Of a DNA stretch of 27,542 bases, positions 1 to 27,542 are shown one piece after another. Both the position numbers and the translations under genes were made by a program. Where the stretch lies: the UHGV virus genome UHGV-0088497; one strand, 5' to 3'. The stretch is from a virus. Numbering within the stretch: the stretch's first letter is position 1; the number at the start of each line of letters is the position of its first letter. The notes under the pieces were generated by a model. The model made no database searches, was not told the DNA's origin, and saw nothing but the letters and a program-made list of their open reading frames with translations.

Positions 1-33
1 AGGAAAACATGGTCAGGCAAAAGTGTAGCGGTA

Positions 34-255
34 TTAGGCGCAGCTATTTAGCACCTCATCAATCACATTCAACATATCAGCGAGAATGTAAGCTCTGTTC
101 CCGCCGTTAGAGTACTGGGTATCATGCTGCAGGTGTTCACGTATCTGGTGCAGGCGATCGACTGATACAGGACCGTTCGCCGGGTGGTTAGTTGTCATTG
201 AGCCTTTATTCATTACTGTTGTCCTCGCAGCAGTAGTGGCGTCCTTCTGGGTCAT
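34..255 (-). CDS. hypothetical phage early-region protein (73 aa)
   Basis: ORF in track; last gene of a same-strand chain of overlapping ORFs. Start uncertain: in-frame ATG at 213 (GAGG about 9 nt upstream, ATGAATAA overlap with upstream stop) or ATG at 198 are alternatives to 255. No recognisable motif. Confidence 0.4.
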   Translation of the reverse strand: MTQKDATTAARTTVMNKGSMTTNHPANGPVSVDRLHQIREHLQHDTQYSNGGNRAYILADMLNVIDEVLNSCA

Positions 256-475
256 CGGTTACAAATCCACACTCGCTACAGGTAAATTCATCTGGGGGAG
301 ATAAATCATCCTGACGGTTGTTATTACAAAAAGGATTACCATCACCGCCAGGCCACTCTTCAAGTTCGTCTTCACGCTGACAGTTCCGGCATAGGTCATT
401 GCCAGCCCACATATCCTCTTTGCATCGAGGGCAACGGTCTAAATCTTCATCTTTCACTGGCATCCCTCCTGGCAA
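206..475 (-). CDS. Cys-rich putative zinc-binding phage protein (CPRC...CRNC...CSEC)
   Basis: ORF in track with paired CxxC motifs. Codon at 475 is TTG; more likely starts are ATG at 463 or GTG at 457 (AGGAGG 7 nt upstream of the GTG). Confidence 0.5.
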   Translation of the reverse strand: MPGGMPVKDEDLDRCPRCKEDMWAGNDLCRNCQREDELEEWPGGDGNPFCNNNRQDDLSPPDEFTCSECGFVTDDPEGRHYCCEDNSNE

Positions 476-570
476 TCGTGGTTTTCTGGCTCATCGGCTT
501 TGTAATACCCGCCACAAACAGGGCAGATAACTAGCGGCGTCTCATCGTAATTTGAAGTTCCAGTAATCAT
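454..570 (-). CDS. small zinc-ribbon-like protein (38 aa, CPVC...C...GC), translationally coupled
   Basis: Hand translation of minus strand: MITGTSNYDETPLVICPVCGGYYKADEPENHDCQEGCQ. Its ATG (568-570) overlaps the TGA (567-569) of the upstream gene. Below the ORF-track length cutoff. Confidence 0.35.
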   Translation of the reverse strand: MITGTSNYDETPLVICPVCGGYYKADEPENHDCQEGCQ

Positions 571-821
571 TGTGCTGCTCCCTGTCTGGCTCTATTCAAT
601 AGCTGGTTAAACATCATGGTTAGGCTGTTACTGCACCCAAACGGCATATCGTTAACACGGTATGTTGGAATGCCCTTGCGAACACCTGACTTCACGATCC
701 GGCCTGTGCCATAGAGTTGCGATAATGCGCCAGCGACCGCGGGTGTCTTTTTGTTCATACCTTTGGCGATTTCACCGCTGGTGGTATTCGGATGAGCCTG
801 GAGATATTCAAATACGGTCAT
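567..821 (-). CDS. small winged-helix-like DNA-binding protein (84 aa)
   Basis: ORF in track; helix-turn-helix-like segment TSGEIAKGMNKKTPAVAGALSQL; basic C-terminus; ATGA overlap with the next gene. Confidence 0.5.
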   Translation of the reverse strand: MTVFEYLQAHPNTTSGEIAKGMNKKTPAVAGALSQLYGTGRIVKSGVRKGIPTYRVNDMPFGCSNSLTMMFNQLLNRARQGAAQ

Positions 822-994
822 GGCGTTTTACCTTTACGTTCCTGTTCCAGTTGCACCAGAGACTCTTTTAATGCTGCGAACGTAGCTTCCAGTCTGGTGG
901 CGACTTCGCGCATAAGCGGTGCATGCTTTGGTGGCAATTCAGCAACGGAGGCAAAAGCCTCAGCTACGAGTTCTTTTACCTTCATGCGGCGCAT
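818..994 (-). CDS. small hypothetical protein (58 aa), translationally coupled
   Basis: Hand translation: MRRMKVKELVAEAFASVAELPPKHAPLMREVATRLEATFAALKESLVQLEQERKGKTP. Sits between the stop of 982-1548 and the start of 567-821, with its TGA overlapping the ATG at 821. Confidence 0.35.
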   Translation of the reverse strand: MRRMKVKELVAEAFASVAELPPKHAPLMREVATRLEATFAALKESLVQLEQERKGKTP

Positions 995-1548
995 TGGCGC
1001 AGCTCCACCAGTTCGTTAAAGCGATTCATGAACAGGCCATAGGCTTGACCAGGGCGGAGAGGGATTACCTGAACGAGATCAGAGCAGGGAATACCTTCGA
1101 GAATTTCCCACTTCGAACCATCATCGATTTCCATATCACGGCGCTCGGTGGCTAACATGGTTAGATCGGCATATTTCACGACAGCAGCTTGTTCAAGTGA
1201 GATACCGAATTTAAAGCGGATAAGACCATCAACATAAGTTTCCATGCGCTGATAGTCAGGCAGCAAGGCTTTGAGCGGGGCTGGAATATCCTGGCAATAT
1301 GCCTCCGCAGCGTCGTGCATCAGCGCTTCAAAGGCGAACTCTGGCGGCACAATCTGGCTTACAAGCACAGAGTGCTGGGCCACACTGTAGAACTCTGGCA
1401 GATGCCCAGCGAATCGACAGATGTTGGAAAGCGCCGTCGCGATATCCTCAACATCGATATCGTCGATTGTGGCGGTCAGGTAGTTAAATTTTTTACCGCA
1501 TAATGTCTGAATGTAGCTCATGGTTTTCTCCATATTGGCGCGCTGCAC
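982..1548 (-). CDS. HD-domain phosphohydrolase (YfbR-like 5'-deoxynucleotidase fold)
   Basis: 188-aa ORF with HD-type metal-binding pattern (H...HD...D: AQHSVLVS, MHDAAEAY). Recognised from family memory, not searched. Confidence 0.6.
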   Translation of the reverse strand: MQRANMEKTMSYIQTLCGKKFNYLTATIDDIDVEDIATALSNICRFAGHLPEFYSVAQHSVLVSQIVPPEFAFEALMHDAAEAYCQDIPAPLKALLPDYQRMETYVDGLIRFKFGISLEQAAVVKYADLTMLATERRDMEIDDGSKWEILEGIPCSDLVQVIPLRPGQAYGLFMNRFNELVELRQCAA

Positions 1549-1675
1549 CGCGCAGATTTTGTTTGCACGAATCCCTCGCCAAAAGGCGAATAAAAGTTTG
1601 GGTTTCGTTTCAGTAAATGCCCCATCTATAGGTATTTAGCGCAACGGGTTGCTCCATCGTTATTATGCTGTTGTG

Positions 1676-1714
1676 TTAAATAGCTACCAAGATAGGTAGT
1701 GAGTAGCTATTTAA
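1676..1714. promoter_or_regulatory. perfect 12-bp inverted repeat TTAAATAGCTAC / GTAGCTATTTAA with 15-bp spacer (inner CTACC...GGTAG repeat) in divergent intergenic region
   Basis: Read directly at 1676-1687 and 1703-1714, between divergently oriented genes (1548 minus, 1774 plus). Likely a dimeric regulator site or hairpin. Confidence 0.4.
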
Positions 1715-1773
1715 CTACAGCAATGATTAGAGTAATCTGGATATCCTAATGTCTTTATTTTTAAGGTTTTTTT

Positions 1774-2259
1774 GTGGCTAGTGAAAAAAAATTAAAAATT
1801 CCATTCGATACCAACAAAAACTATTACAGTGGAATTCGTGGTGTTTTGAGCGGTATTGTTTGCTCTATGATCGGTGTTTATATTACCGGGCTATTTAGCG
1901 GAGCTATTAGTGTTGCTCAGATTTTTGAAATGCCAATAGTTATCATCAGTGCTTGGGTCGCTTTGTGTGCTTCTTTGTGGGCGATATCATATAAATTTGA
2001 AGATAGGGTTATATGCACATTTGGTCGTAATTGGGATTGTCCTAGAACAGCGAACTTTTTTTTATTTTTGCTTTACATAATGATAGGTGTCTTTTGTTCA
2101 CTTATATTCGAGGCCTTTCTGAAGGGGGGGGCCTCCCGCTCCTTATATGTTTCAATGGCGGGCTTTTTAGTTTTCTTACGACTTTTTTGTTTCTTCAGCA
2201 TTAAGAACTATGCTCAAATACAAAGCAAATCTGTTGATGAAACTAACCATGAAAAGTAA
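1774..2259 (+). CDS. AT-rich polytopic membrane protein (about 4 predicted TM helices), accessory gene beside the immunity region
   Basis: 161-aa ORF with GTG start at 1774 preceded by AAGG (1763-1766); four hydrophobic stretches; sequence visibly more AT-rich than flanking phage genes; contains a G8 tract (2124-2131) and a T8 tract (2056-2063). Confidence 0.6.
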   Translation: MASEKKLKIPFDTNKNYYSGIRGVLSGIVCSMIGVYITGLFSGAISVAQIFEMPIVIISAWVALCASLWAISYKFEDRVICTFGRNWDCPRTANFFLFLLYIMIGVFCSLIFEAFLKGGASRSLYVSMAGFLVFLRLFCFFSIKNYAQIQSKSVDETNHEK

Positions 2260-2291
2260 CCTGTATTAATAGGGTATCCAGATTGTTAAAG

Positions 2292-2318
2292 AGCGAAGCG
2301 TCCGATGGGCGCTTTTTT
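2292..2318 (+). terminator. putative intrinsic terminator (imperfect stem followed by T6)
   Basis: GAGCGAAGCGTCCGATGGGCGCTTTTTT shortly after the stop of 1774-2259; stem is imperfect. Confidence 0.3.
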
Positions 2319-2403
2319 GTTGCCTGCGAATCATCCGGTTATTCATATGCCACCGGCGGCTACTTCGTGGGCGTCCTGCCTGTTCGCTGTTGATGAATGA
2401 AAT

Positions 2404-2460
2404 CTAACTTAACTTAGCTTTGAGATCAAGAAAAAACACCAAACCATTCTTAGCTTGATG
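2404..2460. promoter_or_regulatory. OL-like operator repeats (CTAACTTAACTTAG; CTTAGCTT motif twice)
   Basis: CTAAC-N4-CTTAG at 2404-2417 and CTTAGCTT at 2413-2420 and 2449-2456 share the half-site seen in the cI/cro intergenic operators (3136-3203). Confidence 0.4.
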
Positions 2461-2483
2461 TTAAGAGGAAGGTTAGAGGTGGG

Positions 2484-3110
2484 TTAAAGTTCGTACTGAA
2501 CGCCTTTGACAACTCCGATAATCAGGCAATTACCGTTTATTGAAATGTTTGGATAGCGTGGATTCAAGGGAACTAAGAACTTTTGAGGCCCATCGATGAC
2601 GAGTTTTTTTACAGTAGCCTCGCTTGTCCCATCAAGCCTGGCTACGACTATCTTTCCATTAAATGGCTCTGCATCAGGATCTACTATGACCGTTGCCCCT
2701 TCTGGGATTGTGGGGAGCCCATTAGGGTTTGTCATCGAATCACCTTTGACCTCCAATGCAAAGGAGCTATCACCTATCCTGAGTGATGTTTCTACCCACT
2801 TATCTACTTCACTGAAAACTTCTGCTGCTTTACATTCTGTAAACTGTCCAGCCTGAACCCAAGATATCACCGGAATCCTTCGCATCTTGGTTATCAGATT
2901 CCCTTCGAATTCAGTGCCATAAAGTATGTAATCAATTGATGTGTTGAAATACTTTGCAAGTTTCGCAAGTGACTCACCGCCTGGCACATTAATGTCTTTT
3001 TCCCAATACCCAACCGCCACATCGCTAACACCACAGAACTTACCCAGTTCTTTCTGCGAGGTTTTAGTTATGCGCCTGAGAGCTTTGATGCGCTGACCGA
3101 CAGTTTCCAT
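2484..3110 (-). CDS. cI: CI-like prophage repressor (N-terminal HTH_XRE, C-terminal S24/LexA-like autopeptidase)
   Basis: HTH segment QKELGKFCGVSDVAVGYWE; S24 hallmark GDSM (Ser) with downstream Lys (KKLV). ATG at 3110 gives METVGQRIKAL; the ORF-track start at 3143 is TTG and unlikely. Divergent from the cro-like gene. Confidence 0.85.
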   Translation of the reverse strand: METVGQRIKALRRITKTSQKELGKFCGVSDVAVGYWEKDINVPGGESLAKLAKYFNTSIDYILYGTEFEGNLITKMRRIPVISWVQAGQFTECKAAEVFSEVDKWVETSLRIGDSSFALEVKGDSMTNPNGLPTIPEGATVIVDPDAEPFNGKIVVARLDGTSEATVKKLVIDGPQKFLVPLNPRYPNISINGNCLIIGVVKGVQYEL

Positions 3111-3133
3111 TTGAACACCATAAAAAATTAAAA

Positions 3134-3205
3134 GGCTAAGCAATCTTAGTTTTTATTGACCAAAGTTAGATTGGTTATTAATATCTAATCAAACTTAGCT
3201 AAGGG
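3134..3205. promoter_or_regulatory. OR-like operator/promoter region between divergent cI and cro (PR candidate -35 TTGACC 3156-3161, -10 TAATAT 3179-3184)
   Basis: Palindromic sites CTAAGCAATCTTAG (3136-3149), CTAATCAAACTTAG (3185-3198) and CTTAGCTAAG (3194-3203); sigma70-like hexamers with 17-bp spacing for the rightward promoter. Confidence 0.6.
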
Positions 3206-3211
3206 GGCATT

Positions 3212-3439
3212 ATGACAACCGATGATATTGAAAACTACTTCGGCAGTACTGAGAAAGTTGCCGAGTTTTTTGGAATCACAAGCGAGGCCGTTTACCAGTG
3301 GCGTAATAGAACTGGTCGCCTAATCCCGAAAGGACGTGCAGCAGAAGCAGCCTATCGGACTGGGGGAAAATTGGTTTTCCATCCCGACCTTTACGAAAAG
3401 CGTAGCGATGCTTCAGTAAAACTCAAACCACAGGAATAA
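3212..3439 (+). CDS. cro: Cro-like small DNA-binding regulator
   Basis: 75-aa ORF divergent from cI, SD AGGGGG upstream of ATG 3212, HTH-like segment FGITSEAVYQWRNRTG; position-typical. Confidence 0.65.
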   Translation: MTTDDIENYFGSTEKVAEFFGITSEAVYQWRNRTGRLIPKGRAAEAAYRTGGKLVFHPDLYEKRSDASVKLKPQE

Positions 3440-3449
3440 GGGGGGAGCT

Positions 3450-4001
3450 GTGGGTAACGAACCTATTTGGAAAGTCGAACGTCAGCCAGCCTGGCTGGTG
3501 GCGGCGATAAAAAAAACGATCACCGATCTTCCTGGTGGTTATGCCGAGGCGGCGGAATGGTTGGGCGTGACAGAGAACGCATTGTTCAACCGCCTTCGTG
3601 TTGACGGCGACCAAATCTTCCCGCTGGGCTGGGCAATGGTTTTACAACGTGCTGGTGGTTCAACTCATATTGCTGATGCCGTTGCGCGCCATTCTCAGGG
3701 CGTATTTGTACCGCTGGCAGATGTCGATGATCTGGATAACGCCGATATCAACCAGCGCCTGATGGAGTCCATCGAATGGATAGGCCGTCATTCGAATTTT
3801 GTACGTAAAGCCACGGCTGATGGGGTAATTGACGCAGATGAGCGTGCTCAGATTGAGGAAAACAGCTATCAGGTTATCGCGAAGTTCCAGGAGCACGTAA
3901 CGCTTCTTTATCGAGTTTTTTGTGTCGCTGAAAAGAGTGACGCCCGCGAGTGTGCAGCTCCGGGCGCCTTGGCGAACAACTCTTCGAGTATGGAGAAATA
4001 A
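3450..4001 (+). CDS. CII-like (CP76-type) lysogeny-establishment regulatory protein
   Basis: 183-aa ORF immediately after cro, GTG start with AAGGGGGGAG upstream. Family call from memory of ~180-aa phage regulatory protein CII (CP76) proteins; not verified. Confidence 0.5.
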   Translation: MGNEPIWKVERQPAWLVAAIKKTITDLPGGYAEAAEWLGVTENALFNRLRVDGDQIFPLGWAMVLQRAGGSTHIADAVARHSQGVFVPLADVDDLDNADINQRLMESIEWIGRHSNFVRKATADGVIDADERAQIEENSYQVIAKFQEHVTLLYRVFCVAEKSDARECAAPGALANNSSSMEK

Positions 4002-4149
4002 TCCGCATGAGCAGTTTAACGGCTTTTAACCGTCTACCGCAACTCAGGATAATCCCGGTTTCGGGTACTCCGTTGTTTCGGTATGAACGCAGATTATCAA
4101 CCCGCTGGGTTCCGTGTAACCACAGTAGGGCGGTTTCAATTGTGGGGGT

Positions 4150-4344
4150 CTACAACCGGAGGGCAAAACGCCTGTGCGCGAACTTAACCGAAGGTTCAAA
4201 GACCACCGTGGAGTGCCAGTCCGTGTTATCCGCTGGGAGCCAGAAACACAGCGCGTTATCTATCTGCGTGATGGCTACCCGCACGAATGCTTCAGCCCAC
4301 TTGAGCATTTCAGGCAAAAATTCAGGGAGATAACGGACGATCAT
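4150..4344 (-). CDS. hypothetical small protein (about 65 aa) antisense in the cII-like to replication-gene gap
   Basis: Minus-strand ORF with more typical codon choice than the competing plus-strand ORF 3950-4333, which is rich in AGG/AGA/CGG/CTA codons. Weak call; the region may be non-coding. Confidence 0.2.
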   Translation of the reverse strand: MIVRYLPEFLPEMLKWAEAFVRVAITQIDNALCFWLPADNTDWHSTVVFEPSVKFAHRRFALRL

Positions 4345-5209
4345 GAGCACTAAATTAACCGGCTACGTATGGGATGGTTGCGCGGCGTCGGGCATGAAGT
4401 TGTCTAGTGTCGCGATCATGGCTCGACTCGCTGATTTCAGCAGTGATGAGGGCGTATGCTGGCCGTCAATTGAAACTATTGCTCGCCAGCTTGGCGCAGG
4501 CCCGAGCACTATCAGAACGGCAATCGCAAAGCTTGAAAAAGATGGCTGGCTCACGCGTACACAGCGCCGTAATGGTAACCGTAATGCTTCGAACGTGTAC
4601 CGCCTGAATGTGGCGAAACTTCAGGCTGCCGCATTTTCTCAACTGTCAGATTCTGACACATCAAAATCTGACGCATCAAAATTTGACACCTCAAAAACTG
4701 ACCCGTCGAAATCCGGCAAAAACGGCGGTTTTGACCCGTCAGAATCTGGCGGGGATCCGTCAGTAAAATCAAAACAAGATCCACAAGTAACTTTAAAACC
4801 CTCTTGTCCGGTTGCGGCGCAACCCGACCCTGAGGTTGTGATTACTGATCAGGCCAGACAGGTTTTGTCTTACCTGAACCAGACAACTGGTTCACGCTAC
4901 CAGGTATGCAGCACGTCGCTGGAGAACATTCGCGCCCGTCTGCGGGAACAGTTCACTGTTGATGATCTGTGCCTTGTGGTGGATTACAAAAACGCTGATT
5001 GGCGTGATAGCGAGCAGGCTCAATACCTCCGCCCGGCAACTCTGTTTATTCCAAAAAACTTCCCCGGTTACCTGCAAAGCGCGACCAAATGGTCTGCCGC
5101 TGGGCGACCTGAACGCGTTAACGGTAAATGGGCGACTAACTCAGCCAGCCGCGCAAACTTCCAAAATGTTGACTATTCACTGCCAGAAAATTCGGGGTTC
5201 CGCTCTTGA
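4343..5209 (+). CDS. replication initiation protein (N-terminal wHTH, conserved phage C-terminal domain; functional analogue of lambda O)
   Basis: 288-aa ORF after the cII-like gene; N-terminal HTH (PSIETIARQLGAGPSTIRTAIAKLEKDGWL); internal iteron repeats within the linker coding sequence, as in lambda O. Confidence 0.75.
   Translation: MSTKLTGYVWDGCAASGMKLSSVAIMARLADFSSDEGVCWPSIETIARQLGAGPSTIRTAIAKLEKDGWLTRTQRRNGNRNASNVYRLNVAKLQAAAFSQLSDSDTSKSDASKFDTSKTDPSKSGKNGGFDPSESGGDPSVKSKQDPQVTLKPSCPVAAQPDPEVVITDQARQVLSYLNQTTGSRYQVCSTSLENIRARLREQFTVDDLCLVVDYKNADWRDSEQAQYLRPATLFIPKNFPGYLQSATKWSAAGRPERVNGKWATNSASRANFQNVDYSLPENSGFRS
4643..4775 (+). repeat. iteron array (ori-like): about six degenerate copies of CTGACNCATCAAAAT at ~15-bp period, followed by an AT-rich stretch
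   Basis: Read directly: ctgacacatcaaaat / ctgacgcatcaaaat / ttgacacctcaaaaa / ctgacccgtcgaaat / ttgacccgtcagaat / ccgtcagtaaaatcaaaa; encodes the repetitive SDSDTSKSDASKFDTSKTDPSKS peptide. Confidence 0.6.
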
Positions 5210-6525
5210 TGCCAAATAAATATTGCCAGGCGCTGGCAGAACTGCGCAGTAAACCAGCTCACGAATTGAAAGAAGTTGGAGATCAGTGGAGGACACCTGA
5301 TCTGCTTTTCTGGGGGATCAACGCGTTATTTGGCCCATTAGTTCTGGACTTGTTTGCTGACGACGACAACGCGAAATGCCCGGCATGGTACACCGCCGAA
5401 GATAACGCGCTGACCCAGGACTGGTCTGAACGTCTGGCAAAACTGGGTGGTGCAGGTTATGGCAACCCACCGTATAGCCGTTCGCAGTACCACGAGAAAC
5501 AGGCGATCACTGGTATGACGCACATCATGAAGTACGCAGCAGCCCAGCGCGAGAAGGGCGGTCGCTATGTATTCCTGATAAAAGCCGCGCCAAGTGAAAC
5601 GTGGTGGCCGGAAGATGCCGATCACATTGTATTCATTCGCGGGCGCATTGGGTTCGATCTGCCTGTGTGGTTTGTACCTGCTGACGAAAAACAGAAGCCC
5701 ACCAGCGCGTTTTTTGCCGGTGCCATAGCTGTATTCGATAAGTCATGGCGTGGTGAGCGGTTCAGCTATATCAACCGTACCGAACTGGAGGCAAAAGGGC
5801 GGGCGTTTATGACTTTGGCGCAATTTGCTGCCAGCAAGTCTCAACCTGCAACTGCCACACCATCTGTAGCTGACAAGCCAGAAGCAGAGTTGCCACTTAC
5901 CCAGAAAGATATTTTTGATATCAGCGGTGTCGAGGCGTGGGCATGCGTTAGAGCTGCGTTCGGCGATAAAGAAGAATACACATTTAGTGAATCGAAGTTT
6001 GGGCATACCTGGGCGGCGGATTCTGTCGAAGCACCGGAATTCACTCAGGTATCACCATTAACGATCGACAAAGCGAAGCTGCTTATTCGTGAGAGTATTT
6101 TGTTCGGTGTGGATGAGTGGCTGTTGTCGATTGAATTCGATGACGCTGCTGCGCGCCTGGATATGTCGGAACGTATTCGTACTGTTGCCCTTGAAGCATC
6201 TGGTGAATATGGCATGAACAGTACTGATTTCATTGCAGCTATGGGAAGCCTGGATGTTTCCAGTTGGTCCAATATTCGCCAGATCCGCATGCACATCCGT
6301 GAGAAAACTAAACCAGTATCGGATCCGCTTCCCGAGTCCCGTATCTGGCCGCTGGAGGTTGGAATTGTATTCGACCAGGTAGACGGCGCTGACATGCTGG
6401 ATGAATCACAGCAGAACAAGCTGAAAGCCAACATCAATCAACTCTGGCTGGAACGAACGGCCACCAGCGAAATCATTACTGCTGCTTCTGAACTTGTTCG
6501 CAATATGCGGGGAGAGGCCGCGTGA
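5209..6525 (+). CDS. phage Dam-family N6-adenine DNA methyltransferase (NPPY motif) with a ~250-aa C-terminal extension of unknown function
   Basis: GNPPY catalytic motif in the N-terminal ~190 aa; ATG at 5209 overlaps the upstream TGA; the C-terminal region has no motif I recognise. Confidence 0.7.
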   Translation: MPNKYCQALAELRSKPAHELKEVGDQWRTPDLLFWGINALFGPLVLDLFADDDNAKCPAWYTAEDNALTQDWSERLAKLGGAGYGNPPYSRSQYHEKQAITGMTHIMKYAAAQREKGGRYVFLIKAAPSETWWPEDADHIVFIRGRIGFDLPVWFVPADEKQKPTSAFFAGAIAVFDKSWRGERFSYINRTELEAKGRAFMTLAQFAASKSQPATATPSVADKPEAELPLTQKDIFDISGVEAWACVRAAFGDKEEYTFSESKFGHTWAADSVEAPEFTQVSPLTIDKAKLLIRESILFGVDEWLLSIEFDDAAARLDMSERIRTVALEASGEYGMNSTDFIAAMGSLDVSSWSNIRQIRMHIREKTKPVSDPLPESRIWPLEVGIVFDQVDGADMLDESQQNKLKANINQLWLERTATSEIITAASELVRNMRGEAA

Positions 6526-6968
6526 AACTGATCCTGCCTTTTCCTCCGAGCGTGAACACTTACTGGCGCGCCCCTAACAAGGGGCCGCTGGCCGGTCGTC
6601 ACCTCATTAGCGCTGATGGCCGTAAATACCAGAGCACTGCCTGCGTGGCGATCATTGAGCAATTACGACGTCTCCCGAAGCCATCGACCGAATTGGCAGC
6701 GGTAGAAATCACTCTGTACCCGCCGGATGCGCGCCGCAGGGATATCGATAATTACAACAAAGCCCTGTTTGACGCGCTGACGCATGCGGGTGTCTGGGAA
6801 GATGACAGCCAGATTAAGCGCATGCTGGTGGAATGGGGACCCGTTGTGCCGAAAGGTCGGGTAGAGATAACGATCAGCAGATATGAACCGGCGGGTGCAG
6901 CCGCCTTATATGGAGAAAAGTATGAGCCAGTTAATCGTGAATGGTGTAGTAACAATGTCCAGCCGTGA
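6522..6968 (+). CDS. rusA: RusA Holliday junction resolvase
   Basis: 148-aa ORF with RusA-like N-terminus (ILPFPPSVNTYW) and acidic residues (DIDNYNK, DALTHAG...DD); GTG start overlapping the upstream stop. Confidence 0.85.
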   Translation: MKLILPFPPSVNTYWRAPNKGPLAGRHLISADGRKYQSTACVAIIEQLRRLPKPSTELAAVEITLYPPDARRRDIDNYNKALFDALTHAGVWEDDSQIKRMLVEWGPVVPKGRVEITISRYEPAGAAALYGEKYEPVNREWCSNNVQP

Positions 6969-7608
6969 TATTGCGGATCTGGTTCAGAGTAAACACAGTG
7001 ACGTGAAACGCTCGGCTGAGCGTCTTGTTGCTGCGGGAATTTTAACCGCGCCATTGGCGCAGTTCGATTTTGAGCATAACGGTAATGTGTACCAGGAGTA
7101 TCGTTTTAACAAACGCGACTCTCTGGTGATTGTTGCCAGATTATCACCTGAATTTACCGCCGCGGTCGTCGATCGCTGGCAGGAACTGGAAGAAGGACAG
7201 AGTGTCAGTGTTCCCCGCTCATTACCGGAAGCGCTTCGCCTGGCTGCTGATTTAGCCGAGCAGAAAGAGCAACTGACGATCCAGCTGGCAGCCGCGGCGC
7301 CAAAAGTGGAGTTTGTTGATCGTTATTGCTCTGCAAAAGGCTCCATGTCATTCCGGCAGGTAGCCAAATTGCTTAACGCAAAAGAAACTGAGTTTCGTCT
7401 GTTCCTTATTGAACGCAATATCCTGTATCGCCTCGGCGGCACACTTACCCCCATGGCGCAGCACATTTCCGCGGGAAGATTTGAAGTTAAGACGGGAACA
7501 TCGAGCACATCCAATCACGCATTCAGCCAGACGCGTTTCACTGCCAAGGGAGTACGCTGGATTGGTGGTTTGTGGGCTGAACATATTGCAGGGGGGCAGG
7601 CGGCGTGA
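6922..7608 (+). CDS. Rha-family phage regulatory protein / antirepressor (Rha N-terminal domain plus ANT/KilAC-like C-terminus)
   Basis: N-terminus MSQLIVNGVVTMSSRDIADLVQSKHSDVKR matches the Rha pattern; GGAG 6 nt upstream of ATG 6922; C-terminal FRQVAKLLNAKETEFRLFLIERNILYR is ANT-like. Confidence 0.7.
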   Translation: MSQLIVNGVVTMSSRDIADLVQSKHSDVKRSAERLVAAGILTAPLAQFDFEHNGNVYQEYRFNKRDSLVIVARLSPEFTAAVVDRWQELEEGQSVSVPRSLPEALRLAADLAEQKEQLTIQLAAAAPKVEFVDRYCSAKGSMSFRQVAKLLNAKETEFRLFLIERNILYRLGGTLTPMAQHISAGRFEVKTGTSSTSNHAFSQTRFTAKGVRWIGGLWAEHIAGGQAA

Positions 7609-8600
7609 GGGCTTTGTTAACTCCTGAAGTCGCCCATCGCATGGGGATTGTGTTGTTTCGTCCCGGCGCGGAACTGATGCACCTCTTTATGCGTGGTCGC
7701 GTTTTGCTCGAGCCTGAACCAGAAGAAATGGCGTCATTCAGTACAGGAGCTGTTCCCGCCGCCATTCAGCCGCTGGCTGATGATCCGGTAATGCGGCAGG
7801 TCTTCGAGAATGATCGGGTTATTCAGCGTGCCGGTGGGCTTCCTTCCCTTGAGCAATGGTTGAGTACCCGGTTTGAATGCCAGTGGCCACATTCATCGTG
7901 GCACGATAAGAACTTCACAATAATGCGGCACCCACCAGGAAGTATTCACCTGTGCTGGCATTGCGATCACACTTTGTCGGGGCAACATACCGAACAGCTT
8001 GCAGGTATAGCGGCAGGAAACCTGGTATCCTGGATTCTGGAAGTCATTCGGCGTGATTCTGGTTTTCCCGAGTCGCATATCCTGACGCTTCCGGAACTGT
8101 GCTGGTGGATGGTCAGAAACGACCTGGCTGATGTTATTCCGGAAAGCGTTGCGCACAAGGGGCTACGCCTTCCGGATGAGAAGATCCGCTCGGTCATGAG
8201 GGAAAGCGATATTGTACCTTCCGTTTCTGCAACCAGCCTCGTGCAGGAGAAGGCGAAGAAGATCATCACGCTCTCTGTTGATCCGGAGTCTCCGGAATCT
8301 TTCATGCTCAGGCCAAAGCGACGCCGCTGGATAAATGAGACTTACACCCGCTGGGTAAAAACACAACCCTGTGAGTGTTGCCGACGGCCAGCAGATGATC
8401 CGCACCATATCGTAGGGCACGGTATGGGTGGTACAGCAACAAAAGCCCATGACCTCTTCGTGATCCCTCTGTGCAGAGAGTGCCACGACGAGTTACACGC
8501 CGATGTACCGGCATTCGAGCAGAAGCATGGTACGCAGCTTGAGCTGCTACTGCGTTTTATGGATCGGGCGCTGGCGATCGGTGTAATTGCGAAAGCTTAA
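7605..8600 (+). CDS. DUF968-like phage protein with C-terminal Cys/His-rich HNH-like zinc-binding motif (putative nuclease)
   Basis: 331-aa ORF; C-terminus CECCRRPADDPHHIVGHG...CRECHDELH; GTG start overlapping the upstream stop. Family names from memory. Confidence 0.55.
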   Translation: MRALLTPEVAHRMGIVLFRPGAELMHLFMRGRVLLEPEPEEMASFSTGAVPAAIQPLADDPVMRQVFENDRVIQRAGGLPSLEQWLSTRFECQWPHSSWHDKNFTIMRHPPGSIHLCWHCDHTLSGQHTEQLAGIAAGNLVSWILEVIRRDSGFPESHILTLPELCWWMVRNDLADVIPESVAHKGLRLPDEKIRSVMRESDIVPSVSATSLVQEKAKKIITLSVDPESPESFMLRPKRRRWINETYTRWVKTQPCECCRRPADDPHHIVGHGMGGTATKAHDLFVIPLCRECHDELHADVPAFEQKHGTQLELLLRFMDRALAIGVIAKA

Positions 8601-8617
8601 GTGTATGGAGAAAAGTG

Positions 8618-8983
8618 ATGCGTGATATTCAAATGTTACTTGAAAGATGGGGCGGGTGGGCTGCCAGTGATAGTTCTGGCGTGGACTATTCTCCTATAGC
8701 TGCAGGATTTAAGGGGCTGTTGCCGCAAACAGGTAGATCCCGACCGTCATGTACTGACGATGATGCGCTGATCATCGAAGGTTGCCTGGCGCGATTGAAA
8801 AGCCGGAAACCATATGAGCATTCACTGCTTGTAGCTCACTATCTGTATGGAATATCCAAGAGGAAGATCGCAAAAGTGCGTAAAAAAGATGAGAAATTGA
8901 TACGGATCGAGATACAGATGGCTGAGGGGTTTATTGATGGCTGCCTTTCAATGTTGGATGTAAGGCTTGATATGGATGAATAA
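8618..8983 (+). CDS. late-gene antitermination protein Q (Phage_antitermQ family)
   Basis: N-terminal RDIQMLLERWGGWAA and central AAGFKGLL...DDDALIIEGCLARLK...LLVAHYLYGISKRKIAK resemble Q-like antiterminators of Salmonella/E. coli lambdoid prophages; GGAG upstream. Confidence 0.7.
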   Translation: MRDIQMLLERWGGWAASDSSGVDYSPIAAGFKGLLPQTGRSRPSCTDDDALIIEGCLARLKSRKPYEHSLLVAHYLYGISKRKIAKVRKKDEKLIRIEIQMAEGFIDGCLSMLDVRLDMDE

Positions 8984-8989
8984 CTAATT

Positions 8990-9023
8990 GTTAACATTAT
9001 GCCCCGTGTAGGGGCCTAATGTT
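8990..9023. terminator. long imperfect hairpin (AACATTATGCCCC-GTGTA-GGGGCCTAATGTT) between convergent Q and the minus-strand cassette; tR'-like or bidirectional terminator candidate
   Basis: Inverted repeat read directly; no strong T-run, so function is uncertain. Confidence 0.35.
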
Positions 9024-9471
9024 ACAAGTGAGGGAAAATTCTACGCAGCACTAACCAACACCTACCAAATGTGCAAAGTGAAAGGAGCAGCGAAGACAAT
9101 CCTAACAGGAGAAATAAAAAATCAATTGGTTGAGCAAAGACCTTAACATCCTCTGGTAAGAACATAGCGATCAGTGGAAACAAGCAGGCCAAAATCAGCG
9201 TCAACCCTGTTGATAGCAAGCGATTTATCAATGTTGGTAATATATTATTCCTTTTGAGGGCGTTAATGGCCCCATCTTTGTCACTATCTGCGCTACTGAA
9301 TATAGATATAGCGGCGAGAACAAACCCAAAAAGAATTCCTGAAATTGTCGAAAGCACACCTGCTGTAGTTAACACATCAGCATGTTTCATAGGCTTAAAC
9401 AGTTTTGTCGCTGCATAAGTAATCAGAACTAAGAGGACCACTTTCCAAAAAAGAGTTAGAAATTCTCTCAT
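9022..9471 (-). CDS. small 4-TM inner-membrane protein (149 aa), second gene of two-gene accessory cassette (RexB-like architecture)
   Basis: Four hydrophobic helices; strong SD (AAGGGAGGA) upstream of ATG 9471, 18 nt after the stop of the upstream gene; AT-rich sequence. Confidence 0.65.
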   Translation of the reverse strand: MREFLTLFWKVVLLVLITYAATKLFKPMKHADVLTTAGVLSTISGILFGFVLAAISIFSSADSDKDGAINALKRNNILPTLINRLLSTGLTLILACLFPLIAMFLPEDVKVFAQPIDFLFLLLGLSSLLLSLCTFGRCWLVLRRIFPHL

Positions 9472-9489
9472 TTTGTCCTCCCTTTTGCG

Positions 9490-10437
9490 TTACTGGTTTT
9501 TTTTTGCAAGCTCATACTGTGCAAGGTAATTTGCATTATCAATTTTAGCAGATATCATCGCCGTCCTGATATCAGAATCAGAAGGATAGCCGCTTTTTAC
9601 TACTATAGTTTTCGAGCCTATGAGCACTTGATCAAGTAGGCTTTTTGGCGCTGTATCTGATGGTTCTGTTACATCAATTTTCTTGATGTTTAGCCCGCCA
9701 GAGCCTTTGGGGAATAGTTCAAGCAGTTCTTTAATAGCATCAGTAACTGATGATTTAAGATAGTTGAAGCCTGCTCTTTTGGGACGAATGCGACCGCGCA
9801 TGTTAAGTCTCAGGTGTGAACCGCCCATACCAACCACCATATCAATGATGTCATTAGTAAGGTCATTCTTAATCTGATAATTAGCTTTATTGAAATTTCT
9901 TGGCGCTGCGACAGTGAGGTCAAAACTGCGAAGGATGTTCCCATCTTCAAGAAGTTCCTTCATGCTCTCGTGCTTCCAGATAGCCTCGAATGTAACATTT
10001 TTCATTTGTGTCTTGTTGTACAGAATGAAAGATAAATCATTCACTTTGGGGCCTAAATGGTTGAGAGTCATTGCTAGTAAATCTGTTTCAAAGTAGTAAA
10101 TAAAATATGTCCGTTCTACTACTGAATCTTTATCGCTAAGCGGTATCGTTCGCTCGCTTCCTGTGGTGCCATCCTCGATAAAAGGTAAGAGACAATCACG
10201 CCTCCACGAGACATACCCAAAATAACTCTGCTGCTTATCATCCTTTTCAAGAATGACAAGTTTTAAACCGCGGTTTTGGGTTTCTGCTGTCACCACTAAA
10301 GGGAATGTAACCGGAGTCGTGTTTGTCATTTGCTCGAATGCAAGTTTCGCTGTAGACAGACCGTCTTTTTTACTTCCATTTCCAGTGAAAAAGCCAACTC
10401 TTACGCGACGAGTTTTCTTCTTATCTTCTGTAGTCAT
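9490..10437 (-). CDS. soluble 315-aa protein of unknown function, first gene of two-gene accessory cassette (RexA-like position)
   Basis: Long AT-rich ORF with no catalytic motif I recognise. ORF-track start at 10443 is TTG; ATG at 10437 is more likely. Confidence 0.65.
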   Translation of the reverse strand: MTTEDKKKTRRVRVGFFTGNGSKKDGLSTAKLAFEQMTNTTPVTFPLVVTAETQNRGLKLVILEKDDKQQSYFGYVSWRRDCLLPFIEDGTTGSERTIPLSDKDSVVERTYFIYYFETDLLAMTLNHLGPKVNDLSFILYNKTQMKNVTFEAIWKHESMKELLEDGNILRSFDLTVAAPRNFNKANYQIKNDLTNDIIDMVVGMGGSHLRLNMRGRIRPKRAGFNYLKSSVTDAIKELLELFPKGSGGLNIKKIDVTEPSDTAPKSLLDQVLIGSKTIVVKSGYPSDSDIRTAMISAKIDNANYLAQYELAKKNQ

Positions 10438-10675
10438 TATCAATCCGATGAGAATTTCTGATAAACGGACGAAAAATACTATAAATAATTGAGAAGATCA
10501 TTAGCGCGGTCCGCAAAAAGTGATGTAACGTGTTAAGAGTGGTTACTTGGTCACATTGCTTAATCATCAAATTCAGCTTCTGAGTTTTGTTTTAACGATG
10601 CTTGATTGTGCGACTTATCTCTCTGAAACTTATCTTCTTTTCCTTGACTATGAATTTTCTATCTAAGGAGGTTCT

Positions 10676-10924
10676 ATGTTGGGAGTGTGTTCTTGTGGTG
10701 GTAGGCTTGATGAGTCGCAGTATTCCACCGATAGCCTAGGTAATACGTTCAAATCTTGTCCAAGATGTACGCAGATTTCCGGGCATCACGTTTTCTATCT
10801 TATTGAGGAGTTTGGCGAGAGGGATATGGGGGATGGCAGAGTTATAGTGCAACCATATTGCCCATCGTGCAGAAACTACCAAGAAAGATCATTAGTTCCT
10901 GCGTTTGAGTGCAGTGGTTCATGA
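10676..10924 (+). CDS. Cys-rich zinc-ribbon protein (CSCGG...CPRC...CPSC), 82 aa
   Basis: ORF with strong SD (AAGGAGG, 10663-10669) and a canonical intrinsic terminator immediately downstream. Confidence 0.6.
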   Translation: MLGVCSCGGRLDESQYSTDSLGNTFKSCPRCTQISGHHVFYLIEEFGERDMGDGRVIVQPYCPSCRNYQERSLVPAFECSGS

Positions 10925-10942
10925 TCACAACATTCAATATAA

Positions 10943-10966
10943 GACCACCTTCGGGTGGTTTTTTTA
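10943..10966 (+). terminator. Rho-independent terminator (ACCACC-TTCG-GGTGGT followed by T6)
   Basis: Perfect 6-bp GC-rich stem with tetraloop at 10944-10959 and a T-run at 10960-10965. Confidence 0.8.
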
Positions 10967-11088
10967 TGACAAATCAGACATGCGCGGCGCGTAAAGGCGC
11001 TGGTGGTCGCAGAATGGAATTCTTCTCTTGCTGGTGAAGCCAACCAGAGTTATCTGTATGTCACTCTAATTGTTTAAGGGTAAAAGGC

Positions 11089-11280
11089 ATGCTAAATCAG
11101 CAAGATATGACAGAAACCGCGAAGGCTGTTTTCAATGAGTTAAGCGATAAACCAGCATCGGTTGGGGAGATTGCACAGAATACCCACCTCAGCCGCGAAC
11201 GTTGCCAACTCATACTTACGCAATTGGTGATGGCGGGATTATCTGACTACCAGTTCGGATGTTATAAGCGTTTCCAGTGA
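11089..11280 (+). CDS. small hypothetical protein (63 aa), possibly DNA-binding
   Basis: ORF in track with AAAAGG upstream; short helix-rich sequence; no firm motif. Confidence 0.4.
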   Translation: MLNQQDMTETAKAVFNELSDKPASVGEIAQNTHLSRERCQLILTQLVMAGLSDYQFGCYKRFQ

Positions 11281-11410
11281 TATGTTTTTTTGCACTATGT
11301 GAACTGCATCAACAGTTTAGTTTTTTCTTATTTCTGGCTTAAAAATAGTTTTTGACATAACTCTTTAGCTATTAAGATTTTTTACCTTATCAACTTGATA
11401 GAGGTGAAAA

Positions 11411-11743
11411 ATGAGTGTTGAAAATTATGAAATTGCTTTAAATGATGTTGACCCAACTAACCTGGGTGCGGTTAAAGACTTATTGGAGACACACTCCCAT
11501 CTTTTCAATGACTATTTTCTAGCCGGTTATGGCGGTGATGCCCGATACTCCGTTATTGATGGCTCATTTGAAGTTATCGGTATTGGAGATGGTTTTTTTG
11601 AGTATGAGGTTGGGATTGATTTTTTTGCTGGTTGCTCAGATATGAACGATACCCACGAAGACTCTGGGATACTTGAATATGAAGTTAGAGATGGAAGTAT
11701 TCACATTGAAGTGGATGAAGCTGTCTGGAGAGTAGACAATTAA
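11411..11743 (+). CDS. strongly acidic small protein (110 aa)
   Basis: SD GAGGTG upstream of ATG 11411; many D/E and few K/R (large net negative charge); immediately upstream of a DNA methyltransferase gene. Confidence 0.55.
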   Translation: MSVENYEIALNDVDPTNLGAVKDLLETHSHLFNDYFLAGYGGDARYSVIDGSFEVIGIGDGFFEYEVGIDFFAGCSDMNDTHEDSGILEYEVRDGSIHIEVDEAVWRVDN

Positions 11744-11933
11744 TTCCCGCTTACTGATCCTAATCGCGCCGCTATAAATGGTTTGGCGGCTTTCTGCTGT
11801 GGAAATGGGCGGCTGGTGGGTGTTAGCGCACCCAGTCAGCCATCAGCTCATGCTTTCAGGTCACAAGCTAACCAAGGCCCACTGCTTTAGCGCAAAAGCA
11901 ACGTGAGCCTATCAGAGTTACGCTTACTGATCT

Positions 11934-12986
11934 ATGAAAAATACTGTAAAAATAAACAGGGTTGAGTTAATCAACGCTGATAGCCTGCATTACGTCGCCA
12001 CCCTCCCGGATAACTCTATTGATCTGATTGTTACGGATCCTCCGTACTTCAAAGTGAAGCCTAACGGCTGGGACAACCAATGGAAGGGGGACGAGGACTA
12101 CTTACGCTGGCTTGATAGCTGCCTGGCTGAGTATGCTCGCGTTCTTAAACCTGCTGGCAGCATCTACCTGTTTTGCGGTCACCGACTGGCCTCAGACATA
12201 GAGATTATGATGCGTACCCGGTTCAAAGTTTTGAATCACATCATTTGGGCAAAACCATCGGGCCGCTGGAATGGATGTAACAAAGAAAGCCTGCGTGCGT
12301 ACTTTCCATCTACGGAACGGATTTTGTTTGCTGAGCACTATCTTGGGCCGTACACAGGTAAAGAGGATGTTTACGAAAGGAAAAGCACAGAGCTAAAGCA
12401 GCACATTATGACGCCGCTGATTGATTACTTCCGTAATGCCCGTGAATCACTGGGAGTCAGCTCGAAAGAAATAGCTGAGGCAACCGGAAAGAAAAACATG
12501 GCGTCACACTGGTTTGGTGCAAGCCAATGGCAACTACCAAATGAAGTGGACTATAGAAAATTGCAGGAACTGTTCACGCGGATCGCTATCGATAAGCACA
12601 TTCAGCAGAAGCTTGAACATCCTCACCACCAGCTGGTAGCCACCTATCAGTCATTAAACCGCAAGTATTCAGAATTGCTGGAGGAATACAAAACCCTCCG
12701 GCGCTGCTTCTCTGTTTCCGCTTTTGTTCCGTATACCGACGTATGGACGCATAAGCCTGTTCAGTTTTATCCAGGCAAACATCCATGCGAAAAACCTGCC
12801 GACATGCTGAAGCAGATCATTAGCGCCAGCAGCAGACCGGGGGATATCGTTGCCGATTTCTTTATGGGCTCTGGTTCAACTGTGAAAGCTGCAATAGAAC
12901 TTGGTCGTCGGGCGATCGGCGTAGAACTGGAAACCGACAGGTTTATTCAGACCACCGAAGAGGTGGAAAAACTCAACAAAACATAA
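11934..12986 (+). CDS. beta-class DNA methyltransferase (motif IV DPPY before motif I FxGxG), N6-adenine or N4-cytosine specific, no adjacent restriction gene seen
   Basis: VTDPPYF near the N-terminus and DFFMGSGST near the C-terminus give the beta-class motif order. Confidence 0.8.
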   Translation: MKNTVKINRVELINADSLHYVATLPDNSIDLIVTDPPYFKVKPNGWDNQWKGDEDYLRWLDSCLAEYARVLKPAGSIYLFCGHRLASDIEIMMRTRFKVLNHIIWAKPSGRWNGCNKESLRAYFPSTERILFAEHYLGPYTGKEDVYERKSTELKQHIMTPLIDYFRNARESLGVSSKEIAEATGKKNMASHWFGASQWQLPNEVDYRKLQELFTRIAIDKHIQQKLEHPHHQLVATYQSLNRKYSELLEEYKTLRRCFSVSAFVPYTDVWTHKPVQFYPGKHPCEKPADMLKQIISASSRPGDIVADFFMGSGSTVKAAIELGRRAIGVELETDRFIQTTEEVEKLNKT

Positions 12987-13129
12987 CGATCATCACGCTC
13001 CCTGTTGCTGTGGTGATCACCATTTTCAGGCACCGGGAATCATCCTTACTTTTAGTTGAACAAAAGAGCCCGGTTGCCTGATCCCCTCCAATCACACACA
13101 GCGCCATCCGAAAAATCGGAGGTGAGGCT

Positions 13130-13408
13130 ATGACCAGAATGAGCACCATTTACAGCAGACTTTCATATGGATCAGGAACCACGCTTGCCGGCTGCGGTGT
13201 ATCAGCGAAGGCATATGCCGAAACAGCCAAAACAGCAAAAGAGGTGTCCTGGATGTTGGCCGACAGAATTGCAGGGTTAAGCCTGAGCGACTGGGCAATT
13301 ATTGTCGGTATCGCATGCACAGTTATCACCTGTGCAGTGAACTGGTATTTCCGCTGGAAAGAACGGGAGGATCGGCGCAATGGCTATGCCACCAAAGCTG
13401 AAGAATAA
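13130..13408 (+). CDS. class II holin (pinholin, phage-21 S21-like) with dual-start motif (M-T-R-M)
   Basis: C-terminal TM2 and basic tail (WAIIVGIACTVITCAVNWYFRWKEREDRR) resemble S21; Gly/Ala-rich weakly hydrophobic TM1; GGAGG 7 nt upstream of ATG 13130 and a second ATG at 13139. Confidence 0.75.
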   Translation: MTRMSTIYSRLSYGSGTTLAGCGVSAKAYAETAKTAKEVSWMLADRIAGLSLSDWAIIVGIACTVITCAVNWYFRWKEREDRRNGYATKAEE

Positions 13409-13928
13409 ACTGAGCGCAGCGGTCGTTGGTTTGATTCTTGCGGGGGCTTCCGCGCCCGTGATTCTCGATCAGTTTCTGGATGAGAAAGAGGGTAACAGCC
13501 TGACAGCATATCGCGACGGCGGCGGAATCTGGACTATTTGCCGTGGCGCCACGATGGTTGATGGTAAGCCAGTCGTTCAGGGGATGAAACTGACGCAAGC
13601 TAAGTGTGAACAGGTCAATGCCATTGAGCGTAACAAGGCGCTGGCGTGGGTTGAGCGAAATATCAGGGTACCGCTGAGCGAACCACAGAAAGCCGGGATC
13701 GCATCTTTCTGCCCATATAACATAGGCCCCGGAAAATGTTTCCCGTCCACGTTCTATAAGCGAATGAACGCCGGCGACACAAAAGGCGCGTGTGAAGCTA
13801 TTCGCTGGTGGATTAAAGACGGTGGCCGCGATTGTCGCCTGACCAAAGGCCAGAAAAATGGCTGTTATGGGCAGGTAGAACGACGAGATCAGGAAAGCGC
13901 GCTGACGTGCTGGGGGATAGACCAGTGA
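13386..13928 (+). CDS. SAR endolysin (GH24/T4-type lysozyme with N-terminal signal-anchor-release domain, R21-like)
   Basis: N-terminus [27 protein letters not shown] (SAR-like); catalytic region [22 protein letters not shown] (E...D...T spacing of T4-lysozyme type); follows a pinholin. Confidence 0.8.
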
Positions 13929-14440
13929 GCCTGCGCTATCAGTTCATTGCTATTTCGGTGCTGGTGGCCGTCGCATTTATCGCCGGAAACGAGTGGAGTA
14001 ACCGCGGTTGGGAAAAAAAGTGGGCGGAACGTGACAGCGCGAAATCCTCGCAAACAGCGAACGCGCAGACCGCCGCCCGCATGATTGAACAAGGGCGAAT
14101 TATTGCCCGTGATGAGGCTGTAAAAGATGCACAAGCACAAGCCGCTAAATCTGCTGCGAATGCTGCTGGCCTGTCTGCCACTGTTAGCCAGCTGCGCACC
14201 GAAGCAACAAAGTTTGCCGCCCGCCTGGACGCCGCAAAGCACACCTCAGATCTTGCCGCTGCCGTCAGAAGCAAAACAGCCGGAGCCGACGCCAGAATGC
14301 TCGCCGACATGCTCGGAAGTATTGCAGAAGAAGCTCGATATTATGCTGAGCGATCTGACGAAAGCTACCGGGCTGGAATGACATGTGAGCGTGTTTACGA
14401 CTCGGTGAGACATTCGAATAACAACAGGGTTACACGATGA
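13925..14440 (+). CDS. i-spanin Rz
   Basis: GTG at 13925 overlaps the endolysin stop; N-terminal TM helix ([15 protein letters not shown]) then Ala/Gln-rich coiled-coil-like periplasmic domain. The ORF-track start at 13832 would overlap the endolysin by ~100 nt. Confidence 0.7.
14127..14381 (+). CDS. o-spanin Rz1 lipoprotein, embedded in Rz in the +1 frame
   Basis: Lipoprotein signal with lipobox LASC ([23 protein letters not shown]) followed by a Pro-rich mature region; fully inside the Rz coding region. Alternative start at ATG 14160. Confidence 0.7.
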
Positions 14441-14522
14441 ACGCCCACGTGCAGTGGCTGTGCTTGATGGTAGGATTGACGAGAAGAGGGAAAAACTTAA
14501 AGTGCTTGGGGTAACGATTACT

Positions 14523-14645
14523 TTAATTTTTACTGGTATATCGCTTTTGCAATTCAAGTTTCGCCCAGTGCATAAGGAACCCGATTATGGGAGCCGCATA
14601 AGGGGAAAGTGCGTTAAGAAAGTCAATTAGAGTTGTGTCTATCAT
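14523..14645 (-). CDS. 40-aa hydrophobic peptide with canonical SD (candidate small membrane protein / toxin-like peptide)
   Basis: Hand translation of minus strand: MIDTTLIDFLNALSPYAAPIIGFLMHWAKLELQKRYTSKN; AAGGAG (rc of 14653-14658) 7 nt upstream of the ATG (rc of 14643-14645); in the otherwise gene-free lysis-to-cos gap. Confidence 0.35.
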   Translation of the reverse strand: MIDTTLIDFLNALSPYAAPIIGFLMHWAKLELQKRYTSKN

Positions 14646-14912
14646 ATTGTATCTCCTTCAAACCAAAATTGTGGAGATGGCTGAGGATTTCAGTCATCTA
14701 TTGTAGGGCCTAATAGGTCTTCCCATTAGTGAGTCGTAAAGATTGCGACTCTTTAAAAGATTCATTACAGGAGATATGGAAATGGTTTCGCTTCGTTTGA
14801 ACAAAGCTGCGTTAATCAGCGCCACCGGCATTCACTGAGTGTCTGCGATCATTCTTTACTAAATAATTCATGGGTTTATCATGGTGACTCTTTGATAAAA
14901 GGAGTTTTGGTA

Positions 14913-15116
14913 ATGAAATTTCTCTGGGTTGTATGCATTATTTGCGGAGTTATTGGGTTTGTGCAGGGAATTATCGGGGTGTTCGGTGCTGTTAGTGCGC
15001 CTCAGCAGGCTGCTGGTGCAGCAATGGGCGTTGCATGGGCGGTAATCCCATATTGCATCTGTCGTGCTATCCAGCAGATGAGACCACAAGAAGTGGTAAT
15101 CAAAAAAGACGAATGA
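14913..15116 (+). CDS. small membrane protein (67 aa, two hydrophobic helices)
   Basis: AAAGGAG 6-7 nt upstream of ATG 14913; hydrophobic sequence; followed by an intrinsic terminator. The ORF-track start at 14892 is less likely. Confidence 0.5.
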   Translation: MKFLWVVCIICGVIGFVQGIIGVFGAVSAPQQAAGAAMGVAWAVIPYCICRAIQQMRPQEVVIKKDE

Positions 15117-15138
15117 TACTCAGCTATCACATCGAATA

Positions 15139-15162
15139 AGCCTCGCAAAAGCGGGGCTTTTT
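15139..15162 (+). terminator. Rho-independent terminator (AGCCTCGC-AAAA-GCGGGGCT followed by TTTT)
   Basis: 8-bp stem (one G-U pair) with a short T-run, directly after the small membrane protein gene. Confidence 0.55.
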
Positions 15163-15217
15163 AATGCCCGCCACCTATCATCGCAAGTGATAATCATTAT
15201 TAATAAATGGGTCCTCC

Positions 15218-15254
15218 TGGCAGGTTGGCCTGCCACGGGGCGGCGTGCTCGCGG
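15218..15254. other. cos site: cosN-like GGGCGGCGTGCTCGCGG (putative 12-nt cohesive end GGGCGGCGTGCT at 15238-15249) preceded by palindrome TGGCAGG-TTGG-CCTGCCA
   Basis: 10/12 match to the lambda cohesive end GGGCGGCGACCT as I recall it, followed by CGCGG as in lambda; ~110 bp upstream of the Nu1-like gene. Confidence 0.55.
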
Positions 15255-15354
15255 AAAACGGCTAGTTTTTCAGATCTAAGGTCATCATCATCATTTGCGC
15301 AGGTTATTGATCTCATTGGAGGCGATTTCGTGCAGATGTCGAATCGTTTAAAAA

Positions 15355-15855
15355 GTGTTCACCATCATGGACCAGGAAATTGCCACTTTAAAACTGAATA
15401 TCAACCAGTTGGCGGGGATCACTGGCGTACACCGTCAGACGGTCGCCGCCAGGCTGAAAAATATTGAACCGGCACCAGGTAGCAACAGCAAATTAAAGCT
15501 TTACCTGATCACCGACATTCTGACCGAACTGATGATCCCCACTGTGTCAGCCAATATCGATGACATGCTGCCATCGGACAGGCTTTCCCACTGGAAAGCG
15601 GAGAATGAGCGACTCAAGTTTGAGCAGGATACGGGGCAGCTCATTCCCGCTGATGAAGTGGCGCGCGAATTCTCATTGATGGCGAAAGCCGTCGTCATGG
15701 TACTTGAAACCCTCCCTGATGTACTTGAGCGTGACTGTGCATTAACGCCTGTTGCGGTTTCTCGCGTGCAGAGCGTTATTGATGACCTGCGCGATCAGAT
15801 GGCGGAGAGGGTGCAGGACGCTGAAGCAGAGGAGGAAGAGCCAGAGGAGGACTGA
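15355..15855 (+). CDS. terminase small subunit (lambda Nu1-like)
   Basis: N-terminal HTH region (LKLNINQLAGITGVHRQTVAARL) resembles lambda Nu1 (NKKQLADIFGASIRTIQNW); acidic C-terminus; stop overlaps the large-subunit start. Start may be GTG 15355 or ATG 15367. Confidence 0.75.
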   Translation: MFTIMDQEIATLKLNINQLAGITGVHRQTVAARLKNIEPAPGSNSKLKLYLITDILTELMIPTVSANIDDMLPSDRLSHWKAENERLKFEQDTGQLIPADEVAREFSLMAKAVVMVLETLPDVLERDCALTPVAVSRVQSVIDDLRDQMAERVQDAEAEEEEPEED

Positions 15856-17957
15856 TGGCAAAGCGGGCATCCGCCAGAGGCATCCGCCGCGATGTTTCCG
15901 GTATCTTACGTGCCCCGCGTCGAATGCAGGTGGCCGATGCGGTCAGTACTTATATGCGCGTGCCGATGGGGGCGGGTAACTCCGTTCCATGGGATCCGGA
16001 TCTGGCACCTTACGTGATTGAACCGATGAACTGCCTGGCATCGCGTGAATATGACGCGGTAGTGTTTGTTGGTCCGGCGCGAACGGGTAAAACCATTGGT
16101 CTGATTGATGGCTGGATTGTTTACAACGTTGTCTGTGATCCGGCTGATATGCTCCTGATTCAGATGACTGAGGAAAAGGCGCGCGAGCACTCCAAAAAGC
16201 GTCTTGATCGTACATTCCGTTGCAGCCCTGAAGTGAAATCCCGACTGAGCCCGCGGCGTAATGATAACAACGTATATGACCGCACGTTTCGCGCCGGGAA
16301 CTACCTGAAAATCGGCTGGCCATCGGTCAATATCATGTCCTCATCGGACTATAAATGCGTGGCACTGACCGACTATGACCGTTTCCCGGAAGACATTGAC
16401 GGGGAAGGTGACGCCTTTTCACTGGCATCAAAGCGAACAACAACGTTCATGTCGTCAGGAATGACACTGGTTGAGAGTTCGCCGGGCCGCGACATACGTG
16501 ACACAAAATGGCGCCGTAGCTCACCGCATGAAGCACCTCCTTCAACGGGGATTCTGGCGCTGTACAACCGTGGTGATCGCCGTCGCCTTTACTGGCCGTG
16601 CCCACATTGCGGTGAATATTTCCAGCCTGAAATGGACAATATGACAGGTTACCGCGATATCGCGGACCCTGTTCAGGCCAGCGAGAAAGCCTGTCTTCAA
16701 TGCCCTGCCTGTAAAGAGCACATCACTGCGGATATGAAGCGTTCGCTCAATATGAAAGGGAAGTGGCTGCGGGATGGGCAAACCATCGACAACGATGGTG
16801 TTATCACTGGGGAAGGGCGACGCTCGCGCATTGCCTCCTTCTGGATGGAAGGCCCTGCCGCCGCGTACCAGACCTGGGCGCAGCTCATCTATAAATTTCT
16901 TACCGCTGAGCAGGACTATCAGGCCACTGGCAGCGAGGAGGCACTGAAGACGGTAATCAACACCGACTTTGGGCGTCCGTATCTTCCTCGCTCCAGCATG
17001 GAACAGCGCAAAAGTGAACTGCTTGAGCAGCGTGCGGAGGTTGTACCAAAGCGCTCTGTTCCGGACGGGGTTTGTTTCCTTATGGCGACCGTCGATGTTC
17101 AGGCGGGGCGCAACCGGCGTTTTGTTGTTCAGGTTACTGGCTACGGCAGCATGGGAGAGCGCTGGCTGGTGGACCGCTACAATATCAGGCAGTCGATGCG
17201 CTATGACGCCAATGGCGAGAGCCAGCAGATTGACCCGGCAAGCTATCCGGAAGACTGGGATTTATTGCTGACCGATGTGTTTAACAAAGCCTGGCCAATG
17301 GCATCGGATCCGACTAGGTGTATGCGGCTGATGGCGATGGCCGTTGACTCCGGCGGTGAGGATGGTGTGACCGACAACGCTTATAAATTCTGGCGTAAGT
17401 GTCGTCGTGAAGGACTCGGAAAACAGATTTACCTGTTCAAAGGCGACAGTGTCCGCCGATCCAAACTTATCTCCCGAACCTTTCCTGATAATACCGGACG
17501 TTCAAGCCGACGGGCACAGGCTTCTGGTGATGTCCCGCTTTACTTGATCCAGACCGATGCTCTGAAAGACCGGGTGAACAACGCTTTGTGGCGTGATTCA
17601 CCAGGCCCTGGCTATGTGCATTTCCCTGACTGGCTCGGTAGCTGGTTTTACGATGAACTGACCTATGAGGAGCGATCGACTGATGGCAAATGGAGTAAGC
17701 CGGGACGTGGTGCAAACGAAGCATTTGACCTGCTGGTCTACGCTGATGCGCTCGCCATCCTCCACGGCTACGAGAAAATCAAATGGCCCGCTGCTCCTGA
17801 GTGGGCGAGGCGGGAAACCTGGCTGGAGAACGCGCCGCCGGAAGCTGGCGAAGCGGCATCCCAGACACCAGAACCAGTACCCACCAAAAAACGGAAGCGG
17901 AAAAAGCCCGTAACCGATGATTCTAACCCCTGGAGTACATCAGGAGGATGGTTGTGA
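15855..17957 (+). CDS. terminase large subunit (lambda gpA-like)
   Basis: 700 aa with Walker A motif (VGPARTGKT), size and position typical of gpA-type terminases; ATGA overlap with the small subunit. Confidence 0.9.
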   Translation: MAKRASARGIRRDVSGILRAPRRMQVADAVSTYMRVPMGAGNSVPWDPDLAPYVIEPMNCLASREYDAVVFVGPARTGKTIGLIDGWIVYNVVCDPADMLLIQMTEEKAREHSKKRLDRTFRCSPEVKSRLSPRRNDNNVYDRTFRAGNYLKIGWPSVNIMSSSDYKCVALTDYDRFPEDIDGEGDAFSLASKRTTTFMSSGMTLVESSPGRDIRDTKWRRSSPHEAPPSTGILALYNRGDRRRLYWPCPHCGEYFQPEMDNMTGYRDIADPVQASEKACLQCPACKEHITADMKRSLNMKGKWLRDGQTIDNDGVITGEGRRSRIASFWMEGPAAAYQTWAQLIYKFLTAEQDYQATGSEEALKTVINTDFGRPYLPRSSMEQRKSELLEQRAEVVPKRSVPDGVCFLMATVDVQAGRNRRFVVQVTGYGSMGERWLVDRYNIRQSMRYDANGESQQIDPASYPEDWDLLLTDVFNKAWPMASDPTRCMRLMAMAVDSGGEDGVTDNAYKFWRKCRREGLGKQIYLFKGDSVRRSKLISRTFPDNTGRSSRRAQASGDVPLYLIQTDALKDRVNNALWRDSPGPGYVHFPDWLGSWFYDELTYEERSTDGKWSKPGRGANEAFDLLVYADALAILHGYEKIKWPAAPEWARRETWLENAPPEAGEAASQTPEPVPTKKRKRKKPVTDDSNPWSTSGGWL

Positions 17958-18169
17958 ACCGTGTTGATATTGAAGCCATGATCCAGCGATATACCGAAGC
18001 CGAAATGGCGGTGCTGGATGGCAAAACTATCCGTTTCAATGGGCAGGAAATGACGATGGAGAACCTGTCTGAAATCCGAAAAGGGCGTCAGGAGTGGGAG
18101 CGTCGGCTCTCTTCTCTTATTTCTCATCGCCGCGGGCGACCCGGTTACCGACTGGCGAGGTTTGAATGA
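17948..18169 (+). CDS. head-tail joining protein (lambda gpW-like)
   Basis: 73-aa ORF between terminase and portal; C-terminal RRGRPGYRLARFE resembles the gpW C-terminus. Confidence 0.7.
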   Translation: MVVNRVDIEAMIQRYTEAEMAVLDGKTIRFNGQEMTMENLSEIRKGRQEWERRLSSLISHRRGRPGYRLARFE

Positions 18170-19674
18170 GCCTTTTAGATGATGCGATTGGGGTCTTTTC
18201 GCCTGGCTGGAAAGCAGCCCGTCTGCAGGCGCGCGCGAAAATCAGGGCATATGAAGCCGTTACCCCGACCAGAACGCACAAAGGGCGCCGTGAAAATCGT
18301 TCAGCTGATCAGCTCAGCAAAATGGGGGCGGTATCACTGCGGGAGCAGGCCCGGTGGCTCGATAACAATCACGATCTGGTGATTGGGGTGTTCGATAAGC
18401 TGGAAGAGCGGGTGGTTGGGAAAGCCGGAATTATTGTTGAACCCCATCCCAAACTGATGAACGGTAAAATCGCCAAAAAGCTTGCAGATCAGATCCGTAA
18501 TAAATGGGCAGAATGGTCTGTCAGGCCTGATGTCACGAACCAGTTTACCCGCCCGATGCTTGAGCGCCTGATGTTGCGCACCTGGCTGAGGGATGGCGAA
18601 GTGTTTGCCCAGCTTGTCAGTGGAACCGGGAATGGTCTTACGCCAGCAGCCGGTATCCCCTTCTGGCTTGAAGCGCTTGAACCAGATTTTATTCCCATGA
18701 ACAGCGATGCTGCCAGCCAGCTTAATCAGGGGGTATTCGTCGACAACTGGGGCAGACCAAGGAAATATCAGGTTTATAAAAGCCTGCCCGTTTCAGGCCG
18801 TCAGCTTGATACCAAAGAAGTGGATGCGGAAAACATGCTGCATCTTAAATTTGTCCGCCGTCTGCACCAGACCCGGGGAGTATCGATGCTGTCCGGTGTA
18901 CTGATGCGTCTGAGTGCACTCAAAGAGTATGAAGATGCTGAGCTCACCGCCGCACGTATTGCTGCTGCGCTGGGTATGTACATCAAAAAGGGGGACGGGC
19001 AAAGCTTAGAGGAGGGTAACAGTTCTTCCGATGATGATGATCGGGAATTGATGATTCAGCCTGGCATCATTTATGACGATCTGAAACCTGGTGAAGATAT
19101 CGGCATGGTGAAATCTGACCGGCCCAATCCTAACCTTGAAACCTTCCGAAATGGGCAACTTCGCGCTGTTGCAGCAGGTAGCCGACTCAGCTTTTCAAGC
19201 ACAGCCAGAAACTACAACGGCACCTACAGCGCGCAGCGGCAGGAACTGGTGGAATCAACAGATGGCTATCTCATTTTACAGGACTGGTTTATTGGCGCGG
19301 TGACCCGGCCAATGTACCGCGCCTGGCTGAAAATGGCGGTGGCCGCTGGCGAGATTAAATTACCCCGCGGTCTGGATATGGAGTCGCTGTACTCGGCGGT
19401 GTATTCCGGCCCTGTTATGCCGTGGATCGATCCGGTTAAAGAGGCCAATGCCTGGAAGTTACAGATCCGGGGCGGAGCGGCAACGGAATCCGACTGGGTC
19501 CGCGCCAGCGGACGTAACCCGAACGATGTGAAGGCGCGCCGGAAGGCAGAGATCGACGAAAACAAAGAGATGGGGCTGGTGTTTGACACTGACCCTGCCA
19601 ATGACAAAGGAGGCACAAGTGCCGAAGCCAAAGAACCGGGCGCACCACCGTCCGAAAGCCAGCGCAAAAAGTAA
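18166..19674 (+). CDS. portal protein (lambda gpB-like)
   Basis: 502-aa ORF right after gpW with ATGA overlap; size and position typical of lambda-type portals. Confidence 0.85.
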   Translation: MSLLDDAIGVFSPGWKAARLQARAKIRAYEAVTPTRTHKGRRENRSADQLSKMGAVSLREQARWLDNNHDLVIGVFDKLEERVVGKAGIIVEPHPKLMNGKIAKKLADQIRNKWAEWSVRPDVTNQFTRPMLERLMLRTWLRDGEVFAQLVSGTGNGLTPAAGIPFWLEALEPDFIPMNSDAASQLNQGVFVDNWGRPRKYQVYKSLPVSGRQLDTKEVDAENMLHLKFVRRLHQTRGVSMLSGVLMRLSALKEYEDAELTAARIAAALGMYIKKGDGQSLEEGNSSSDDDDRELMIQPGIIYDDLKPGEDIGMVKSDRPNPNLETFRNGQLRAVAAGSRLSFSSTARNYNGTYSAQRQELVESTDGYLILQDWFIGAVTRPMYRAWLKMAVAAGEIKLPRGLDMESLYSAVYSGPVMPWIDPVKEANAWKLQIRGGAATESDWVRASGRNPNDVKARRKAEIDENKEMGLVFDTDPANDKGGTSAEAKEPGAPPSESQRKK

Positions 19675-21643
19675 TTCCTGGTTCCGTATGCAGGCCAGCG
19701 CCGACAACGAAGCGGATATTTATATCTACGACGAGATCGGCTACTGGGGGGTGACGGCGCGCCAGTTTGTAAATGACCTGAAGGCGCTGGGCGATATTAC
19801 CCATATCAACCTTCATATCAATTCGCCCGGTGGCGATGTCTTTGATGGCATCGCCATTTTTAATGCCCTGAAGCATCACGGCGCGGCAATCACCGTTCAC
19901 ATTGATGGTCTGGCAGCTTCAATGGCTTCGGTGATTGCGATGGTTGGCAACCCGGTAATTATGCCGGAAAACACGATGATGATGATCCACAAACCATGGG
20001 GATTCGCAGGTGGCGATGCCAACGACATGCGGGATTATGCCGATCTGCTGGATAAGGTCGAGTCTGTCCTGATCCCGGCGTACGCGGAGAAAACAGGAAA
20101 AACGACCGATGAAATCGCCGCCATGCTGGACGATGAAACCTGGATGGATGGTAAAGAATGCTTAGCGCATGGCTTTGCCGATCAGGTCACTACATCTCTG
20201 CAGGCGATGGCCTGTATTCAATCAAAACGTATTGAGGACTTTGAAAAGATGCCAAACAGCATTCGTAACATGATCACCCCGCCGCGCAATACTACCCAGC
20301 GCGAACCGCAGCAACCGCAACCACAGGTGGCGGCAACGACGACCCCAGCGCCAGCGTCCACTTCTGATGAAGCCACTATCCGTGCACAGGTGCTTGCCGA
20401 GCAAAAGAACCGTGTTAACGCAATTAACGATCTCTTTGCGATGTTCGGTGGCAAGCATCATGAGCTGCAGAATAAATGCATCGCGGATCCGGAATGCACA
20501 GTGGCTCAGGCTAAAGATGAATTGCTGGCGGCGCTGGGCAAAAATGCCACACCGTCGAATAAAACTACGGATGCGCACATTTACGCCGGGAACGGTAACT
20601 TTGTTGGCGACGGAGTTCGTCAGGCACTGATGGCGCGCGCTGGCTTCGAGAGCCTGGAGCGGGACAACGTCTATAACGGCATGACGCTGCGCGAATATGC
20701 CCGTATGGCACTGACCGAACGCGGCATCGGCGTTTCCAGCTATAACCCGATGCAAATGGTCGGTATGGCACTGACGCACAGCACGTCTGACTTCGGTAAT
20801 ATCCTGCTCGACGTTGCTAATAAAGCGTTACTGCAGGGCTGGGAGGAAGCGGCAGAAACTTTTGAGCAGTGGACCAAGAAAGGCCAGTTGTCTGACTTTA
20901 AAACGGCGCATCGTGTCGGTCTGGGCGGCTTCTCATCCCTGCGTCAGGTACGCGAAGGTGCTGAATATAAGTATGTGACCACCAAAGATAAAGGTGAAAG
21001 CATCGCGCTGGCCACCTACGGTGAAATCTTCTCTATTACCCGTCAGGCGATCATCAATGACGATCTGAATCAGTTAACCGATGTACCTATGAAGATGGGC
21101 CGTGCAGCAAAAGGGACGATTGGCGACCTGGTGTATGCCATTCTGACCGAAAACGCGAAATTGTCTGATGGTAAGCCGCTGTTCCATGCTGATCACGGTA
21201 ATATTTCCGCAGGCGCGATTTCTGTAGCCAGCCTTGATGAAGCGCGCAAGATGATGCGTCTGCAGAAAGAGGGTGAGCGTCCCCTGAATATTCGCCCGGC
21301 ATTCATGCTGGTGCCAGTCGCGCTCGAAACCCTGGCAAACCAGACGATCAAGTCTGCCAGTGTGAAAGGGGCGGATATCAACGCCGGTATCATGAACCCA
21401 ATTCAGAACTTTGCTGATGTTATCGCGGAGCCGCGTCTTGACGCCAAAGACACCAGCGCCTGGTATCTGGCCGCCGCTAAGGGCACGGACACCATCGAAG
21501 TGGCATACCTGAACGGCGTTGATACTCCGTATATCGATCAGCAAGAAGGCTTCACTACCGACGGTATTGCCACCAAAGTGCGCATCGATGCCGGTGTATC
21601 ACCTCTGGATTATCGCGGCATGGCGAAATCAACCGGGAAATAA
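19619..21643 (+). CDS. prohead protease (S49/ClpP-like) - scaffold - major capsid protein fusion (Gifsy-type)
   Basis: N-terminal ClpP/S49-like domain (IYIYDEIGYWG, INSPGGDVFDG), Pro/Gln-rich linker, C-terminal ~350 aa capsid-like. GTG 19619 has a strong SD (AAGGAGG 19607-19613); alternatives are TTG 19583 and ATG 19688. Confidence 0.8.
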   Translation: MPKPKNRAHHRPKASAKSNSWFRMQASADNEADIYIYDEIGYWGVTARQFVNDLKALGDITHINLHINSPGGDVFDGIAIFNALKHHGAAITVHIDGLAASMASVIAMVGNPVIMPENTMMMIHKPWGFAGGDANDMRDYADLLDKVESVLIPAYAEKTGKTTDEIAAMLDDETWMDGKECLAHGFADQVTTSLQAMACIQSKRIEDFEKMPNSIRNMITPPRNTTQREPQQPQPQVAATTTPAPASTSDEATIRAQVLAEQKNRVNAINDLFAMFGGKHHELQNKCIADPECTVAQAKDELLAALGKNATPSNKTTDAHIYAGNGNFVGDGVRQALMARAGFESLERDNVYNGMTLREYARMALTERGIGVSSYNPMQMVGMALTHSTSDFGNILLDVANKALLQGWEEAAETFEQWTKKGQLSDFKTAHRVGLGGFSSLRQVREGAEYKYVTTKDKGESIALATYGEIFSITRQAIINDDLNQLTDVPMKMGRAAKGTIGDLVYAILTENAKLSDGKPLFHADHGNISAGAISVASLDEARKMMRLQKEGERPLNIRPAFMLVPVALETLANQTIKSASVKGADINAGIMNPIQNFADVIAEPRLDAKDTSAWYLAAAKGTDTIEVAYLNGVDTPYIDQQEGFTTDGIATKVRIDAGVSPLDYRGMAKSTGK

Positions 21644-21734
21644 TCCCTTCCACTCAAGCAGCACATCACAGCCCATCAGGGTTTTTTTTGTATCTGAATT
21701 CGGCCCCGTATGGGGCTGGATGGAGACTGAATTT

Positions 21735-22061
21735 ATGGCGAAGAATTTTGTACAGCATGGCAAAACTATTGAGATTGCCAACACGGGCAGCGCTGCGATC
21801 CTGAGTGGTTCGCCGGTGATGGTGGGGAAAGTCGTGGCGATTGCCATTACTGATATTGCGGCAGGCCAGACAGGGGACGGTTTTTCCGAAGGTGTTTTCC
21901 TGCTGCCTAAGCTGACTACCGATGCGATCACCATCGGTGAGCAGGTTCATATCAAAGATGGAAAAGTGCAGAACGACGCGACAGGTGCCGATCTGGCCGG
22001 GGTTGCCTGGGAAGATGCTGCTGCCAGTTCCGCAATTGTAGCCGTGAAAATCAATGCCTAA
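21735..22061 (+). CDS. small head decoration/cement-like protein (DUF2190-like; family from memory)
   Basis: ATG 21735 with GGAG upstream gives a 108-aa Gly/Ala-rich protein right after the capsid gene; the 5' extension of the track ORF overlaps the capsid gene and is unlikely. Confidence 0.55.
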   Translation: MAKNFVQHGKTIEIANTGSAAILSGSPVMVGKVVAIAITDIAAGQTGDGFSEGVFLLPKLTTDAITIGEQVHIKDGKVQNDATGADLAGVAWEDAAASSAIVAVKINA

Positions 22062-22329
22062 TCCCTTTGACAGACTTGTCAGTCGCATGGATGCGGTCAC
22101 GGTGAACAAAATGGGCAAGCTAGCGACCATAAACGGGGAGCCCATGATTGTTATTCCGGCTGAGTTTCTGGAAGAAATGGGGCCTTTAAGCGGAACAGGG
22201 CGGTCGCTGGTGGTGTTTACCGTTGGCTACCAGCCACGCCGTAATGATGTGGTGATTTTTGAGGGGGAGGAATTCCATCTGACCCGTCACGAGCGCTTTA
22301 ACGGTAAGCCGCGCATCTTTATCGAATAG
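22054..22329 (+). CDS. hypothetical head completion / head-tail connector protein (position-based)
   Basis: 91-aa ORF between the decoration-like and gpZ-like genes; no motif recognised. Confidence 0.45.
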   Translation: MPNPFDRLVSRMDAVTVNKMGKLATINGEPMIVIPAEFLEEMGPLSGTGRSLVVFTVGYQPRRNDVVIFEGEEFHLTRHERFNGKPRIFIE

Positions 22330-22337
22330 GAGGGGGG

Positions 22338-22916
22338 ATGTCGGTTAAAGGCCTGGAAAGGGCTATTCAGAATCTTAACAGCCTCAGCCGGTTAATCGTT
22401 CCTGAGGCAACTGCGAAAGCACTTAACCGTGTGGCCAGCAGAACGATAAGTCAGGGCAGCAAAACTGTAGCGAAAGAGGCAAAGGTGGATGATAACCGGA
22501 AAACGGGGCTTCCGGTTCGTCTGGTCCGGCAGCGTTCCCGTTTACGCAAGGCCCGCCACGATCGTCCGGTCGCATCGATAAAAATCAACCGCGGTAATCT
22601 CCCCGCGATAAAGCTCGGCACGGCGCGCGTCCGGCTGTCGCGTAAAAAAGGGGCCAGAAACGGATCGGGCAGTGTCCTTAAAATCGGACCCTATACCTTT
22701 CGCAATGCGTTTATTCAACAACTGGCGAACGGGCGCTGGCAGGTCATGCGGCGCGTAGGTCAGGCCCGTTATCCGATTGATGTGGTCAAAGTTCCTCTTG
22801 AGACACCGCTCACCGTGGCATTCACCTCTATTTCCAAGCGCCTTATTGAAAGCGATATGCCCAAAGAACTTTCCGCAGCTCTGAAAAACCAACTGAGGAT
22901 CCACCTGAAGCGATGA
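22338..22916 (+). CDS. tail completion protein (prophage minor tail protein Z-like)
   Basis: 192-aa basic protein upstream of gpU, with GGAGGGGGG upstream; family call from memory. Confidence 0.6.
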   Translation: MSVKGLERAIQNLNSLSRLIVPEATAKALNRVASRTISQGSKTVAKEAKVDDNRKTGLPVRLVRQRSRLRKARHDRPVASIKINRGNLPAIKLGTARVRLSRKKGARNGSGSVLKIGPYTFRNAFIQQLANGRWQVMRRVGQARYPIDVVKVPLETPLTVAFTSISKRLIESDMPKELSAALKNQLRIHLKR

Positions 22917-23314
22917 ACAGACACAGCGCAATTCGTGCAGCCATTTTGGCAAAACTGAAAGCCGATATCACCGACACCGTCACCTGGTTTGACGGGCGCC
23001 CTGTTTTTCTGGAAGAGCAGGATCTCCCTGCATTGGCTGTTTACCTTTCTGACGCGGAGTACACCGGCGATTCGCTTGATGAAGATTCGTGGCAGGCGGT
23101 TGTTCACATCGAGGTATTTCTTAAAGCCTCCAGCCCCGACAGCGCGCTTGATTCCTGGATGGAAGAGAAAGTGTATCCGGCAATGGCCTTCATCCCGGGT
23201 CTGACCGAACTGGTCGAGACGTTCACCCCGCAGGGTTATGACTATCAGCGGGATGATGAAATGGCCACCTGGGGTTCAGTCGATTTCACGTACTTAATCA
23301 CCTATTCAATTTAA
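22913..23314 (+). CDS. tail terminator protein (lambda gpU-like)
   Basis: Clear resemblance to lambda gpU as recalled: FDGRPVF, ALAVYLSDAEYTGDSLDEDSWQA, HIEVFL, SALDSWME, GYDYQRDDEMATW, DFTYLITY. Confidence 0.85.
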   Translation: MNRHSAIRAAILAKLKADITDTVTWFDGRPVFLEEQDLPALAVYLSDAEYTGDSLDEDSWQAVVHIEVFLKASSPDSALDSWMEEKVYPAMAFIPGLTELVETFTPQGYDYQRDDEMATWGSVDFTYLITYSI

Positions 23315-23323
23315 GAGGTACTT

Positions 23324-24067
23324 ATGCCTACACCCAATCCACTGGCACCCGTGAAAGGCGCCGGTACCACACTCTGGCTTTACACAGGAACGGGTAACGC
23401 TTTCGCTAACCCACTCTCGGATATCGACTGGAACCGTCTGGCGAAAATTAAAGAGCTGACGCCGGGCGAAATGACCGCCGAATCGTATGACGACACCTAC
23501 CTTGATGATGAGGACGCCGACTGGAGCGCGACCGCTCAGGGTGCAAAATCGGCAGGGGATACATCACTTACGCTTGCCTGGAAGCCGGGAGAACAGGGAC
23601 AGAAAGAACTGGTCACCTGGTTTAACGATGGTTCTGTCCGGGTGTACAAGATTAAATATCCGAATGGTACCGTCGACGTTTTCCGCGGCTGGTGCAGCAG
23701 TCTGGGTAAAGCTATCCCGGCAAAAGAGGTCATTACCCGCACAGCGAAAATCACCAATACCGGCAAGCCCGAACTGGCTGAAGAAAGTGGTTCTGCGTCC
23801 ATTGCTGTTACAGGCGTTACGCTGGATAAATCCACGGCAAGCGTCGCCGTTGCAGCGACCATCGCGCTCAATGTGACGGTTAATCCTGCCAGTGCATCGG
23901 ATCCTTCTTTCCGCGTGGCAACCTCTGATGGGGCAAAAGCGACGGTATCTGTAAGCGGCAACACGATCACCGTAACGGGTGTAGCAGCCGGTAACGCTGA
24001 CATTATTGTTATGACCAGCGACGGCAATTTCGTTGCAGTCAGCAAAGTCACTGTCACCGCTTCCTGA
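23324..24067 (+). CDS. major tail protein (lambda gpV-like) with C-terminal Ig-like domain
   Basis: Strong resemblance to lambda gpV as recalled: [71 protein letters not shown]. Confidence 0.9.
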
Positions 24068-24077
24068 GGAGGGGGAT

Positions 24078-24509
24078 ATGTTCCTCAAAAAAGAACCATT
24101 TAACTACCTTGGCGAATCCACCACGCTGAATGAACTGTCAGCGCTTCAGCGTATTGAGTACCTTGAATTTCTGGCTGCGGAAGAAAAGACACTTGGTCAT
24201 GAAAGCGACAGCATCAGCGATCAGGAAATGACTGCCCGTCTGGTGGGTTCAAACATCCGCTGCGGTGCGCGCGTGATCGCACTTTCTCTCTGGCATAATG
24301 ACCCCGCAGGTCCCGACGAAGAAGCGCTTTACCAGCAGGTTCTCAAAGGCTGGCCGCCGGAAGCGATCGGCAAGGCTGAAATGCAGGTTAAGTTGCTCTC
24401 CGGCATGCTCGTTCCGGTTGATGATGACAACACTGACGATCCAGGTGCCCCATCAGAGGCCGAAGGCGCAGAAGCTGTTACGGCGGAAAAGCCCTTGCCA
24501 GCGAGCTGA
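24078..24509 (+). CDS. tail assembly chaperone (lambda gpG-like)
   Basis: Starts MFLKKEPF (lambda gpG MFLKTESF) with LSALQRIE and SLWHN matches; GGAGGGGG upstream of ATG 24078. The track ORF start at 24033 overlaps the gpV end. Confidence 0.85.
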   Translation: MFLKKEPFNYLGESTTLNELSALQRIEYLEFLAAEEKTLGHESDSISDQEMTARLVGSNIRCGARVIALSLWHNDPAGPDEEALYQQVLKGWPPEAIGKAEMQVKLLSGMLVPVDDDNTDDPGAPSEAEGAEAVTAEKPLPAS

Positions 24510-24832
24510 AATTTGTCCTGAATCTGGCGCGCGAGTTCGGGCGACCCGACTGGCGCGCCATGCTGGCTGGAATGACTTCTGGTGAGCTGGGTGACTGGCA
24601 CCAGTTCTACCGGGAACATTATTTTCAGGACGCGCAGCTCGATGCGCATTTTTCCGGGCTGCTTTATTCCATCTCTTCTATTTTCTTCCGCGATCCGGAA
24701 CTTACCCCCGCACATTTCAGCCTGCTTTCTCCTTCCGGCAGCATCATCAGTGATGATGAACCGGATGATGACACGCTGATGGCCGCAGCTGAGGGGATCA
24801 CAGGAGGTATCCGATATGGCCCAGCAGATTAG
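24078..24832 (+). CDS. gpG-T fusion chaperone via programmed -1 ribosomal frameshift (putative slip site GGAAAAG at 24485-24491)
   Basis: The -1 frame after the end of G encodes a gpT-like sequence (KFVLNLAREFGRPDWRAMLAGM...; lambda T: VLNLARELGRPDWRAMLAGM as recalled) with no start codon of its own until 24560. Confidence 0.6.
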
Positions 24833-27176
24833 CGATCTGGTCATCAACCTTGATGTCGACAGCGCCACGTTCAGCGAGCAGGTTGCCCGCATAAAGGGCC
24901 AACTCACAGGGATGGCTGATGATTCTGAAAAAGTCCAGACGCGAATGCAGCGCGCCTCAGAGCGACAGGTTGCAGCATTAAAAAGTGTGGGGGATGCAGG
25001 AGCTTCTGCAGCGGCGGAAATCAAATCCCGCCAGGCAGACGCCACGGAAGGGTTGGCTCAAAACTGGCAAAAAGTATCTAAATCCGTTGATGAAACACAC
25101 CGCCGGGTGACAGACCTCAGCCAGCGCATGCGTGAGAATGACGGCCAGGCGGCAGTGCTCGCAAGGCGGCAGGATGAACTTGCTGCATCTTTTTTTCGCC
25201 AGATAGACAGTGTTCGCCAGTTGAACGGAGAAACACAATCTCTCGCTAATGTGCAGGCACGCTTTCGTGCCGCAAGGGCTCAGGGAAATATTACCCAGCA
25301 GGATTACCTTGCGTTGATCTCTCATACGACAGCCCGACAGAAAGAGCTTCAGATTGTCGAAGAGAAAGCAGGGATTGCACGGGCGCGTTTTCTCCGTCAA
25401 CTGAAGTCTCAGGTTGTGGAGCAAAAGCTCTCCGGTACCGAACTGCTGCGAATGAAGGCTGCACAGGTTGGAGCCAGTGATGCCGCAGAAGTTTATATCC
25501 GTAAGCTTGAAGCGGCTAAAGTCGCCACGCACGGGCTGGGTCTGCAAAGTGCTGCGGCGCGTCGGGAACTTGGCGTTCTGATGGGCGAAGTCATGCGCGG
25601 TAACTTTGGTGCCCTTCGTGGTTCCGGTATTACGCTGGCCAACCGCGCCGGATGGATAGATCAGCTGATGACTTTACGCGGGCTGGGCATGGCCGGCATG
25701 GTCGGGGGGGTTGCTGCGGCGGTTGTTGGGTTGGGTAAAGCCTGGTATGACGGCAGCAAAGAGTCTGAGGAATTTAATAAACAGCTAATCCTGACCGGGA
25801 ACTACGCGGGTAAAACATCCGGTCAGCTTCAGGCGCTGGCGCGCTCGCTGGCCGGTAATGGTATCACTCAGCATGCCGCTGCAGGCGTGCTGGCGCAGGT
25901 CGTTGGAAGCGGCGCGTTCAGCGGTAATGACGTCAGCATGGTCAGCAATGTCGCCGCCAGGCTGCAGCAGGCTACCGGGCAGGCCGTCGACGAAACCATA
26001 AATCAGTTTAAACGCCTGAAGGATGATCCGGTTAACGCGGTCGCGACGCTCAATGATTCCCTGCATTTTCTGACGGCCACCCAGTATGAACAGATTTCCT
26101 CTGCTCAGGCGCTGGGGGATTCGCAGAAAGCAGCCGAGCTGGCAATGCGGGCATATTCTGACGCCGTTATACAACGAGCGGGGGCTGTAGAGGACAATCT
26201 TGGTTCTCTCGAAAAAGCGTGGAACTGGGTGAAGAATGCTGCTTCCGGGGCGTGGGATGCGATGCTGGGCGTAGGGCGTAATCCTGACACCGCGATGAAG
26301 CGCCAGGACTCTTTCGCTGAATGGCAGGCAGCAGAGAAAGAGTACCGCGCGCTGTCCAGCAATCTTAAAGTCGACCCAGATTATGCCGGTAACAACGTTC
26401 TGCAGAAAGCTGATGCGGAAAGGCTGAGAAACGCGCGCCAGCAGGTGGAGCTTAAAAAGCAGGCTTATGATCTGGCTGATCAGCAATATGCCCAGGAAGG
26501 ACTGACAGCCGCGCGGGAAAAAATGCGGACGGATCAGCAAACTCAGGCAATCCGCAGCCAGCAGCAGTTTAACCAGTTGGTGGAATCCGGCGCGACGGCG
26601 GCAGAAAAGCGGGCTTCAGCAGAGAAAAAGCTCAGTCAGCTTATTGAGAAAAACCGTCAGGATGCGAAAGACGGTATCGCCACGCTGTGGACTGACAAGG
26701 ACATTGCTGCAGCGCGGGCAGGGATCGAAAAGCAGTTTAAGGACGCCAAAACCCCAAAAGGCAAAAGCTATTCAACGCCAGCCGGGGACAAAGCTGAAGA
26801 AAAAGCACAGGCCGAACTTCTCACCCTTCAGGCCCAGCTTAAAACGCTTGAGCAGCATACCAGCGTGAACGATGTTATCAGCAAACAGCGTCAGGACCTC
26901 TGGCAGACTGAAAATCAGTTCACAGTTCTTCAGGAGGCCGCTGGTCGTCGTCAGCTTACGGCGCAGGAAAAATCCCTGCTGTTCCAGGTCGAGCAGGCCG
27001 AAGCCTCCAAGCGGGAACTCGTGGCCGGAGGGCTCAAGGTTTCCCAGCTCGAAGACGAAGAACAGTGGAAAAAAGTCGCCATTGAAAAGGTGTGGCCTGA
27101 AATGGCGGACTTCGTGGGCGGCAAGGATGCCATCAACGAATATCTGAAGGCTTGCGGCAAGCAGCCCTGGAACTAA
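24816..27176 (+). CDS. tail tape measure protein (lambda gpH-like)
   Basis: 786-aa Ala/Gln-rich, largely helical ORF directly after G/T; GGAGG upstream of ATG 24816. Confidence 0.85.
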   Translation: MAQQISDLVINLDVDSATFSEQVARIKGQLTGMADDSEKVQTRMQRASERQVAALKSVGDAGASAAAEIKSRQADATEGLAQNWQKVSKSVDETHRRVTDLSQRMRENDGQAAVLARRQDELAASFFRQIDSVRQLNGETQSLANVQARFRAARAQGNITQQDYLALISHTTARQKELQIVEEKAGIARARFLRQLKSQVVEQKLSGTELLRMKAAQVGASDAAEVYIRKLEAAKVATHGLGLQSAAARRELGVLMGEVMRGNFGALRGSGITLANRAGWIDQLMTLRGLGMAGMVGGVAAAVVGLGKAWYDGSKESEEFNKQLILTGNYAGKTSGQLQALARSLAGNGITQHAAAGVLAQVVGSGAFSGNDVSMVSNVAARLQQATGQAVDETINQFKRLKDDPVNAVATLNDSLHFLTATQYEQISSAQALGDSQKAAELAMRAYSDAVIQRAGAVEDNLGSLEKAWNWVKNAASGAWDAMLGVGRNPDTAMKRQDSFAEWQAAEKEYRALSSNLKVDPDYAGNNVLQKADAERLRNARQQVELKKQAYDLADQQYAQEGLTAAREKMRTDQQTQAIRSQQQFNQLVESGATAAEKRASAEKKLSQLIEKNRQDAKDGIATLWTDKDIAAARAGIEKQFKDAKTPKGKSYSTPAGDKAEEKAQAELLTLQAQLKTLEQHTSVNDVISKQRQDLWQTENQFTVLQEAAGRRQLTAQEKSLLFQVEQAEASKRELVAGGLKVSQLEDEEQWKKVAIEKVWPEMADFVGGKDAINEYLKACGKQPWN

Positions 27177-27191
27177 ACGACATCCCTCCAC

Positions 27192-27227
27192 AAAAAAGCC
27201 CGGACGGTTTTTGTCCGGGCTTTTTTT
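27192..27227. terminator. bidirectional Rho-independent terminator (A6-GCCCGGAC-loop-GTCCGGGC-T7)
   Basis: Perfect 8-bp GC-rich stem (27198-27205 / 27213-27220) flanked by an upstream A-run and a downstream T-run, between convergent H and the minus-strand gene. Confidence 0.8.
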
Positions 27228-27269
27228 GCGGGAAGAGGGAAAACGCCGTTGCCCGTCTGCGGAAAGGCG

Positions 27270-27542
27270 TCAGGCCCGGCCCTGCTTCCAGCACCATACC
27301 TTTCCGAGTGCCATCGCGGGAATCATGGACAAGGCAGGGATAAGCGAAACCAGCGAACCCGCGAGGATAAACAGGACGCCCACCACCATGCTCACCGGAA
27401 TGGCTTCCTGCAGAAAAACCAAGGCCAGCACGGGCGCGAGGGCGGGCTTGAAGAAGAAGACCAATGAGGCGGTGATCGGAGAGGTCGCCTCCATCGCCAT
27501 AAAGTAGCAGGCAAAGCCCGCCCCGGTCACGCCGACGCAGAT
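27270..27542 (-). CDS. partial CDS (C-terminal part; continues beyond window end): polytopic membrane protein, EamA/DMT-transporter-like
   Basis: Hydrophobic helices (VGVLFILAGSLVSLIPA, ALAPVLALVFLQEAIP) typical of DMT-family transporters; the ORF runs off the window, so the N-terminus is missing. Confidence 0.45.
   Translation of the reverse strand: MCVGVTGAGFACYFMAMEATSPITASLVFFFKPALAPVLALVFLQEAIPVSMVVGVLFILAGSLVSLIPALSMIPAMALGKVWCWKQGRA

What the first reader, a model, noticed from the sequence alone, without database searches (positions are those of the whole stretch)
15218..15254. Lambda-like cosN with adjacent 7-bp-arm palindrome
GGGCGGCGTGCT-CGCGG closely matches the lambda cohesive end GGGCGGCGACCT-CGCGG as I recall it, and lies ~110 bp upstream of the Nu1-like gene. 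This predicts 12-nt 5' cohesive ends and fixes the virion genome termini. The immediately upstream palindrome TGGCAGG-TTGG-CCTGCCA (15218-15235) is a candidate terminase or cosQ-like recognition element.
Basis: partly seen in the sequence, partly recalled or inferred. Interest (0 to 1): 0.4.

Follow-up and report, generated by a model that had tools for sequence, protein, structure and literature searches.

The report
Lambda-type cos site of a prophage
This is the ordinary DNA-packaging cut site (cos) of a lambda-like prophage, probably in Citrobacter; the cut site is real, but the neighbouring palindrome is a chance feature and the true termination signal (cosQ) lies just upstream of it.

Summary
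GGGCGGCGTGCT-CGCGG lies at 15238-15254, 10/12 identical to the lambda cohesive end. A perfect 7-bp-arm palindrome lies at 15218-15235.

The cosN reading is well supported. The mismatches fall at positions 9-10, in the half that Feiss's group reports as naturally variable. The CG pairs at both nick positions are kept. An exact GGGTCCT heptamer, which I take to be lambda cosQ, lies 22 nt upstream at 15209-15215 (23 nt in lambda). An A/T-tract I2-like segment and an R3-IHF-R2(inverted)-R1 type cosB follow. Next come a small terminase gene (Pfam DUF1441, not Nu1) and a gpA-family large terminase.

Relatives share this layout: mEp043/mEp213, LLS, cdtI, Gifsy-2, Hafnia yong2 and about 200 prophages. 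Two metagenomic viral contigs and the cdtI and LLS records start exactly at the predicted nick.

The palindrome reading is not supported. None of 64 independently sampled spacers, and only the window's own among another 49, has 7/7 pairing. Pairing equals shuffle expectation. The nearest relative (99% identical downstream) differs at 3 spacer bases. Only its last bases (CCACG) are conserved, as the left flank of cosN.

Verdict: a new member of a known kind, of low interest. Side note: a Fur-binding-type palindrome lies 7 bp upstream of cosQ, as in lambda.

The parts
15189..15201 (.). Fur-box-like palindrome GATAATCATTATT. It differs at one base from lambda's GATAATCATTATC and lies 7 bp before cosQ, as in lambda. 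It is an optional accessory element whose role at cos is unknown.
   Evidence: The lambda-identical copy upstream of nohA in the K-12 Qin prophage lies about where Chen et al. 2007 place a gel-shift-confirmed Fur site (PMC2189734); the match is by position only. It is present in 50 of 95 unique cos loci, against a 0.6% null.
15209..15215 (+). cosQ heptamer GGGTCCT, the packaging-termination signal. It is identical to lambda bp 48473-48479.
   Evidence: It is invariant in relatives or replaced by AGGTACT. In a sample chosen without reference to it, 100 of 101 unique loci carry one of the two forms 21-23 nt upstream of the nick. The equation of this heptamer with cosQ rests on my recollection of Wieczorek & Feiss 2001, which is not held. 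PMC4669245 confirms only that cosQ is 7 bp long and highly conserved.
15216..15232 (.). Variable part of the cosQ-cosN spacer. A mosaic boundary with the nearest relative falls here.
   Evidence: Per-column variation and absence of covariation. Three differences from Citrobacter murliniae L113 at 15222, 15225 and 15226, with identity to the right.
15233..15237 (+). CCACG, the invariant left flank of cosN. The top-strand nick N1 is predicted between 15237 and 15238.
   Evidence: CCACG is present in 49 of 49 and 100 of 101 unique loci. It forms a dyad with the right flank, whose bottom strand reads CCGCG. The CG at the nick is conserved according to PMC4669245.
15238..15249 (+). Predicted 12-nt 5' cohesive end GGGCGGCGTGCT. 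The bottom-strand nick N2 is predicted between 15249 and 15250.
   Evidence: Bases 1-7 are conserved and 8-12 variable, with 26 right-half variants. The same 12-mer occurs in Providencia phage PSTCR8lys and in C. murliniae. Records or contigs start at the homologous base in LLS, cdtI, L053 and L165.
15250..15254 (+). CGCGG, the invariant right flank of cosN.
   Evidence: The Hafnia phage yong2 record starts at this base and ends with the 12-mer.
15255..15279 (+). I2-like segment with an A-tract and a T-tract: AAAACGGCTAGTTTTTCAGATCTAA.
   Evidence: It is nearly invariant in relatives. In lambda, I2 is an AT-rich segment with poly-dA and poly-dT tracts at bp 18-50, between cosN and cosB, and is needed for efficient termination (PMC4856287; PMC4669245). 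The assignment rests on position and composition only.
15280..15294 (+). R3-like putative small-terminase binding site GGTCATCATCATCAT.
   Evidence: It forms a direct repeat with 15352-15368. A phage-specific sequence occupies the same position, about +43 from the nick, in all relatives compared.
15300..15312 (-). Weak IHF-like site GATCAATAACCTG, with 2 mismatches to WATCAANNNNTTR. It lies between the R3-like and R2-like elements.
   Evidence: A TTGAT core is visible at this position in the relatives' sequences. This is inference only.
15335..15343 (-). R2-like element GATGTCGAA, inverted relative to R1-like (7 of 9 complementary to TTCACCATC).
   Evidence: In the relatives with a clear inverted pair (Gifsy-2, PSTCR8lys, VT1-Sakai, Kp4865-4) it lies at about +96/+121, and its sequence differs from phage to phage.
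15355..15368 (+). R1-like element GTGTTCACCATCAT. It overlaps the small terminase start codon.
15367..15855 (+). Small terminase (TerS), Pfam DUF1441, with an N-terminal helix-turn-helix.
   Evidence: Pfam DUF1441 at 2.5e-41. PHROG 141 'terminase small subunit' at 1e-66. No BLASTP match to lambda Nu1. A weak colinear hhalign match that includes the HTH, probability 20%.
15855..17957 (+). Large terminase (TerL) of the gpA family, the enzyme expected to nick cosN.
   Evidence: Pfam GpA_ATPase at 1e-75 and GpA_nuclease at 1e-83. It is 25% identical to lambda gpA, E = 1e-18.

Best explanation
Window 15189-15368 is the cohesive-end site (cos) of a lambdoid prophage with Gifsy-2/mEp213-type head genes, most likely in Citrobacter. 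It is built and used like lambda cos.

Initiation: the small terminase (DUF1441 family, 15367-15855) binds the R3-like, R2-like and R1-like repeats of cosB (15280-15368), probably helped by an IHF bend. This positions the gpA-type large terminase (15855-17957) to make two nicks 12 nt apart, between 15237/15238 on the top strand and between 15249/15250 on the bottom strand. The nicks create 5' overhangs of sequence GGGCGGCGTGCT. DNA is then packaged rightward, towards the head genes.

Termination: when the next cos on the concatemer arrives, the heptamer GGGTCCT (cosQ, 15209-15215), together with cosN and the I2-like segment, triggers the terminating cut.

The palindrome TGGCAGG-TTGG-CCTGCCA has no function of its own. 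Its last bases belong to the conserved CCACG left flank of cosN. The rest lies in a freely varying spacer that happens to be self-complementary in this one sequence.

Shown here: the sequence features, their conservation pattern, the gene families, and records and contigs that begin at the nick. Inferred: the nick positions, the protein-DNA contacts, and whether this particular prophage is active.
For: 1. Match to lambda cosN. The 17-mer matches with 2 mismatches, one hit against 0.05 expected. In an alignment running from the upstream palindrome through CGCGG, 48 positions are identical across the 67-nt lambda and 66-nt window stretches; this includes an exact GGGTCCT at lambda's 48473-48479 position.

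2. Conservation matches the published pattern. [quoted passage not shown] Here, across 49 and 64 unique spacers from two samples, GGGTCCT or AGGTACT is present in 100 of 101 loci, CCACG in 100 of 101, GGGCGGC is conserved in the first sample (required by the search pattern in the second), and there are 26 right-half variants.

3. Gene context. A gpA-type TerL, a lambda-family portal and a ClpP-capsid fusion lie downstream. A holin, a lysozyme and a DUF2514 protein (read here as the Rz-type spanin) lie upstream. TerS matches PHROG 141.

4. Ends in other records. The LLS and cdtI records start at the homologous +1 base. The Hafnia yong2 record starts at +13 and ends at +12. Two metagenome-derived viral contigs start exactly at +1 (L053, L165).

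5. cosB. Three repeat elements lie at about +43, +96 (inverted) and +120 in most of the DUF1441-TerS phages compared, and their sequences differ from phage to phage. This is the R3-I1-R2-R1 layout described for lambda, 21, phi80 and Gifsy-1 (PMC9026076).

6. The palindrome is incidental. Only 1 of 49 unique spacers (the window's own) and 0 of 64 show 7/7 pairing. Watson-Crick cells number 213 against a shuffle mean of 214.6 +/- 3.1, and 253 against 254.8 +/- 4.3. The nearest relative, Citrobacter murliniae L113, has 3 mismatches in the first ~3 kb right of the nick (99.3% over the 5-kb BLAST match) but has CCTGGCGGGGCGGCCTGCCACG in the spacer. Palindromes of this size are as frequent as chance predicts.
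Against: No physical end data exist for this prophage. Even for the closest cultured relatives the cohesive end is stated as inferred: the LLS paper (PMC12315714) says 'we infer', citing a 'putative' mEp213 cos. The prophage may be defective; the window shows only part of it. TerS is not a detectable Nu1 homologue, so the cosB mechanism is argued by analogy. The IHF-like site is weak, with 2 mismatches. That GGGTCCT is the cosQ heptamer rests on my memory of Wieczorek & Feiss 2001, which I could not retrieve. Record starts at +1 may reflect the depositors' own inference rather than measurement; the two metagenomic contig starts are less open to this objection.
Confidence: 0.87

Rival explanations
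1. The palindrome 15218-15235 is a functional recognition element. It could be a dyad-symmetric binding site for a terminase dimer, a cruciform, or a cosQ-like termination signal acting together with cosN.
For: It lies between cosQ and cosN. A longer imperfect inverted repeat (12 nt, 83% complementary) spans 15213-15240. LLS and mEp043 keep 6-bp arms GGCAGG/CCTGCC with different loops.
Against: There is no covariation, and pairing equals shuffle expectation in two independent samples. Most relatives break the two central pairs; Eeyore, Flotzy and Kp4865-4 are examples. Hafnia yong2 and lambda have unrelated spacers. The closest relative differs at 3 spacer bases. Neither the fold nor the frequency of such palindromes is significant. 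The conserved element at the cosQ position lies upstream, at 15209-15215.
Confidence: 0.04
2. The sequence is a genuine cos by descent, but this prophage is cryptic or defective. The site would then no longer be cut in this host, or would be used only when a helper phage supplies terminase.
For: Many enterobacterial prophages with intact-looking cos sites are defective. Qin in K-12 keeps a lambda-identical cos upstream of nohA. Only 27.5 kb of the element is visible.
Against: All packaging and head genes examined in the window are full-length with strong family matches. Every conserved cos subsite is intact. Close relatives are plaque-forming phages: mEp043, mEp213, LLS, Eeyore and Flotzy.
Confidence: 0.12
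3. The match to lambda cosN is a chance G+C-rich motif, and the phage packages by a headful (pac) mechanism or has ends elsewhere.
For: None beyond the shortness of the motif.
Against: Chance expectation is 0.05. The match extends to cosQ and the flanks. The block is strictly conserved across about 200 loci from many genera. TerL belongs to the gpA (5'-cos) family. Contigs start at the nick.
Confidence: 0.01

Closest known systems
Bacteriophage lambda cos (cosQ-cosN-I2-cosB)
   Same: The 12-nt cohesive end is 10/12 identical, with bases 1-8 identical. The CG pairs at both nick positions are kept. The GGGTCCT heptamer upstream is exact. The upstream Fur-box-like palindrome lies at the same 7-bp distance. 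An A/T-tract segment follows cosN. Three repeats are laid out as R3 - IHF-like - inverted R2 - R1, ahead of the terminase genes. TerL belongs to the gpA family.
   Different: Cohesive-end positions 9-10 differ (TG in place of AC). The cosQ-cosN spacer is 22 nt rather than 23 and is unrelated in sequence. The left flank is CCACG, not TTACG. cosB is shorter: the TerS ATG lies at +130, against +191 in lambda. The repeat sequences differ. TerS is DUF1441 and is not detectably related to Nu1. TerL is only 25% identical.
Putative cos of mEp213 / mEp043 / LLS (E. coli lambdoid phages with Gifsy-2-like heads)
   Same: The architecture is the same and the region aligns at about 87-88% DNA identity from cosQ onward. 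TerS is 96% identical. The cohesive end GGGCGGCGCGCT differs from the window's at one base. The TerS start lies at +130 in both.
   Different: Position 9 of the cohesive end is T in the window and C in these phages. The spacer bases differ. The host is probably Citrobacter rather than E. coli. LLS lacks the Fur-box-like palindrome.
Gifsy-1 / Gifsy-2 cos (Salmonella)
   Same: The TerS family (DUF1441, 48% identity), the gpA-type TerL and the ClpP-capsid fusion are shared. Feiss's group lists Gifsy-1 among lambda-like cos phages with a tripartite cosB. The R2/R1 inverted pair lies at the same distances from the nick.
   Different: Gifsy-2 has AGGTACT in place of GGGTCCT and a divergent stretch between the flanks (CCACGGGTGGCTTCGGGCTCGCGG). 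Its repeat sequences differ (TTCGACACTG type).
cos sites of enterobacterial phage-inducible chromosomal islands (PICIs, e.g. EcCICFT073)
   Same: They carry lambda-like cosQ and cosN with lambda-like spacing.
   Different: PICIs lack phage cosB repeats and are followed by rpp genes. Here cos is followed by a full terminase, portal, capsid and tail module, so this is a prophage and not an island.

Membership tests
[quoted passage not shown] | A 12-nt sequence with significant identity to GGGCGGCGACCT, with a conserved left half (bp 1-6) | tested here: met
   GGGCGGCGTGCT is 10/12 identical, with differences at bp 9 and 10 only. The left half is invariant in relatives.
[quoted passage not shown] | Conserved 5'-CG-3' pairs flanking both nick positions | tested here: met
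   CG at 15236-15237 and CG at 15250-15251. The rule is stated in PMC4669245.
[quoted passage not shown] | A 7-bp cosQ upstream of cosN at lambda-like spacing | tested here: met
   GGGTCCT at 15209-15215, 22 nt before the nick, against 23 nt in lambda. It is conserved in 100 of 101 loci sampled without reference to it.
[quoted passage not shown] | cosB with TerS-binding repeats (R3, inverted R2, R1) and an IHF site between cosN and the terminase genes | tested here: inconclusive
   Repeats are found at constant positions with phage-specific sequences. The IHF match is weak. Binding was not tested.
[quoted passage not shown] | A large terminase of the gpA family encoded immediately downstream | tested here: met
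   GpA_ATPase at 1e-75 and GpA_nuclease at 1e-83. BLASTP against lambda gpA gives E = 1e-18.
[quoted passage not shown] | Virion DNA physically carries 12-nt 5' single-stranded complementary ends at this site | not testable with these tools
   Only indirect evidence is available. Two metagenomic contigs start at +1. The cdtI and LLS records start at +1, and the yong2 record breaks at +12/+13. The LLS ends are stated as inferred.
Nu1 family small terminase (Pfam Phage_Nu1) | Sequence membership in the Nu1 family | tested here: not met
   Pfam gives DUF1441 and not Phage_Nu1. BLASTP against Nu1 finds no alignment. hhalign gives only 20% probability. The protein is a small terminase by position, by PHROG 141 and by GenBank annotation of relatives.
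cosQ (as proposed for the palindrome 15218-15235) | Sequence conserved among phages that share the cosN and TerL type | tested here: not met
   The left arm and loop are variable. Only the window's own spacer among 49, and 0 of 64, show full pairing, and there is no covariation. The conserved heptamer lies outside the palindrome.

The most novel reading that the evidence does not exclude
It is a Fur-box-type palindrome (GATAATCATTATT, 15189-15201) placed 7 bp upstream of cosQ, exactly as in lambda (GATAATCATTATC, 48453-48465). About half of the lambda-type cos sites I sampled carry it, although their small terminases are unrelated to Nu1 and their flanking sequences differ. The lambda-identical copy upstream of nohA in the K-12 Qin prophage lies about where a site was reported to bind Fur in a gel shift and was picked up by an in vivo Fur titration; I matched the two by position only. 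The novel reading is that Fur occupancy at the right chromosome end links late read-through transcription into the head genes, or cosQ-dependent termination of packaging, to the host's iron status. My evidence neither supports nor excludes a function. It shows only enrichment and positional conservation.
Probability: 0.2. Interest if true: 0.5.

Novelty: new member of a known kind. Interest (0 to 1): 0.12.

Why it matters
Practically, the result fixes the likely virion genome ends (left end at 15238) and the packaging direction for this prophage, which helps annotation and end-aware assembly. [quoted passage not shown] It also shows that a lambda-type cosQ/cosN pair works alongside a small terminase family (DUF1441) that has no detectable sequence relation to Nu1. 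This fits the view that the large terminase reads cosQ and cosN. None of this is surprising to a specialist.

Tried and rejected
1. I tested the palindrome as a structural or recognition element. I checked its frequency against simulations, its DNA fold against shuffles, and its pairing and covariation in two samples of relatives. All were negative.

2. I first took the LLS GenBank feature '5'extended single-strand cohesive site' as experimental proof of the ends. Reading the paper showed it is an inference, so I downgraded it.

3. I tried to retrieve Wieczorek & Feiss 2001 (the cosQ definition), Vahanian et al. 2017 (natural history of cosN), Cue & Feiss 1993 and Casjens 2008. None is held. 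A text search for GGGTCCT together with cosQ returned only irrelevant papers.

4. An Rfam scan of the whole window found no family.

5. PDB sequence searches with TerS and with its family profile found nothing useful.

6. The consensus terminator scan did not flag the hairpin at 15140-15162, although ViennaRNA folds the surrounding 41-nt stretch (15130-15170) at -16 kcal/mol, with the stem followed by a U-run.

7. I did not run structure prediction of TerS or the large protein-database searches. The fold of TerS would not change the verdict on the cos site.

Full report
**1. The observation**

The sequence reads ...GATAATCATTATT AATAAAT GGGTCCT CC TGGCAGG TTGG CCTGCCA CG | GGGCGGCGTGCT | CGCGG AAAACGGCTAGTTTTT.... 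The palindrome occupies 15218-15235. The 12-mer occupies 15238-15249 and CGCGG occupies 15250-15254. A search with lambda's GGGCGGCGACCTCGCGG, allowing up to 3 mismatches, gives this single site (2 mismatches) against 0.05 expected by chance.

The palindrome is real but unremarkable. The window holds 28 perfect 7-bp-arm palindromes with loops of 0-10 nt, against 20 +/- 5 in simulated sequence. As single-stranded DNA the region folds no better than 15 of 200 shuffles (z = -1.49).

**2. Comparison with lambda itself**

I fetched both ends of NC_001416. Lambda reads ...GATAATCATTATC ACTTTAC GGGTCCT TTCCGGTGATCCGACAGGTTACG | GGGCGGCGACCT | CGCGGGTTTTCGC...

In a global alignment of the 67-nt lambda stretch with the 66-nt window stretch, 48 positions are identical. 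The shared features are:
- a 13-bp palindrome upstream;
- an exact GGGTCCT heptamer at the position of lambda bp 48473-48479;
- the CG before the nick;
- bases 1-8 of the overhang;
- the CGCGG after it.

From memory, GGGTCCT at 48473-48479 is cosQ as defined by Wieczorek & Feiss (Genetics 2001). I could not retrieve that paper. The held Feiss papers say only that cosQ is a highly conserved 7-bp site upstream of cosN that is required for termination.

The two mismatches in the overhang are at positions 9 and 10. Feiss and colleagues report that natural variation among lambda-like phages concentrates in bp 7-12. They also report that cosQ, the left half and the CG pairs at the nicks are maintained (PMC4669245). 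The window fits this rule exactly.

**3. Gene context**

The genes examined upstream encode a DNA methylase, a holin, a lysozyme and a DUF2514 protein, which I read as the Rz-type spanin. A 67-aa hydrophobic ORF of unknown function follows (PHROG 12304), and after it a terminator-like hairpin at 15140-15162.

Downstream the order is as follows:
- a 162-aa protein (15367-15855), Pfam DUF1441 and PHROG 141 'terminase small subunit';
- a 700-aa large terminase with GpA_ATPase and GpA_nuclease domains;
- a small ORF;
- a lambda-family portal;
- a ClpP-capsid fusion;
- gpZ-like, tail tube and tape-measure genes.

The large terminase is 25% identical to lambda gpA (E = 1e-18). The small terminase has no BLASTP similarity to Nu1. 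A family profile aligns with Nu1 only weakly, though colinearly and through the N-terminal helix-turn-helix (hhalign probability 20%). 'Nu1-like' is therefore true of position and probable role, but not of family.

**4. Relatives**

Megablast against phage records finds mEp043, mEp213, LLS, Eeyore, Flotzy (87-88% identity) and Klebsiella phage Kp4865-4. E. coli genomes reach at most 88%. The best genomic match is Citrobacter murliniae 24249, at 99.3% over 15139-20111, so the window probably comes from Citrobacter.

I collected further samples:
- 80 IMG/VR loci found through the small terminase protein;
- more distant phages with DUF1441 small terminases: PhiR55_1, 569R4, CP-1639, VT1-Sakai, Gifsy-2, HannyBb/cdtI, Providencia PSTCR8lys and Hafnia yong2;
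- 19 genomes from Kluyvera, Phytobacter, Trabulsiella, Kosakonia, Enterobacter, Klebsiella, Ewingella and others;
- 120 IMG/VR loci selected only on GGGCGGC-N5-CGCGGNAANCGGCT, without any requirement on what lies upstream.

**5. Conservation pattern**

In the protein-selected sample, the columns conserved at 95% or more are CCACG, GGGCGG, CGCGG and most of AAACGGCTAGTTTTT. The heptamer is GGGTCCT in most sequences and AGGTACT in the rest.

In the sample chosen without reference to the upstream side, 100 of 101 unique sequences have GGGTCCT (65) or AGGTACT (35) 21-23 nt before the nick. CCACG precedes the nick in 100 of 101. There are 26 different right halves of the overhang. The window's own 12-mer GGGCGGCGTGCT recurs in several IMG/VR loci, in C. 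murliniae and in Providencia phage PSTCR8lys.

This is the signature expected of a functional lambda-type cosQ-cosN pair.

**6. Evidence on the physical ends**

The LLS record begins at the homologous base and annotates a 5' cohesive site GGGCGGCGCGCT. The paper, however, states that this is inferred from the putative mEp213 cos (Vahanian et al. 2017; M. Feiss, personal communication). It also notes that the nanopore assemblies lacked the sequence around cos.

The cdtI record also begins at +1, with GGGCGGGAGCGT, and ends ...GGGTCCTTCCGGTGGGGTGGCCTGCCACG. The Hafnia yong2 record begins at CGCGG (+13) and ends with its 12-mer, as expected if it was opened at the bottom-strand nick.

Two metagenome-derived viral contigs start exactly at +1: L053 and L165. 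These are harder to attribute to a depositor's inference. A contig starting at that precise base by accident is very unlikely.

I know of no direct end mapping for this prophage or its closest relatives, so the termini remain a strong prediction.

**7. The palindrome**

The pairs implied by the window's palindrome are 15218-15235 through 15224-15229.
- Among 49 unique 22-nt spacers from the first sample, only the window's own has 7 of 7 Watson-Crick pairs.
- The two central pairs are Watson-Crick in only 19 and 17 of 49.
- The total of paired cells is 213 of 343, against 214.6 +/- 3.1 after shuffling partners.
- In the independent sample no spacer of 64 has 7 of 7, and the total is 253 against 254.8 +/- 4.3.

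There is thus no covariation. The residual pairing comes from the G-rich left and C-rich right composition.

Lambda and yong2 have unrelated spacers. The C. murliniae prophage has only 3 mismatches in the first ~3 kb right of the nick (after which an indel ends the ungapped comparison), yet has CCTGGCGGGGCGGCCTGCCACG in the spacer. It differs from the window at 15222, 15225 and 15226, and diverges progressively further left. A mosaic boundary therefore runs through the palindrome. Its right arm belongs to the conserved cosN flank and head-gene module. Its left arm belongs to the variable right-end module.

The only conserved part of the palindrome is CCA of CCACG. That pentamer is the dyad partner of the right flank, whose bottom strand reads CCGCG. 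I read it as part of the left half-site for nicking.

**8. cosB**

The repeat finder reports a direct repeat, AAGGTCATCATCATCAT (15278-15294) with AAAGTGTTCACCATCAT (15352-15368). An inverted, 7-of-9 copy, GATGTCGAA, lies at 15335-15343.

Across most of the DUF1441-terminase phages compared, repeat elements lie at about +43, +96 (inverted) and +120 from the nick, while their sequences change together within each phage:
- Gifsy-2: GTCAGCACTGAA / CAGTGTCGAA / TTCGACACTG;
- PSTCR8lys: CTGTCAGCAG / GAGGTGACAG / CTGTCACCTC;
- 569R4: GTCATCACCA / TTCATCACCA.

A weak IHF consensus match (2 mismatches) lies between the first and second elements. This is the R3-I1-R2-R1 layout that Feiss describes for lambda, 21, phi80 and Gifsy-1. 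The segment 15255-15279, with its A-tract and T-tract, corresponds by position and composition to I2. These assignments are inferences from position and comparison. No binding was tested.

**9. Mechanism and rivals**

The best explanation is a lambda-type cos, used as described in the Best explanation section. Small terminase on cosB positions the gpA-type large terminase to nick between 15237/15238 and between 15249/15250. Packaging proceeds rightward. cosQ, cosN and I2 at the next cos terminate it. I put this at about 0.85-0.9.

The main caveat is that the prophage could be defective, which would make the site a relic (about 0.1). A functional palindrome (about 0.04) and a chance match (about 0.01) are poorly supported.

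**10. Novelty**

Lambda-like cos sites in phages with Gifsy-type heads are already described: Gifsy-1 in the Feiss papers, a putative mEp213 cos, and LLS. This is a new member of a known kind, with a right-half variant of the overhang that is itself common in databases. Interest is low.

Its suggestion about the palindrome is not supported, and it missed the real cosQ heptamer two bases upstream.

**11. Side observations**

(a) Fur-box-like palindrome. The 13-bp palindrome lies 7 bp upstream of cosQ: GATAATCATTATT in the window at 15189-15201, and GATAATCATTATC in lambda. The K-12 Qin prophage has a lambda-identical cos upstream of nohA, with this palindrome about 230-240 bp before the nohA start by my count. 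That is about where Chen et al. 2007 report a 22.3-bit Fur site (-233), confirmed by gel shift and earlier recovered by in vivo Fur titration; I matched the two by position, not by comparing the published site sequence. They also predict a 25.3-bit Fur site upstream of nohB. Among 95 unique cos loci, 50 have a copy with 2 or fewer mismatches, 49 of them 3-9 bp before cosQ, against 0.6% for random 60-mers. It is absent from LLS and many others, so it is not essential. Its role at cos is unknown.

(b) The AGGTACT form of the heptamer, seen in Gifsy-2, accounts for about a third of sampled loci. The 2015 Feiss paper says natural variation in cosQ is 'not apparent'.

(c) Flotzy, CP-1639 and VT1-Sakai have 9, 10 and 11 nt between the conserved flanks. 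This could reflect sequencing errors in a G+C-rich run, decayed sites, or shorter overhangs.

Noticed in passing
window 15189-15201 (lambda NC_001416 48453-48465; K-12 Qin, L119 about 2095-2107, minus strand): A Fur-box-like 13-bp palindrome (GATAATCATTATT; GATAATCATTATC in lambda) lies 7 bp upstream of cosQ in both the window and lambda. The lambda-identical copy upstream of nohA in Qin lies about where a gel-shift-confirmed Fur site was published (PMC2189734); I matched them by position only. Among 95 unique lambda-type cos loci, 50 carry a copy with 2 or fewer mismatches, 49 of them 3-9 bp before cosQ, against a 0.6% null. It is optional (absent in LLS), and its role at cos is unknown.
   Followed up: partly
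L093 (Gifsy-2), L095 (PSTCR8lys), L009/L011/L012 and other IMG/VR loci; position homologous to window 15209-15215: An alternative heptamer, AGGTACT, replaces GGGTCCT at the cosQ position in about 35% of independently sampled loci (35 of 101). Some of these loci have a small terminase 100% identical to the window's. The 2015 Feiss paper states that natural cosQ variation is not apparent.
   Followed up: partly
window 15216-15232 compared with L113 (Citrobacter murliniae CP163158): A mosaic boundary falls inside the cosQ-cosN spacer. To the right of about 15229 the two prophages are nearly identical, with 3 mismatches in about 3 kb. To the left they diverge within a few bases and become unrelated beyond about 15139. 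The junction between the right-end module and the head-gene module therefore lies at cos itself.
   Followed up: partly
L007 (Flotzy PP925827), L091 (CP-1639), L092 (VT1-Sakai); position homologous to window 15238-15249: Flotzy, CP-1639 and VT1-Sakai have 9, 10 and 11 nt, rather than 12, between the conserved ACG and CGCGG flanks (GGGCGGCGC, GGGCGGGCGG, GGGCGGGCGGG). This could be assembly error in a G+C-rich run, a decayed site, or a shorter overhang.
   Followed up: no
window 14913-15116 and 15140-15162: A 67-aa hydrophobic ORF (PHROG 12304, unknown function, no Pfam match) lies between the lysis genes and cos. It is followed by a terminator-like hairpin, GCCTCGC-AAAA-GCGGGGC-TTTTT; the 41-nt stretch around it (15130-15170) folds at -16 kcal/mol. 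The consensus terminator scan did not flag it. It looks like a small cargo gene in the position where lambdoid phages often carry morons.
   Followed up: no
window 15367-15855: The small terminase is annotated by PGAP merely as 'DUF1441 family protein' in E. coli genomes, and as 'hypothetical protein' in several phage records. Its position, PHROG 141 and the matching cosB repeats all indicate that it is the small terminase of lambda-type cos phages. It shows no BLASTP similarity to Nu1, and only a weak colinear profile match that includes the helix-turn-helix.
   Followed up: partly
L104 (DAINBV010000046.1, labelled Geobacteraceae MAG): A metagenome-assembled genome labelled Geobacteraceae carries this enterobacterial-type cos and 80% identical head genes. 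This is probably a binning contaminant rather than a real host range.
   Followed up: no

What the first reader, a model, noticed from the sequence alone, without database searches (positions are those of the whole stretch)
24485..24491. G-T tail chaperone frameshift appears to use a non-canonical slippery heptamer GGAAAAG
The gpT-like coding sequence continues in the -1 frame from the end of gpG with no start of its own, so a programmed -1 frameshift is required. The only A-rich candidate near the junction is G GAA AAG, not the lambda-type G GGA AAG; P-site re-pairing would be imperfect, which implies a different or less efficient slip mechanism.
Basis: partly seen in the sequence, partly recalled or inferred. 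Interest (0 to 1): 0.4.

Follow-up and report, generated by a model that had tools for sequence, protein, structure and literature searches.

The report
Known GGAAAAG slip site in tail chaperone
This is the ordinary programmed -1 frameshift site of a phi80/N15-type prophage tail-assembly chaperone gene pair: its heptamer G_GAA_AAG differs by one base from the lambda site, is already annotated in those phages, and was the commonest variant in my samples of this gene family.

Summary
GGAAAAG lies at 24485-24491, phased G_GAA_AAG in the gpG ORF (24078-24509). It sits inside the only 73-nt stretch (24437-24509) where the -1 (T) frame is open before G stops. It is the only N_NNA_AAR site in that stretch.

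It aligns base for base with lambda's G_GGA_AAG. The same heptamer at the same spot is annotated as the "-1 slippery sequence" in phages N15, phi80 and LLS.

Among 77 distinct related contexts, 70 carry GGAAAAG. In some relatives the shift-permissive overlap shrinks to 16-25 nt and still contains the heptamer.

The -1 frame shows third-codon-position variation from the heptamer onward. It has no start codon before 24560.

The most likely mechanism is tandem slippage of tRNA-Glu and tRNA-Lys, with a central G·U pair in the P site. A published reconstituted E. coli system found G_GAA_AAG less slippery than G_GGA_AAG. No nearby conserved stimulator was found.

The prophage here is cut off inside the tape-measure gene. 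Verdict: real, ordinary and already known.

The parts
23324..24067 (+). Major tail tube protein gene (gpV-like, with a C-terminal Ig-like domain), immediately upstream of G
   Evidence: Pfam Phage_TTP_12 2.9e-68 plus Big_2 3.2e-15. Same gene order as phi80 gp13/V.
24078..24509 (+). gpG tail assembly chaperone ORF (0 frame, 143 aa), preceded by the SD-like GAGGAGGGGG
   Evidence: Pfam PF06894 Phage_TAC_2 1.6e-26. Sequence read. 86.5% nucleotide identity to the phi80 G-T region.
24437..24509 (+). Shift-permissive overlap: the -1 frame is open (after TGA 24434-24436) and the 0 frame has not yet stopped
   Evidence: In relatives the equivalent overlap is as short as 16 nt (L025) or 22-25 nt (L026, L015, L016, L019, mEp460, Kp4865-4) and always contains the heptamer.
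24485..24491 (+). Slippery heptamer G_GAA_AAG (P-site codon GAA, A-site codon AAG; -1 codons GGA and AAA)
   Evidence: Homologous to lambda G_GGA_AAG. The identical heptamer is annotated as the slippery sequence in N15, phi80 and LLS. Found in 70 of 77 distinct contexts and 51 of 88 in a heptamer-agnostic scan.
24491..24832 (+). T segment read in the -1 frame (113 codons plus stop). The G-T fusion is join(24078..24491, 24491..24832), 251 aa
   Evidence: Pfam PF06223 Phage_tail_T 3e-13. Fusion translation. 58.9% amino-acid identity to lambda T. Entropy by -1-frame codon position is 0.54/0.34/1.06 between the heptamer and the first ATG.
24525..24560 (+). G+C-rich hairpin within the T coding sequence, starting 33 nt after the heptamer; a role in frameshifting is doubtful
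   Evidence: MFE fold z = -3.2. 87.5% of cells paired across 25 representatives, but only 2 pairs with changes on both sides. It overlaps the conserved peptide LAREFGRPDWRAM.
24816..27176 (+). Tape-measure gene (gpH-like). Its start overlaps the T end. It is homologous to phi80 H only up to about 27047
   Evidence: Pfam TMP_2 3.1e-48. blastp aligns aa 1-744 to phi80 H aa 1-744 at 89.7%, after which similarity ends.

Best explanation
This is the programmed -1 ribosomal frameshift site of a phi80/N15-type (lambda-family) tail assembly chaperone pair. Most ribosomes read gpG to its stop at 24507. A minority slip back one base with tRNA-Glu on GAA in the P site and tRNA-Lys on AAG in the A site. 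tRNA-Lys (the single mnm5s2UUU species in enterobacteria) re-pairs perfectly with AAA. tRNA-Glu (anticodon 5'-UUC-3') re-pairs with GGA through G-C, a central G·U and A-U. Translation then continues at GCC (24491) in the -1 frame and produces a 251-aa G-T fusion. As in lambda, the G part of that fusion would bind the tape-measure protein and the T part would recruit the tail tube protein. Shown here: the ORF geometry, the homology of the site to the lambda site, nucleotide-level conservation of all seven bases, and purifying selection on the -1 frame from the heptamer onward. Inferred: that both tRNAs slip together, that efficiency is low (probably below lambda's few percent), and that no dedicated RNA stimulator is used.
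For: G and T carry the Pfam families Phage_TAC_2 and Phage_tail_T and lie between the tail tube and tape-measure genes. The site aligns codon for codon with lambda GCG_GGA_AAG and with A_AAA_AAG in the 1720a-02 and Stx1 phages. The identical heptamer is annotated as the slippery sequence in N15, phi80 and LLS, all isolated phages deposited as such. GGAAAAG is kept in relatives down to 38% T identity (Providencia, Klebsiella, Sodalis, Kosakonia) while the flanks are scrambled. The intersection of the overlap windows narrows the shift to about 16 nt around the heptamer. Base 1 is G whatever the preceding codon is (GCG, CTG, TTG, CCG, GTG, ATG), and it is A where the P-site codon is AAA. This points to selection on P-site re-pairing rather than on the protein. 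Third-position-dominated variation in the -1 frame starts directly at the heptamer. Literature: A_AAG is the most shift-prone tetramer in E. coli and X_XXA_AAG heptamers are the best (PMC4066793). Single G·U mismatches in the -1 frame are tolerated thermodynamically (PMC6787027). tRNA-Glu re-pairing to GGA via G:U was proposed for phage chaperone motifs, and a 'twofour' motif class is recognised (PMC10885494).
Against: No G-T fusion peptide or reporter measurement for this heptamer in a phage context was found in the searchable literature. [quoted passage not shown] Three of 88 contexts have A at base 1 (A_GAA_AAG in two, A_GGA_AAG in one) with intact ORFs, so base 1 is not indispensable. No conserved stimulatory structure lies at the usual 5-9 nt spacing. 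In this window the prophage is truncated, so the site may no longer serve any purpose in this host.
Confidence: 0.85

Rival explanations
1. The shift occurs at the same place but by single-tRNA slippage: only tRNA-Lys moves from AAG to AAA (the hexanucleotide NNA_AAG or tetranucleotide A_AAG type). tRNA-Glu does not genuinely re-pair, so GGAAAAG is not a true heptamer signal.
For: A_AAG alone is the most shift-prone tetramer in E. coli. Natural sites A_CGA_AAG (Bacillus cdd) and G_CGA_AAG (IS1222) work this way (PMC5009743). [quoted passage not shown] Rare A_GAA_AAG variants have intact G and T ORFs.
Against: Base 1 equals base 2 in 74 of 77 and 85 of 88 distinct contexts, across six different preceding codons encoding five amino acids. 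It switches to A exactly where the P-site codon is AAA. The P-site codon is restricted to GAA, GGA or AAA although the surrounding G tail is otherwise highly variable. Both patterns are expected only if P-site re-pairing is under selection.
Confidence: 0.2
2. T is made on its own by initiation at the ATG at 24560, as several GenBank and RefSeq records annotate it, and no frameshift is used.
For: JX871397, mEp213 and PGAP records annotate T from the equivalent internal ATG.
Against: No Shine-Dalgarno sequence precedes 24560. The ATG lies inside the conserved T peptide LAREFGRPDWRAMLAGM. The 23 codons upstream of it are conserved in the -1 frame with third-position variation, down to Providencia. 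PGAP itself flags that CDS as incomplete. From memory, not re-read here: lambda G-T is an experimentally proven fusion (Levin, Hendrix & Casjens 1993).
Confidence: 0.03
3. The heptamer is a decayed lambda-type GGGAAAG in a dead prophage, that is, a mutation rather than a functional variant.
For: The prophage in the window is truncated within the tape-measure gene and abuts a host EamA transporter gene.
Against: The same heptamer occurs in isolated phages deposited as such (phi80, N15, LLS, mEp213, mEp043, HK225, mEp237, mEp460) and in 70 of 77 distinct related contexts. The G and T ORFs are intact here.
Confidence: 0.02
4. RNA polymerase slippage on the A run adds or removes a base in some transcripts, which would put T in frame.
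For: None specific. The site contains a homopolymeric run.
Against: The run is only four A's. Documented bacterial transcriptional realignment sites have runs of more than 7 A's or more than 8 T's (PMC3711429). Conservation of the flanking GG and the terminal G is not explained by this model.
Confidence: 0.01

Closest known systems
Phage N15 gp14/gp15 and phage phi80 gp14/G-T (also phage LLS genes 11/12): annotated -1 slippery sequence GGAAAAG
   Same: Identical heptamer, identical phase, homologous position. Same gene order V-G-T-H. 86.5-87.2% nucleotide identity to phi80 and LLS across G-T. Fusion length 251 aa as in the phi80 G-T annotation.
   Different: Nothing at the site itself. Here the element sits in a Citrobacter-type prophage (99-100% to Citrobacter murliniae CP163158) whose tape-measure gene is truncated. 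The head genes are not phi80-like: whole-window blastn similarity to phi80 starts only at 22698.
Phage lambda G / G-T programmed -1 frameshift at G_GGA_AAG (Levin, Hendrix & Casjens 1993; Xu, Hendrix & Duda 2004, 2013, 2014, as cited in PMC5009743)
   Same: Same protein families (PF06894 and PF06223). T is 58.9% identical. The slip codon pair aligns exactly. The 0-frame stop lies five codons after the site. No stimulator at the usual spacing was found.
   Different: One base differs (GGA to GAA in the P-site codon). The post-slip P-site pairing therefore has its G·U at the central position (tRNA-Glu on GGA) instead of the wobble position (tRNA-Gly on GGG). The 0-frame dipeptide is E-K instead of G-K. 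In vitro the lambda-type heptamer is much more slippery.
Hexanucleotide/tetranucleotide NNA_AAG shift sites (Bacillus subtilis cdd A_CGA_AAG; IS1222 G_CGA_AAG; Licznar et al. 2003)
   Same: A-site tRNA-Lys slips from AAG to AAA. The P-site codon ends in A and cannot re-pair perfectly.
   Different: Here base 1 is conserved so that two of the three P-site positions stay Watson-Crick and the third is G·U. That makes it intermediate between a hexamer and a true X_XXY_YYZ heptamer.
E. coli dnaX A_AAA_AAG frameshift
   Same: Same A-site event and the same dependence on the single tRNA-Lys. A_AAA_AAG itself is used at the homologous position by some relatives (1720a-02 and Stx1 phages).
   Different: dnaX has an upstream SD-like element and a downstream stem-loop at short spacing and shifts at about 50%. 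No such conserved elements were found here.

Membership tests
Lambda-type G / G-T tail assembly chaperone with programmed -1 frameshift | Two overlapping ORFs located between the major tail tube gene and the tape-measure gene | tested here: met
   V 23324-24067, G 24078-24509, T frame to 24832, H from 24816.
Lambda-type G / G-T tail assembly chaperone with programmed -1 frameshift | Upstream ORF belongs to the gpG family and the downstream segment to the gpT family | tested here: met
   PF06894 at 1.6e-26 and PF06223 at 3e-13, both above the curated cut-offs. T is 58.9% identical to lambda T.
Lambda-type G / G-T tail assembly chaperone with programmed -1 frameshift | Downstream ORF is in the -1 frame, lacks its own start and SD, and is under selection in that frame from the overlap onward | tested here: met
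   No ATG/GTG/TTG between 24437 and 24560. Codon-position entropy 0.54/0.34/1.06 in the -1 frame.
Lambda-type G / G-T tail assembly chaperone with programmed -1 frameshift | Canonical X_XXY_YYZ slippery heptamer in the overlap | tested here: not met
   The heptamer is G_GAA_AAG, so XXX is G-G-A. It is a near-cognate variant at the homologous position. This strict motif is not a requirement for membership in the gene family, because N15 and phi80 share the variant.
Lambda-type G / G-T tail assembly chaperone with programmed -1 frameshift | A G-T fusion protein is actually made at a low ratio to G | not testable with these tools
   Needs protein analysis or a reporter assay. No published measurement for this heptamer in a phage was found.
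N15/phi80-type GGAAAAG slip site | GGAAAAG phased G_GAA_AAG, five codons or fewer before the G stop, followed in the -1 frame by the conserved T start (...LAREFGRPDWR) | tested here: met
   Ungapped alignment with phi80, LLS, N15, HK225, mEp237, mEp460 and Kp4865-4.
dnaX/IS-type stimulated -1 frameshift cassette | Conserved upstream SD-like element and/or a downstream hairpin or pseudoknot 5-9 nt from the heptamer | tested here: not met
   Upstream flanks have near-maximal entropy. The RNAalifold consensus is -5.6 kcal/mol with a covariation term of -0.14 and places no helix near the heptamer. The only strong hairpin starts 33 nt downstream.

The most novel reading that the evidence does not exclude
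A heptamer that biochemists use as a poorly slipping control (G_GAA_AAG, PMC6924986) was the commonest natural slip site in my samples of the lambda-type G-T family, and it is conserved to the base. Two readings follow. Either these phages run on a much lower G-T:G ratio than lambda, or an unrecognised stimulator raises the efficiency in vivo. Candidates are the conserved hairpin about 33 nt downstream, the nascent acidic G tail, or the 3' codon or stop context. Either answer would make this family a natural test bed for second-position G·U tolerance in P-site re-pairing.
Probability: 0.15. Interest if true: 0.45.

Novelty: already known. Interest (0 to 1): 0.15.

Why it matters
For annotation, T should be joined to G at 24491 (join 24078..24491, 24491..24832). 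It should not be called from the internal ATG or flagged as a pseudogene, as several database records still do for relatives. For biology there is little new. The site is the standard N15/phi80 form of the lambda G-T frameshift, and in this locus the prophage is truncated. One modest open point remains: no efficiency measurement for this very common heptamer in its phage context was found, and the one in vitro study that used the sequence found it poorly slippery.

Tried and rejected
1. Other slip sites in the overlap: T_GCC_CCA (24446) and C_TGA_AAT (24506) are the only other in-phase triplet runs. Neither is conserved, and the first lies where the -1 frame is closed in most relatives.

2. 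Downstream stimulator: RNAalifold on 25 representatives gave no helix near the heptamer. The window's strong hairpin at 24525-24560 is largely kept across relatives (87.5% of cells paired). However, it has only 2 pairs with changes on both sides. It is built from palindromic GCGCGC strings that encode Ala-Arg and Arg-Ala in a conserved peptide, and it starts 33 nt from the site. A ribosome-queuing role was also considered and rejected by reasoning: 0-frame ribosomes terminate at 24507, before they reach the hairpin.

3. Upstream SD-like element: none is conserved.

4. Literature searches for GGAAAAG or G_GAA_AAG together with phage terms returned only unrelated papers. Xu et al. 2004 and Licznar et al. 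2003 are not held in the library, so what I recall of them is unverified.

5. My first pattern scan used a wrong spacing and matched nothing. It was corrected.

6. tRNA genes in the window: none.

Full report
**The observation**

The bases at 24485-24491 are GGAAAAG. The upstream ORF starts at ATG 24078, behind a GAGGAGGGGG Shine-Dalgarno-like stretch, and stops at TGA 24507-24509 (143 aa). Its codons begin at positions divisible by three, so the heptamer is phased G_GAA_AAG within ACG GCG GAA AAG CCC.

The -1 frame is closed by a TGA at 24434-24436 and then stays open to 24830-24832. A -1 shift that joins the two ORFs must therefore happen within 24437-24509. The only in-phase N_NNA_AAR site in that stretch is the one reported. 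The two other in-phase triplet runs, T_GCC_CCA at 24446 and C_TGA_AAT at 24506, are not conserved, and the second contains the stop codon.

The -1 frame has no ATG, GTG or TTG before the ATG at 24560, and nothing resembling a ribosome-binding site precedes that ATG. The heptamer as a word is not unusual: it occurs six times in the window against 4.85 +/- 2.16 expected. Only its place, phase and conservation carry weight.

**What the genes are**

- The 0-frame ORF is a lambda gpG-family tail assembly chaperone (PF06894, 1.6e-26).
- The -1 segment is gpT (PF06223, 3e-13).
- The gene before them is a lambda-type tail tube protein with an Ig-like domain.
- The gene after them is a tape-measure protein.
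- Z, U, a lambda-family portal and a gpA-type terminase lie upstream.
- The left half of the window carries a cI-like S24 repressor, replication genes, methylases, an antirepressor and a lysozyme.

The window is therefore a lambdoid prophage. The nearest genome is Citrobacter murliniae CP163158, at 99-100%. The nearest named phages are LLS, phi80, mEp213 and mEp043, at 84-87% nucleotide identity over G-T. The T segment is 58.9% identical to lambda T.

**The site is already annotated**

Three database records mark a feature that reads GGAAAAG at the aligned position:
- GenBank FN582354 (phi80) marks 10194-10200 as "slippery sequence for -1 translational frameshift" and gives a joined G-T CDS.
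- PQ299149 (phage LLS) marks "minus-one programmed translational frameshift site GGAAAAG".
- RefSeq NC_001901 (N15) marks 10027-10033 with the same words as phi80.

I read the sequence under each feature. Other records call T from the internal ATG (JX871397, mEp213) or as an incomplete pseudogene (PGAP on E. coli Nissle). These calls are an annotation artefact of not modelling the frameshift.

**Comparative evidence**

I collected 21 genome loci and 80 viral contigs encoding relatives of the fusion protein. I added annotated phage loci, including lambda, HK225, mEp237, mEp460, 1720a-02, Stx phages, Kp4865-4 and N15.

Anchoring on the T frame, the in-phase heptamer at the homologous spot is GGAAAAG in 105 of the first 107 sequences, which are the window plus 106 related loci. 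It is GGAAAAG in 70 of 77 distinct 197-nt contexts. The rest are GGGAAAG (3, lambda type), AAAAAAG (2) and GGGAAAA (2). In an ungapped comparison the window's GCG GAA AAG lies exactly on lambda's GCG GGA AAG and on TCA AAA AAG of the 1720a-02 and Stx1 phages.

The heptamer persists in relatives whose T is only 38-55% identical (Providencia, Klebsiella spallanzanii, Sodalis, Kosakonia). There the preceding G tail is unalignable. In a set of 25 representatives below 85% identity, per-column entropy is near zero over the seven bases and near maximal just upstream.

The overlap in which a shift is possible shrinks to 16 nt in Providencia heimbachae and to 22-25 nt in several other relatives, and it always contains the heptamer. 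In three Providencia loci the 0-frame stop follows the heptamer directly. From the heptamer to the first ATG of the T frame, variation is concentrated at third positions of the -1 frame (entropy 0.54/0.34/1.06). That frame is therefore translated from the slip site onward.

**How common the variant is**

I scanned IMG/VR with a pattern that fixes only RRRAAAR plus conserved T-coding bases at the correct spacing. The 88 distinct contexts were GGAAAAG 51, GGGAAAG 31, AAAAAAG 3, AGAAAAG 2 and AGGAAAG 1.

Still, it shows that GGAAAAG is at least as common as the textbook lambda heptamer in this family.

**Mechanism**

By standard pairing rules, tRNA-Lys moves from AAG to AAA with a better wobble pair. 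tRNA-Glu (5'-UUC-3') moves from GAA to GGA and keeps G-C and A-U, but gains a central G·U.

Two patterns indicate that this P-site re-pairing is under selection:
- Base 1 is G after six different preceding codons (GCG, CTG, TTG, CCG, GTG, ATG), and it is A where the P-site codon is AAA.
- The P-site codon is confined to GAA, GGA or AAA in an otherwise free-varying tail.

Three contexts with GCA (A at base 1) and intact ORFs show the requirement is not absolute.

The published work fits this picture:
- A_AAG is the most shift-prone tetramer in E. coli, and X_XXA_AAG heptamers are the best (Sharma et al. 2014).
- E. coli has a single tRNA-Lys, and NNA_AAG sites such as A_CGA_AAG and G_CGA_AAG are used naturally (Atkins et al. 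2016).
- Single G·U mismatches in the -1 frame cost only a few kJ/mol (Bock et al. 2019).
- PRFect describes a "twofour" motif class and tRNA-Glu re-pairing on GGA through G:U.

Most directly, Peng et al. 2019 used AUG GAA AAG, which is this same heptamer, as their less slippery mRNA. No in vivo or phage-context measurement was found.

**Stimulators**

No conserved upstream SD-like element exists. A consensus fold of 25 representatives has no helix near the site (-5.6 kcal/mol, covariation term -0.14).

The window folds into a strong hairpin at 24525-24560 (z = -3.2), and it is largely maintained across relatives (87.5% of cells paired). Three points argue against a stimulatory role:
- It begins 33 nt after the heptamer.
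- It has only two pairs with double changes.
- It is made of palindromic GCGCGC strings that encode Ala-Arg and Arg-Ala in the conserved LAREFGRPDWRAM peptide.

I regard a stimulatory role as unlikely but untested.

**Status of this locus**

The tape-measure ORF matches phi80 H over residues 1-744 (89.7%) and then diverges at about 27047. It stops at 27176. A bidirectional terminator-like hairpin follows at 27198-27220, and then the 3' end of an EamA-family transporter gene on the other strand. No M, L, K, I or J genes follow within the window.

The prophage is therefore truncated on this side. The G-T site is intact, but it probably no longer contributes to tail assembly here. Experiments are better done on phi80 or N15.

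**Verdict**

The finding is real and correctly read, but it is ordinary. It is the N15/phi80 form of the lambda G-T frameshift, already annotated in public records, and it was the commonest form of the site in my samples. The only open point is quantitative: how efficiently this near-cognate heptamer shifts in vivo, and whether anything assists it.

Noticed in passing
window 24816-27542: The tape-measure gene matches phi80 H only over aa 1-744 (to about 27047). It then has 42 unrelated codons and a stop at 27176. A terminator-like hairpin (27198-27220) and the 3' end of an EamA-family transporter gene on the minus strand (27270-27530) follow. The prophage appears truncated inside H, with no distal tail genes in the window.
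   Followed up: partly
window 24525-24560: A strong G+C-rich hairpin lies inside the T coding sequence, 33 nt after the slip site. It is largely maintained in 25 diverse relatives including lambda (87.5% of cells paired). However, it is built from palindromic Ala-Arg / Arg-Ala codons, so it may be a by-product of the conserved peptide.
   Followed up: partly
L096 1908-1914 and L026 (Providencia rustigianii) 1875-1881: Two unrelated members carry G_GGA_AAA in place of G_GAA_AAG. Each differs by two substitutions from its neighbours, which suggests independent switches between alternative heptamers.
   Followed up: partly
L193 482-488, L231 (minus strand) about 3334, L194 2130-2136: Rare variants carry a synonymous GCA before the site, giving A_GAA_AAG (two cases) and A_GGA_AAG (one case), with intact G and T reading frames. 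Base 1 of the heptamer is therefore preferred but not indispensable.
   Followed up: partly
window 19583-21643: A single 686-aa ORF combines a ClpP-type protease domain (aa 30-204) with a major capsid domain (aa 376-683). It is a fused prohead protease-capsid gene, unlike the separate phi80 and lambda genes. Whole-window blastn similarity to phi80 starts only at 22698.
   Followed up: no
L005 (E. coli Nissle 1917, NZ_CP058217) 1929-2192; L003 (JX871397) 1929-2201: Database records call T from the internal ATG, and PGAP flags it as an incomplete pseudogene, instead of joining it to G. This is a systematic annotation artefact for the family.
   Followed up: partly
L008 (DAINBV010000046.1): A 44.6-kb contig binned as a 'Geobacteraceae bacterium' MAG carries a G-T locus 94% identical to this enterobacterial prophage. 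It is probably a mis-binned or contaminating phage contig.
   Followed up: no
hit H56, MW057783.1: A record named 'Campylobacter phage CJLB-4' (48,361 bp) carries lambda-like G and T genes at lambda-like coordinates, with the same identity to the query as lambda itself. It looks like a lambda-type genome under a Campylobacter label.
   Followed up: no
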